This document shows positions 1-64,000 of a DNA stretch of 64,000 nucleotides, one piece after another. The number at the start of each line of letters is the position of its first letter. The stretch's first letter is position 1. The translations under genes were made by a program, and so were the position numbers. Source of the stretch: Nymphon striatum. Its lineage: Eukaryota. The notes under the pieces are model-generated. The model saw only the letters and a program-made list of their open reading frames with translations, was not told the origin of the DNA and did not search any database. The stretch spans positions 415,545 through 479,544 of the forward strand of contig JABFOP010000357.1 in NCBI GenBank assembly GCA_016618385.1, in the 5' to 3' direction.

Positions 1-364
1 CAGGGCTCATCCTAGAGGGCGATTCGGGCGATAACTTCGCCTTGAGTTGATTGACTTCGCTATTTAATTACATCAGGGCGAAATCGACTTCGCTTTTTAA
101 AAAAAAAATTATAAAAAAAAAAACAACATTTTCATTTTATTAGAACCACAATTAATACACTGAGTGCAAAGAGTAGGTATTAAAGTACTGGTATATCTCC
201 CAAGTTGTTTTTACATACTGTAATGAGTGCACATTAGACAAGATAATGTTGAAGAAATTCGCATTGCGAACACTCACTTCTCCGTTAAGTTGCTTCACTT
301 CTCCCTAAATTGAGCTGAGGGAGAAGTCACTTCTCCCTAAAATTTGACCCTAGGATGAGCCCTG
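1..364. mobile_element. MITE copy 1 (about 365 bp) with TIR CAGGGCTCATCCTAG...CTAGGATGAGCCCTG. The left end coincides with the window edge.
   Basis: The terminal inverted repeats are read directly. A second copy lies at 52239..52607 in the opposite orientation. Confidence 0.8.
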
Positions 365-2539
365 CATATCTCAGTGGCACAGTCTTAAAGTTGTCCAACA
401 TATGTTTGTCAGATACATTCAAGTAGAAACGGAATAGAGCAACGCTTGAATATGGCAAAAATAAAGTTAACACGTTGAAAACCAGATTGAGCAACTTTAA
501 CAATGCGAAAAAATCGTTGATCTAAATACTCAAGTCGTGCATAGAATGTTCAACAAAAAGCACATAATTGCGTTGTACTCCTAACTGCGAAAAACTGGGG
601 TATGATTCACCTTTCTGACCTGTCAATCATTCTTACATATCAACCAATCAAAATGCGGGAAAATTCGAACCATCATGTCCCACAAACAAACAGACAATAA
701 CCTACAACAGCATGACACTTAGGTATTAATATCGGCGATATGGTACTTCGATGTGCATGGGGCATGTGTAATTCGGATATACGATACCCAGAAAAGTTAC
801 AAGGAGCCATACTTCATCCTTTTCCGAAGCCTAAACACAGCTGAAAAAATGTCTACGATGGATTAAAGCGTGTGGGAGGCCCCACTCTCAGTTAAATGTG
901 AATATAATCAACAAACACAAAGCTGTTTGTTCAAAGGCAAGTGACAAAATAACAAGATTCTTTCTTTTTTACATGCAACAAAAGTGCCAGCGAAAATATG
1001 AATATTTACTGACTAAATAATCTTTTACTGGGGGAGGCAGCTCGCTGCTTGTGGGACATGGGCGGTGCTTAACTGCTCCGATCGGAAAGGTGAATTGGCG
1101 TACCCACATTTTCAGCCAACTGAAAAAGGAACAACATTAAGTTTAAATCAGCAACCAATCTACCATTCCATTCCATTCTATCACAACCAACATGTTGATG
1201 TGCAGTACTGAAGCTGACTTTGTTGAGTTACTGAAATAGCTAATAAAGATGAAATGCTCTATTCAAAATTTATTCATAAAAATTGATTTAATTTTGTTCA
1301 TTCTGCGAAAAAGTAAAGCCAAGAATACAATTTTGGCCTTTTCAACTTTCAAAGATGTATTACAAATTTTAGCCGAAAGTTGAAGGTTATGAAAATACCT
1401 GATTTTAGAAGTTATCACTTACACATACAATTAACAAAAAAAGTATATTATCAGCATTGATACGATGATAGTGAGAACATTTAAAATGATGAAACATACC
1501 ATTATATGATGATGTATTACGCGTATTTGTCAGCATAATTTGATGAACTAATATAATTTTAATAAAATTTCAGTTTCCTTCGGCCATTTAACTATTTTAA
1601 CATTGGTTCGACAGATGGCAGCACGTTCCGCTGATCCTCAGCTGATCCATCAACCAAACCAACCATCTAGTATTCTTGTTGTGGAGAAAATACCTGATAG
1701 TTTTATAATGTTTTCTTCTTGTGATTTTAAACAATTTGTTGTGCCTCTGAAGTGAATACTATATTGTCATGAAGTTTGCTGTTTGAGAAACTCAGTATGA
1801 TATTTATTGTCTTTAAGGAATTCATTTCTACCGTGTCCTTCTAATGTTGTTCTTTTTTTTTTTCATTTCTGCGAAAAAGCATGATCCAATTTTCAAATTA
1901 GAAATATGTGCTGCGTTAGTTATATAACCTTGGACATTTTGTCACCATTTAAATGCACCAGTTAAATCACCGTTTAGTTGACGAAGAAGTTAATTAACTT
2001 TAAAATTAAAGATAATGTAATAAATAACTGTGATTTTGATCAAGAATTGTATTATATGACAATAATCAATATGATATGTTAAGTTCATCAGTTATAAATG
2101 TTTAGCTGAATTGTCAGTCCTGAATCAGTTTACCGTCTGAGTTGTTATGGAGGCAACTACATTTTTGTCACTTTTAAATAATTATTTGCCTTAATATCCC
2201 AGATAACTTCTTTAAATAGCTTGTAGCATCTCTTTGTTATTGTATTCATGTTCATAATTGTGAGTCAAATAATGTGATCTCAAAGAAAACATGCATTCAA
2301 GGTAATTCTCAAGATTTGAGTACTTTTTTGTTTCCACATTTTTTAATATTCTAAAACTCAATGAATCTAAATTCAAATCTATACCTACCGAAGACCAAGC
2401 CCAACAATGGGACTTAGTATTATTTAACATATTGAAACAAAATATGCAATCATTCATTATTCATGAGACACACAAGTCGCGCTTGACCGCAAAGCGTACA
2501 CCGTGAAACAAATCATCGTTTCTCCCGAAAATTATCGCA

Positions 2540-2870
2540 GGCGATGATATTTAGCAATACTGTTCATTAACTATTCCAGTTAATTCCTGTGTGTCAAATT
2601 TCATTCCAATCCGATCACTGGTTCTCAAAAAATCAATTCTTGAATGTCAGATGGTGAAAGTTGGACATAAATGTTTGTAGTGACTTAGAGGGCTAGGGGA
2701 CAAACATTTTTGCAGCAACCTTAGAGGGTCACATTTTGACGATGTTTTGACACTCCTGAGATGTGTGGCGCAATCCGCCATTTTTAATTGCGCCCCTCGG
2801 CATTGGTTGCCAAAAGGGAAATGGCCACCTAAGAGTGCTCAGTAACATTCAAGGCACATTTAATCCAGGT
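2540..2870. repeat. Copy of an interspersed repeat shared with 4090..4330 (..TTTCATTCCGATTGGTTCAGAC..TAGTTTAAAAAATCAATGAAAATGTCAG..)
   Basis: Direct comparison of the two loci. Confidence 0.5.
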
Positions 2871-3461
2871 CTGATTTAATCGTAGATTCAATCGATGCTC
2901 ATCTGCATTAACCTATCTTTGGAATACATATAATTTTGAAACTTCTAAATGTGAATCACACACTCTCAATAATTACAATGAATAATATTATATCTTCAAA
3001 AGTCTCTTTTTTATCTACACTTTTCTTATGATACGTGTTTCAAAACACCTTTCTTCTATGATTTGCAATGTTTAATTTACATGAATCTTATTTTTCCTTA
3101 AACAGTTATTTATACCCTAACCTTCTTTGAGATATAGGTATCAAATGTTCAGGTAAAAGTAGCTGGTACTGATGTAGCTCAAGATAAGTGTATGATTTAT
3201 TCCATCTTTTTCAGTCTTGTGTTAAAGGCAAGGTTAGAGTTTTCCATGATAACAGCAAATATTATTTCAGCGAGCCTTCTCTTGAATAGACAAAATCCCC
3301 TATTTAAACTAAGTTTTTCTTCCTTTGTTAGTTCTATTCTATTAACTTGAGTTATTTTGAACTTACGTAATTTGAACTGTTTTTATAATCGGAAATTAAA
3401 AATAGTATAATATCACCTTTTGCTCATATTTGTTTATTTTCCAAATTTTAGTTTATTAGAA

Positions 3462-3547
3462 ATGGCGAAAGGCGAAGATGAATTGCCTGACAAATCTGCT
3501 GCAGGTGATTTCTATGCAAAGTATGAACCAAAGGAAGTACTTGGAAT
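3462..3547 (+). CDS. PHKG: Phosphorylase kinase gamma catalytic subunit, coding exon 1 (MAKGEDELPDKSAAGDFYAKYEPKEVLG..). GT donor at 3548. A likely 5'UTR intron acceptor (ttttag) lies just upstream at about 3450.
   Basis: ATG at 3462. The translation aligns to the PHKG N-terminus (DFYENYEPKEILGRGVSS) and is followed by gtgagt. Confidence 0.8.
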
Positions 3548-3615
3548 GTGAGTAGCTGCCATTTTGATTGTTTTTGTGTGTGTATGAACTTCATTTATTA
3601 TTATTTCTGTTGCAG

Positions 3616-3782
3616 AGGTGTTAGCAGTACTGTTAGGCGATGTATAGAAAAAGATACTGGTTTAGAATATGCTGTAAAGATTATTGATCTCACACAAGAC
3701 TCGGGAAATCCAGAAACCATTCGTAGAGAAACACTTTCAGAAATTAGCATCCTGCGATCTGTTGCTGGACATCCTTACATAG
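3616..3782 (+). CDS. PHKG: PHKG exon 2 (..GVSSTVRRCIEKDTGLEYAVKIIDL...ISILRSVAGHPYI). It covers the glycine loop and the VAIK-like AVKII motif.
   Basis: Acceptor is cag at 3613-3615 and donor is gtaaat at 3783. It matches kinase subdomains I-III of PHKG (GVSSVVRRC.., EYAVKIIDIT). Confidence 0.85.
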
Positions 3783-4380
3783 GTAAATATCTACCTCTCA
3801 AATATTTTGATAATTAATGGAAGTTTTGATTGGTTTTCTTTTTTAATTTTTTTACTACATCTAAAGCCAAAACACGATTTTTAAGTTTTTATTTTTATTA
3901 CTTATTAAATCAATGTAAAGCATCACCAAACATGACATTTATGATTGAAAAATTTGGAGCAAACAGTTGTCATCAATGAGCGTAAGCAAACAATGCAGGG
4001 ATCCAGGAAGATGCGTTGAGCATTCTCAGAGAATAAAAGCTATTTTATTAATTTCAAAACACATGCACTCTATTGGAGGACAGTGGGTTCAGCGGTTTAA
4101 CGATAAAAAGCAAAATTGTTTGAATGGAAAGATGGTTTTTTGATCTGTCCGAGAATGTGAAAACATAGTTCGATTTGGCTGTTTTTTTGCACAGGGTGCG
4201 AAAGACTATTGAACTTCATTTGTGTGAAGTTTCATTCCGATTGGTTCAGACTTAGTTTAAAAAATCAATGAAAATGTCAGCCTCTGATTCTGGCCCATAT
4301 ATGTCCTTTGCGACTCCAAAGGGTTAATAAGATCAAGTTTCAGTTATGCTGTTGTGTTCATTCTATTTTTGAAATCGAGA

Positions 4381-4740
4381 GTTGCGGTGGCTGAGTGGTT
4401 AAGATCGTTATTCTGGGCCTGAAGAACCCAGGTTCGAATCTGATTCGAACCCCGCCACTTTTTTCACCGTTTACATTGTGTATTCTCGTACTCTCCTCTC
4501 TGATATTAGATGTAAGCTGATGTTAGAGAGAAAATACTCCATCCCTCGGATAGGACGTTAAATGGAGGTCCCGTGTAAAGGAGAGCCATACCCTCTACAC
4601 GTTAAAGAACCCACTATTCGAACAAGAGTAGGGTGACAATTCCCGGTAAAGTGGTACACTTGCATTACATAAAAAACAGATGTCTATCACAAGCGTCTAT
4701 GCTAATGACATTGTCATGAGCAGTGGACTAGATAGATCCC
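4381..4740 (+). mobile_element. tRNA-derived SINE. It has a tRNA-like head (GGTGGCTGAGTGGTTAAG ... GGTTCGAATC, A and B boxes) with a T-run at 4456-61, followed by a conserved core (TCCCGTGTAAAGGAGAG...CTCTACACGTTAAAGAACCC...TTCGAACAAG). Other core fragments lie at 38600..38720(+), 14885..14965(-), 6425..6480(-) and 6215..6250(-).
   Basis: Pol III box-like motifs are present. The tRNA cloverleaf is degenerate and the D-stem does not pair. The core is shared between dispersed copies. Confidence 0.55.
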
Positions 4741-4855
4741 CTTTTTGTCAGGAATAAAAATAAAAAAATAGAAAATAAAATAGAAATTTTCATATGCCGG
4801 AATTAAATTTGTTGATTAAGTTAATGTTAACATATATTTATTCTAAATTTTGCAG

Positions 4856-4910
4856 TTTCTCTTCATGATGTTTACGAATCTGAGACATTCATCTTTTTAG
4901 TTTTTGAACT
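4856..4910 (+). CDS. PHKG: PHKG exon 3 (VSLHDVYESETFIFLVFEL)
   Basis: tgcag acceptor and gtaaag donor. It matches PHKG [20 protein letters not shown]. Confidence 0.85.
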
Positions 4911-4989
4911 GTAAAGTATTCCACGATTATATATTATCTTTTTTTCAACTTCGTTTGAAGTGTTTAATTGATATAATTTGCATTTATAG

Positions 4990-5055
4990 ATGCAAAAATG
5001 GAGAATTATTTGATTACTTGACAACTGTCGTGACTTTTTCAGAGAAAAGAACCAG
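4990..5055 (+). CDS. PHKG: PHKG exon 4 ([23 protein letters not shown])
   Basis: tatag acceptor and gtaata donor. It matches [22 protein letters not shown]. Confidence 0.85.
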
Positions 5056-5125
5056 GTAATATTTTTCTCAAACTTACTTTGTGAATATCGGCATGTCTAA
5101 CTGTTATTATGATTTCTATCAATAG

Positions 5126-5198
5126 AATAATTATGAAGCAATTGTTTGAAGTAATTACGTACATCCATCAAAAGAATATTGTACACAGAGATATTAAG
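5126..5198 (+). CDS. PHKG: PHKG exon 5 (IIMKQLFEVITYIHQKNIVHRDIK), catalytic loop HRDxK
   Basis: aatag acceptor and gtgaat donor. It matches [24 protein letters not shown]. Confidence 0.85.
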
Positions 5199-5274
5199 GT
5201 GAATAATGTTCATAGATAATAATTATAATGAAAAATTTGTATTGTCATAGTTTAAATCAATTTTTATCTTTCAG

Positions 5275-5365
5275 CCTGAGAACATTCTTCTTGATGATAG
5301 CTATAATGTCAAAGTTACTGATTTTGGATTTGCCAAAGTCTTGCATGAAGATGAAAAACTTATTG
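5275..5365 (+). CDS. PHKG: PHKG exon 6 ([30 protein letters not shown]), DFG motif
   Basis: tttcag acceptor and gtgaga donor. It matches [29 protein letters not shown]. Confidence 0.85.
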
Positions 5366-7110
5366 GTGAGAAGCAAAGTTAACATTTTGATTATTATCAT
5401 TATAGAGAGGATCTCATTCAGATTCAAATTTATCAATCATCATATCATTCAATTTTATTCAAATGTGTCTATTTATCGTGGATGTTGAAAACGGATACAG
5501 GTACCAAACCATTTATGTGGCTACCAGAAATCTGAAAAAGTCAGAAAAAAGATGTTATTGTTACCTTGTTAGTTTTGAATTTGCTGCAGTCTCTCAGTCT
5601 GACTGCTGTAGCACCATCTGTCGGTTGTGCGATAAACAGAATATAAAATTTGTGCCTGTTGCTTATAACATATATGGAAGCAACGAGCAAGCACTCATTC
5701 CATATCCTCTATTTATTGCATTCAGTCAGATTGATATAGCCTCCAGCTTGCCAGTAAGCCCATGTGAATTTAGTGCAATATATATTAAAAAATATGAAAT
5801 ATTTGAAATATATATATATTGCTTCGTTCATTTCTAGTCGTGGAGGCAGTGTCATTCCGACTTCTCTGTTGGAGCTACAAGCCATGGCAGACAAATTCTA
5901 TTTCCCACACAGCATACCTCGCTGGTGCTTTACTTCACCGTAAGTATGTTGTTTAATGTGCAGAAGGCAGGGTTCCCATTCAGATTTCTAAATGAGGGTT
6001 TTTGTACCCTTTCATCACCCAAAATGAGGGTACAAAAATAAATCTGAGGGTGCAATTTATTAATATGTAGTATTAAAGTCACTGCTGAGTCACCATCTTG
6101 AAGGGAACCATATTTGCTAGTAATTTCGAGTACGTGACAGTACCCTTCAGTACTAAATATCGTACGTGACCAACTGAAAATGAGCGTGAAATACGTACAT
6201 ATGTATGTTAATGGGAACCCTGAGAAGGTGTGACTCTCCTCTACATGGGACCCAATTAACATCTTATCTATTAACCTTATTGCACTAAACTCACATGGGT
6301 TTATAGCAAACTGGAGGCCATGTCAATCTGACTTCTCTGTTAGAGCTACAAACCAATGCATCAAATTCTATTTCTCACACAGCGTACCTTGCAGGTGCTC
6401 CAATTCACCGGAATCTTCCACTCTACTCTTATTCGAATAGTGAAGTGGGCTCTTTAATGTGCAGAGGGTGTGACTCTCCTCTAGAAATTACTCATATTAG
6501 TTTTTATTTATTGAATTAAAAGAGAAAAAAAAAATGATGTCATACACCCTTTAATGCCAATTGAAGCAATTTTTAAAGATATTTTTTAATTCTGAATAGA
6601 GTACTAAAAGTAATGAGTTTTATGTTTTCATTCATGTTTCCATACGAGAGGACAAAATCTAGGCAAAAAAATAAGTAAATTTTTTTCTTAAATCATTTCA
6701 CCTTTATAGCCTTTTTCTATGGCTGTTAGGCTAAAGGCTGTGTCAATCCACCTGAATACAGTGCTTTTCTATCAGAATTACAAGCCTTGTTATGTGAATA
6801 TTATTTTTCACTCCATAACCACAATTTAAGTGTGTTTCTTGGGCACTCCACTTCATCAGATATATTGAGTTCTGTAACAGGCTGAGATTATGTTTCTTCA
6901 CTTCACAGGGGGACCTTCATTTTCATCATATTTGGGGAGAAGCTTAAATAAACAAACATAAAAAGTAAAAAAAAATTCAAACTTGGGTCTGTCCAGCCCA
7001 AAGAGAAGATATTGTACAACTTACTTATCCATACCTTGAAAGATAATTTGAAAATATATGAAATTCAGATATGTATTTTATTTGATAAAAGGTTTATTTC
7101 TTTTCTCCAG

Positions 7111-7201
7111 AGTTATGTGGCACACCTGGCTACTTGGCTCCAGAGTTACTTAAAGTCTCAATGTATGATGATGTACCTGGGTATGGAATAGAAATTGACA
7201 T
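7111..7201 (+). CDS. PHKG: PHKG exon 7 ([30 protein letters not shown]), APE motif
   Basis: ctccag acceptor and gtaagt donor. It matches [30 protein letters not shown]. Confidence 0.85.
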
Positions 7202-7685
7202 GTAAGTGTTAAATTTTAGATCATCTTTATCACTAGATCAATATTTCCAGTCATATGGTGAGCCGATTTACCATTTAATTTTATACATAAAATTTTTAAT
7301 GCGGCAGTAATTTGTTCATCAAAAGTTATGCCAGTAAAGAAAAATCCATTTTTATGAAATAGCAGAAAAGACAAATGCAGCCTTTTATTATCTGTTTTAA
7401 AATACATTTAAAAGGATTGAAAAAGCTGCATCAGGAGAATGTTACCCCAAAATTAAGAGCAACATAGTTCCCTTTAGAATATTTTGATGTTGGGACTTTG
7501 AATAATATTGCCTGAGCTGTGATCATAGACTTGGTATCACTCTATTATTGAGCACATCAAATTATGAAATGGTACCACTTTTTCATATGATTGCAACATG
7601 ATTGATTTTGTCATTATGTGAACTTCAGATGAATTCTGAAATTTTAGTTTCAATATGAAAAAATATGCCAAAATGTTGACAATGA

Positions 7686-8201
7686 GGCCAAAAAAAAAAA
7701 ATGTTGTGTTTCCGGTAACCCGACCGACCGACTGAAATTTGTTTATGATGATTCGGGAAAAACATAGTAAAATGCAGGAAATGAGAATGCAAGAAATATT
7801 TTTGTGCTGAGATTATAGAAGTAATACACAAGACAAGTTGTGTATAAATCTAAATACATGCACATTTGTTTGATAACAATGAGATGTTTTGGGTATATCT
7901 GTACATTTTAAGAATGCATATATCTAGGAAACATTGTGAATCATGTATATCATTTTTGCTGATAAGTGTTAATTGGATTTTTATTCTTCTCTTTTCTCTA
8001 TGATGTTTGTCTAAATTAAATGATTTTAACACTTGTATTTCTTTGAATCAAATGTAGATGGCCCTTCAAATGAAGTAAATGGTATAATTGGTGGGTGGGA
8101 GGAATTCTAGTTAATAAAAAAAAAATGTTTAAAAAATTGACCTACTGACCCTCCCGTCTGTCAAGACCGTTACCGGAAACACAGCATTTATATTTTTTGG
8201 C
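7686..8201. mobile_element. MITE family B copy in the minus orientation, with TIR GGCCAAAAAAn-ATGYTGTGTTTCCGGTAAC and a subterminal GACCGACCGGGTTACC motif. It carries a roughly 360-bp internal insert or variant core. It lies in PHKG intron 7.
   Basis: The ends match the copies at 32949..33320 and 55877..56254. The middle is unrelated. Confidence 0.7.
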
Positions 8202-9592
8202 TTGAGTGCAGAAAAACACTTGATGCAAATTTTTAAAAATGATATTTAAGTAGGAAAGCTTTTTTACGGGTCTATGGATTGATCGGCACTGATTCAGTGC
8301 CGGCAGTGAATTCTCAATGAATTTTTAATCTTTTTCAATTGGACAATACTTACATTGTGTTTAAAAATACTTATCACAAAATTTCAAGATCTTTGAATGC
8401 TATTTTTGAATCATTCATTCTAAATTTATCTCAACATTTTGTTTTAACTTTATTATACTTATCAGCTGTAATTTATAAATAAAGTTTGTAACTATAAGCT
8501 TATATTTTGGAGCATACATATTGATATGGCTGATATAATTTTGCTATAATCAGAAGTGATTTTTATTCAATTATTTTTTAATCGGCTAAAACACGGTATT
8601 GGTGCTGATCAGGTTTTTTTTTATGTTATATCAATGGCACAGAAAAAATATACAAGATAGGAACTAATTTTAAAGATTGACTAGCCTTGCAGTTACCTAT
8701 CTCACTTCTCTGAAAATTTCAAGAGGCTAGTATTACCCATTCTTGAGATATGCATTGAAACATGCTCCAAAAATGGCCATTTTATAGCGTTATGCAGTCT
8801 CACTTGAAAAAAAAATTATATTATAAGTACAAAATACTCTAAATTTCAATAAGAAATGATACATAAATTGGTACGATTTTATACAGACTTCTGTCCTGTA
8901 AGTTTTGCTGCTTGAATTTATGAAATCAGTCATAAATTATGGATTTTATATAGTAAATACTATCAGCAGTGGTTTTGTTTAAACACTAAAAATCAAACAT
9001 ATGCTTATTGTTATATTCCAATAATTGGTACAAAATAACAGTTAATTGAACTTACATTGACATTAACCATTCAGTTATTTATTATGGTAAGTACAAAAAA
9101 CATTCATGTTTCAGGGCTAGCCCAGGTTTAGGCATGAACGATTGTTCTTTGGTAAATATTGAAATTCAAAATTTGGTAGTGTTTATGGTTTATGGTTATT
9201 TGGTAGTGTTTATGTTGCAATAGTTTCATTGTTTCTCATTTCAAAAGTATAAATCCTACATTGGCTAATGTGTATTCATGTAATGTCCAAGTTTGCCAAA
9301 ATTTGTAGTGCTGTGAATTAACATCATTGAAAATTACTACTTTGAAAAGGTTACAGTCGAAACCCTTCAGAAATCCTATAGAGTGGAAATGGTGGATAAA
9401 AAAAACGATGCATGCATTAACTCCAAAGAAATATGGTATCTAAAAATTCAATTTTTTGAGTAAGTGAGACTACTTTCAGCACCAATACCGTGTTTCAGCT
9501 GAATGTGAATAAGCTATGTCAGTTTTATCATTATATAGTTAGTTCATCATGTAATAGATCACCAATTCTCTAAGACAAGATGGACGTCACAG

Positions 9593-10126
9593 TCACGTGA
9601 CTTTCATAGCAACCGTTTGTCTAGGGGCAAAAGAACTTGGTCGCTATGGCTTTGGTCGTGCTGTGAGTATAGTGATAGCAAACTTTTCCAATTCACTGCT
9701 TGTTATAAATTATTTTAACGAACCGGATGATTTAAATCAGCCTGAAATCAATTCTGGAGTATAAACAGGATATGGATAAGCATTAAAAAGCATGGACTTA
9801 CAATTTGGTTCTGTTTGATTTGATTAAATCATGTAGTCTGTACAGTGACAGTGTACATAAATATCTCGACTCTGACAACCAACAAGCCTTTCGGCATGAT
9901 TTAAACAAATCAAACTTAGTCAAATCGTAAGTCCATGCTTTTTAATGCCTACCCATATTCTGTTCATACTCCAGAATTGATTGCTGCTGGTTAAAATCAT
10001 CTGGTAAATCAAAAAAGTATTGGAAAAGTTCACAATAACAAGTGTTTCACACTACAACACGGTCAAAGCCATAGCGACCAAGTTCTTTTGCCCCTAGACA
10101 AACGGTTGCTATGCAAGTCACGTGAT
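9593..10126. mobile_element. Foldback or palindromic element of about 535 bp with roughly 70-bp perfect-ish TIRs (CACGTGACTTTCATAGCAACCGTTTGTCTAGGGGCAAAAGAACTTGGTCGCTATGGCTTTG) and nested inner inverted repeats. It lies in PHKG intron 7, 65 bp upstream of exon 8.
   Basis: The whole segment is a near-perfect long palindrome, read directly. Confidence 0.8.
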
Positions 10127-10190
10127 AAAAGCCCGGATGTTGTCTTACAGAATACTATTTGTTAAACTTTTCAATTCATTTATTTTCCAG

Positions 10191-10220
10191 TTGGGCATGT
10201 GGAGTTATTATGTACACTCT
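10191..10220 (+). CDS. PHKG: PHKG exon 8, a 30-nt micro-exon (IWACGVIMYTL)
   Basis: ttccag acceptor and gtaagt donor. The splice phase is consistent and it matches MWSTGVIMYTL. Confidence 0.75.
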
Positions 10221-10515
10221 GTAAGTAAAATTATGTTTTATTTATTATCTTTTATCTTTTTACTTCTTATCTTCTTTTTTTTTTTTCCCACATACTTATA
10301 CAAATTAAATTTTTCAATATCTTCACTTCCAGTATTTTAAACATAGAATTCTTAAAATATAGGTTATCATTTATCAATGACCATGTCAATGTTTTTTAAA
10401 TATAACTTTTATTTCACTTTCATAATTTAAGATAATATTCAAATATGACCTAGTTATCTATCTATGCAATTATCTTTTCTTTATTTCAGTTTTTGAATTA
10501 TTATTTGAATTTCAG

Positions 10516-10639
10516 TCTTGTTGGTTGTCCCCCATTTTGGCATCGTAGACAAGTAATAATGATGCGAAATATAATGGCTGGGAAATATCAATTCAGTAGT
10601 CCTGAATGGGATAATATTACTGATGAGTCTAAAGATTTG
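10516..10639 (+). CDS. PHKG: PHKG exon 9 ([41 protein letters not shown])
   Basis: ttcag acceptor and gtgtgt donor. It matches [41 protein letters not shown]. Confidence 0.85.
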
Positions 10640-10738
10640 GTGTGTATGAAGTTTCATAGAATAGTCATATTAAATGATTTCAGGTGTTAAAAAAGTCTGT
10701 TTTGTTTTGTTTTTTTTTTTTTTTTTCTCTCAAAAAAG

Positions 10739-10834
10739 ATTTCAAAACTTCTAATTGTAGAACCCAGGAAGAGACTAACCGCTAGTCAAGCTCTCAAGCA
10801 TGCATTTTTTCAAGTTAAAGTGCAACCTCACATT
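10739..10834 (+). CDS. PHKG: PHKG exon 10 (ISKLLIVEPRKRLTASQALKHAFFQVKVQPHI). The exact acceptor is uncertain by a few nt.
   Basis: A long poly-T tract is followed by aaaaaag as acceptor, with a gtaagt donor. It matches [26 protein letters not shown]. Confidence 0.7.
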
Positions 10835-11052
10835 GTAAGTGTTCCTAAATATTTTTTTATAATTTAAAATCTATCAAAATATTGTCAAATCTCTAATAAT
10901 AATCTGTTGTAGTAATCTGTTATTTACTCCCTATGCAAATAGCTCTTTTCCAATGTAATTATAGCAAAAGTTTACTGTTAATGCAAGCCTACATCTTATA
11001 TACCTTCTCAATTTTCTTTAGGATAGTTAATCTGTTGTTTGTTTTTTTACAG

Positions 11053-11094
11053 CAAGAGAAAAAGCATGTTTTTAATGCCAGAAAAATATTCAAG
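11053..11094 (+). CDS. PHKG: PHKG exon 11 (QEKKHVFNARKIFK)
   Basis: tttacag acceptor and gttcgt donor. It matches EEVRHFSPRGKFK. Confidence 0.7.
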
Positions 11095-11164
11095 GTTCGT
11101 GTCAATTTCATTTAAACCTAAGATATGTCTTTTAAAATAATAGAATTTGTTCTCAGCTGATACA

Positions 11165-11790
11165 ATATGTGACCCACCACAGCAAAATGAGTCGTGATGC
11201 ACCAAATTGAAATATGGAGTTATAAATACCAATAGAAAGATAAGAATGTCAGCTTTCATTAAATCCAAACAGCTTTTCAATCCATCAACCGGTTACCGAA
11301 TTATGACGTTTTAAAGATGTCAGGGTATCGGAGATAAAATGAAAAATATTTTCAGATAATTGATCTTAAATACCATCATAATTGTAAGTTCATCATATTT
11401 GTAAGTACCGAGCGATGATTGGTTTATATTGGGAAAAACCCGAACATGCCTTCTATATTTAGAAACTAGACAACGAGACGAGTTCGTACATGTTAAATTT
11501 TCATGGGGTTTTCCGCGGAGAAGTGTTTAGATTTAATGCGAAAATGGGGTAATTTGACTAATTTTATGCATTGTTTTAGCAAATATAGACAATATCAACT
11601 CGGAAAACATAAATTTAAGTAAATTAGCGTCGTTTAATCAACCGAACCTTTACATTAAACTAAATATCGGGTTTTATTTTATATAGATACGTAAAAATTG
11701 AAAGTTTTAAGCTTTCTTTGCATTAATCGGCTATAGCGCAGTACGTCACTGTGCGACTTGCGACTCATTTTGCTGTGGAGAGTCACATAT
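11165..11790. mobile_element. MITE with TIR ATATGTGACYCNCCACAGCAAAATGAGTCG, in PHKG intron 11
   Basis: Roughly 30-bp TIRs are read at both ends. Confidence 0.7.
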
Positions 11791-12429
11791 AGTTATTCTA
11801 CATTATGGCGACCTTCAAGTTAAGCTCTATTCTCAATAATTAGTTCCTCCAATAAATGTTTACTAATGAAATAATGAAGCATTTTGAAGTTTTTATGCAA
11901 ATATCAGTTTGAAATTTAGAAGAAGAAAAAGTGGCTCAATGTCATGTCAAAAATATACTCATGAGAGCCATGTTATTGTTTTAATACTACTCAAAAATTA
12001 TTTCAAATTTAGGTTATCTTCTTTGTCAATTAACAATGTTATCATGTAATGATGTAATCCTTGAAAATCCCCAACTAGCTGCTCAGTAGTATCTTTTAAA
12101 ATTATTGTAGATAAATTTTGTATGTTGAAATCAAACATACATTGTTTAAATTACCAGTTATAGCGCAACATAGGTGCAGGTCACTAGTTGTGGAAAGTAA
12201 TTCAGTCATTGTATCACAACTAGCTGAAGAAAGAAGAAATGGGAGACCTTTGACAAATGAAAATGATCTGTGTTTATTTTGCAATAACACAAGGCTTATA
12301 TGCACAAGGGACAAGAGAAATTTGAAAGGTATGTGAATAGAAGAACCACAGGTGAAGAGAAGGATTAATCTCTGGCACATTTTTACTGTCCATTCCACCA
12401 CTGCCACCATGTAATGAATGTACGTGGGA

Positions 12430-12530
12430 CCATTAATAAAGAGATAGATAACTAACTACCTCTTACCTCTGACAGGAATCGAACCCGCACCTCCCAGCTT
12501 GCAAGTCAGGTATGCTACCATAATACTACA
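12430..12530 (-). mobile_element. tRNA-like fragment, probably a SINE head or tRNA pseudogene (acceptor stem ACCTCTG/CAGAGGT, B box GGTTCGATTCC), in PHKG intron 11
   Basis: A good acceptor stem, D arm and T arm are read. The anticodon arm does not fold, so this is not a functional tRNA. Confidence 0.4.
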
Positions 12531-13435
12531 GAGGTAAACAGTGTGTACCATCATATTCAGATCTGTACTCTCACATTACACCACTGTAGGGAAAAGCTTT
12601 ACCAAGGTGAGAAAGAAGAGGAAATTGAAGTCGTCATTGTTACAGGACTCCACACTACAGTGATAACGTCCAGTAAAGCCGGCTCAAGTCAAACAGTGCA
12701 AATGTAATTGCAGGTGCCGAAGCTGATTGTGAGGATGAAACTGGTCTTGAGGATGAAGTTAGGTCATAAGTGAGAGTTTCCTGTGAGAAGTTGTATCAAA
12801 CATTACATCTGGATGATGTCACAGTTAAACCATAGCGCTATTCCTATATCCAAATGTATTACACAGCTGCATTTTCAATTAAACTCTCTCTTGCCTGTAG
12901 AATTTCAAACCGTCAATATGTAGTCCCTCATTCAATATCTTACATTCCTCGTCCTAATAACCGAACCTCGATCAAGTAGCTCATTCATCAAATTTATAAA
13001 ACCAAACATGCTACAATTGGCAACCCTGGCGTGATGTTTGCCACAAAGTTGACCTGTGAGAGTCTGTAACCATTTGGAACAAAGCTAGAAGAATGTGGAA
13101 TTTGTAGGCAGACAGACAGCAACCAGCTGGAAAGTTTTCTTTGACAGGAATGGCATTATCCATGTCCGATTTCACAGGGTCTCCAGTGTGAACGTACGTG
13201 GGACAGGATCATTTATCCTACAATGAATTTATTTTCCAATACAATACAAGACGCGATAGACGAGATATTTAATCAATATGCAAATGAAACCTAGGGTGAG
13301 TTGCTATACAAATCAGAATATTCAATTTTATTCAAATAAATAGGGTCACCAGTTGTAGCGCAATGTAGGTGCAGGTCACTCTAGTTCCACTAGTTGTGGA
13401 AAGTGACTCAGCCATTGTAGCAATGACTAGCTTAA

Positions 13436-13988
13436 AGGCATACTCCACTCATTGACACTTATTTTGAATAATCTCTGAAATGATAGAACAGGGCGAGTTA
13501 AGCAGATCCTGAAATTTTTTCACTTATCTGACATCGTTAAATATTTTTTTAATTGATAAAACATTAATTGTAACGAGAGGGTAGAGAGCGGCCATTTTAT
13601 TATCTACATCCGTAAATACGTCAGAGGCGCGACTCTGCTTCCGACATTACCAGGCTGATCAACATTTAACCTCCTCCTTTTCGGCTCGAATCGATACGGT
13701 TTTATTCCCTTTTTACCAGCATAATTTTGAAAAATATCTTTCACTTGAATCAATAGAAGCTTCAGCCATCTTGGTAAATGTCACAGCGCTGCTGATGTCA
13801 CGCCTGATAAGTCACGTGACTTTGTCCAAAATGGCAGCTGCTCTAATATCCAAGATTGTGGTTTTTAAAATGAGTTTAAAAATATTAAATGAACTCGAAA
13901 ACAATTCAAAAAATCAGGAATTGTTATTTGATATATGTACTATGGATTGAGAATTTTTTTTTTTTTACACTCAATGAGTGGAGTGATG
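13436..13988. mobile_element. MITE with TIR GCATACTCCACTCATTG / CAATGAGTGGAGT, in PHKG intron 11. A second, 3'-truncated copy lies at 31235..32150.
   Basis: TIRs are read directly. The internal similarity to 31235.. includes the AAAATGAGTTTAAAAATATTAAATGAACT block. Confidence 0.7.
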
Positions 13989-14504
13989 ATGACCCAATGA
14001 CCTTTAAGAAAGATGAAATGAGAAACAAAATATTTGACAGATAAATATTTTCTGAGTTTATTTTGCAATACAATACAAGATGCAAATTGAGTAGGAGAAA
14101 GACCAAGGTCTCTCAGAAGAGAATATTAAAGTCTTTCGTTGCTACAATGTATTGAATACTTATCATCCAATCACAAATAACCCACTGCACTTCAACTTAC
14201 TCACCATTGTTATGAGTAAATATGTTATATGCTGTTAAGTATTACTAAGAAATTTGGAATAACTCGCTCATGATATTTCTCTCTTAAACTTAGAATAACA
14301 TTTTCTTCCTGCATCATTCTAATAGTTTTTGATATTTTTACGAACATTTATTTTACAGCTTATACTTTATTAGAAACTATATCCTAATTTATCAATCATT
14401 TTGTCTTTTCCATATTTTGTATTTCTGATTGGAAAGATATTTTCTGTTTTATTATCCTATTTATATAGTAATTATAGAAAGTTGCTTCTTTCTCCACTCA
14501 CTAG

Positions 14505-14621
14505 TTTGGTATCTTATGTGTCCGATGTCTTGTAAGATTGAAAAGACTTAAGTGTACTCCTGAACCAATATCTATGGATGTAGTAATGACAGATCCATAC
14601 CATATAAAGCCATTAAGAAAG
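14505..14621 (+). CDS. PHKG: PHKG exon 12 (FGILCVRCLVRLKRLKCTPEPISMDVVMTDPYHIKPLRK), the first calmodulin-binding region
   Basis: cactag acceptor and gtttgt donor. It matches [39 protein letters not shown]. Confidence 0.75.
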
Positions 14622-16062
14622 GTTTGTATTCATCTAAAATTTTCCTAATTATAGTTGATGATGACAATACAAAATTTAAGAGTATATTTGTAATATGATC
14701 AGTAGTAAAAGTGAAATATGATGTCAAGCTTACGAGGTCAGTTAGTCACCTGTTGTAGAAGGTGGGGTTCATTATGGCAACTGTTTGGAAAGAAAAAAAA
14801 ATGATAGAATAACTAATTCAAAGACAAAATTGTTCTGATTATCACTTATTAATATATAGTTTTTTTTTTACTCTTCTTGAAATAGTGAAATGGGTTCTTT
14901 AACGTGCAGAGGGTGTGACTAACCTCTACACTCTTCACTCCATTGACGTCCTTTCCGAGAGACAGAGTATTGTCTCATCTGAACCAGCCTGCATCTGATT
15001 CAAAAGAGGAAGGCACGATAATACACAACGTTAAGGAAGAATAACAAATGGGAGGTTTGAGCGAGATTCGAACCTGTATCAATCAAACCCCACCCAGCAC
15101 ACAAACATGAGTCCCTATATGGGCTGGAATATGGGGCCCCATATGGGCTCCATGTGGGCAAGTCGGAAAATAAATTAAATGGTGCAATCTGCCAGTACTG
15201 GCCCAATGATAGCACTACAGTACCAAAACATTCCATCCTATGTATAAAACCCCCAGCATCGTGTCATCGGGTTCATAGAAATGAATACAGTACTATTATT
15301 TTTCTGCTCTAAAAACCTTGTAGATTGCTTTAATGTTTCATATACTAAAAGCAGCAGAATTTAGGCCTATATTGACTTTATGACCTTGATTTTATGAAGG
15401 CAATTCATATAGTTTTCAGAAGACTCCTCATGTTGTAACATTTTAAGCCATCCATATAATTAAACAGATTTAAACTTATCTAGAGACCTACCCCAAAATT
15501 ATGTAAGCATGTTCCTTCATTTGATGTGCAGATGCAAATAAGTTTGGGAAAAAAATGGCTTTTTCATAGCCACAACAATCAGCAACTTCAAGAAAATGGT
15601 AAACGGTGAATTCTTGATTAAAATTTGTACTGCATCTACCCTACGGCCATATTTTTGTAACTCTCCTTTCTTTCTTCCTTTGACCCCCCCCCCCTAAAAA
15701 AAAATTTCTATAAAACTATCAGGTCCTGCTTTGAAAATATAAATGAAATTAAGACTGCTGCTACAGGTTGGTCCCGAACAAGGTAAGCTGGGGTCTAAAA
15801 AAAAAATCAAATGGATTGAAACACTATCTTGAGAATGCATTGAGCAAGATAAAAAACTATTTTGAAAAATAATAATTTATTGAAATTTTCTGTGAACTCT
15901 ATAACCTAGCCATAATACAAGCCATAATCGTTTGAATAAAGGAAAACTGTTGAATTCACAGCTACTCTGCAACTCTTACTTAAAGTGTTGAGAATATGAT
16001 GAAAATTACAAGTATGTGATCACATTAATTTTGACATGAATGAAAGTATAATATTTTTGCAG

Positions 16063-16203
16063 GTTATTGATGCATATGCCTTCCGAATTTATGGTCACTG
16101 GGTCAAGCGAAGTGATGAACAAAATCGTGCAGCTTTATTTGAAAACAAACCTAAAATTGAATTGAGGGACAAAACTCAGAGAAAAATTTCATTTTTATTA
16201 TGA
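16063..16203 (+). CDS. PHKG: PHKG terminal exon ([46 protein letters not shown]), the second calmodulin-binding region. The stop TGA is at 16201-16203.
   Basis: ttttgcag acceptor. It matches [34 protein letters not shown] motifs lie downstream at about 16440. Confidence 0.85.
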
Positions 16204-17143
16204 TTCATGTATTATATTAGTTGTATTCATACTAGTCATTTCCTATGTAAAAATCTCAGCAATGTTTCTTGAATTCTGGTGTGCCATTGTTCTTAATTTT
16301 AAGTACTCATTGATATGGTAGAATCCTAATTTAAGATTTTATTTAAATAATTCTGTTAAATTTAGAAATCAAATTTTTCAAAATTAACAATGTTTCTTTT
16401 GAGATAACTTCATGAAACTTGGTTAGCATTGAATGATTCAAATAAATGAATGGTAACAGATAAATTACCTTTAATAACTCAGGAGTTAAAACTCATTGGG
16501 GCTACCGAAGTTGAGGACATTTTAAGATTTAGTGAAATATTCAATTTTACTCACATATTATTGATCAATTTCTGTAATATTTTTCTTTTTCTTTTTTTTG
16601 GAATTAAAATGTTCATTTTATCTAAAATTTACAAATGTTTTTGAAAGATTTTGATTTCAATTTATTTCAATTTATTCAGCTGCAGTTTTATCTCGAATTT
16701 TAACAAAAATTAAGACTAAGCTTACAGAAATAAGTTAGATGTGTGAAATCAACTTCAAATCTTTGTTTTATTTTGTTTATTTTATTTGAATATTAATTGA
16801 ATGGTCATTCAGATCTTTTTAGTTTTAGGGCCCCTTGACCTTTTACTTCCATCACAATTTTATTTTATAAGATTTTGACTTTATTGTGTAAATATAATTT
16901 TAAAATTAACTCATTGCCTCTCTGAATCTTCAATCATTCCTCCGATATTGAATTATATAACTATTGTGAGCTACTAAACCATGATTTCCTGCTTTTTGTT
17001 CATACTCAGAATCTAAAAGATATTTTGGCAAATCATTTACATATTATTTGCAATGAAGCTATAATACTTTTATATTGAAAGTTGCATTGGCTGTTCAAAT
17101 AAAAAATATATATTTGTTGAAAGTTCCTCAGATTGTTATAATT

Positions 17144-17545
17144 CAGGGTTAGACCTAGCTTTTTATACCTATTAGTCGGCACTTTAGCCAAATCAATGCT
17201 ATCTTTAGCCATAACATTTTAAAAAATTGTATCTTTACTAATGAAACAGTATTTATTAGCAAAATGAAATAAAACAATAATTTAAATTGAGGCTAGCACT
17301 CCCTCAATGCTTTACAATAAATAAACATTTTAAATAAATTTAAATAAATAAACAATAAACGCCATTTAAAGCATATGAAAGGTATGGAAATAGTATTTTA
17401 TCCCGAGAATTAATATATTAGGAATTTCAGTGATAATGTGTTCAGAAATGGCAGTCGCCAAAAAATTAGCCAACTTGAAACAAAATTCGCCAAATATGAT
17501 TTTCTTTTGCATTTGGCGACGTGGCAAACGGGGCAGTCTAACCCT
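17144..17545. mobile_element. MITE with TIR CAGGGTTAGACCTAGC / GGCAGTCTAACCCTG and a 5-bp TSD TAATT
   Basis: TIRs and identical flanks are read directly. The AT-rich interior has no ORF. Confidence 0.75.
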
Positions 17546-18999
17546 GTAATTCAACATTGCGAATGTGATCATAAATTGGTGAATTGCACAATCTTCTAGA
17601 GGTATACTCGTAGTTGTTGAAACACATTTTCTGTATTCTCAAATACCCCATGACATACAAATAACTATTTAAAATCTCAATATTGAGTCAAATTAGCATC
17701 TCTTTTTTTCTGTGGTCATTTCTAGAAATTGATTAAAAGTTGTTCAATTTATTCTGTGAGCAATGAAGTTTCCTTGTGTGACATTAAAAGCCTCAGGTAT
17801 GGATAAATTTGCTTGGACTCAAGTTATAGCATGCATGCATAATATAATATTTTTAAATTACTGAAGTCGTGAAGATATGATTTCCAGAGCCTACATTGAG
17901 TTGAAAGTTGTGTGATTATAAGAAATTTTATATTTTCAACATATATACTGCCATAAGTTTTTAGTTTGATTGATTATTTTGTTTTTGTATATAGTAAATT
18001 ATTAAAACTCCTGTCTGTTATTTATTCCCTTTTATATGTTTGTATCTTTTGCTCATTCACATTTTTTTGGGTCAGTTTAAAATTTATTTATAATGTATTT
18101 TTATAAAACTTTCTTTTTATTTTCTAAAAAAGTTATTAGAATTTTTTTTTTTTTTTTTTGTGATTGTTACTCAACTGTTAGCAAAGTCAACCTATTGTTT
18201 TAAACTGTCATTTGTTTTATTTATTGAATTGATGATAGATTTTGTTTGTTTTTCTCTTTTTAAATGCAATAAATAAATTTTGATCTTTAATTATTTGGCA
18301 TTTCATGATAAATAATGTCAAATCATGACCTATTTATGACATATTGGCTAGTAAAATTTATCACAAAATAATCATTTTGAATTTGCCAGTTTCACATCTT
18401 GTTCCATCTCTGCATATCACTTATGTTGTACTGCCATAAAAAATTCAGATATAAGTTTAGACAGCATTGATAGCTTACTAAATCTTTTCAAAAGGCTTGC
18501 AGACAAAATTTTATTTCGATTCTAGCTGAAATAAATCTAGTAAAAGTGTGCAATGTTTTTTCTTAGATTATAATGAACTGATCTCGAACTAGCAAATTGA
18601 ATGCACTGCATATGTTATGGAGGATAAAATGGCGCTTCTTTTTATACCAAAAAACCTTCCCTAACAATTTGTTTATTAAGGCTCAATGTTATTTCGACCA
18701 GACTAACAGGAGACTCGCGATTTTCGACCCAAGGCAAAATTTGGTAGTCAGAAGTAGATTTTATAATGCAGGTCCTTATTAGCAGCATATATTAACAAAA
18801 TTATCATTCACAAAGGTTAGTACAGTATTAGAAGAAACATTATGTTTGATTTCTGTTCTCATTTTGTGTAATTAAGAGTAGAATGAATTTCGATGTGCAA
18901 CCCTATCCGAGTCGTGTTATTTATTGTAAGCTAAAATTAAAACATGGCGCCGTTCATTTTCATTTTGTGTCGTGTGTGTTGGAAAAAGTCTTATAAATC

Positions 19000-19930
19000 T
19001 AAAACCACTAAGGTTTACTACTAAGGTTTAGTGGGACACTACTAAGGTTCATTTCGGCTCGCCATCTAGCGGATTTACCGGTATTTAACAAAGGCTAAAA
19101 GAAGGAAAACTTCGAAATCAAATCACCTGCTACCTTGCAAGTTTGGCTTGTTGAAGCAAAGGTTAGACCCCAGTCCCAGCAAACAGGAGGGGGCTATGCT
19201 TGTACCGGCTTGTACCCAGTATTTCAAAGCACCCCTATCTAAGGCATTTGCCAATTTTTCTACCCCCTATTACGGGCTTATATCGCAATTTTCCACCCCA
19301 TTTCTAGGGGGTTCAGGGATTCATGTACCCCCTTTCTAGGGTATCACACATATCAAGAATTTATAAGACCCAAGAATATGTGTGAAATACACACCTGTAC
19401 TTGCACAATTATGAACCTTCGGTTCTATTTTCTGCTTAATGGTGGCGCATGGTAATTCATTCTAATTTCGATTTTATATGTGATTTATGCCATTTGGTGA
19501 CATTATTTGCGTTTTGCCGGTTTATTTACATTCGGTGATAACCACTAATCATTTTTAGTAATTCTGACATTTAACACTTTTTTGAACTTTTATTTAAGCC
19601 TTTTAAAATTCTGACATCTGACATTGGCACCCTCCTTACCCCCCCTCATATAAGGATGAGTTAAAGTTTCAATTTTTAACAAAAAAAGGGATAGGTGAAA
19701 TTGGGAATAAAAACTTGGCAACTATATGTGGGAACTAACTCGGGCATGCATCTTTGAAATAACACCCCCTTTTTAATTTCTCGGGGTTTGATCTTAAAAT
19801 TAACCCCCTATTTTTGATTTCTCGGGGATTTTTCACCAGAGTTTTGCCTTGGAAATACCCCACCATTCCCCAGAAAATCGGAACGCGCATGCGGCCCCTA
19901 AATGTACTTGAGTGGGGGGAGGGGCGCGGG
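19000..19930 (-). repeat. Complete copy of a repeat family of about 900 bp, which contains the GGGGCCGCATGCGCGTTCCGATTTTCTCGGGG block and an internal 37-bp minisatellite
   Basis: It is the reverse complement of the copies at 22370..22880 and 33790..34400. Confidence 0.7.
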
Positions 19931-20195
19931 GGTTAGACCCACGGCCTATAACTGTGGTTGGCGTCAGCAAGGGCATGCGGCCATGAACATCCCGAACATC
20001 CCTGCTACAAATTTTAAATATGGAAATGTCGTCGACACTTGTGGAACATTACAATTCGTCCACTGGTAAAATAATAATAAGTTAGGCCATACCTTGGGAT
20101 AATAACGGCTGCGAGAGAGAAAATAATATTTTTTTATATAATATTTGACATATTTTCATTTTTACTTTATCTACATAAATAAACTATTATCTGTG

Positions 20196-20216
20196 GTGTG
20201 TGTGTGTGTGTGGGTC
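20196..20216. repeat. (TG)n microsatellite
   Basis: Read directly. Confidence 0.9.
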
Positions 20217-21086
20217 TAGTTAGTTTTATTATTTATTAGATATTCTACCTAAATTTGGTTGATTTATTGTCCAGTTGTTTTTATTTTTTTGTTTTTATCT
20301 TTATAATGTAGACGATCGAATTAAGGTAAAATGATGACCAACCCGGAATTAAATTGTGTAAAGCCAAATTGTGTATCATTAGAAGCGCAATTTAAAGGGG
20401 ACATATGTACTCAAAAAAAAGTGTTTGTTATAATAATCTATGATCCCGCTAATGCATCCTGTGTAGCGCCATTAGCGAGTGACGTCATCGGTTAGAATGC
20501 TGAGTCGGTCGCCATACATATACATACATAGATCCTGTGGTCGCAAGAAAAATGGCCATGCCCTTTTTCTTGCGAAGTGCGACCTTCCTCCACAGCTGTA
20601 TCTCGAGAACTGTTAGACATAAGAGGTTGCTTGACCGCTTAAAATGTGCGGAATAGCCACATTATGTGGGGTCAGTAATTGAGTTGTTAAGTGTGACGTA
20701 AATGATGACGATTTACCACTTCCGGGTCCCAGTGGGGGCGAATAAAGATGAAATGATGACCAATCAGGAATTAAATTGTTTAAGCCATATATGGTATGTG
20801 AGAACCTGTGAGGAGTGTTTTAGCTAAAGAATAGATTAAAGCTTTATAAACAACTCAGGCTTTATTATACTCAAAACTGAGGTACATTATAAAAGTAAAA
20901 AGGCAGCAGACAATAATGACAAGTAAGTGAATTTACAAACAGTTTGATGGAGTATATATGAAAAACAAGACATAGTAATTAGAATAGGTGAATAAAATTA
21001 AAGTTGCAAGAGGGGTCTACTGAGCAGTGAGCAGCAGTGAGAATCCTCACATTCACCCCCACAAAAATAAATGTTCGCAAGCGTAC

Positions 21087-21765
21087 TCAGTAGGGTACTG
21101 CATCGCCGTAACGTTCAGGGGCCTTTCTAGACCTCTGGGATCGACGAGGACCCTCGTTCAAAGCAACACTTTCAGCATTGGCTCGGCGTTCGGAGTGGTC
21201 CTCAGAATGAGAAAGAGTTGGTAAATTTTCGACTGGCGAGTTGATGAATTCTGGTTCTGTTGAGCCTTGTGTAATGGGCGAACTTTTAGGCAGAACCAAT
21301 GAGTCTACTTCATCCTGTAGCTCAACGTCTAGCGTTTCTTTATTTCCGGTAGATGGAGATGGGCAAGGGGCTAGATCCGATGTTGTGCTCTCACGACCAT
21401 CGCGATGACGAATGTGAGCGTAGGTCTGGTTAGCATCTAGAAGCATAACTTGGTCACATAATGGATCTTCTTTTGATCTGACAAAACGCCTTAGTAATAC
21501 AGGCCCTTCAGATAAGAGCCAGGAGGGCATTGAAGACCCAGTCATTGCACGTCTGGGAAATTTAAATATCCTTTCATGAGGAGTTTCGTTGGTTGCGAGA
21601 CATATTAGGGACCGGACTGAATGGAGAGCTCCGGCTAAGACAGATTCCCATTGAGATTCGGGCAGCGATCGACTGTGCAAAATCAGTTTAATTGTCCGCC
21701 AAACCGTCTGGTTAATACGCTCATACTGCCCATTTCCTTGAGGGTGGTAGGGTGAAGAATAGTAA
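21087..21765 (-). mobile_element. Retroelement integrase (rve core C-terminus plus downstream region) fragment (..YYSSPYHPQGNGQYERINQTVWRTIKLILHSRSLPESQWESVLAGALHSVRSL..)
   Basis: ORF 21087..21680(-) plus an upstream in-frame extension. It has the hPYHPQ.NGQ.ER.NqTl signature of retroviral-type integrases. It is flanked by about 80-bp direct repeats at 20975 and 21765. Confidence 0.7.
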
Positions 21766-22369
21766 TTAGAATAGGTGAATAAAATTAAAGTTGCAAGAGG
21801 GGTCTACTGAGCAGTGAGCAGCAGTGAGAATCCTCACATGGTATCGTTAGAAGCGCTATTTAAAACACTTTAAGAATATGTAATTCCGCATTTTGGGGGC
21901 ATTTGGCCAAACAGAAATATAGACTTATTCGTAAATGGAGGCTGTTTGCCTTTAACATTTAATTAGTTGCATTCGATTTAACTAAAAGTAAAAATATATT
22001 TTAATTTTTGGGTGAACGACACAAATAAACCGATACCGTAAAGGCTCATCCGGAGTCGTCCTCCATCTTCCTATTTAAACTTTTAAAAGACTTGGAGGAA
22101 AAAATCAGCTGAAGTACACCGATTTCTCAAGAAGAGGTGAAACCCTCTCGTCTAAGCTGTAACAAAAAAAACAAGTAATGATGCAGTAGCAAAGACATGA
22201 AGCTCGTTTATTTAAAGATTTGCGGTCACTTCTTCTTTATGAGGTAAGTGTTTTGGGATCAGCTATAGATTCCACAAATTTCCTACTTTGGTCTGTCTAC
22301 TACACCTGTTGCTCCTACTATGACTGGTATAACTTCTACCGTTTTGTTCCACATCTTCTGGCATTCAAT

Positions 22370-22880
22370 CTGCAGGTCCACTCAAGTACATTTAGCGGCC
22401 GTATGCGCGTTCCGATTTTCTCGGGGAAGGTGGGGGTATTTCCAAGGCAAAACTCGGGTGAAAAATCGCCGAGAAATCAAAAATACGGGGTTAATTTTAA
22501 GATCGAACTCCGAGAAATTTACAAAAGGGGAGAAATTGAAATTTTAACTCATTCTTATATAAAAAGGGGGGGGGGTTACCAATGTCAGATGTTAGTTCAA
22601 AAAAATTTTAAATGTCAGAATTACTAAAAATGAGTAGTGGTTATCACCGAATGTAAATAAACCGGCAAAACGCAAATAATGTCACCAAATGGCATAAATC
22701 GCATATAAAATTGAAATTAGAATGAATTACCGTGCGCCACCATTAAGCAGAAAATAGAACCGAAGGCTCATAATTGTGCTTTTGTACAGGTGTACTTTTG
22801 TACAGTTGTGTATTGCACACATATTCTTGGGTCTTATAGGGGGGTTAAAATAGTTTAATGTTTTGTCCACATACTTGCTG
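22370..22880 (+). repeat. Partial copy of the same repeat family, inverted relative to 19000..19930
   Basis: Direct sequence comparison. Confidence 0.7.
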
Positions 22881-23258
22881 AGCAGCTGAGCTTCTCAGTA
22901 GCTTTTTTTCCGAATGTTGTAGTCGCTCGGGATTGATACATCTGTTAGGAAGCACCTTCTAGAGTTCTTTTCCTTGATGACTATGTCTGGCTTGTTGCAA
23001 GGGATGTGCATATCTGTTTGGATCTGCGAGTCCCACAATGCTGTTACATCCTCATTCTCAACTACACTATCTGGATTGTGCTCAAACCAGATGTGGGTTT
23101 GCACTGTGATGCCATAGTGATTGCAGATATTCAGATGAAGCTCAGCAGCCCCTTTGTTGTGCCTGTCAAGATATTTGCCTGGTGCTAGAATTTGACACCC
23201 TGCCATGTGTTCAGTTGTTTCTGGAATCTGGGGACACATCCTACATTTGTCAATGTCC

Positions 23259-23404
23259 ACTGCCGGATTTACCCTTGCTGAGGCCCTAAGCTATATCAGA
23301 ATTATATCTGAATATCTGAAGGATATCTGAAGGAGGCTGAGGCCCCTGGAGGCTTGAGGCCCTAAGCTATAGCTTTTTTAGCTTAGAGGTAAATCCGGCC
23401 CTGT
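23259..23404. mobile_element. Second copy of the hAT-like MITE (CAGGGCCGGATTTACC family) with a degraded left TIR and an 8-bp TSD with one mismatch (CAATGTCC / CAGTGTCC)
   Basis: The sequence matches 31369..31536. Confidence 0.65.
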
Positions 23405-23512
23405 CAGTGTCCCCTACTTTCATAATATGTTTCCCGTAGTATCTGGTATTGAGGACCGGGTCCTGGGCAGCTGTAATCAGGTTTTCAGTCTCACCTTAAT
23501 AATAATAATGTT

Positions 23513-24093
23513 TATCACATAATAGGGCGGTTATTCTACCGATCTCAGTGGACATAAAAATGGTATAAACACACGTGTAAAAACGTTTTTTAAAACGATT
23601 AACTTCTTAACGGTGAGAAATGTTTTTAATGGGCGACCGATTTTAATTGACAATAATCTTGAACAATGACAAATGGTTCTTGATAGTTTTCGTAATGGTT
23701 TTCCACTTTACTCAGATGTTTTTATTGCATTTGACTTGACCGGGTCCCCATTTTAATGGCTTGACCGGAGGGCTTCAATAGTTTCATTTAATTTATTTAC
23801 GATCATTTTAAAGAGGCGACAGACCTGGAAAATGTTTATAATGATTTGGCCAGAGGGCTCTTTGATAAAACCTTACACTTTTCTTTATACATTTGTTATA
23901 AGCTGAATCTATTTTAAATTAATTTAAATTAATTTTCAAAGCTATCTATTGATTATGTGATGTCCACGTCGTATACAGAATATATGACGGGCACTCATCA
24001 CGTATCCTTTATATACTTTTTTCTTGAAACCGGTCCCTATATTCGAAAGAGGCAACCCCCTCCCCCATAAAACAAATCCTGGATACGGGCATG
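23513..24093 (+). repeat. Copy of an interspersed repeat of about 600 bp (TATCACATAATAGGGCG....CCTGGMTACGGGCATG)
   Basis: It is about 90% identical to 28723..29333. A partial copy lies at 34530..34681. Confidence 0.75.
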
Positions 24094-24692
24094 GTTAAAG
24101 AGTTACAAGCAGTTTCCTTCGAATTATTTTACAGCATTTTGCAATTATTTTTAAACTTTTAATGACTATATTTCATTACAGAATTAAAATAAATAGCAAT
24201 AATGATTATTGACAAATAGGGAGGGAATAAAACATTTTTGTAAATTTTTAAATCTGTACTTATTTGACCTTTGACCTCTGACCATATCCAGCAGCTGTGC
24301 AACGCAAGACTCACTTTTCTGAATACGTCTTAGTATGATCTATTCCAAAAATACCAAGCAGACACGTGGTCATTTTATGCAGATAAATCACCCCTGGATC
24401 TCATATCCTAACGGTCACTGAATTTTATATTCGGTTTATCACACAACCGACAGATAGCTTCAAAAATTAATTTATAAATTAAAATAGATTTTGAAATTGA
24501 TTCAACTTGATACATGCAGTAAAGCTACACAACCACTCACACAGTAACAGGTATAAGGTACATTATAGGGGGACATTATAGGCCCCGGGCAAAACAGGCA
24601 AAAGTTACAACCAATTATTGTTTGTGAAATGTTTCAGAGTTACAGAAAAAAAGCAGTCAATCAGTATATTGTAGTTATATCACACAACCTTT

Positions 24693-25238
24693 GCTTTATT
24701 GCATGCATTAGGGGGTTGTATATTTCTTGTATTAGGACACGTCCCTATATATATCGTATAAGGAACACGTTCTATATTGGTGTCCAATTACAGACACAGG
24801 AAGTCTGAGATTTTGAATATTGCCTACCACGACTTTATTTTCCATTTTTTATACGCCGCTTCTCTAGTTTCACTTATCTAGGCATGGACTCATTTTTGTT
24901 TATATCGTAATACATCTTTCTCTCTTTTCTCTTTCTTTTTTCTTTTTTCTCTTCCTCTCTCTATTTCATACTTTCTAACCGAGTTCTCGGATTTCATTAA
25001 ATGTTTGAAACTCAATAGCCTACATTTCCCCTTCTTCACAATTTTCTTCTTTTTTTTTTTAGCTTGACTGGCACAAAATAAATCATTTACTAAGGCATTA
25101 ATAAATTCATTTTCGAAGCTACCTGTCGGTTGTGCGATAAACAGAATATAAAATTCGTGCCCGTTGCTTATGAGATATATGGAACTCGTAAGCAACGAGC
25201 ACCTCATTCCATATCCTCTATATATACCTCATACGTAC
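24693..25238 (+). repeat. Copy of a repeat of about 550 bp (contains ..CTACCTGTCGGTTGTGCGATAAACAGAATATAAAATTCGTGCCCGTTGCTTATGAG.. with an internal hairpin). Other copies lie at 34730..35068, 35069..35600 (tandem) and 5618..5720 (a fragment in PHKG intron 6).
   Basis: Direct comparison. ORFs 24890..25207(-) and 34644..34970(-) are low-complexity readthrough of this repeat. Confidence 0.7.
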
Positions 25239-25680
25239 GTTGCTGACAGGACTGACTACAAACTACAATTGCCTTGCACGTATATGACGTAGTATGACAG
25301 ACGCTAAGATTAGCACAGCTTTCACTATCAGATTTTATATTAATTAAATTAATGGCTGACTCGGTGTTCCCAATGTAACTTGTTAAAATTTAGGTTGGAA
25401 ATTTCCATAACATTTGTTGAATTTTCAATAATCCCATTTATATAATTTTAAATCATTATATAATATATAACACATGTGCGTACTAGTATTAAAACCTATA
25501 TCCAAATGGTTTGAATTGCTGTAACTAATGCGCTTTAATGCATTTCATAACCTGCTGGTGTTCTGTGTTGGTTTAACTTTTAGCTGTTGGTAAGTTATCA
25601 CTCTATTCAGACTATTGAGTTTATTCTTTCCTTCTACCCTCCAACTTATTACTCCTCTTAAAAACCAATTTATATTGCTT

Positions 25681-26567
25681 TAGGGGCCATTCAGAAATTA
25701 CGTAACGCCGTAGGGGGTGGGTCATGCTTAACAGAAATGTAGAAATCCAACCCATTATGACAGGAAATGTGGCCTTGGAACCAAGTTGATAGATATACTT
25801 ATTTAGGACAGCTTATCTCAATACACAGAGACTGGGAGCCTGAAGTGAGGCGACGTGTTGCCCTAGGTTGGCAAGCTTTCGGTCGCCTGAACAATGTTTG
25901 GCGCAGCAATGTTACCTCTCTGCTTGAAGCGGAAGGTATATGACCTAATGTATCCTGCCTGTACTAACATATGGGTCAGAGACCTGGGCAATTACAGATA
26001 CCCTGTTGAGAAAATTGGCGAGTGCACAACACAGTATGGAAAGAAGGATCCTAGGTGTGAGCTGGAGGGATAGAAAGACTAATAGTTGGGTGAGGACACA
26101 AACAGGGTGTAAAGATTTGACCCAGACAGTGAAGGGTAGCAAGTGGAACTGGGCCGGACACTTGTCCCGTAGAACAGACGATAGATGGACCACTAAATCC
26201 ACAATTTGGATAACAGATAGGGGAGGAAGAAAACGGGGAAAACCGAAGAGAAGGTGAGTAGATGATATAGCTAAGTTTGACAGGGATTGGGTGGATAGAG
26301 CTGCCGATAGAGAGGACTGGAGATCTAGACGGGAGGCCTTTGCTCAGCAGTGGGCCGGTACAGGCTGATGATGATGATGATGGGGGTGGGGTGTCTGGCA
26401 ACGTGTTACATAATACCATCAAGGTTGCCAGATTGGCCTTTTTAAGGCCAATTTTTGCAATTTCGGTCTATTTTAGAGGGATGAGTTCATACTTTTGTTA
26501 CGTAATTTTTTAGGGGGTTATGTCAATTTTGGCGAAAAAAGCATTACGTAATTTCTGAATGGCCCCT
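25681..26567 (+). mobile_element. Composite. It has an outer MITE-like shell with TIR AGGGGCCATTCAGAAATTACGTAAC. Inside, at about 25790..26377, sits a degraded RTE-type non-LTR retrotransposon ORF2 C-terminus (..ILGVSWRDRKTNSWVRTQTG..KWNWAGHLSRRTDDRWTTKSTIWITDRGGRKRGKPKRRW..DWRSRREAFAQQW) ending in a (GAT)n tail.
   Basis: The TIRs are at 25683 and 26543. The ORF2 C-terminal motif spans frames, so it is a pseudogene. A solo left-end copy of the shell is at 31105..31230. Confidence 0.7.
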
Positions 26568-28722
26568 TGTCTAGTTGATGTGCAAAGGGAAAACCTTTAA
26601 TATTAAAGTTTATTTTGAAACTACATAGATAAAATAAGATTTAGGGATTTTTAGGTGGAAGCCGATCCTTTCTAACAAATGTTTACTGTAACAGAGGTGT
26701 TATTCGGTGGATAACACCGCTTAATAATTGTGGAATTCGGTGCGGGTGTGTAATATCATCTCATTGGAATATCCTTGGATGGTGATAGTACACAGTAGTA
26801 GTGTGTATATCATTTGGATGGAAAAAATAAGGTTATTCCTAGGCAATAATATTAAACAGTAAAGACAAAGATCTTTGATTATAATAATAATAGGAATCAA
26901 ATATTCCTCCGCGCACAGTAACTGGACGCCATTGTTTTCTTGCGAGCTAAATACACCGAACGCTTTATTAAATATTATATATTGACATTATGATTATGAA
27001 TTTCAACCAATATGTACCATGATATTATGATGGCTTCGCTATGTCGTGGATACAACCACTAAGTCTGTACGCTTGTGTTATAATTATCTTGAAGAAACAT
27101 AATAAAAGTCCATTTTTAAAGTTCCGTTTTTGGATATATATGCTAGTGTTGTTGAATGATCTGCTGTTGTCTTCTTTATCCTCTAAAGGGTTTGTATACC
27201 CATGGTAGTGTTGTTGAGAGCCTGTAATGTGAGATAGTGGACAGAAACAGATTTCGAGTTTGTACACACAATGCTATTTGGACGTCGCATCCCTGTGACC
27301 CAGTGTTCTTTGCAGTGTTTACAGAAGCAAGTCTCAGAGGAGTTTGAAAGTGGGTAACTCTTTGATTTACACATATTTGGGTGTGAGGAGTGAAATATGT
27401 CCATAATAGAATAATTGAGGGCTCTTCTATATTAGTTAGATTTGCAGGAATAGTTAACATTTTGAGAATACAAAAAGTATGAAGGGCTATCATCGAGGAG
27501 AATGTAGTGAAAGGGAGAGGTTGCAGGGGATATTTTAAGCTAACCCCGGTTAGGGAACTTGGGAATGAAGAGGGGAGATGATGTAGGTACGGTACGTCCC
27601 GTGCCCGTCCCGTGGTACGTACGTGTGAGAGTATAAATCTATGGTGAGAAGAATAGATTGAAATAGAAAATAGAGGAGGAAATAAGTAAAGAATGCCAAA
27701 GTTTGTTGAAGAAAGATTGACTTGTTGGGTAAATCTTCTATGTTAGCTAGAGGGTCACACACAAATATATATACAATTTACGCTTCAGGGCAATACAGAT
27801 AATGCTGGATCCCATGCAAACAATAGCAAGCACCTATATATAAAATAGTCCGTCGGCTGGAGGGGCTCACCTTGCACCCCGCACCCCCCCCCCTAGAATC
27901 TACAAAGTAATGCTTTTCTGGAAGGTTGTTATGTATATTTAATTATTCTATATATGTTACCAAGCGAAAAATTGGGTCTCACTAACTTTTCTAGGTAGTT
28001 TACATGTGACTGTCACCACGAAGTGTGCGAAAAAAAATGGGGGTAGGGGAAATTAAAATGACCATAGCTCCAAGTAGAGTGGGTCTATAATAATGGTTGA
28101 CCCCTCAAAATGTGTCTTTGGGTCCCCCCTACACTTTGAACTTAGTTTTATGCAATTTAGATTAATTAGTAGGTCACCAGAGGTCAAAAGGTCACCGATT
28201 TCTGGGGTTGCTTGAAATTGGACACTCCTTCGTGAATTAAACTAAAAACAGATGATAACATGCAATACTTTTATTATAACACTTGGAATTCTTTATTTTA
28301 TATAAGATTTGACAATTATAAATCACCCATGTTTAATTATTTTAGTACAAAATACATACCTTTTTATTCAATGTCCTGTATTTTTTGGGACTCGGACGAA
28401 CCCTAAGTTATTTTAGGACTTTTCTCGTGGCGAGGAAGCCATTTGTGAGTGCATGTATGACTGGATGACCTCATGCCCGTAGCCAGGAGGGGGTGTTTAA
28501 GGTGCCCGGGCACCCCTCCAAAACAGCCAAAGGTCCACTTTGAAAAATTACACTTGAATATGCACTTTTAAAAAATGTTTCAAAAATACATATTTTTGGA
28601 TTCGCGCTCATTTTTGTGTTTCTGGTCAATTTTAATTTCCTGTCGTGAGCTTGCTTGTCCAGTTGAGCTGTAGTTGCAATTTTGTCCCTATAACTTGTCA
28701 TCATTGCAAATAAGTAATGTGT

Positions 28723-29333
28723 ATCACATAATAGGGCGTGTAAAAACGTGTTATAAAACGATTAACTTCTTAACGGTGAAAGATGTTTTTAATGGGTAGT
28801 CGATTTTAAGTGACAATAATCTTGAACAATGACAAATAGCTGTTAATAGTTTTCTTAATGGTTTTCCACTTTACTCAGATGTTTTTATTGCATTTGACTT
28901 GACCGGGTCCCCCTTTTAATGGCTTGACCGGGGGCTTCAATAATGTAATTTTTATTATCACTTCAAATAATACACATGATAAACACGTGATAAAAGTAAA
29001 AAGTAGATTTAATTTATTTACGAGCATTTTAAAGAAGCGACAGATCGGAAAATGTTTTTAATGATTTGGCCGGGGGCTCTTTGATAAAACCTTGCAATTT
29101 TCTTTATACATTTGTTCAAACTGAATCTATTTTAAATTAATTTAAATTAATTTTCAAAGCTATCTATCGATTATTTGATAAACAGAATACCAAACTCGTC
29201 CACGTCGTATACAGAATGTATGACGGGCGCTCATCACGTATCCTCTATATACTTTTTTCTTGAAACCGGTCCCAATATTCGAAAGAAGCACCCCCCCCCC
29301 CATAAAAAATAAAAAATCCTGGCTACGGGCATG
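28723..29333 (+). repeat. Second full copy of the 600-bp repeat
   Basis: Direct comparison. Confidence 0.75.
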
Positions 29334-29469
29334 TTCCTTCCTATCATCCCATCCACCAGTGACACTTCAACATACACACAGCTTTTTCATGCTGGATTCT
29401 ACTATATTATCTTCTGATATTTTGAATATTTAGCAATGTTGTTTAGCACTTGTATTTCCTGTGGCACTG

Positions 29470-30700
29470 CCAGTAGATAACCCAACTTTCGCTCCCGTAC
29501 AGTCTGTACGGGAGCGAAAGTTGGGTTATGACGAAGCTAGACAGGAGACGTGTGGATGCATTCGAGCTGTGGTGCTGGAGGAGAGTACAAAAAATACCTA
29601 AAATAACCAATACTGCTGTACTAATGGCAGCCTCACACCCAATGCCACTTGAGGCCAAAGCAGTAAAATGAAATTATCATATTTTGGACATGTGGTGCGG
29701 GAAAATGGGTTGCAGAAACAGGGGCGGATCTAGGGGGTGGATTGGGTGGCTAGCCACCCCCCCCCCTTGCAACTCAAAAATATTCCTGTATAAACATATT
29801 ATTTGTCTTTTTAACGCCCAACGTCATTATTAAATGAACTTCTTAGACGGCAGCATTTGAGCAACAACCTCAAAAAGGTTTCTTCATCTTCATCAGTTAC
29901 ATATTTGATTCAGCATCATGCAGACCTAGATGCAGACACTACATTTTTCCCAAATGTCCCAAGGGAGTTGCCCAGAGTTGCTGAGCATTCTTGCTGTATT
30001 GCCACTTGGAAGCTGTGAAGCCGAAAGGTCTTTTTCTTGTGTGCGGCGTATTCACTCGATTCACTCATAGCTTCGGTCATCTATGTCCACAGATAGATTA
30101 TCAGACCTTTGTGTGATACTAGTGCCATGCATGGTAATATCCCTGTTTCCATTGAGGAAATTGTCAACCGCTTTATTACATTACATCCACGTCGAATGCA
30201 GGGACAAAGTCTTTTCTCGTTGTAGTAGGCCTACTTTTGTCAAACTGCAACATCATGCTTTTTGTGACTACTAGTCTACCATTAATTTTGAACTTAAGGA
30301 TTTAGACGTAACAGTATACTTGAAGTAATGAATTATACTTATAGCAATGGTATATTTTGTGTGTTATTTTTTAAATATTATTATTATGTTTTTTATTGTA
30401 ATCTACAAAATCGAAATGGTTTATCTTTAATTTTGAGTAAAATTTAGAAACCAAAATATGATCTGTTTCACAAAAACGCATGCCGATAGGTGAAGGAAAA
30501 TTCCTAGATCCGCCCCTGAGAAAAGTTTAATGTTGGGAAAGATGGAAGGTCACCGAAGTAGAGGAAGACCACGGACAAGATGGATGGATGGCGTGTTAAA
30601 AGCAACTGGTAAAAGATTGGAAGAGCTAATGTTGGCGGCACAAGACAGAGTTAGCTGGAGGTCAACAGTTCATCAGGTCACCAATGGAAACTAACAACAA
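29470..30700 (+). mobile_element. LINE ORF2 C-terminal fragment (..RRRVDAFELWCWRRVQKIPKITNTAVL... / ..GKMEGHRSRGRPRTRWMDGVLKATGKRLEELMLAAQDRVSWRSTVHQVTNGN*), split by the hAT insertion at 29719..30518
   Basis: The conserved EGxRxRGRPxxRW motif is present. The two halves are contiguous once the hAT element is removed. Confidence 0.65.
29719..30518 (+). mobile_element. Non-autonomous hAT element of about 800 bp with TIR CAGGGGCGGATCTAGG. It carries a decayed hAT C-terminal dimerisation domain (..LPLGSCEAERSFSCVRRIHS..LRSSMSTDRLSDLCVILV..) and is inserted into an RTE-type LINE fragment.
   Basis: TIRs are read directly. The internal frame translation resembles the hAT ERSFS...RLS..L motif. The flanks are the two halves of a LINE ORF2 C-terminus. 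Confidence 0.7.
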
Positions 30701-31234
30701 GCAATGTTCGTATAAAAGTACAAAAGTACAAAAAAAGAAACACAAAACGATAAAATAAAACGATCTTATTCAATGGCTGAAATTGAATTAGGGCCTCGGA
30801 TACAGACAACAGCCACCCTTAAAAAACTGAAGCTGGTTTTTCTTTAAATCCAAGCAGATGTCTGAATATTAGAGAGGAAGTACTACTGTACTATATGTTA
30901 TATGTTATCCACTGAGGATGGCCTTGCAGGCCGAAACGTTTGTTTTGTTTTTTGTTTTTATGTTTTTAAATATACATTATAATGAAGTTCAAGCAAATCG
31001 TCTTTGCTCTCTTATTTATTTCTGGTATAAAGAAATTTACAAATCATTAGAGAGGAAGGCACGAGAACACAACATTTTCAATCATTTATGCCAAATTATA
31101 TACTTAGGGGCCATTCAGAAATTACGTAACGTCGGAGGGGTGGGGTGTCCACCCTAGTTTTACAGAGGGTTGGGGGGTGTTTGGCCAAGTGTTACATAAC
31201 ACCGTCAGGGTTGCCAGAGTGACCTTTTTAAATG

Positions 31235-32150
31235 GATACTCCACTCATTGGGTGTAAAAAAAAAATTCCCAATCCATGACACATATCGCTGGTTGGGAGC
31301 AAAAACATCGTATGTACCATTTTATTCAACTATAAGTCTATGACATAATCTTGTTTGGCAATGAACATCAGGGCCGGATTTACCTATAAGCTAAAAAAGC
31401 TATAGCTTAGGGCCTCAAGCCTCCAGGGGCCTATCAGGGCCCCATTATTCATTCCATATATGTGCACTGTATAATAGAAAAGGGCCACACAATTCAGATA
31501 TAGCTTAGGGCCTCAGCAAGGGTAAATCCGGCTCTGATGAACATGGATTCAATTTTTGCATGGTCGATGTGATTTTCGGCCTTGGGAGTGACACTAGAAG
31601 AGGGAAAAAAGATCGTATGTGCCAGAATATTCTTTTATTTAGAGTGAAAACATCGTAACTGAATTATTTGTGTGAATTCTTGCAAATGAGTTACGATGTG
31701 TTTGCTCTCAGCCAGCGATATATCAAAAAACAATTCCTGATTTGTAAACATTTTTTCTACTTCATTTAATATTTTTAAACGTATTTTAAAATCACCTACT
31801 TTGGATATCACGGCAGATGCCCACCGTACAACCGCATTTATTCAAGCCAAGGAGGAGGGTAAATGATGGTGAGCAGCCTCGGCTCGAATACATATGCTGT
31901 ATCCCTCTTCCACTAGCATAATTCTGAAAAGTATCCTCATCACTCGACGAATCTATATAAACGTCAGCCATCTTGATGAACTACTGAGCATTGAACACGT
32001 CACATATGTGACGTAACAATCAAAAATGGAAGATGCTGTGATATCCAAAGTAGGTGATTTTAAAATACGTTTAAAAATATTAAATGAACTAGAAAATATT
32101 TCAAAAAATCAGGAATTGTTGTTTGATGTATCTATATTTATAATTCTCAA
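31235..32150. mobile_element. Second copy of the 13436 MITE family, lacking its 3' TIR. It carries a nested hAT-like MITE at 31369..31536.
   Basis: The 5' TIR and internal blocks match 13436..13988. Confidence 0.6.
31369..31536. mobile_element. hAT-like MITE of 168 bp with TIR CAGGGCCGGATTTACC and a perfect 8-bp TSD ATGAACAT. It is nested in another MITE.
   Basis: TIR and 8-bp TSD are read directly. An 8-bp TSD is the hAT hallmark. Confidence 0.8.
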
Positions 32151-32948
32151 ATTTAGTTCAACAAATTTCCACCAGGATTCCTTACCTATTCGAATGCTCG
32201 GTTTTCCCCAAATTCAGCCTCTCCTGAGTCGCGTAGATCCGTCAACTTCTACACAATGCATGATAACTAAGTTGGAGTCGTCAAGTTGAAAACAAATTAA
32301 CGATTCCTCCGTTGTTTTGTATTTAATTAATTAAATAAAATTCTTCAAGGTTTCGTCTGTGGCGCTGCTATCCAGTATATGGAAGTTGTGACGATTTCTA
32401 TATTTTAGTATATTTTTAAGAAAATAATCAAAAATAATAAATAACCATTGCCATGAATATATTAATAATATTTATAAAGGTTTACAACACTTATTTTAAC
32501 AAAGAACTAGATTTAAACTAAATATAGCCGTGTAAAATGTTCATGGTTCAATTCATACTGTAGCCATATGTTAATTTTTTTCCCCTTAAATATTCTATAA
32601 CAGAATACATGGAATAGCAGCAGACTGTCATAGAGCAACTCAACTGCACAAGAAGGGAATTTTTTATTTAAACAACGCGGTTAAGTTTTTAGTACATATT
32701 TTTTAAAGTTAATATTATGTAAAAACGTTCCATATATATAGGTCGAATAAGTAGGTTTTTTGAATAACTTTTAATGATAAAATGTGTTGTGCAAAATCTG
32801 TAAAACTTAAAATCCTTTATCTACTGCGCTGTGTACAATTTTAAATGTGACCACCCGACACCTCCACCAACGTATACAATCACAACACAAATACTCTGAG
32901 TAATAGTCTTAGAGAACACTTTTATAAAACAGGTAATGGACAGAATAA

Positions 32949-33320
32949 GGCAAAAAAAAAAATGCTGTGTTTCCGGTAACGGTCTTCACAGACGGGAGGG
33001 TCGGTAGGTCGATTTTTTTTTTTATTTTTTTTTTTTTTTATTAACTAGAATTCCAAAACCATAACTGTACTTTCGATTTTAAACTTCCGCTCAACTACGC
33101 ACGTGCGCACAAGGAGGTGTAATGACACGAAAGGAATGGCTGTAGTTTGTAACGGATTTTTACTATTTAAAGCATTTTAGGAGGTAGTTTTTTCTTTACC
33201 ATTTCATGCATTTGACTATGTTTTTCCCGAATCATCATAAAAAAAATTCAGTCGGCGGTAAAATTACACGGTTGGTCGGGTTACCGGAAACACAACATTT
33301 TTTTTTTTTTTTTTTTTGGC
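32949..33320. mobile_element. MITE family B copy of about 370 bp
   Basis: TIRs are read directly. It is about 90% identical to 55877..56254. Confidence 0.8.
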
Positions 33321-33789
33321 ATAAGGTTTAAAAACAGTTTTATTCATAAAGCAAACGTTTCGGCTCACGGAGCCATCATCAGTGATGTTAGTTAAAATAT
33401 ATATTAAAACTGAAATTGATACAAAACAAAAAAAACGGATTACACCAAAATAGATAATAACAGAGTGAACAAATAAGAAACGAAACAAAAAACAAAAAAT
33501 GAAATACAAAAAATGTTTTTAAACCTTTACCTTACCTGTTTTATACAAATACTCTGCTATTGGGAAGCACTTAGAAACAAAACACAGTGTGGACAAGTCA
33601 TCACCCATTGATCACCTGTTCAAAGTGCTGAAAAAAATGCAAGACCAAGTTTGACTGCCTAATATACGAAATGGTATGCATCGGTCAAATGAAACCCAAC
33701 TTGAACACCCAAAGTGATTCTATTCTGGCGAAACTTTTTATTTGATTGTCTTTTTTATTTAATTCTGTTATTCAATTTTCAAGATGTCA

Positions 33790-34400
33790 GGTCACCTCCC
33801 CCCCCCCCACTCAAGTACATTTAGGGGCCGCATGCGCGTTCCGATTTTCTCGGGGAAAGGGGGGTATTTCCAAGGTAAAACTCGGGTGAAAAATCCCCGA
33901 GAAATCAAAAATAGGAGATTCATTTTAAGATCGAACCCTGAGAAATCAAAAATGGGGGTTAATTTTAAGATTGAACCCCGAGAAATCAAAAATAGGGGGT
34001 TAATTTTAAGATCGAACCCCGAGAAATTTAAAAAGGGGGGAGGGTGTTATTTCAAAAAATACATGTCCGAGATAGGAGGTCTACATAGTTGCCAAGTTTT
34101 TGTTTCCAATTTCATCTATCCTATTTTGGTTAATTTCATTATGTTTCAGACTGTGTACTGTGACAAGTGTCCACTCAAATACATGTATTAAAACTATCTA
34201 AAATGCCCTAGATTGTTAGAAAGAAAGGGGGTTAAAATATTTGAATCCCCTAGGAAGGGGGTGCCTGAATCCCTGAACCCCGATAAAGCCCGTGATAGGG
34301 AGGTAGAAAATTTGGCAAATGCCTTAGATAGGGGGTGCTTTGAAATATTGAGTACAAGCTGTGGCCCTCCCCTGTTTGCTGGGACTGGGGGGTCACTTCA
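33790..34400 (+). repeat. Third copy of the repeat family, with a 4-unit 37-bp minisatellite (CCCCGAGAAATCAAAAATAGGGGGTTAATTTTAAGATCGAA) at 33893..34040
   Basis: Direct sequence comparison. The other copies have about 1.5 minisatellite units. Confidence 0.7.
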
Positions 34401-34729
34401 AAAGTTTTTTTACTGCTCTTCTTCTGCCTTACAAGTTACAGCTTTTTATTCAACTAATTTACATACTTGAACAAGTTTTTGAAAGATGCTTTCAAACCAC
34501 TATTTCACATTTTATTGAAGATCTAATTTTATCACATAATAGAGCAGTTATTCTACTGATCTCAGTTGACATAAAAATGGTATAAACACACGTGTAAAAA
34601 CGTGTTTATAAAGCGATTAACTTCTTAACGGTGAGAGATGTTTTTAATGGATAACCGATTTAAAGTGACAATAATCTTGAACCAGGAGAGTTTGGGGGAG
34701 ATTTTTATTGTACTTCAAGTACAATAATC

Positions 34730-35118
34730 TCTTTCTTTTTTCTTTTTCTCTTCCTCTCTCTATTTCATACTTTCTAACCGAGTTCTCGGATTTCATTAAA
34801 TGTCTGAAACTCAATAGCCTACATTTCCCTTTCTTCACAATTTTCGTTTTTTTTTTTTTAGCTTGACTGGCACAAAATGAATCAATTTTAAAATCTATTT
34901 TAATTAATAAATTCATTTTTGAAGCTACCTGTCGGTTGTGCGATAAACAGAATATAAAATTCGTGCCCATTGCTTATGAGATGTATGGAACTCGCCAACT
35001 TAGTCCATGTATCTCGTAAGCAACGAGCACTCGATCATTCCATATCCTCTATTTATCGCACAACCTTGACTTTATTGCATGCATTTGAAGTTCTTATATT
35101 TCCTGTATAAGGACACGT

Positions 35119-35152
<34 letters not shown>

Positions 35153-35600
35153 TATAAGGACACGTCCCTATATTGGTGTTGATTACAGACACAGGGAGTC
35201 TGAGATTGTGAATGTTGCTTACCACAAATTTATTTTTCCTCTGTTTTTTTTTTCCCCCTTTCAAACATGTCGCTTCTGTATTCTAGACATGAATCATTTT
35301 TGTTTTTATCGTAACTTATCTCTCACTAGTCTGTCACTCTTTCTGTTTCTCTTCTTCTCTCTATTTCATACTTTCTAACCGAGTTCTCGGAATTCATTGA
35401 AGTGTTGAAACTTGTCCCCCTCCCGTTCTCCCCCTCTCACCCTCTCAACAATTTATATTCTATTTTTTAGCTTGACTGGCACAAAACGAATCAATTTTTA
35501 AATCTATTTTAATTAATAAATTCATTTTCAAAGCTACCTGCCGGTTGTGCGATAAACAGAATATAAAATTCGTGCCCGTTGCTCATTATACAGGTTACTA
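34730..35600 (+). repeat. Two tandem copies (a partial plus a full copy) of the 550-bp repeat, including a (TA)15 microsatellite at 35127..35156
   Basis: Direct comparison with 24693..25238. Confidence 0.7.
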
Positions 35601-35880
35601 GCAGGGTTGCTCGGCGTTGCTCGGACAAATAGAGAAAGTAAATGAAATTGACGAAATTGATACAATGACAGAGTTAAATAACATTTCTCACAGCTTTATT
35701 TGTTAGCAGGATATGTCATGTGCGGCAGTGAGAAGAAAACAAAAAATTGTGCTGTGACAAGATTGTTAAAATGAGATAAATACACTTGTGAATATTGCTG
35801 TATGATACTTTACATAAACTTTACATAAAAGTTGTGTGTACAGGCACCTCTGGACTGCTCAGCATTTTTCCTTTAGAATT

Positions 35881-36999
35881 TAAAGCTATAATTTGACCTT
35901 TGACCTTCTTTCTGAAGGTCAAGGCAATGGTCTCATTTTCATGCCCTTGATGTACCAAGTAAATCAGTGTTGCTACAAATACCAAAAAAAATGGAAATTT
36001 GACCTTCGACCCACTTTTTGAAAGTCATGGTCATTGTCTTATTTTAAAGCCCTTTATGTTCCAAGAAAATCAGACTTGGTCTTGTGTTGTTATCTTAAAC
36101 GAATTCTATGATATACGTCAGGGCTGTTCCAGGAAAAAATGTATAGGAGGGGAGGAACGACGAGCTATTTTTAGGGTACCACCTATGGAATTTTAATCAT
36201 TTTTTGGGGCCCCCCCCCCCATAGAATTTAATTTCAATTTTACAATTACAATTTCAATTTAAATACATTTTTTGGCCACTACCAAGAGAATTTTAATTAA
36301 AAAATACCCCCACCCACCGAATAAAAATAGCTCGTCGTTCCCCCCCAGACATTTTTTCCTGGAACAACCCTCAGTGAAAAATACCAAACAAATTTAATTT
36401 GATCTTTGACCTTTTTTCTGATGGTCAAGATAATGGTCTCATGTTCATGCCCTTGATGTACCAAGTAAATCAGTTTTTGTTTCGTCCTTTTATCTTTAAC
36501 GGTTCATAAGATAGCAAGGTCGATGGACTGAAAAACAAACAAACAGACAGACAGACAAACAAAAACAAAAATAATGTCAATTGACATTATTTTTGTTTTT
36601 GGTTTTTGTTTGTTTTTTGTTTAATGAGCATGCTCCCGATCTTCTGGGGAAGTTGTATATATCTTGTGTTGCTACTTTTAACCGATTCTATTATAAATCA
36701 GTGAAAAATACTAAAAAAAAAAAAAAAAAAATGGAAATTTGACCTTCGACCTGCTTTTTGAAGATCACGGGCATTGCTTTATTTTGAATCCTTTGATGTA
36801 CCAAGGAAATCAGATTTGATGTTGTGTTACTATCTTAACGGATTATATGATACACGACAGTGAAAATTACCAAAAAATCATAATTTGACATTTGACCTTC
36901 TTTCTGACGGTCAAGTCTCATTTTCATGCCCTTGATGTACCAAGTAAATCAGTTTTTGTGTTGTCCATTTATCTTTAACGGTTCCCAAGATACATAAAA
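35881..36999. repeat. Tandem array of about 5 units, each about 120-130 bp (AATTTGACCTTYGACC...GGTCA...CATGCCCTTGATGTACCAAGTAAATCAG...). It is interrupted by the MITE at 36119..36374 and a palindromic (CAAA/CAGA)n block at 36530..36620.
   Basis: The units are read directly at 35881, 35996, 36395, 36735 and 36885. Confidence 0.75.
36119..36374. mobile_element. Palindromic MITE with TIR CAGGGCTGTTCCAGGAAAAAATGT, inserted inside the 125-bp tandem array
   Basis: The two halves are near-perfect reverse complements. The insertion interrupts one satellite unit. Confidence 0.65.
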
Positions 37000-39406
37000 A
37001 AAAAACTTACAAAATACACATGACATTTCTTTTTACCTTACAGCTTACTATTTGACCTCCAGCGACGTCCAGTGACCTCCGAGGTCACTCCCTCCTATCC
37101 AGGAACATCCGCGGGGTCAAACTGCACCCACTAATGGAAAGTTTGGCCTTCAAAGGCCAGCGGTTTGGCCGGCCATAGGCTACAAACAAACACACATACA
37201 CAATCTCCTATACAGTATAGATAAATATATAAATAAATCATCAAATATAAATCATCATCACCGAACATATGTATAATATTTACATGTACGTGTTTGCTGA
37301 TGATGATTTGGCATTTATTTTAATTAACTTTTACCGCTTGAAGTTTCAAAGAATACTGTATTTTTAGTCTAGTGTCACCAAAATAGATGTCGTTTTTGAA
37401 AAGTATATTTTATCTTTTCATAATTTTTGTGAAATTACTTATTATTCATTTTATTTTCTGTTTTCTTTTTTTCAAATCACAAACTTTCCCATCATTTCTT
37501 GTTCTGACGTACATGATACAATATTTGTTTACTTTTCATCGATCATCCGAAAGGCTCTTTTATTTGATGACTTGATTGAATATTTTCGGTTTTCGTGCAA
37601 AAATGGGTTCTGATATTGGGAAAAAATTCTCAAACTTTTTATTTTATTAACCTTATAAGGCTTATTGCACTAAACGAGTGGTATAAGATCTGGATTCTGG
37701 GCTAGAGTGACTCAAGTTCCAATCTCATTTGATCCCTCCACTCTTTACGATTACCTACGACTACGTCAACTGTGTATTCCTCTCTCAAAGATAGGGACTT
37801 GCGTATTTTTTCAAATTTCAATGAAATAAAATTTAAATAATTACATTAAAATGAACTAACTCTAAGCTTTAATTTGAGCCATAGAACATGACATAAGCAC
37901 TACATAGTTCTCGAGATATGTTGAATTAAAGTTGTGAAAAATAACAATTTTTCCAGTTATAGTTAGCATGGCGACACGCATAGGCAAAAATGGCAAATTT
38001 CATAGTAAAAAAAAAAATTATAGTTTTTTATTTTTAAAAAATAAAATAACAATTCACAAGCAAGAAATGGGTATCAATACGTAGCTACGGCTTTCTACTT
38101 TTAGAATTGACATTCATGAGAATCAGTGCTGCTCATTCCACGACAAAAAACGGACTTTTTCTGTGTCAGCCTGCACGTTTTATTTTTGGACAATAATCCA
38201 TAAGCGATTTTCCGAGTAACGAAAACACAGCGCCCTCTCACGATTTGCAAGTACCTATCAAAGGACAAAGTAGATGCTATCTATCTATGTATTCTTGTCG
38301 TGCTTAGAGGCACATACGACCATGGCAAAACCTTTCTACCTTCCTCTCTCTTTCGCTAAACTTAAGAAGCGGCCTGTTCCCAAGAACTCCAGCCTCCTAC
38401 ATTCTTTCCTTTTTCACCACGTTGTCTTTGGCCTCCCATTGCAGATTGCTTCTCCTTCCTGGTGGTGCCCATTTTAGTGCCATTTTTGTATCCTCTTTTG
38501 GATCTTTTCTGAGGATGTGGCCGATCCATCTCCATCTTCACTCTATAATCTGCGTGCCTATGTAGATGCAGGCTGGTTTAATTAATTAAGTCTTAAGAGA
38601 GAAAACATGCTGTCTCCTAGGTAGGGTGTTAATGAAAGTCCCGTGTAAAGGAGAGTTGCACCCTCTGCATGTTAAAAACACACATAACTATTCGAACAAG
38701 ATTAGAGTAAAAGGTCCTGGTCAAGTGGAGCACCTGCGAGGTTTGCTAATTTTTGGCTGTAGCATGAGAAATAGAGCTCGCTTGTCATGGCTTGTAGTTC
38801 TGACAGAGAAGCATTGCATTCAGTCAGATTGACTACAGCCTCCAGCTTGCTATAAACCCATATGATCGAATATGATAATTTCAATTGGATGATTTCCCAC
38901 TTGAAATAAAAACTATGTGTTGATATACTTCTTTCCATATGAGGCTGATTACTGATATGCATTGTAACAGGAAGATATTTCAATTCTGCACGAAAAGGTG
39001 GATACAACCCTTGTAATCGTACGGTTAGGAGCATGGAAGTGAAATTGGATTGACGTGCTCAGTTCCAGTACAGTACCGAAACTAATATTAACAATGGCAA
39101 ATTTCATGATTTGTGTAGGATTGTAGATTTGATTGTCCACTCGTTGTATGAGGTTGGTTAATATTCGAGGTTTTGGTAAAAAAAAATTATATTTTAAAAG
39201 AATATTTTAAAATATTATTTTTAATTAAGCCTAAAATTTGATTGGTGTTGTTTATTTTAGTGAATTTTTTCAATAGATAATAAAAATGATTTTACTTTTA
39301 AATAATTTTAGAATATGCAGAATTTATCTTGTTATGAATTATAAATATTAAAGTTATATCACCTTAAGATATTTCATGCTACAGCAATTATATCTCTTGT
39401 ATTGCA

Positions 39407-39849
39407 GTGATCAGCGAAATGATTTTTTACAGAAGAGGATGTCTATCATTTATGATTATAACGAGTGTTTCATTTATATTTGGAATGTTTTTTCACCGCT
39501 CATTCTTCTGCAATAGAATTGTGCTCTATAGCCCTTTGGAGGTTCCTAATAGAGGATTTCAGAATGATATTTATCCGCAAGCTGTCAAGATGGTAACTAA
39601 ATCCAATAATGTTGAAGATGTTGAGCCTGTTATTATGAAAAGAAGCATGTCTTCAGTTGCTAAGTCATCATTTCACAAGAAACTTGTGCATTTAGACTTG
39701 AAGGGAGCACCTCCAAAGATAAGCTATCTTGAGAGTCTGTTGCCTTTGTTAAAGAAACAAGGTGCTACAGGGTTGATTATTGAATACGAAGATTCATTTC
39801 CATTTGAAGGTGAAATTTATGAATTAAGTTCTACAAAGCCTTATTACAA
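39407..39849 (+). CDS. HEXDC: Hexosaminidase D-like (GH20 family) first coding exon. It has an N-terminal hydrophobic extension that is a possible signal anchor, then [56 protein letters not shown].
   Basis: Long ORF. It matches the HEXDC N-terminus ([44 protein letters not shown]). The donor is aa|gtaagt at 39850. Confidence 0.8.
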
Positions 39850-41228
39850 GTAAGTATTACATTATAAAACTTTTTCAAATATGCAAATAAGTGGAATAAG
39901 ATAAATGCGGATAAATGAAATGAAAATACTGGCAGGAAAAAAAAAAATTGAGACAAACTGACATCTTGTAAAATATAAAAAAATAAGCAAACCAAATAAA
40001 AATATTGGCCCAAATAAAATCACTTTGGGTGTTCAACTTGGGTTTGAGGTCACAGATGTAGAGCATTTCATATATCAGGCAATCAAACTTAGTCTTACAT
40101 TTTTTCAGCACTTTTAATCAATGGGGTCAATGGATCAGTGAGTGTTATAGGGTTCGTACGGGTCCTTAAAAACTATGAAAGTCCATAAATGTTTATCTGC
40201 TGAAATTAAGTACATAATTTGAGAAATATCCAGAAATTTTAGGAAATATTTCAAAGTCAATGAAAGTCCTTAAAAATCTTATTTCTATTCTCATCAAAGT
40301 CCAGATTAGCAAATTTGTAGTACGGAAATAAATATTTTCTTCATCCGTAAATTCCGCTGCACCCGGCCTAAACAAATTCCGCTGTCGCACCTCGTGTCAT
40401 TGTTTACCTTCAAAATGCCTAAGATGACGTGATCGGTTCGGGTAATCTCTGCACACCAATGGTGATCGCTATATTGTCCCCAAGTGTGTTTCCTTGTTCA
40501 ACCACCTATAGCACAGAACAGTGGATTAAGTCACCATTTCTCACAAAGAAGCGCTGCATTTCAGTCGGATTTACACGGCCTCCAACTTGCCAAAATAATT
40601 TCCGAAGTATCTGACATGGAATGCAGGTCCGACAAATTGGAATATAATGGAACACTACGACAATGGTCCTTAAAAAACTGTTGGATTTGATCCTTGAAAG
40701 TCCTCAGAAGTCCTTAAATTTTGCTTCCAGTTTTGAGTGGGAACCCTGTGTTAGGTATATTCTCAATATAAGTAAAAATAACAAAACTAGATATAATACT
40801 AAATAGCAATATGAATTTTAACAAAAGAGGTATATGTTGCCCTCTGATCTCTACTACCTGTGATTATACTTTGTAGATAGATCTCTTTCTCTCAAATGTA
40901 GTTGTTGATGTAAAAGGTAAAGTCTGTGTGCTTCTTGTTCTTTTCTCTGAAAAACTGGCTATATGCTCCTAGAATAATTTGAAAGTATTATATGAATATT
41001 ATGTATATACAAGTTTGTATCAGAAATAACCCAACGTAGAATTGACCTTCTATGATAATCTTGTCCATTTATCATATCAGATGATTTTGCCAGAACTATT
41101 TTGACACACTGAACGGACTGTGGCTTATTTGGGATAATATTATGTTATATCTTTTTTATGTTGATTCTGAGTCTGATAAATTTTTTTATAGAATTTTATA
41201 CAATTAATTATTTTTTCGTTTTTATCAG

Positions 41229-41535
41229 AGTGGAACTGAAGAATTTTCTCCGAAGTGCATCAATATTGGGATTTGACATCATTCCTTTAGTGCAAACATT
41301 TGGTCACATGGAATTTGCATTGAAACTTCCCCGTTTCAAGAAATTAAGAGAAAACTCATTATATCCCAATAATCTGTGTCCATCTCAAATGAAATCAATG
41401 GAACTAGTAAAAGAAATAATTTCCCAGGTTGTGTCTTTTCACAAAGAGTTCCGAATTAAACAATTGCATATTGGATGTGACGAAGTGTATCATTTGGCCG
41501 AATGTGAAATTTGTTCTAAAAGTGCTTGCCAATAG
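41229..41535 (+). CDS. HEXDC: HEXDC-like exon 2 ([34 protein letters not shown]...KQLHIGCDEVYHLAECE..). The reading frame fails near 41515 and hits a stop at 41533.
   Basis: ttatcag acceptor at 41228. It matches [33 protein letters not shown]...RLHIGCDEVYYLGEGE. Confidence 0.7.
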
Positions 41536-41782
41536 TCTATATGGAAATTGGACTTTGTTTCTGAAGCATGTGAAAGCTGTTGCTGAGCATGTGCAAAGTG
41601 TACACTGGCTTGACTCCGATCATTTGGGATGACATGCTTCGTAAGATTCCTGAAGAAACCATCAGAGTGCACAATGTACAAGATGTTGTGGAGATAATGG
41701 TTTGGAATTATCATCCGCATGTTCCCTGAGTCTCTTAATGAGGTAACTTGGATGAAATATAAGAATTTAGTTTCGCCATAAA
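41500..41782 (+). pseudogene. HEXDC: HEXDC-homologous stretch read only by hopping frames 1 to 2 to 0 to 1 to 2, with four +1 shifts. The fragments VLANSLYGNWTLFLKHVKAVAEHVQSV, then LTPIIWDDMLRKIPEETIRVHNVQDVVEIMVWNYHPH, then MKYKNLVSP, then FRHKMWAAS are all homologous to consecutive HEXDC segments.
   Basis: Overlapping ORFs in three frames (41158..41535, 41429..41632, a third in frame 0, 41783..). Each continues the HEXDC alignment (..LSHMRAVASGV.., ..VTPLVWDDMLRDLPED.., ..LLMQKYRRCGFPQLWAASAFKGATG). Confidence 0.6.
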
Positions 41783-42517
41783 ATGTGGGCTGCTAGCTCT
41801 TTTAAAGGAGCAACCGGAGTTGATCAAATGATGACATCTCCTCAGTATCACCTTAGAAATCATAAGATATGGATGGAAACTGCATTCAACCACAGTCACG
41901 ACTTTTCTTTTAAAGGTATTGCACTCACTGGATGGCAACGTTATGATCATTTCTCTGTAATGTGTGAATTACTTCCTGTTGCAATACCAAGCTTAATTTC
42001 TAATCTTCGTTATTTGAATAATCCTGATTTGTCTGACGAACAACTGATAGATGAAGTTCGGGATGCTTTGAAGTGCAACAACCCGCTTCCTTTAGATATT
42101 CCAAATTCTACTTTTATTGCTGAATGTTCTTTTCCTGGAAGTTCTATTTACAAGTCAATTTTGGAAGTGTATAATTTGAATCTTAATTATTTTTACATAA
42201 TAAAAAACAGTCATATGGCTGGTTGGATGACTAGTTATCAAGTGCTCAATTCGTATAGTAACCCTGACCATGTTAGGCTTGCCATGAGAGGCATTCGAGG
42301 AATAACTCAACGATATGCTTTTCTGGCAACAAGTTTACCACAGCAGCTCAGTGAAATTTACGAACAAGAAACCATTGATGAATGGTATTTTATGTACTTT
42401 GGAAATATTAAAAGTGATTTACGAAAGTTGGAATGGCATGCTGAAAAACTGATGTCACAAACAACTTGGCCTCGAAGATATTTCTCGCATAAAGATCCTG
42501 TTTCTACAATATGAAAA
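41771..42517 (+). CDS. HEXDC: HEXDC-like C-terminal region in one open frame (FRHKMWAASSFKGATG...[26 protein letters not shown]...TWPRRYFSHKDPVSTI*)
   Basis: A 243-aa ORF that matches HEXDC LWAASAFKGATG...[25 protein letters not shown]. Confidence 0.75.
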
Positions 42518-44617
42518 AATGATGTTTTTGTGGAGATTGAACATGATAAACTTTCAGGTATATATATGTATGCTTATATACTTTTTTTTTCTTCCAACTG
42601 AATACATCTTCGATATATTCTCACATTATGTCATGCACATTAGTTTATTCATATCGGATTAATTTTATTCATTTGATTTTATATTTTAGAATTTTTTTCT
42701 TTTAAAGTCATAAGGTATTTTTAGCAGTTAAATAGTTTTTATGTTAAAAATGTAAAATATCTAAAGGACTTATGCATTAAAAAAAATGACTCTTTTCATG
42801 TTTATCTCAAAGTGTGTTCCTACTGTTTACCCAGTTCCCAAACAAACACATTTTGCCTTTTTCTTGTTTTTGTTTTATCTTTAAAAATAACCTTACCCTT
42901 TGAGTGACAACGTCAGAGAATCTATCTACCTGCAGTGTGTCCGATCACGTAAAAGTGTACGTGATTCACGTTTATTTCGAAAAATCGCGTACATAATTTT
43001 GTTTAGAAACGTGCTAGCACGTACACAGAATGATGTATGCTGTGTTTAAAATCATTCAATTTCATGTGGTAGATCTTAAAACTAATTCGTTCCTATATTT
43101 AATTCACCTTAAGTGAAAAAAGTGGAACAATGTGCCTGTTCTGTAGAGAGATTCACTGATCAGGAAAATTGTTAAGCATTCATATGAAGACTTAATTGAT
43201 AATATGAGTGCTTTCAAGTGTTTTGTTATAATTTGAATATAAATATTGATTTTGAATAAAAAAACTGTGTACCCTCTATTTTTTCTCTGTACCCCCAACT
43301 TTCACTCACTTTCAGTCACTGAAATCAGTGGACACACTGACCTGAATGCAAATGAACATACAATTCCGCATGTGCACTAACCTCTAAAAGGGTCATTGAC
43401 TAAGTCCAAGTCATAAAAAGTTGGTTTTTCTCTGCATAAGTCCTTTCATTTCCCATAAGTTGCTTCTCGACTTGAAACGGATCAACTTCAAAAAGACATA
43501 CATCAAATGATTCATGTTTATTTTTCAACACTTGACCAGCATTCACATACAATTGTGTCTCCACTCAAAACGTATTTTATCACTTACGTTTTTATGAAAT
43601 CACATAAACACTAGACAAGTGAACCTCGCAGATGATGGGCTCAGCCCCAAATATCAAACAAGCCTTGCAAATTCCTTTCTTTTAAACATTGAAATAATTT
43701 TTCAGCAATTTCCCTCCCATTAATTTCTTTAAATGTCTTTAAATCTTCTAAAATACCCAATTCAACTTTATTTGTCAATATGTTGATGTCGTCCATGTTG
43801 GATTTGTGTTATCAACCAATCAACGCCGATTGGGTAAAGGTGAAGAACGAAGTGAGAAAGCATTCTCTAACCTCTTCAAGATCGCAGTTCTTTGTGCTGT
43901 AAGGTTTTGGCTAAGTATCAGTGATAAGCTGTTCAATAAATTGTGCGTCTGCAATAATCAACACAAACTCCAGCCATTATGTCCATTCTATTTTGTTATA
44001 GTCAAATTTCTCCTATGCTAAATGTGGTTTTATTTCAAAATGTGATTTTTGTTGAATCTCATTACTATTTGTTTCTTCTAGTCATCTTGTTATCATCTTT
44101 GTTGATCACACCTTTATTTTTTTGTATACCTTATCACCAAGTTTCGTCCAAAGAAATGAGTTTTATTTTAATTACATTATAATTCCTATTAAAAGCAAAA
44201 TAGCATTCGTACTTTTCCCATGAATACCCAGCATTAAAAACTATGTAATGATGCGAATAGTATTCGTGATGCAATCTCAGTTTTATGAGAGGTAAATTCA
44301 TAAAGGTTTATAAGAAAATGTTATCATGAAAAAATATTAATTATAAATTAAACAAAGCAAATATATTTTCAGATCCTTATTTTTTTTTGCTGTAATTTTA
44401 ATATATATTTAATATCTGTGGTTTGGAAAAATAAATGTATGGTGAAGATGTTTATATAGAATTATCATGTTGTGTTTTTTAAAGATATACATAATACTTT
44501 TCGCATACCATTTTATTTTCTGAAATAAAGTTCTTTCATAATTGTAATCCACTTTTGTTTTTCAATATTTTAATGACATTATTTCTTCGTACTCAAGCAC
44601 ATATTGGTGAAGGTCAG

Positions 44618-44843
44618 TTATGTTGTTGTTGTTGTTGGGTTTTACGACCCACCGATACCTTTAAGGCTCATTCGGAGTCAGTCCTCTATCTTCCTATTTA
44701 GACTTTTAGAAGGGTTGGAGGAAGAAGAGATTATCGATAGGAAAGAATCAGCTGAGGGGAAGAATCCCCAACCTACCTTACAGCAAATCGGAGCTAATTA
44801 ATGCACCGATTTCTCAAGCAGAGGTGAAACCCTCTCGTCTAAG
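44618..44843 (-). mobile_element. SINE-like retroposon insertion with a (TTG)n / (CAA)n tail, flanked by a 15-16 bp TSD (G[TC]GAAGGTCAGTTATG). A related partial copy lies at 22030..22180.
   Basis: The direct repeat of the flanking target is read at 44602-17 and 44844-59. A long TSD is typical of LINE-mediated retroposition. Confidence 0.65.
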
Positions 44844-45432
44844 CTGTAACGGCGAAGGTCAGTTATGACTTCATCACGACCTTTCCATGACTAGTGTTTA
44901 TTTATCACAGATATAAAAATTGAAACAATGTGCTTAGTTAGGGGTTACGCTGGCGTCTGCCATTTCCGCATTTTGTGATTTTTTTATCAATTTGGCATAA
45001 AAAAAATACGACTGGCGAATTTCTTTTGGCATAGAAGTTTTTTTTTTTTTTTTATTATTTTCTTGCCACCAAGGCAAGACATTAAAGAAATGTACAGAAA
45101 ATACAACAGATGTAATGAATTTTGTGGCAAAACAGTAAAAGTTATATAAGTGACAATACTTTAATACAACCGCTTTATGAAAAAACTTAATAAAAATACG
45201 AAAGAGTTTCAAATCGAAATAGAGTAGAGTGAAAATTCAAAACACTAAAAGTAGTCATTTTTTCCCAGGAAATGCACCAGAGGCCACCATACGACTTCCG
45301 ATTTTCAAAAATGTTCTGGGGGGGGGGGGGGGCGACAGGCCCTAAAGTATATTTGGCTAATAAAAATCAAAAGCCAGGGGAACCCCTGCTTAGTAGAAAT
45401 CATAATTTATAATTTCTTAAAATTGACTCCAT

Positions 45433-45793
45433 TTTAAAGGTATCCTAAGGTACTTTACTAAGGACTTGAAGATATTTTATGTAAAAAAATTCGCTGATTT
45501 CAAAAATATTATCAACATTTTTAAAAGTAATTATTTCCCACCGAAAACGCGATTTTCATATCAATTATTACGTTTGTCACGTGGTCCGATGACGTCACCG
45601 TAGACTATTGCATCATATTGCTCGACTGGAAGTTTGTGATGTCATATAAGTGATGTCACATTGTCCTAATTGATATAAAAATCGTGTTTTCGGTGGGGAA
45701 TAATTATTTTAAAAAAATTTTGATAATATTATTAGCGATTTTTTTTACATAAAATAACTTCAAGTCTTAAAGTACCTTAGGATCCCTTTAAAG
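45433..45793. mobile_element. Foldback MITE with roughly 130-bp TIRs and a short central spacer
   Basis: The arms are reverse complements, read directly. Confidence 0.75.
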
Positions 45794-46789
45794 AAGAGTT
45801 GAAAGATAAAATTGTCTATCTTAATCGTCAAATCATTTCATGTAGTTGAACCACAGATTTTCTCACATTCTTAAAATGTTGTTATCACGTATGTCTGGCA
45901 CTGATGTCTTGAACCCGTTAATGCTCGTCATCATTATTCTCCAGCCATTTTTAAATGAAAAAGTATTAACAGGTGTAGCTGTTTTATGTGAGGTCATAGC
46001 TCCAGGCAGCAATGGTCGTAAGGTTGCTGTCATCTAAAGCATGTTGAATGTTGGTATCCTAATAAGCAGAATTTTTGAAATTTTTTTACAAATGTAGGAA
46101 TAAATCTAATTTCATTTTGTCAATTTATTTTCAAAATTTAGTCACCATACAGAAACAACGAACAAGTAGGACACCCAATACAGACAAACCTCTGCAAACT
46201 AAAAGGTTTGAAGCGGTTTTGCAAAATTGACCCTTCGAATTTAACAATTAGGACCACACTTACATGTAAATATCGTGCACAATTTCGGTTTTTATATAAA
46301 AATATTTGGTCAACTTAAAGTATAACCAAAATAAAGTAAATCTCTGGTAGTAGTATTCACCTCAATCATTCTTCAACCTGCTACACATATCTTGGTTATT
46401 ATACGTAGAAAACTTGTTCTTAAATCATTCTACACGAAGGTTAAAAATCAGAAAAAAATGAAGAAAAAAAAAAACGGAAAATTTACATCAATGTATTATA
46501 CTGTTACAGTATAATACTAATTAGCAGTAAACAATAACTTCAGTTAGATAACAGGTGAAGAGAATGTGTTAAACAAAAATATACTAAAAACATCAAAGGA
46601 ACCTAAGCTGTCAATGGAATGCTAACACATTCAAACAACAAAAGACCTGTTAGTGTTAAAGGATTACATTAGAGAGTAGAGCTCCCCCGCCGATAACGGA
46701 GTGTCAATGGAAGAAGAGAACAAATGAAACAAGTAATAAAGCTGATTTAGAGGTTAATTTTGGTGAATTTTTGTTTTTGTTTTTTTTTT

Positions 46790-47650
46790 TTTATAAATAA
46801 ACATTTTTTTCAACGAATTTGCACTCAAATCAGGAATGACCCAGAAAATATTTTCTGTTACGAAATTCTGTCACCTGACGGACAACTTTCACCCCTGAAT
46901 TAACTTTCGGAAAAAAAAAAAACTATAAAAGTGGATTCAGTAGGCAGCCAACAGGATTCATAATTTTATCAAGGATTAGATTCAATAGGGATCGCCAAGT
47001 TGATTTGATGATAAAAAAATAGAGAAAGGAGGACGTATATCAATCGTTTTTGGTGCCAAAAAAACTTTAACTGTGCATCATGACGCTTAATATTATGTTC
47101 CTCTCTGCCAAAATTGAAAAGTCGATTAAAAATTTAAAATTCTGAAAAAGTGTGAACATGTTTGCCATTACCCAAAAGTGATAAATCGCCATCATTTACA
47201 TCACACTTAACAACCGGATACCCAACTTTGATTAAAATTGTTTTTATTGGCGTTTCGCCAGGACACCTGGAACCTGGAACGACAGTCCTGCACTCAAATT
47301 CAACTTCAAAACACAGTGTTTGTAAACAAATATAACGATAGTGTGTCATGGTTTCCCCAACAGTGTAATAGGATAAACAAGTGATGACACAGTTAGGGGT
47401 TAGGTCTATTTGACTGGTACTCGCTCCTCGTTGTTTACATGCATATATATGTGCATATACTAGTAAATCAACACACGGAACATAGGCTAGAGGAAATCCC
47501 CCAAAACGGGGCTAAGTCAAGACTCTGCTCCGCACCCCCACCCCATAAATACAAATTTTTTTCAACGAATTTGCACTTAACTCAGGAATGACGCAGAAAA
47601 TATTTTCTGTTACGGAATTCCGTCAACTTTCAGGGCAGATTCATAACTCT
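46790..47650. repeat. Pair of roughly 100-bp direct repeats (AAYATTTTTTTCAACGAATTTGCACTYAAMTCAGGAATGACSCAGAAAATATTTTCTGTTACGRAATTC) at 46790..46900 and 47545..47650, flanking about 650 bp
   Basis: Read directly. They lie in the HIRA 3' flank or UTR region. Confidence 0.6.
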
Positions 47651-47986
47651 GCAATAGCAATCAAAATCTCCAATAAATGAAAAAACATGGATAAAATTAT
47701 TTAAAAAATTATTTAATGAGAAATAATAACTGACATAACAACGTGGGATTTTTCCCACAAAACATATGGCAACTAATTATGAAAAAATTTACAGATTAAT
47801 TATACATAGGAATGAGAGTAAGATATGTATGAATAAAAACTATAATACATTTTTTGAATGACATGATTGGTCTTTTGTCATATGTTTATATATATATATA
47901 TATATTTACATAAAGAAAGTATAAAATTATTGATAATTCTACTTGTGCACTGGCAGTGGAGAAGACAATTGAATTCACACCTACAG

Positions 47987-48100
47987 TCATGACTTGATCT
48001 CTTCAAGTTGGTCATGGTATTCGGTGAATAAGCGTTGAAGTTTCAAATTGGATCCAATTATTAAAAGCACTTCTTTGAGTATTTCTCGTTTCTTCAAACC
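47987..48100 (-). CDS. HIRA: HIRA terminal coding exon (GLKKREILKEVLLIIGSNLKLQRLFTEYHDQLEEIKS*). The stop codon is at 47987..47989.
   Basis: It matches the HIRA C-terminus GLRKRELLKELLPVIGQNLRFQRLFTECQEQLDILRDK*. ttgtag acceptor. Confidence 0.85.
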   Translation of the reverse strand, partial: GLKKREILKEVLLIIGSNLKLQRLFTEYHDQLEEIKS

Positions 48101-48896
48101 CTACAATTAAAATTGACAATACATGAATAAGAAATATAATTTATGGGTTATACAGAATCACTTTCAGTGTTCTCCGCAAGAACCAGCTGCCGGCCAAATT
48201 GACCGTTTCAAACAATTTTCTGGCCGGTTCAAATGTTTTAAATTTCAAAAAATAAATTATAAAGAAAATCGCGGTGTCGAGTATTAAAACCTTTTGAGCA
48301 TGTCAAGATCTGAAATGCTTGTTGTTAGTCTAAAAATCATGAAAATGTTATGCATTGATGGATAGTATGGTGAGAAACCTAGATGTGTATACATTTCTAT
48401 AAATAACTCACTCAAATATTGTAGCTTTTATGTTGACCATCTTGGGCCAGCGTGGAAGAGTAGGCCAAAACCAGCATGAATATGCAAGGGACAGAGAAAA
48501 TTAGAGAGATCATGCTGAGGCCTTCATCCAGCAGTGGATCGAGAATGGCTGATATGATGATGATATTAATATTGACATTATAATTCATAATGATATTTAT
48601 GAAATTAGTAAAATTTGAGAAAAGTAGGGTGGATCCTGCCTGCTCCATTGGTAGATTCTCATCTAACACTTTAGTCAGTTCCAAGAAATCCTTTTTGTAA
48701 ACAATGTATAATATAATTCTTAGCAAATATTTGCAACCATCACTTATTCACCTCCTTTCTAGCACTTTTTCATGCGAAGAAACTTTCACCATAATTGCTA
48801 AATCATTTCATTTTTATGTTAAAGATATAATTGTGGAGTGTCTGCTCCCGATATTGATAAGCAACCTTAATTGTTATCAATAAATATAATACATAC

Positions 48897-48985
48897 AAGA
48901 ATTGTAGAATCCCAAGATGATTTAGAAGTAATGCATACAGGTCCAATGAGGTCATTACAGATCAGACGCAGTCGGTCTTCCATAC
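48897..48985 (-). CDS. HIRA: HIRA exon (CMEDRLRLICNDLIGPVCITSKSSWDSTIL)
   Basis: It matches GFEYRLREICKDLLGPVHYSTGSQWESTVV. tatag acceptor and gtatgt donor. Confidence 0.75.
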
Positions 48986-49458
48986 CTATAAACAATGTAA
49001 AAAAATAAATACCCAAAAAATACAATTATTATTATTATTTAACAGAACAGTTTTGTAATTCTAATTACCGTAAACCTCCACATACAATCCGCACTTTTAT
49101 GATTCTAGAACTAACCCCCAAAAGCGGATTATACATGACAACAACATCCAGAAAGAATTTTTACCCATCACAAGTGCTGTTTTCCCGAGTATACTATCGC
49201 CGGAAAAAACTTAGATGAGCGATACCATAATCCAGAGCGTATAAGTTGCACTTTAAAATGGAATAAACTATTTTTAAAATCGGGGTGAGACTTAATTATA
49301 CGCGCCAAACAAACTTTTGACTAGCATCCTGCTCGAGGGGAGTGTAAAAATTCTCAGTAATTTAATAGTAAAGAACCGCGCTTAAGCAGTGAATTTCCTT
49401 TACTAGCCTAAGGGGAATTTTCTAATTACTTTACTTGTGGAAGGTGAGCCTATCATTT

Positions 49459-50377
49459 AATCCATACACAGGGCTCGAATTTAATTTATTTTCCTACTCG
49501 CAAAGAATTGCGAGTACCTTATATCTCAACTCGCAAAATTGAAAACTAACTTGCAAAAATAACCCGCAACAAAAATGAGCTTAAAACTGATGGTTTATGA
49601 ATATTAATAAAGCCAGGGATACGGTTTTTAAAGCCATTTATTTAAAAAAAATAAAAATATAACAAACGTTTCGGCCATCTAGGCCATCATCAGTGGTTAA
49701 CAAAAATCAAATAAAACGAAATGGTAAAACATCCAACTTTAAAGAATTTTTTTAAATGATATGCAAAAAGGAGAGAAAATAAAAAAAAAATAAAGAAAAT
49801 AAATAAAAATTCAGTTTAAGATTGCCAGGGGATAGGAAGAAAGTGTGTCGTTTAGTGAAGGTAAGTCACAGTAAAGTTTTGACTGTTAGGTCGGACGCGG
49901 TCTGGGCGAACGTCGATACCTTTCTAATATAAGTCTGACATTTTGAAGTGCATTTATGATTCCCCGTTATCATTATCAAGCAAGGCATAAAAGTGCAACT
50001 AATACAGATCTGAATTTTAACCGAGTAAAAGTATCAGGCATCAATCTAATCGGACAGGCACATAGCCAAATTTTCGCGTATAGATTACCGCAGTTACGAT
50101 CGTAGACTAGTCCGAGTCGGCATTCGTCTTACGTCATTATTTACATATGGCGACTCGGAAATAGGTGAAAATAACGAGACATTGAGTGTTTATTGGACGA
50201 CGAGACCTGTTACTTAAATTGCACACACGAGTTCGGCATTGTTCTATTTCAACTTTGTTCCCGTTTTAGAATGAGGTTCAATTTTTTCTACTAGCAAAAA
50301 TTTGCGAGTGCTTGCAAAATCTTCTCGCATTTTTGAAAAACCACTCGCAATTTGCGAGTGTTAAATTCGAGCCCCTG
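49459..50377. mobile_element. Non-autonomous DNA element of about 920 bp with TIR CAGGGCTCGAATTTAA and a 5-bp TSD ATACA. It lies in a HIRA intron, 53 bp from the exon at 50430.
   Basis: TIRs and TSD are read directly. The interior contains the repeated motif ctcgcaa...ttgcgagt. Confidence 0.75.
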
Positions 50378-50429
50378 ATACATATAAATAAGCTAAATGT
50401 GCTGGGGAAAAAAATATTCATATACTTAC

Positions 50430-50593
50430 ACTCTTGTACTAAGAATCTGACTAGAGTTAGTAACCAGAACTTGTATTCTTTGCTAGAGTTTAATGAGTGA
50501 GCAGCTGCAAGTTGAGAGTCAAGGTGTGATAGAGTCATGTTCTGTTGTAATTCTGGATCTGAAGAGAAAATTCTATTGGCATTTTTGCCAGAC
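50430..50593 (-). CDS. HIRA: HIRA exon (SGKNANRIFSSDPELQQNMTLSHLDSQLAAAHSLNSSKEYKFWLLTLVRFLVQE)
   Basis: ORF 50278..50538(-). It matches GRQAARLFSVPHVVQQETTLAYLENQVAAALTLQSSHEYRHWLLVYARYLVNE. Confidence 0.8.
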
Positions 50594-51839
50594 CTGAAAA
50601 TAAAAATGTTGCATTTATTTACTTTAAGGATTATTATAAGCAGAAAATATGACCACTTTGGGGAATTATATGTGGGTGTGTGATCTTATAAACATTTAAA
50701 TACACATATTTAATTTCAGCACATCAAGTATAAACAACTTAGAATAAAATAGAGCAAACAAATGCATGTTATGTAATTCCGAAATGATTGTGATATTCAC
50801 TTGATCAGAGTTATCCTATTCATTTTTCTTTTCAAATAACAAAATAACTTCTTTTACACGTAGATCGTATGTAGTTCTTCACAAAAGATCTCCATTAATG
50901 TCTTATTCAAAGAGCACAGTATTTTCTTCATGATGTAAGATGATATATTAGGAACTACGAAGGGATCAAAGGACATACAAGGTGGAAAGAGTCATCATTA
51001 TCTTTATGTATCAAACATTAAATTATGGCTTTAATCATATTTTCACTTCAATCAAAAAGCAGTCATTTGTATCTAAAAAGAGGTAACAAGCAGCCTGTTT
51101 GGTAACTAAATGAGGTGATCAGCAAGTGATGGATGACATCATTGGTGAAAACGTTGGATTAAGGTTTTCCTAAAAATTATGCTGTTCAATTCACTGAGAC
51201 GTACAAGACTGTAACTCGGGTTGAACATTTTTACAGTGTAAAATGCAGGAAACCCTGAGTACAACTCGGGTCTAGTCATTTACTGTCAGCTAAAGTATTT
51301 ATAAATATGTGGTGGTGCCATCTATTACATAAATTAGATAATATTAGGTGGCGCTTCACTATTTCATAACACCACTTCGTTTTAGCCATCTTGGCTAAAA
51401 TGGCCATTTATGATTAGTTCAAACAAAGTTCAAACAAATTAGATCAATATCATATTATAATCTTTATCTTATCATTTTATTTGTTATTTTTTTCCTTTTT
51501 TATAGTAAAAAATACATTTAATATTGAAAAATGCGATGGTACACTATTTTTAAATTTTGGATTTCAGCGAAAAAGATCTACATTGGCAACTCCCCATTAC
51601 CATGGTTACCATTGATAGGGGGAGGGGGATTATAAGCTATTCCTGAATCTCCACATGACATACTAATATAATGAACAGAAAAAAGTAAATATTAATCAAG
51701 AATAGGCTGTTTATTTCAAAGTTATAAATCACCAATTTTTGGGTAAAACCCTCAGTCTCCAGCATTTGGCCCACAAAAATTGGTCAGTCTCGAATGTGTT
51801 AATAATAACATAACAAAAAAATGAATTGAAAAAATTTAC

Positions 51840-51962
51840 TTGGTTAATTGCTTATGCTGTAAAATTGATAAAGGTTGAGATGAGACAGACATATTTTCAG
51901 GCATTAGTTTGTGATGATTTGAGCAAGAAGAAATTGCATCTTGGGTATTAGAAACTTGGATC
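51840..51962 (-). CDS. HIRA: HIRA exon (IQVSNTQDAISSCSNHHKLMPENMSVSSQPLSILQHKQLTK)
   Basis: It matches NLVSDKQDSLAQCADFRSSLPSQDAMLCSGPLAIIQGRTSNS. ctcag acceptor and gtaaat donor. Confidence 0.7.
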
Positions 51963-52045
51963 CTGAGAATTAGAAAATCAAAATGGAAATAAGAAAAACA
52001 TATCTATTCAACATTTGTGATAAAATATGCAGAAAATGACATTAC

Positions 52046-52148
52046 CAAGCACTTAAATTTGAATGAAATATATAAGATTTTCCTGAAGACACAGATATAG
52101 TTGGCAAGCCAAGTTCAGTCAAGCCTGTATTCGTAATACTAGCAGAAT
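52046..52148 (-). CDS. HIRA: HIRA exon (SASITNTGLTELGLPTISVSSGKSYIFHSNLSAW)
   Basis: It matches MTVSQILLTQHGIPVMNLSDGKAYCFNPSLSTW. tttcag acceptor and gtaatg donor. The phase implies one unlocated exon upstream. Confidence 0.7.
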
Positions 52149-52238
52149 CTGAAACACGAAACACAAAATTGATAATTTCAACTTTTATACATCCATACAA
52201 TTTTATTCATCAAAACATTGAGAGCAACTACAAGATGT

Positions 52239-52607
52239 CAGGGCTCATCCTAGGGTCAAATTTTAGGGAGCAGTGACTTCTCCCTCAGCTCAATTTAGGG
52301 AGAAGTTAAGCAACTTAACGGAGAAGTGGGTGCTCGCGATGCGGATTTCTTCAACATTATCTTGTCTAATTTTCCCTCATTACAGTATGTAAAAACAACT
52401 TGGAGATATACCAGTACTTTAATATCTACTCTTTGCACTCTGTGTATTAATTGTGGTTCTAATGAAATGAAAATGTTGTATTTTCTAAAAATTTTTTTTT
52501 TTTTTTTTTAAAAAGTGAAGTCGATTTCGCTCCGATGTAATTAAATAGCGAAGTCAATCAACTCAAGGCGAAGTTATCGCCTGAATCGCCCTCCAGGATG
52601 AGCCCTG
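52239..52607. mobile_element. MITE copy 2 of the same family, inverted relative to copy 1. It is flanked by a 5-bp TSD GATGT.
   Basis: It is more than 90% identical to the reverse complement of 1..364. GATGT is read directly on both flanks (52234-38 and 52608-12). Confidence 0.85.
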
Positions 52608-53299
52608 GATGTGTGAAAAAACTAGTAGTGATCAATTGGCAGTGCATCTATTATGGCTCTAACAATAATAATAAAATCAATAACAAATTTGGCAAAGATT
52701 TTTGGATTATGCTCATTATCAAAATTTACAATTTTAGCACAACATTTTTTTATTATAAGAACATACAATTGAAACTTGGGTTACAATTTATTTTTATAAA
52801 TACACTTTGTATTAAAGGTCCACTAAAGTGGGAAAAAAAAAAGTCTAAATCGTGTGAAAAAATTATTAATTAGGTCCATACTAATGCACAGAATGCATTT
52901 TGGTAAAATTAATCAGCCGATTTTAGCAAGAAAAACGGTCTCAAACTTCAAGAATTCACACTTGAGTCGTGACGTCACACAGGGTACTAATAGAGTCGGA
53001 ATGGCGAATAGTGAGGCCAGATTACCAGTGACACTCTTTCCTTGTCTGAGAATAAATATTACTAGTGAAGATGAACTAAGCTCGTGTGAAGAATTTGATC
53101 ACCATCATCACTTTCGTTGAGAAATTGGAGATTGAAGCAAGTACACACTTAATGACGTCATAGCTCAGCAAATCATAACAAACATATCATTTCACTTTTA
53201 ATATTTTCACATCGAAAAACAAACTGGTACAACTGATAAATATAGCATTTAGGAATTCATTTTTGAAAAGTGAGTATGAGCACTTTAGTGTCCCTTTAA

Positions 53300-53615
53300 C
53301 CCTTTCCGTGCGGAATAAAAATGGCCGAATATATTTATATTTGCGGAATTTATTTTGACTTTTTTGATTGTTATGACATTTGCGCTTTTTATTATTATTT
53401 TAAATAATTAAATTCATAGACTTGACCTACCATCTATTGAAAATTTAGGTAAACAATAGTTTAATATGTGGAGACGAGATGGGGCCACTAGTGATTCAGG
53501 CGAATTTATGCTCTCTCCGCAAATAGAAACTGCATGGCTTGGCGAATACGTTCGCCCGCCGCAAATATTAATCAAAATGTTATGGCGAATATATTCGCCT
53601 CCCGCACGGAAAGGG
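53300..53615. mobile_element. piggyBac-like MITE of 316 bp with TIR CCCTTTCCGTGCGG, flanked by TTAA on both sides
   Basis: TIRs are read directly. TTAA lies at 53296-99 and 53616-19, and the TTAA target duplication is diagnostic of piggyBac. Confidence 0.8.
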
Positions 53616-53879
53616 TTAAACAAACTATTAAAAAAATTGATTTACTAACAGTTCTAAGTACTTATTTTTTAAATTTGTTTAAAAACCAAAAAATGAAAAT
53701 ATTTGGTATTTAAACTAATGATAGAAAATGTAAACAGTATATACTTACTAGGCAAAATAGAAGCCAGGGTTTCATTTTTTACAAGGCATTTGACATTTTT
53801 GAGATCCCTGGAAAATCAATTGTTTAAAGTAAATAATATTTTTCAAAACAATTTAAAAGAATTTTGCACAAAAGCTTAC

Positions 53880-54044
53880 CACACAGAGACACAACCCTTA
53901 GAGGTAATTGCCATTACAAAATATTTTCTGCAGGTTAATCTGGATATAGCAGAAGATAGTATAATAGGAGGAAGCAAACGATGACCATTTTGTGATGAAA
54001 ACACAGATAGAGTACAATCTTCACAAGCCACACAGCAGATATGA
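53880..54044 (-). CDS. HIRA: HIRA exon (SHICCVACEDCTLSVFSSQNGHRLLPPIILSSAISRLTCRKYFVMAITSKGCVSVW)
   Basis: It matches SCDVVCVACEKRMLSVFSTCGRRLLSPILLPSPISTLHCTGSYVMALTAAATLSVW. tttcag acceptor and gtaagc donor. Confidence 0.8.
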
Positions 54045-54229
54045 CTGAAATATTCATGCGAAATTAAATTACAAAATCATAAATAAATAAAATTTTGGAT
54101 GATAATTCTAAAAAACATTGTTAATGACCTAAGCTTTCTTCTAGTAATTTAAAATCACATAATTTAAAAAATTATGGTTCTTTTTGTAATAATAACAAAT
54201 ATTATGAAATATTCTTTTAGCTAAATGCT

Positions 54230-54690
54230 AAACAAAAAAGAGACTCTTGAACTCATTGGTTTTTAGCATTGCTACCTACGGGTCAGAGTGTTGGGTACTG
54301 ACAAAAGCAGATAAAAAGAAAATTACTGCATTCGAATTGTGGTGCTATCGTCGGCTACTGCGCATCAGTTGGACCGAAAGAAAGACTAATAAATGGGTAT
54401 TAAGCAGAATGAATTGTAATGAAAGAGTATTATTAACATCAATAGACCAAAGGAAGATGACATTTGTAGGACATGTCCTCAGAAAACATAATTTTGAAAA
54501 GAATTTATTGACTGGATCAGTTTACGGAAAGAGAGGTAGCGGGAGACCAAAAACTCGGTATAGTGATAACATACATGAATGGAAGAAGTTTTGTTGAGAT
54601 TTGCAGATTGGCACAGGAAAGAGATGAATGGAGGGCCACGGCGGTTCAAATCGAACCTTCTGTTTCATGATGATGATTCTTTTAGCTAAT
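54230..54690 (+). mobile_element. RTE-type LINE 3' fragment (ORF 54247..54597: ..ATYGSECWVLTKADKKKITAFELWCYRRLLRISWTERKTNKWVL...GKRGSGRPKTRYSDNI..) ending in a GATGATGATG tail. It lies in a HIRA intron.
   Basis: It carries the conserved LINE ORF2 C-terminal motif, the same family signature as 25681..26567. Confidence 0.7.
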
Positions 54691-55434
54691 AATTTGCGAG
54701 CAGTCCGTGTAATTTTCGACGTGCATTGATCCCCAGTGAGTCACCCAGAAGAATACTTGAAAGACCTATCGTGATTGGTGTAAATGTGAGTGTGACGTCA
54801 TTTTCAATGATTTTAAACCAATAGAAAGCAACGATTCAAGCGCATCGTCATCATGGGTGAGAAGTAAGATGGATGCGACAGCAAAACCGAAAAATTAAAT
54901 TTTAAACTTTTTCGACGAAGCATAAAGGAAGGCAAGTGACACTGACAGTAACAACAATTCTTTGAAGTCTGAGTCAATTTCTCACTCCGAGTCTGGTGTA
55001 GAACCAGATAATGTGGAGTGTCAGGATAGTCAGGCTGGCACTGTGCCCACAGCCGGTACCAGGGACATGGATGGTGTCGGTGCAGCAAAAAGAAAGATAG
55101 GGCCAAAATAAAGAAACCTTGGTTTGCTTCGCTCGGTTTCCCAGTATCCAAAAATAGTTTTCACTTTCTTAAATGTCAGGGGAACTTTTCCCACTTTGAC
55201 TATAACCTGAAATGAACACTGCTTATACACTTCTAATAAATATAACTTAATGAATGCCATTGTAAAGATTTAAAATTTAGTGACTTAAATATTGAAAATG
55301 CACAGAAAAAATTGTATGGAAACATTATGGCTATACCTAACGCCATAACAAAAACTACAGAGTAAAGAAATTATCATAATTTAATAAGAACAGCAATGGC
55401 ATTCAATATACTATAATATAGATGTATTTCTAAC

Positions 55435-55751
55435 CTGCTTCCAGCGACTGCACTTCCGGAAGAAGAAAATACAGTTGTCCATAAACTTGAATCTTCATCT
55501 CGTTTAGATGAGGCATCTTTGGCATTGCCGAAACACTGAAGTTTATGTAGGCGGACTCCAGATGCAGCAGGAATGTTGTTTTCAAGTTCAAGAGTTATTA
55601 TGCGCTGATTGTCAGATGAAGGTAGTTGAATTGTGGTAGACTTTTCAATTTTTAAAAGAGGAAGATGAAGTGAGAGTGAAGATGAGGCAGTTGTGGTTCT
55701 ATCTGATTTAACATTGTTATTTTGAGGCGTTGTACTGGGCACTGGTGTACT
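55435..55751 (-). CDS. HIRA: HIRA exon (STPVPSTTPQNNNVKSDR...LPSSDNQRIITLELENNIPAASGVRLHKLQCFGNAKDASSKRDEDSSLWTTVFSSSGSAVAGS)
   Basis: ORF 55374..55742(-). It matches LPIPSPQRAFTLQVSSDPSMYIEVENEVTVVGGVKLSRLKCNREGKEWETVLTSRILTAAGS. Confidence 0.75.
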
Positions 55752-55876
55752 CTACAAAAATCAAAATAAGAGTAATTGGTAAAAATTTGAAATAATTTTC
55801 TCCTCATTGTTAGTATAATGGAAGAATTTTAATTTCCCATTGAATCAGACAAATAGCAAAATTCAATATTGAATAA

Positions 55877-56254
55877 GGCCAAAAAAAAAAAAAAAAAAAA
55901 ATGCTGTGTTTCCGGTAACGGTCTTGACAGACGGGAGGTCGATTATTTTTTCTAATGTTTTTTTATTATTAACTAGAATTCCCCCCAATTATACCATTTA
56001 CTTCATTTGAAGGGCAAAAATCTGTTACAAACTACGGCCATTCCTTTCGTGTAATGACACGAAAGGACTGGCCGTAGTTTGTAACGGATTTTTACTATTT
56101 AACGCATTTTAGGAGGTAGTTTTGTGACGTTTTTTCTTCACCATTTCATGCATTTTACTATGTTTTCCCGAATCATCATAAAAAAATTTCAGTCGGCGGT
56201 AAAATCACGCGGTCGGTCGGGTTACCGGAAACACAATATTTTTTTTTTTTGGCC
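55877..56254. mobile_element. MITE family B copy of about 380 bp, in a HIRA intron between the exons at 55751 and 56363
   Basis: TIRs are read directly. It is near-identical to the 32949 copy. Confidence 0.8.
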
Positions 56255-56362
56255 TAAGTATGACAATGTCAAAAAATCTAGCATCACATGTAGCCAGAAA
56301 GAAATAACAAAAAAAAGGAAGCAGAAAATTAAAATTTAATACTGGATACGAACTGAGGTAAC

Positions 56363-56507
56363 TGTAGACGCTGATAATGGAGGTCGCCCTTTCCGCTTTT
56401 CAATTAATTTTGCCGTTGTACTAGATTCTGCTTTTCTTTTAACAGCAATTGTTGAAACTGGTGTTGAAATTGGTGTTGTCGGGGCTTTATCTTTTAGTTT
56501 TTCATTA
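56363..56507 (-). CDS. HIRA: HIRA exon (NEKLKDKAPTTPISTPVSTIAVKRKAESSTTAKLIEKRKGRPPLSAST). The donor is a weak gttacc.
   Basis: It matches the SKRKLELEVETVEKKKKGRPRKDSRLMP region, which has an AT-hook-like GRP motif. Confidence 0.6.
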
Positions 56508-56590
56508 CTATGGATTTAAAATGGAATGATATTAATTATAAAAAATAGGATAAGGTAAATTGAAATATAAACATTAAAATATGGCCTTAC

Positions 56591-56860
56591 TTTTCCACAA
56601 GGGTAGGGTTGTCCTTTTCACTAACTTTTATTTTTTCTTTTGGACTAAGGGCTCCATTGACAAATGATTGAGGTTTAGAGGAGAAACCATTAACTACTAT
56701 TTGTTTATTGCTTTCACCATTAGAATTTGACTCTTTGGATAGAGTTGACGAGAGTGAACAACTCGGCTCTTCAATTTTCTCTATTAAAATTTTACTTTTT
56801 GTTTCTTTTGAGGAACTAAATGTTGGTTGACAATTACTGGCAAAAGGCAGTGGTGCACCT
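56591..56860 (-). CDS. HIRA: HIRA exon covering a low-complexity Ser/Lys-rich linker (GAPLPFASNCQPTFSSSKETKSK...ALSPKEKIKVSEKDNPTLVEK)
   Basis: tttacag acceptor and gtaagg donor. The phase is consistent with its neighbours. It corresponds to the divergent HIRA linker region. Confidence 0.6.
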
Positions 56861-56937
56861 CTGTAAATGAAAATTCCAAGAGCTCAATTATATGATTACT
56901 TGTCATAAATTACTTTTATGAATTTCCTACCACTCAC

Positions 56938-57023
56938 CCAGGATCTGGAGCAGGTGCAATGAAACATGGTGTTATTCGTCTTTTTCCATCGGCAGTTCTT
57001 GTTTCAATCTGTTTATTGGGACC
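56938..57023 (-). CDS. HIRA: HIRA exon (GPNKQIETRTADGKRRITPCFIAPAPDPG)
   Basis: It matches KKQVETRTADGRRRITPLCIAQLDTGD. ttttag acceptor and gtgagt donor. Confidence 0.75.
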
Positions 57024-57702
57024 CTAAAAAGTAAGAATTATTTGTTTATTTTGCATTTTATCAAATAATTGATGTTAAAGACTTGTTCGTGCAATTTCTC
57101 CAAAAAGCTATAGCAACTGAACATTGATAACTAGACTGTTCTTTAGGTATTAAAGAAAATTCTAATATGACAAGACAAATAATTTATTTTAATTTGGTAT
57201 GCTCCCGGACCCCCATAGCATACTTCGTGTCTAAGACACTCGCATGTTTGGGCCTCTTTAAATTATTTGAAAGCATCTTACAAAATTTCTTATTGAGAAC
57301 CCTAAATACTATCATTATACTTTGGTTGAGCATTTCAAAGATTCAAAGAGAAGTCATAAAGATTTGGCCTGAGGGAAAAAATGCTTTAACCACAATTACT
57401 TTTTAATTCTCAGGGAAAAAATAGAAGAAATAAAATTTTATATTCTCATACATTTTCAAAAGTAAATAAAATTGTAACGATTATAATAACTATTAAGTAG
57501 GTTGAATTTCAACTTCGTAAATGATTCATTTCTTGACAAACCCTTTTTTCCATTTTTGATCTTTAATAATTTTGAGGTTCTCTATTGTGTTAAATTCTGT
57601 ACATTTGAATTTAAATATACTATTACCGATCATCTCGCCTTTCACATTTTAAATCATCTTTAATTTTATAAAACAATAGTATCAGGCCATCCTTAAAAAA
57701 AT

Positions 57703-57965
57703 GTTTGTTTAGGGTAACATGACCAGTTTGAAAAATGTGGGTCGGTCGGCCGTTTTTTTTTTTTTTTCCTCCTCTCGCGATACTTGAGTGAGATTGGCTT
57801 ACATCGCTTCAATCAAACAATGCCGGGGAAATATTACCGATAATTTCCAGACAATATTTGGTTTTTTGCTACAGTTGGAAATAAAATTATTTCACTCAAA
57901 AAAGCTGGAAAAAAAATATGAGTCGGGCCATTTTTTACGGTCGGTCGGGTTACCCTAAACAAACA
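57703..57965. mobile_element. MITE with TIR TGTTTGTTTAGGGTAAC that shares the subterminal GGTCGGTCGGGTTACC motif with family B. It lies in a HIRA intron, 44 bp from the exon at 58009.
   Basis: TIRs are read directly. Confidence 0.7.
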
Positions 57966-58008
57966 ATTTTTTATTATTGGCCTCATAATTCAATTTATAA
58001 TGACAAAC

Positions 58009-58203
58009 CTTTGCAGTATTCAAAGGTTTAGTCTCCGGAATAGATTCTATTTGAGATTCTGGTTTAACAGTTTCAATCTCTTCAATCTTTGTTACAGAGG
58101 CTTTTAACTTTAGCATGGCGGGGTTCTCAATAACAGTAGATGTTGATGATGTTTGGCTTGTCATTGCAAGACTTTTTCCATACAACTTATGATGAAAAGA
58201 ATT
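58009..58203 (-). CDS. HIRA: HIRA exon (NSFHHKLYGKSLAMTSQTSSTSTVIENPAMLKLKASV...LNTAK)
   Basis: It matches SRIHQSTYGKSLAIMTEAQLSTAVIENPEMLKYQRR. It lies within ORF 57955..58245(-). Confidence 0.8.
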
Positions 58204-58290
58204 CTGAAAGAAAAAATAACACATCGTCATTCTACATGTCAACATTTTTAGAAGATAAAATTTAATGTATTACACTTAGAAAAAAGAAAC

Positions 58291-58396
58291 CTTTTCATCA
58301 TCTGTCAAAGGTGTTCCAATTTCGTTGTCTTCAAAGTCAATGTAAGCTATTGTGCCATCCCATGAGCAAGCCATTAACATTTCACCAGTTTTACTC
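58291..58396 (-). CDS. HIRA: HIRA exon (SKTGEMLMACSWDGTIAYIDFEDNEIGTPLTDDEK)
   Basis: It matches TLNGLGILVCSMDGSVAFLDFSQDELGDPLSEEEK. The splice phase is consistent. Confidence 0.75.
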
Positions 58397-58569
58397 CTAT
58401 ACAGGGACAAAATAAATTTAATAAAAGAGATCATCACATTTAACCCTTAGAACACATTACCCCGTTATAGCGGGATACAGTGTTTGTTTCTTCAACCCGT
58501 TACCCCGCGAAAGCGAGGTGTGACGAATGCATCTAGACTATTATCAATAGAAGCGTATTTTTCATTGGT

Positions 58570-59178
58570 GTGAAGTCGAAACATTCAACCAATCAAACGA
58601 CAGAAAACAAATGCACATGGCATTGCCTTGCAAATGGCGACACTTGTAATTTTTATATTATTTTCTATCGAATAAGCGATGAGTTCTCAAAAACGGAAAA
58701 TGCCAGAAAACGGCGACGTTTCTCGGAAGACGGCCCGATGTTCCGCGCAACAAGTGGCAGCTATTTTGGTAGGCAGCTATTTTTTTTAGTGGCAGCTATT
58801 TCTGATGACGAAGAAACACTCGGTTTTGACGAAGATTATCCGTCCGATGAGTTGGAAACTGATTCGGATGACAATGTTGACAATGATAATGATTCCGAAA
58901 GTGATAGTGATAATGAAAATCCCGCGGATCGTTTACCTGTAAGACCTGTTATTGCGGACAATCTTGATTCTGGTTGGAATAAAAAATATGTTGGTGTAAA
59001 TAAACGATTTTTGAGAGCAGAGACAGAGACAAATCCAAAAAACATTCCAGTTGATTTTGATGTGGCAAAAATAGCAAATTTAGTACATACACCCAGTGAA
59101 ATCCTAAAGTGCTTCAGGAAGCCAGGGTTGAGTGTATTTTTTAACCAGACGGTGAGGGTTCTAAGGGTTAAGATATGA
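58570..59178 (+). other. A 202-aa ORF with a very acidic D/E/S-rich middle region (..SDDEETLGFDEDYPSDELETDSDDNVDNDNDSESDSDNENP..), inside a HIRA intron on the opposite strand. It is possibly TE-derived and its function is unknown.
   Basis: An ORF only. There is no recognisable catalytic motif and no downstream exons were found. Confidence 0.3.
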
Positions 59179-59345
59179 ATACGTAAAAGATTTCTATTCT
59201 AAACTATTCAGTTTGCACAAATCCGATGTTTATGTTCTCAAAACAAAAAATATGTTTCTTATGCAGCTATATTTTACATTACATTAAATAATTTGTAATA
59301 TAAGAATGTTAACTGGATAGAGTTATATATAATTATAAAACTTAC

Positions 59346-59416
59346 CATGATATATCAAGAACTGAGTTAGAAAATAAATCGTGTATAACAACCAATGGCC
59401 TTGTCAATGATGTTAA
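59346..59416 (-). CDS. HIRA: HIRA exon (LTSLTRPLVVIHDLFSNSVLDISW)
   Basis: It matches LTCLKRPLVVIHELFDKSIMDISW. cacag acceptor and gtaag donor. Confidence 0.8.
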
Positions 59417-60905
59417 CTGTGAAGGAACAGATGTAAATTAATTTAATTCAGCCAAATTAAAGTAATAAAAATATATCTACTAATTTGAAGAGGAGATTGA
59501 TTATTTGGGGATTCAAACCGTTTATTGGTTATTTTCAGAAACAATAGATGATAATTCTAAAAAAATGATAGGAATTTATGGCAATCTACTATTTTGCATT
59601 ATATAATGTATATAGAGTAAAAATTTCTGATGGTGTTATAAATTTAATTTAATTTAAATGTTTTATTTTTAAATCCCGGAAAAAAATCGGGCAGCGCAAC
59701 AATCCAGAAGATTGTCATCTATGGATATAACCTCAGTTTTGTCACTCCATTTATGAGTATTGTTTTTGATTAATGATATACGTATGAATGTGTTTTTTCA
59801 TTATCAAATATTTATAATTTTATCTCTTTATAATTAAAAGTCATTTTATAATTTACTTTTGTTTTAGATTTTTTTCTGTTGCATTTAATTAGCACTTTCT
59901 GTAACAATGATGAAAGAAAGTAAGCAGATGTTGTCAAATGAAATGGCGGAGAACAAATATTTTTGAACCCTTCTCTCAGACCACTCGCTGGCGGGAATAT
60001 AGCGGCAAAGATTAGAACTACGACATGCTCATACTAGCCTGGCTCTCATCCGACCACATTTTTGACAACAGAGCATTTTCCATGACTTTTCAAGACTTTT
60101 CCCAGGCCTTTTGATGAAAAGTAAAATTTCATACCTTTTCCAGGTTTTCCATGACCGGACGAACTAGGTCAGCTTAAAAATTCTCGCCGTAAAGGCTTTT
60201 TTATTTGTCGGTTCGATTTTAGATAACATAAACAAGGCAATTTAGGTCAAGAAGGAACAAATATTATTGCATACAATTAACAATGTCAAGCTTTTGCGAA
60301 CGAGTTTCATAATTCCTTTTACTGCTGCACTAGTTCGAGGCACGCAATTTTTAAATGATCTTCGATGACGAGAAACGCGATCATGCCCCTCAGAAGGCTG
60401 ATTCATTATAATTTGAGTAACTAGATGTTAAAAAAAAAAATTCCTAAAAACACTCATGGAGCTGTAATTGTAGTATTGTATACATACAGTGAGACGGAAA
60501 AAAAAAAAGGCTGCCGATAACTTAACTCGTTGGGACCGCCCAATCTCAGCAAGTCCGACGGGGCTTGTTGGGTGCAGCCTCTAGCAAATTTGACATGCCC
60601 TGGGATGTTGGGTATTCCTTAATGTCGAGCCCTGCACTGCTGAGCAAAGGACTCCCTTCTAGGTCTCCAGAGTCTTCTCATTCAGCAACTCTCTCCACAC
60701 AATTATATTTCAACTTTATTATATCATCCACCCACCTTCTCTTCAGTCGGTTTCCCCCTCTTCCCACTCCCCTTTTTTGATATCCCTACTTGTAATCAAC
60801 AATGTAAGATTATTTTAAAAATAATGTGATTCAGACAGGCAGAAACTTTCTTTCACATGATACATAATAATATTGTATATTGGAGTTAAAATTAATGATA
60901 CTTAC

Positions 60906-60962
60906 CCAAACAGACAATGATCTATCTCTGCTTCCAACAGCACAACAACAGAAATAATGTGA
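60906..60962 (-). CDS. HIRA: HIRA exon (SHYFCCCAVGSRDRSLSVW)
   Basis: It matches SCPYCCCAVGSKDRSLSVW. ttttttag acceptor and gtaagt donor on the - strand. Confidence 0.8.
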
Positions 60963-62374
60963 CTAAAAAAGATAGAAAAATATGTTATCTCTTGAGGAAA
61001 AAAAAAGTGATCCATAAAAAGTATTCTATTTAATATCCAAAATGTTGGTGATGTAAACATTTATGGTCACTCCGCTGTTTCCTATGTATGTTGTCTTTAA
61101 ATTCATCAAATGTGTATACTCTGCCTTCATGTTCCTGACGACTCCTGCAGGCTAAGTTATAACCCTTATTTTCAAGCAGTAAAGCTACTACTCTGTATGT
61201 TCATTACTTCGATGGTCATGAAATGTCTCAGGTAATGGATACAGAAACAAGTTCCACTGTAGCAGAACATACTGCAACAAGCTCAGAAGTGAATGACCCG
61301 AGGCCATTAATATTATTTCTTCTCCCTCCTTTTACATCCACCAGCATTTTCGTCGGATGTCATAACAACCAATAAAATCACCACACCTACGTTGCTTCAA
61401 CACTTTCGTCCGATGTCACAACGACCCAGCGGAAACGTCACTTCCGTTTGCCTCAAGATGTGACACCTCGACCATCTGTCAAATGTTCAAGTGGTTTGAT
61501 ATAAACCAATCCAAGAGGTTTGAAGCAAATCAGCCAATGAGATAGAACTCTCATTTCAATCCCAAATCCTCTTTCCCAGACTATATAAACTTTGTATAAT
61601 TTGTAAATAAAATCATCTGATCTTTAAATCTATAACTTGTAGATCACTCTCTACACTATCTAGCACTTTGCCAGGGCATCTGACGTCAGCATCTACCATC
61701 GTCGGCAGCGATCTAAGAAGCTACCATGCAACTGCTTCACCACAATCAATCATTTAATTAATCACTTATAATTAAAATATTTGTCTTGAAGAGTGTTGAT
61801 ATTTGGATTATCTCTGTTAATTTTCCATCCATATTATCACTGGAAGGAGTTTTTTATAGCATAAAAACAAAGACATACTATTTAAATGATGTGAATAGGA
61901 TTTGTGCAAATATTTTCAAAATAACTATTTCGATTAAAATCCAACATCCACTATTTCAAGATTTTAAAAAATAAATTCCATCACTTTTGAAACTTCCTAA
62001 AATTAATTCATCTGAGTAATATGAACACTCAGTTCTTGGAGGGGGAGTACTGCGATGACTCTCTTTACCTCAAGTAACGTGTTTCGTCAAAACCTAAAGT
62101 ATTACTAGTTTTTTTCCTTCTATGCTTCCCTCAGTCATAACGTTATACATTATGGCTATACTTCATAACATTAAGAAAGACAACTTTTACACACCTTGTT
62201 ATTTTCATTTGTTTTACATAATATACTTGGATTGAATCGCTGAAAAATAATTTGAAAAAGGAATAATGAATTAAAAAAAACCATATAAAAATAATTACAA
62301 ATACATAGGCAAATATATTAGTGTAAAAGTTCTATTCATAAAAGAAAAAAATTGATTGAAAACTTTATACAAGT

Positions 62375-62666
62375 CAGGGCTCGAAATTAACAGTTGTCCG
62401 CTTGTCCCGGACAAGTCAAAATTGAGAAGGACAACCAACCTCTGTCACTGCAGTTGTCCAGGGGCAAGTGCTCAAATATTGTGTTATTCTCGTAATAAGT
62501 TACACAAATTCGTAAATTAGGTGAACTGGTCAATTTAAGCAACCCTTTGAGAGTGCTCAGGAATCTTAACAAATCTTGGGGCAAGCAATTTTATTTTGGG
62601 ACAACTAAATTATTATAGGTGCTTGTCCCTGGGACAACCACCTCTAAAATTTAATTTCGAGCCCTG
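62375..62666. mobile_element. MITE of about 290 bp with TIR CAGGGCTCGAAATTAA, related to the 49459 element, and a 5-bp TSD CAAGT. It lies in a HIRA intron.
   Basis: TIRs and TSD are read directly. Confidence 0.75.
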
Positions 62667-63837
62667 CAAGTGACATTAGGGGCTTAAAATTTCAATAAAC
62701 AGAATCAAGTTAAGAGTTTATTATTTGGTTTCTTCTTGTTTCAAAATGCATCATGTATATGTAGAAGTCATGTGTGAGAAAATTCAAATTCTCATGGTTT
62801 ACATCATTGGTAAACCATTGGTAAACCAATGACCTTCCATATGACCAATATGCTAATGTATTTTGGTGTAAATAGTAAATCAACTGAAGTCAAAATATGC
62901 AGCCTATAACAGCAGATTCAAGAAGCTGGTCTTTCAGCTGAACAGTTACCAAACCGTTTATCCAGCAAGCTTGGGAGCAGAGGTGTTCCAATTTTCGAGA
63001 TTTGCCAGATTTCTGGATGCAGGCTATTTTTATACATGAAATATATTATGCTGAAAAGCTGAAAGGCAGAAGGGGAAAAGATAGAAGAAGATATATTATA
63101 AAAGAACTTGGATGTTGTGGAGTAGGTATTTCTGAAAAATATCATGCTCAAAACCTTCAAGTTAGGACGTCAAAAAATAAATAAATAAGAAAAGATAGTG
63201 AACATTCCATTATGAACGTCATGGTGGTAAACAGCTGTTCGGCTGAGATGGAAAGTGTTCTCTACACACAAGAGGTGTATTTGTTGGCCTTTTTAGGCAC
63301 TGTAATAAATGAAAACGAGGTTAAATTGAGACGAATAATCATTCTGTTTGAGAAAATCGGTTGCAGACATCTACAAACTTTGAACTTTAGAAATAAGATA
63401 CAAATTTTTCGGATGAAAATCGCCTGTTATTTTGTAAATAGAGATGACCATGTAAACAAAATATTTTTTTTTTATGCAAAATCCTCATCGTTGGGACTTA
63501 TTTATTTGTCAGTTCAGTTTTAGTAATAGCATTTACAAACTATTGACACAGGTGGCGCTTTTACTCCACAGCACCGTCCATAATTTTTTTCCCATAGAGT
63601 TAACCTTATCTAGTTTTTATTTTATTTTCTATTATTTTTAATAATAAGCGATTCAAAGAATATAAAATAAAAACTCATAAGGTTAACTCTATGAGGAAAA
63701 AAATTATGGACGAGGCAATAGCGCTACCATCGGATTAGTACCGCCGATACCCCATTCAACACACATAAATGATCAGTTTAAAAAAAAATTTTCAAAAATC
63801 TCAAGAGAAATAAATAAATTAATAAATCTGAACATAC

Positions 63838-64000
63838 AACACATGTGACTGCTTTTCTGTGCCCAACAAAATCCTTTTTGGTCTGCCAACCATCTCTTTC
63901 AATTATACGAGCAGTTGGTCCAGAATTATTCATTGCATGAGCAGATACAAGAAACTGGCCATCGGGAGACCATGATAACCTCAAGACATGAGTTGTACCA
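63838..64000 (-). CDS. HIRA: HIRA exon, partial, continuing beyond the window (..GTTHVLRLSWSPDGQFLVSAHAMNNSGPTARIIERDGWQTKKDFVGHRKAVTCV)
   Basis: It matches HIRA GGTTHVLRLSWSPDGHYLVSAHAMNNSGPTAQIIEREGWKTNMDFVGHRKAVTVV. The minus-strand donor is gtatgt. Confidence 0.85.

Follow-up and report, generated by a model that had tools for sequence, protein, structure and literature searches.

Independent insertions of transposable elements as the probable origin of an inverted repeat pair in Nymphon striatum

The repeat pair and the LINE-like reading frame split by its right arm

The window (the whole stretch of 64,000 nucleotides that was analysed) contains two copies of an interspersed repeat that face each other in opposite orientation, a third copy of the same family further along, and a LINE-like reverse transcriptase reading frame in which the right copy is embedded. 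An earlier note, made from the letters alone, had described the pair as arms of roughly 900 bp; their opposite orientation is borne out, but the arms are shorter than claimed, namely 760 bp on the left and 483 bp on the right, and the sequence at 19000-19170, which matches nothing else, lies outside the left copy. The relevant features are as follows.

19161-19170, no strand assigned: left copy of the target site duplication of the left arm, GGTTAGACCC, abutting the end of the arm homology
19171-19930, minus strand (in the convention of the earlier note): left arm, an apparently complete 760-bp copy identified by its matches to the right arm and the third copy, with module C at 19171-19337, module B at 19362-19675 and a head with 41-bp subrepeats at 19676-19930
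19931-19940, no strand assigned: right copy of GGTTAGACCC, on the inner side of the pair, abutting the end of the arm homology
22283-22381, minus strand: C-terminal end of the LINE-like reverse transcriptase reading frame (ending in ...VDLQIECQKMWNKTVEVIPVIVGATGVVDRPK and a stop), inside the supposed cargo, identified by tblastn and in the restored reading frame; includes the left GTCCAC (22376-22381)
22382-22864, plus strand: right arm, a truncated 483-bp copy without module C inside the LINE-like reading frame, delimited by the excision test
22865-23495, minus strand: continuation of the same LINE-like reading frame outside the pair, beginning with the right GTCCAC (22865-22870)
33797-34390, plus strand: third copy, identified by homology to the arms, with 3.6 copies of the 41-bp subrepeat and without module B

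When the arms are compared in opposite orientation, 19362-19675 corresponds to 22838-22533 with 80% identity over 332 gapped columns (93.4% if gaps are ignored), and a second block, 19766-19915, corresponds to 22530-22378 with 91% identity (95.3% ignoring gaps). With E values of about 1e-54 to 1e-91, similarity within the family far exceeds chance. The two arms are nevertheless separated by 5-7% substitutions and 44 gap columns, and they also differ in length and module content. The copies are mosaic: module B (about 310 bp) is found in the left and right copies only, and module C (about 170 bp) in the left and third copies only. Module C forms the outer end of the left copy, and these 170-190 bp or so have no counterpart in the right arm. 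From the common module B and an identity that is marginally the highest among the pairs (95.3% vs 93.0% and 90.7%), we assign the left and right arms to one subfamily. The 41-bp subrepeat is present in about 1.5-2 copies in each of the two arms, most of which is unique sequence. On the inner side, both arms stop at the sharp terminus of the family itself, at which the distant third copy ends as well; the termini of the family were defined from these three copies, all of which lie within the window. The third copy, which had been placed near 33790-34400 and was recovered at about 33797-34390, is bordered by GGTCAC on both sides, a match that is not significant on its own.

Each arm is bounded by a short direct duplication of its own. 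For the left arm, this is the perfect 10-mer GGTTAGACCC, which occurs only twice in the window, at 19161 and 19931; a 10-mer match anywhere within the 61-bp flanks is seen in about 2% of random pairs drawn from this repeat-rich window. A Pfam search of the open frames across the restored left site gave nothing that would confirm the left duplication by an empty site. For the right arm, the interrupted reading frame itself serves as an empty-site test. Excision of 22382-22870, i.e. the arm together with one GTCCAC, resulted in one uninterrupted alignment with all seven reverse transcriptase relatives tested and raised the score against P0211 from 117 to 149 bits. The relatives are colinear across the right arm with no residues missing. 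In total, the LINE-like reading frame has 2922 relatives, of which the long ones (1000-1200 amino acids) carry only RVT_1 and are matched near their C-terminus; its part outside the pair is also interrupted by a palindromic repeat of about 150 nt (about 23262-23403). Four of the six bases of GTCCAC coincide with the terminal bases of the repeat family, and the true duplication of the right arm may be only 2 nt long. A longer candidate of 13/14 nt, GTTTTGT(T)CCACAT at 22341-22354 and 22860-22872 (25 of 3000 null trials), was rejected as a chance resemblance inside the LINE-like element, since the protein-level test points to GTCCAC. The DNA immediately inside and the DNA immediately outside the right arm were thus once contiguous, which means that the arms do not delimit the 2.4 kb between them as a cargo.

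A deleted LTR retrotransposon between the arms

An integrase C-terminal fragment on the minus strand, flanked by direct repeats of about 80 bp, had already been recognised between the arms. Both observations hold: the fragment spans 21087-21758, and the direct repeats are perfect over 81 bp (20972-21052 and 21759-21839), representing a 5' LTR stub and the matching part of a 3' LTR. Together they make up a 1042-bp, internally deleted LTR retrotransposon of the Ty3/gypsy type at 20797-21838 on the minus strand, inserted into a short repeat.

20317-20396, plus strand: uninterrupted sibling of the short repeat, aligning straight across 20739-20796 and 21844-21864 and thus a paralogous empty site
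20739-20796, plus strand: left half of the interrupted short repeat, ending in TGGTA; the right half, 21839-21864, begins with the second TGGTA
20797-21051, minus strand: 3' LTR of 255 bp with TG..CA ends on the minus strand, its first 80 nt identical to the 5' LTR stub
21052-21062, minus strand: putative polypurine tract GTGGGGGTGAA (minus strand), immediately upstream of the 3' LTR, read from the sequence
21087-21758, minus strand: coding fragment of the integrase C-terminus, extending from the motif HPQGNGQYER as far as the stop codon, identified by its homologues
21759-21838, minus strand: 5' LTR stub, first 80 nt only, identical to the start of the 3' LTR at 80 of 80 positions

The element is flanked by the 5-bp target site duplication TGGTA (20792-20796 and 21839-21843). 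Its 5' LTR stub passes directly into the integrase fragment, with TCTT as microhomology at the junction, and the primer-binding site, gag, PR, RT and RH are all deleted; the copy is therefore a deletion derivative and not an autonomous member of its group. The function ascribed to the polypurine tract would follow from the standard anatomy of LTR retrotransposons. The integrase fragment has 97 homologues, many of them with PF00665 (rve), PF17921 (Integrase_H2C2) or PF17917/PF17919 (RT_RNaseH), and it corresponds to residues 187-334 of the 372-residue protein P0011 at 61% identity, i.e. to the C-terminal third. Pfam searches with the raw fragments gave no match, the integrase fragment itself being too short.

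The coding remnants in the interior between the arms consist of the integrase tail and the LINE tail only, with no remnant of a transposase, and the interior also holds fragments of other dispersed repeats. The window also carries a host hexosaminidase-D exon, which shows 80% identity to a Logan transcript from SRR24188319, its other matches lying at about 35%. A scan for bacterial promoters and terminators returned chance-level counts and is irrelevant to a eukaryotic sequence.

Origin of the inverted arrangement

Taken together, the locus is very probably a pile-up of independent transposable element insertions and not a single mobile unit, with two repeat copies that face each other by chance and a young, deleted LTR retrotransposon between them. 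Of the three explanations that the earlier note had offered, it is the coincidental nesting of insertions that the evidence supports. In the proposed course of events, two non-coding interspersed repeat copies of 0.5-0.76 kb would have inserted in opposite orientation at a distance of 2.4 kb. The left copy would have entered unique DNA, generating a 10-bp target duplication, and the right copy, truncated at one end, would have entered the C-terminal coding region of an older and already decayed LINE-like element, generating a duplication of 2-6 bp. Later, a Ty3/gypsy-type LTR retrotransposon would have inserted between both copies, into another short repeat and with a 5-bp duplication, presumably already lacking everything from nucleotide 80 of its 5' LTR to the end of the integrase core. 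As far as the order of these events can be inferred, the LINE-like element came first, the right arm and the small palindromic element then inserted into it, and the LTR element is very young.

The reading as a composite or foldback transposon, in which the inverted copies would be the terminal repeats of one unit with a 2.4-kb cargo, is already contradicted at the locus, and we regard it as highly improbable. It draws on two copies of the same subfamily that lie inverted to each other and share a module absent from the third copy, and on the 41-bp tandem subrepeats of the family, a feature that is also found in the arms of foldback-type elements. However, the two halves of the LINE-like reading frame lie inside and outside the supposed unit and are split by the right arm, and the left arm has a duplication of its own that includes a copy on the inner side of the pair. 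Moreover, no target site duplication was found outside the pair, where the earlier note had proposed to look for one and had counted its absence among the signs of chance juxtaposition; in 2251 of 3000 trials, the null equalled or exceeded the similarity of the outer flanks. Homology between the arms does not extend to their outermost sequences, and the interior offers no trace of a transposase. Finally, chance alone yields a comparable pair in about 11% of simulations (10.7% for inverted pairs whose inner gap does not exceed 2447 bp, when three copies are placed at random in 64 kb).

Two further explanations of the pair were considered. An ancient inverted duplication of one arm in situ, for instance by replication template switching, with later divergence, could account for the left and right arms being marginally the most similar pair and for their common module B, yet it has very little probability: the inner ends fall exactly on the family terminus shared with the third copy and not on arbitrary breakpoints, no flanking sequence was co-duplicated, and each arm is bounded by its own short direct duplication. 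In addition, the exact restoration of the reading frame upon excision of the right arm is characteristic of an insertion rather than a segmental copy. An assembly artefact, i.e. a false inverted join or a hairpin chimera, had been raised as well, since some assemblers and library preparations are known to fail on long inverted repeats. Artefactual foldbacks have near-identical arms that meet at or near the turn-around point, whereas the arms observed here carry 5-7% substitutions and 44 gap columns, are unequal in length and modules and lie 2.4 kb apart, with a biologically coherent insertion junction at each of them. We therefore consider an artefact extremely unlikely.

From these results we conclude that the locus represents ordinary nested junk DNA in a transposon-rich stretch of an animal genome, an arrangement of an already known kind that bears on no open biological question. 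The outcome is chiefly a negative one: what might have been a novel composite or foldback transposon is struck from the candidates, and the reason why this reading fails is given. In eukaryotic genomes that are dense in repeats, members of a common family form inverted pairs by chance, and true units can be distinguished from chance pairs by target site duplications of the individual arms and by the restoration of the host sequence that they interrupt.

The repeat family and its relation to known systems

For the arm family, we propose mobilisation by target-primed reverse transcription, as in SINEs and other non-autonomous non-LTR retroposons. This interpretation is based on a copy that is truncated at one end and yet cleanly inserted with a duplication, on the unequal lengths of the duplications (10 nt for the left arm vs 2-6 nt for the right arm), and on a run of variable length after a conserved end. 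The proposed 3' end of the family consists of a conserved ...CTTGAGTGG (also written ...AAATGTACTTGAGTGG), followed by a G-rich run of 0-15 nt whose length varies by copy. The polarity of retroposition of the left arm would then be opposite to its listed strand, with the 5' end at 19171 and the 3' end, ...CTTGAGTGG plus the G-rich run, at 19930. The family has no poly(A) or microsatellite tail, and searches of the arms with ARAGORN and Rfam found nothing, neither a tRNA-, 7SL- or 5S-like head nor that of another known RNA. A partner LINE with the same 3' end was not present in the 64-kb window. The consensus fold of the conserved end, which is based on three sequences, showed no covariation, and a protein search with the spurious open reading frames running through the arms gave no match.

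An assignment to MITEs or other non-autonomous DNA transposons was rejected. The ends of the family show only about 8 nt of weak similarity, CCCCAGTC vs CCCCACTC, and no terminal inverted repeats; the duplications are unequal, the left arm has no unusual tendency to fold on itself (z = 0.38), and a copy that has lost one terminus is nevertheless cleanly inserted. Scans of metagenomes and of viral and prokaryotic genomes for further copies with conserved arm motifs, in collections that do not include the source genome, returned nothing or chance seeds of 18-20 nt that did not extend.

Around the right and third copies, homologous upstream flanks that had been suspected by eye (...ATTCAAT...CAGGTC...) were rejected (P = 0.31 against a null derived from the window). 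Two other repeat families, X and Z, follow both of these copies in the same order. A larger repeat unit or a segmental duplication, as suggested by this shared order, gains no support from the immediate flanks, and the verdict on the locus is unaffected by it.

It is possible, if rather doubtful, that the arm family represents an undescribed type of non-autonomous retroposon from a poorly sampled animal lineage, 600-760 bp long, without a recognisable pol III head or poly(A), ending in ...CTTGAGTGG and a variable G-run and with a possible preference for GGTC/GACC targets. All three duplications (GTCCAC preceded by G, GGTCAC and GGGTCTAACC) begin with G(G)TC when read in one orientation. Even if this were true, the inverted pair would still be coincidental.

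Foldback elements such as Drosophila FB and composite transposons such as Tn10 and Tn5 resemble the locus superficially, in that inverted copies bracket DNA and the arms contain short tandem subrepeats. Unlike in these systems, the arms are separate insertions with non-equivalent outer ends, they lack a duplication that flanks them jointly, and the DNA between them continues into that outside the pair. With SINEs and other non-autonomous retroposons, the arm family has in common that it is short, non-coding and dispersed, that two copies have the same defined 5' start, and that one copy is 5'-truncated yet clean, with variable duplications and 3' runs and with microhomology at the junction. 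It differs from SINEs in its G-rich run in place of a poly(A) or microsatellite tail, in having neither a tRNA, 7SL or 5S head nor an identified partner LINE, and in its length of 600-760 bp, which is long for a SINE. The element between the arms agrees with Ty3/gypsy elements (Metaviridae) in its TG..CA LTR ends, its 5-bp duplication, the polypurine tract before the 3' LTR and its rve, Integrase_H2C2 and RT_RNaseH homologues; in contrast to them, it measures only 1042 bp, and its 5' LTR breaks off after 80 nt, where the last third of the integrase is joined to it. The locus as a whole corresponds to the nested and clustered insertions of repeat-rich eukaryotic genomes, in which independent elements lie next to or within each other, each with its own target site duplication; here, an older LINE is split by the younger right arm and the LTR element, with its identical LTR sequence, is the youngest. 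It differs from such clusters in nothing of substance, and the inverted orientation of the two arms is incidental.

Copies and character of the arm family

The two arms of the inverted structure and a third copy belong to one interspersed repeat family.

19171-19930: left arm (L), 760 bp, with module C at 19171-19337 and module B at 19362-19675
22382-22864: right arm (R), 483 bp, inverted relative to L
~33797-34390: third copy (T)

L and R align in two inverted blocks, 19766-19915 vs 22530-22378 (91% identity gapped, 95.3% ignoring gaps) and 19362-19675 vs 22838-22533 (80% and 93.4%, with 44 gap columns). The earlier note's pair of same-family copies in opposite orientation thus stands, but its arm size of about 900 bp does not. 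Nor does L begin at 19000, since 19000-19170 is part of no repeat; the copy noticed near 33790-34400 is T. The family is a mosaic of modules, with B common to L and R only, C, the outer end of L, common to L and T only, and a 41-bp subrepeat present in 1.5-3.6 copies. T contains a motif, GTCCACTCAAATACATGTAT (34169-34188), that is similar to CCACTCAAGTACATTTAG, the terminal sequence of the family itself, a hint that T's unique segment arose through partial duplication within the copy or through recombination. No further copies were retrieved from the sequence collections searched, and the family is described from L, R and T.

A protein search found no homologues of ORFs in the family, which is consequently considered non-coding; no known RNA or tRNA-like part was found in it, and it is not hairpin-like. 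Although R has lost one end, it is cleanly inserted and carries a duplication. Duplications vary in length from copy to copy, and beyond the conserved end ...CTTGAGTGG lies a G-rich run of ~15 nt in L and ~12 nt in T, which R lacks. Based on this one-ended loss, the varying duplications and the varying G-rich run, the family was somewhat more probably than otherwise mobilised by target-primed reverse transcription, in which case the conserved end would be 3' and both L and T full-length copies. The lack of a poly(A), a pol III head and a partner LINE speaks against this, and we regard the family as unclassified. The flanking duplications at 19161-19170, 22376-22381 and 33790-33795 start G(G)TC in one orientation (GGGTCTAACC, (G)GTCCAC and GGTCAC, respectively), and either a preference for certain target sites or microhomology at the junctions may account for this, three cases being too few to decide.

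Insertion sites of the two arms

For the ORF adjoining R (22895-23260, minus strand), 2922 relatives were found. It matches the long ones (1000-1200 aa) near their C-terminus, and RVT_1 is their sole Pfam hit; from this length and domain content we infer a LINE-like reverse transcriptase (RT) protein. Aligned back to the window, RT relatives run colinearly from one side of R to the other on the minus strand; the match to the relative P0240 breaks off at 22865 (residues 948-1072) and continues from 22378 (residues 1072-1098). Excision of 22382-22870, which comprises the 483-bp arm and one GTCCAC (489 nt, 163 codons), yielded one unbroken match in 7/7 relatives tested, reading ...LSKYVDLQIECQKMWNKTVEVIPVIVGATGVVDRPK*, and the score of the relative P0211 increased from 117 to 149 bits. 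Since a single match is restored in all seven, R is a separate insertion in an older LINE. The stretches immediately inside (22283-22381) and outside (22865-23495) the pair once formed contiguous DNA, and for this reason alone the 2.4-kb interior cannot be cargo bounded by R.

Of the six bases duplicated at R, four (CCAC) are identical to conserved terminal bases of the family, and the true duplication is therefore 2-6 nt with junction microhomology. A 13/14-nt similarity considered as R's duplication is due to chance, as judged from the restored LINE ORF. The same ORF is also interrupted by a ~150-nt palindromic MITE-like repeat (23262-23403, interval 23249-23411), where RT relatives skip just ~3 residues across ~160 nt; its second copy lies inverted 8 kb away (31369-31532).

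The window contains the 10-mer GGTTAGACCC exactly twice (19161-19170 and 19931-19940), directly adjoining the left and right limits of the homology that L shares with R and T. A match of this length within 61-bp flanks is found for ~2% of random pairs in this repeat-rich window, and since both copies adjoin L exactly, a chance origin is much less probable. The restored site lies outside any coding sequence, and the flanking 10-mers are the evidence for the duplication of L. Because one copy lies on the inner side of L, what follows L on the right is target DNA, outside any L-R unit.

The LTR element between the arms

The integrase-bearing piece covers 20797-21838 (1042 bp), begins with TG and finishes with CA on the minus strand, and is flanked on both sides by TGGTA.

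21838-21759, minus strand: 5' LTR stub, 80 nt, matching the first 80 nt of the 3' LTR at 80/80 positions
21758-21087, minus strand: integrase C-terminus, from the HPQGNGQYER motif, fused directly to the stub
between integrase C-terminus and 3' LTR, minus strand: purine-rich tract GTGGGGGTGAA, from the sequence
21051-20797, minus strand: complete 3' LTR, 255 bp

The fusion of stub and integrase shows TCTT microhomology. The ~80-bp direct repeats already seen around the integrase fragment are perfect over 81 bp (20972-21052 and 21759-21839), and given this anatomy they are LTR sequence, namely the 5' LTR stub and the start of the 3' LTR. The integrase C-terminal fragment itself was confirmed by homologues with rve, Integrase_H2C2 and RT_RNaseH domains; these domains and an alignment to residues 187-334 of a 372-aa integrase (61% identity) place the element with Ty3/gypsy-type elements. 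The element interrupts a copy of a further short repeat. A sibling of this repeat, 422 bp upstream (20317-20396), is unbroken, aligns straight through the insertion point and constitutes a paralogous empty site. With 0 differences in 80 nt of LTR, the element looks like the youngest insertion of the region.

Surroundings and origin of the pair

The window is eukaryotic (GC 30-40%) and dense in dispersed repeats, with retroelement fragments in addition.

12463-12536, minus strand: tRNA-Ala (TGC) gene (ARAGORN)
23501-24093, 28709-29333, 34524-34687: repeat family X
24678-25225, 34728-35056, 35054-35586: repeat family Z
29473-29535, both strands: palindromic hairpin
31717-31815 and 32034-32132: inverted arms of 99 nt, 91% complementary, 218 nt apart
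39407-42514 (~39.4-42.5 kb), plus strand: hexosaminidase-D-like host gene, intron-split exons, by protein homology
54247-54597, plus strand: 116-aa ORF containing …YGSECWVLTKADKKKITAFELWCYRRLLRISW…

A host-gene exon best matches a Logan transcript protein (SRR24188319, 80% identical), all others being at ~35%, so the window comes from a sparsely sequenced animal lineage. X and Z follow downstream of both R and T in the same order and orientation, an arrangement that might stem from a larger repeat unit or from an ancient segmental duplication. The adjoining flanks show no significant similarity, and an apparent resemblance between those of R and T failed a null test. The inverted arms at 31717-32132 look like a small MITE or hairpin element. 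At 29473-29535, microRNA precursor models stayed below threshold (33 bits vs a gathering score of 80), and this hairpin is most likely transposon-derived, not a curated miRNA. The 116-aa ORF has no Pfam match and may resemble the segment that follows the RT domain of non-LTR retrotransposons.

Both arms end inward at the family's own sharp terminus, which is shared with T, and this argues against an arbitrary segmental inverted duplication as their source. An assembly artefact had also been considered, but arms that differ by 5-7% substitutions, many indels and different modules are probably not what an assembly foldback would produce, and the underlying sequence observations are real. R has nothing equivalent to module C, which forms the outermost part of L. 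The interior holds no notable ORF besides the LTR element and the LINE tail; other dispersed-repeat fragments lie at 22029-22163 (matching 44651-44850) and 20683-20727 (matching 47214-47170).

A composite or foldback transposon carrying cargo, as proposed in the earlier note, is contradicted by the LINE continuous across R, by L's own inner duplication and by the unrelated outer flanks, in which the suggested search for a target-site duplication gave no similarity above random expectation (the null did as well or better in 2251/3000 trials). Of simulations with three copies at random positions within 64 kb, 10.7% gave an inverted pair at least as close and 5.5% this particular arrangement. The remaining proposal, coincidental nested insertions, agrees with R lying inside a LINE, L having its own duplication and the LTR element lying inside a short repeat. 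We conclude that the structure is a chance juxtaposition of independent, nested transposable element insertions, all of known kinds.

Follow-up and report, generated by a model that had tools for sequence, protein, structure and literature searches.

Non-autonomous elements with CAGGG ends and 5-bp target duplications in Nymphon striatum, very probably of the hAT5 type

The CAGGG-ended elements in a 64,000-nucleotide stretch of the Nymphon striatum genome (assembly GCA_016618385.1, contig JABFOP010000357.1, positions 415,545 to 479,544 of the forward strand; hereafter the window) very probably belong to the hAT superfamily as non-autonomous elements of the hAT5 type, whose target duplications measure 5 bp. 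At least six elements in the window, namely families B, C, D and F, the second copy of family A and the element at 42933-43339, combine CAG(G/T)G termini with inverted terminal repeats 10-16 bp long and with target duplications that match exactly over 5 bp (Table 1). One of these, family F, contains the remnant of a hAT transposase gene, and homologues of the window elements in other organisms are also flanked by 5-bp duplications. The use of a hAT transposase by families A-D is suggested by their termini, by the length of their duplications and by analogy with family F. As repeats of an invertebrate genome the elements are ordinary, and they represent an already described variety of hAT MITE. 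Families A-D and F themselves are undescribed as far as we could tell, and provide five or six candidate repeat families.

Inverted-repeat elements and their target duplications

The window is AT-rich (~33% G+C) and eukaryotic, with exons of a Hira/WD40 gene, a protein kinase and a GH20 hexosaminidase-D-like gene, together with LINE and integrase fragments. Two scans were made of this DNA, an unbiased one for inverted-repeat pairs with flanking direct repeats, and a second limited to YAG(G/A/T)G termini, for which 100 local shuffles served as the control. At a loose repeat threshold the number of candidate pairs was at chance level, with 32 pairs observed and a shuffle mean of 28.7. Repeat pairs with YAG(G/A/T)G ends and an exact duplication of at least 5 bp were observed nine times, whereas the shuffles (n = 100) gave 0.05 on average and never more than 1. 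Family F, the element at 42933-43339 and the two elements with 6-bp duplications had been missed in the original prediction and were found by this systematic scanning.

The original prediction had proposed that several elements of the window have inverted repeats at their ends, hAT-like CAGGG termini and true 5-bp duplications in common, and direct reading of each element bears this out. The termini of the 5-bp elements read CAGGG(C/T/G) or CAGTG, and show the hAT-type arrangement of a YARNG end accompanied by subterminal repeats. The elements also have the generic structure of a MITE, being short and having a target duplication outside their terminal repeats, and contain no Pfam domains. A Pfam scan of the 104 stop-free frames of at least 70 aa in the window matched Hira, WD40, Pkinase and GH20 but no transposase, which agrees with the earlier view that the autonomous partner is absent from the window.

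A flanking repeat of a given length is specific to its register, and the 5-bp duplications are therefore not shortened readings of 8-bp ones. The flanks of the 5-bp window elements do not match at 8 bp, where they show at least three mismatches, and a duplication of 8 bp is present in family H alone. The length of the duplication is specific to the family, with 8 bp in both copies of H (7/8 in the second). The first of these copies had already been recognised as an 8-bp hAT MITE distinct from the 5-bp elements, and its duplication, ATGAACAT, confirms this. The three clean 5-bp duplications originally reported are real, but the elements listed there carry four, GATGT, TAATT, ATACA and CAAGT. 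Most of the element bounds could also be kept, except that the start of family C had been set 10 bases too far to the left, at 49459, and the end of family B one base short, at 17545. The element at 36119-36374 had been counted as a member of the same group; we find no target duplication of any length around it, and its membership is therefore unsupported.

Table 1. Inverted-repeat elements of the window and the coding remnant within family F. Positions are those of the window.
Feature	Position	Strand	Length (bp)	Terminal repeats	Target duplication	Remarks
Family A MITE, copy 1	1..364	-				reverse complement of copy 2, 92% identity
Element with CAGGGTTCCCATT ends	5968..6222	+		CAGGGTTCCCATT	AGAAGG (6 bp)	single copy
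Family B element	17144..17546	+	403	CAGGGTTAGAC (11 bp)	TAATT (5 bp)	
Family H, copy 2	23262..23403	-			GACACTGA/GACATTGA (8 bp, 7/8)	diverged (78%)
Family F, internally deleted hAT element	29719..30518	+	800	CAGGGGCGGATCTAGG (perfect, 16/16)	AGAAA (5 bp)	
Decayed hAT transposase C-terminal remnant	29975..30219	+				within family F
Family H, canonical hAT MITE	31369..31536	+		CAGGGCCGGATTTACC / CAGAGCCGGATTTACC	ATGAACAT (8 bp)	
Inverted-repeat element	36119..36374	+		(C/G)AGGG(C/T)TGTTCCAGGAAAAAATGT; (C/G)AGGG(C/T)TGTTCCAGG...	none of any length	long imperfect repeat
CAG(G/T)G-ended element	42933..43339	+		CAGTGTGTCC (10 bp)	ACCTG (5 bp)	single copy
Element with TAGGGGTTAC / CAGGGGTTCC ends	44939..45388	+		TAGGGGTTAC / CAGGGGTTCC	CTTAGT (6 bp)	single copy
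Family C element	49469..50377	+	909	CAGGGCTCGAATTTAA / CAGGGGCTCGAATTTAA	ATACA (5 bp)	
Family A MITE, copy 2	52239..52607	+	369	CAGGGCTCATCCTAG / CAGGGCTCATCCTGG (= CAGGGCTCATCCT(A/G)G)	GATGT (5 bp)	
Family D MITE	62375..62666	+	292	CAGGGCTCGAAATTAA (perfect, 16 bp)	CAAGT (5 bp)	

Of families A-D only A is present in more than one copy within the window, with two copies, and B, C and D have one each. The GATGT duplication of the second copy of A lies at 52234-52238 and 52608-52612. For the first copy the left flank and duplication cannot be read, as the window begins at the first base of the element. Such an exact coincidence may be due to the contig or scaffold having broken at the repeat, and not to a random cut. 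The two copies differ by 8%, and the family is therefore not very young. Family A also contains a subterminal near-palindrome, GGGAGCAGTGACTTCTCCC (GGGAG(A/C)AGTGACTTCTCCC), at 52266-52284, analogous to the subterminal palindrome of the F-type ends described below. The first 20 nt of family A gave no matches in metagenome and prokaryote-genome contigs, and in viral contigs scanned with the A and C/D termini we observed single chance matches only.

Subterminal hexamer repeats occur between four and eight times in families A-D. In families C and D a family-specific hexamer is repeated 7-8 times, in both orientations and no more than 130 nt from each end, with seven copies of ACTCGCAA/TTGCGAGT close to both ends of C and eight copies of TTGTCC/GGACAA close to both ends of D. 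The sets in A and B are weaker, those of B being of the GCCAAA/TTAGCC type. Subterminal hexamer repeats in both orientations are usual at hAT ends, and the sets would fit transposase-binding sites. Family C may be a composite element, or one with a nested insertion. The element at 42933-43339 is probably of the same kind as the other 5-bp elements.

The transposase remnant of family F and its relatives

The plus strand of family F contains a decayed remnant of the C-terminus of a hAT transposase, disrupted by one frameshift, one in-frame TAG and a 9-bp duplication, which reads ...FFPNV.RELLSILAVLPLGSCEAERSFSCVRRIHS(W)LRSSMSTDRLSDLCVI..AMHGNIPVSIEEIVNRFITLHPRRMQGQSLFSL-stop. The top Pfam match of the reconstructed peptide was Dimer_Tnp_hAT (PF05699), with E = 0.0048 and 17.1 bits. 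This lies below the gathering score of 21.4, and the identification of the remnant as hAT therefore rests on its homologues. The peptide is 94% identical, at 100% coverage, to P0106, a protein of Nymphon striatum with the annotation 'repressor of the inhibitor of the protein kinase', and 60-65% identical to two further proteins (P0107 and P0108), both of which reach the PF05699 gathering score. Using the snow crab C-terminus as a tblastn query, the F remnant was recovered with E = 2e-19. A profile search returned 2,434 relatives. Of the named ones, those in coral and snow crab are annotated "52 kDa repressor of the inhibitor of the protein kinase", which is a usual label for hAT-derived proteins, and one from a tunicate is annotated "HAT C-terminal dimerisation domain". 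Derivation from a hAT transposase is seen for family F only, families A-D being without coding sequence. In F the last ~80 codons of the transposase gene have been kept, and a retained 3' end of the transposase gene is the usual signature of an internal-deletion derivative.

In snow crab we identified a decayed element of 3.3 kb (locus L059) that starts with CAGGGGCGGATCCAGGGGGGGTGACAGGGGTGACTAGTCACCCCCC (CAGGGGCGGATCCAGGGGG...GGTGACTAGTCACC) and is homologous to the 5' end of family F. In this element a zinc-finger-like segment is encoded along with the core of DUF4371 (28.7 bits) and with Dimer_Tnp_hAT, whose 26.2 bits exceed the gathering score. Its target duplication is unreadable because the 3' end is eroded and lies inside a microsatellite. 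ENA long-read host contigs contain internally deleted copies with F-type ends and hAT C-terminal remnants. Exact 5-bp duplications flank four of the five complete F-type copies, the window copy included: AGAAA in the window, AATAT in L060, CACAG in L063 (of which L064 is a duplicate locus) and GTCTT in L202. The fifth copy, L058, has no target duplication. Family F thus represents a hAT lineage with 5-bp duplications.

The 5' ends of the F-type elements carry a subterminal palindrome ~25-45 nt in, the pairing of which is kept through compensatory changes. In family F this palindrome is GGGTGGCTAGCCACCC, at 29744-29759. The variant GGTGGCTAGCCACC is found in the window and in L063 (about 4755-4770), GGTGACTAGTCACC in the snow crab element (about 7658-7675 of L059) and GGTGAATTTTCACC at the 5' ends of L058 and L202; the 5' end of L060 has ...TTCATC. 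The F-type ends are alike while the C-terminal transposase remnants are only ~59% identical (crab compared to L063). The terminus of 16-17 nt, CAGGGCTCGAAATTAAC, and the F-type end, composed of a 16-nt repeat and the subterminal palindrome, are both found in Nymphon striatum, in snow crab and in the hosts of several metagenome series. One tentative reading, which we consider unlikely but worth naming, is that a hAT5 lineage has been spreading horizontally among marine invertebrates, or that the transposase recognises a structured (hairpin or cruciform) subterminal DNA site which is under strong constraint.

The terminus of families C and D in metagenome contigs

The terminus common to families C (at 49469) and D (at 62375), CAGGGCTCGAAWTTAA, also heads MITE families in host-associated metagenome contigs, where we found it at no fewer than 120 loci. 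These matches are not due to chance, since they cluster in a few host-associated sample series, with several distinct subterminal sequences in common. By comparison, the same 17-mer gave just 16 single matches, consistent with chance, when 596 Gb of prokaryote genomes were scanned. Among the matches listed there are 43 distinct complete metagenome copies, of which 21 are flanked by an exact 5-bp duplication, seven more by a 4/5 match and one by a 6-bp duplication, with no exact 8-bp duplication in the set. Permuting the flanks among the elements gave an expectation of 0.5 exact 5-bp cases for these 43 copies. In the 8-bp register at least three mismatches were observed in 42 of the 43, again among the matches listed. 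The statistical check of duplication length recommended with the original prediction, run here on look-alikes from other organisms, therefore favours 5 bp.

When family D was aligned with its metagenome look-alikes, the similarity was confined to the 17-nt terminus and a subterminal repeat of the (T/C)GTCCC type, and the internal sequence was not alignable. We also observed a subgroup of ~219 bp with eight copies (L080, L082, L108, L122, L123, L128, L154 and L155), which has the CAGGGCTCGAAATTAA terminus and ACTCGCAAA repeats, like the 3' end of family C. The eight copies have no recognisable 5-bp duplication, although the homology stops exactly at CAGGG/CCCTG, and one of them, L108, matches at 7/8 positions over 8 bp.

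In 524 kb of metagenome loci, among the matches listed, we found no element of 1.2-9 kb with the C/D terminus at both ends. Long ORFs adjoining the terminus at some of these loci are bacterial chance matches, for example to SecA and TPR proteins. An autonomous partner with A-D termini was found neither in the window nor in the 524 kb of metagenome loci (120 loci, among the matches listed). The search for a coding element with matching repeats, also recommended with the original prediction, gave hAT-coding relatives for family F and, in the window and these metagenome loci, none for families A-D.

Known systems and alternative origins

These elements had originally been set apart from hAT on the premise that hAT makes 8-bp duplications. 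This premise is wrong, as descriptions of hAT groups that duplicate 5 bp (hAT5) or 6 bp (hAT6) go back to 2007 (PMC9004415; PMC12730594). In a passage of PMC9004415 that cites Putnam 2007, hAT5 "is unusual in having 5 bp TSDs", and the sources for the group, as cited in these two papers, are Kapitonov & Jurka 2007 (Repbase Reports 7:1188) and Putnam et al. 2007. DNA/hAT-hAT5 is also a routine RepeatMasker class in animal genome papers. The elements of the window resemble hAT5 in their hAT-type termini, short terminal repeats, 5-bp duplications and occurrence in marine invertebrates, with a hAT transposase seen for the F lineage. In contrast to hAT5, families A-D are without any coding sequence, and the F-type transposase combines DUF4371 with the hAT dimerisation domain and has a P52rIPK-like annotation. 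By the length of their duplications the F-type elements would work like hAT5, and both membership of the Repbase hAT5 clade and an independent arrival at 5 bp are possible.

Canonical hAT MITEs (Ac/Buster/Tip), of which family H is an example, resemble these elements in their CAGGG/YARNG ends, in terminal repeats 10-16 bp long and in having subterminal repeats, and the termini of H (CAGGGCCGGATTTACC) and F (CAGGGGCGGATCTAGG) agree at 12/16 positions. They differ in having a duplication of 8 bp and not 5 bp, the length being consistent within each family. The hAT6 group makes duplications of 6 bp, a length unlike that of the 5-bp families and one that is found in the elements at 5968-6222 and 44939-45388. 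With their CAGGG/TAGGG ends these two elements may be of hAT6 type, in which case duplications of 5, 6 and 8 bp would all be found among the hAT-like elements of the window. Family-specific duplications of three lengths in one window illustrate the variable stagger length within the hAT superfamily.

A hAT transposase binds the terminal and subterminal repeats of its element, cuts the element out and inserts it with a stagger, the length of which is that of the duplication. For the elements described here, the enzyme would be a hAT transposase of the DDE (RNase-H-fold) type, the gene for which lies elsewhere in the genome. It would bind the CAGGG-type terminal repeats and the family-specific subterminal hexamers, excise the element and re-insert it by staggered strand transfer. 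In this lineage the strand-transfer sites would be 5 nt apart instead of 8, and repair would leave the 5-bp direct repeat. Family F would be an internal-deletion derivative in which the 3' end of the transposase gene has been retained, and families A-D would have lost all coding sequence, keeping the cis-acting ends alone.

The serious residual alternative is that families A-D use a non-hAT or undescribed enzyme, and thus belong to another, possibly undescribed, cut-and-paste superfamily that shares the CAGGG ends and the 5-bp stagger, with F the only hAT element. The lack of coding sequence in A-D would allow for this, as would the failure to find their partner in the window or the metagenome loci and the fact that family D and its metagenome look-alikes are not alignable past the 17-nt terminus. 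However, family A has an architecture in common with the F-type ends, consisting of CAGGG...ATC(C)TAGG and a subterminal GGG...CCC palindrome, and the ends of H, with its 8-bp duplication, of F and of A-D all match the hAT YARNG pattern. We know of no other described superfamily that pairs these ends with 5 bp, and hAT5 accounts for every feature without extra assumptions. On balance we regard a separate superfamily for A-D as improbable. Counted against the hAT5-type assignment are the absence of a partner for A-D from the DNA searched, the Pfam score of the F remnant below the gathering score, the F-type copy without a duplication (L058), the ~219-bp subgroup, and the presence of B, C and D as single copies in the window.

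The original prediction had favoured a Transib-like or another superfamily on account of the 5-bp duplications. Transib also duplicates 5 bp, and a RAG1-like transposase mobilising these MITEs would be compatible with the failure to find the A-D partner. However, Transib ends characteristically start with a CAC...TG heptamer-like (RSS-like) sequence and the elements have RAG1-like coding, whereas all termini here are CAG(G/T)G and none has such an end. The duplications are AT-rich or mixed (TAATT, AGAAA, ATACA), and the 104 frames of the window compared to Pfam contain no RAG1-like or Transib domain. The sole coding remnant inside a 5-bp CAGGG element, that of family F, is hAT. The absence of the CAC terminus together with the nature of this remnant leads us to reject a Transib origin, which we consider very improbable. 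Elements with CAGGG ends and a 5-bp target duplication should be filed under hAT (hAT5-type) and not under Transib.

It is scarcely credible that the elements are ordinary 8-bp hAT MITEs, with 5-bp flank matches that arose by chance or are decayed 8-bp duplications. One metagenome copy, L108, points in this direction with its 7/8 match, but the duplications are register-specific, and the window elements, like 42 of the 43 metagenome copies among the matches listed, have at least three mismatches at 8 bp. The exact 5-bp cases also far exceed chance, at 21 against 0.5 expected in those copies and nine against 0.05 in the shuffled window, and the 8-bp reading is refuted for the copies examined. 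LTRs end in TG...CA, and the elements here have CA...TG ends and perfect inverted repeats of 11-16 bp, sizes of 290-400 bp and subterminal repeats in both orientations, with a transposase remnant in family F. Solo LTRs of retrotransposons, whose precise ends and 5-bp duplications make them a known source of false MITE calls (PMC3278479), are almost certainly not what we observe, as the termini do not fit.

Beyond annotation the significance of these families is small. They offer repeat candidates for a genome group in which repeats are poorly classified; unclassified repeats make up 43% of the assembly of the other sea spider genome published (PMC12220506).

Several further features of the window were also observed. 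An internal piece of family C (49646-49713) is 81% identical to a repeat fragment at 30892-30959, kin to the CACTGAGGATGGCC...GAAACGTTTG inverted-repeat arms. Two TTAA-flanked, piggyBac-like elements with CCCTT... terminal repeats are located at 53300-53615 and 58444-59167, the latter overlapping a 202-aa ORF at 58570-59178. A tRNA-Ala gene (anticodon TGC) was detected on the minus strand at 12463-12536 by both Rfam and ARAGORN. Finally, the best protein-database match of the hexosaminidase-D-like exons (39368-42511, plus strand) is 80% identical and comes from a Logan assembly, with the next matches at 32-36%, compared to the 94% match of the F remnant to Nymphon striatum.
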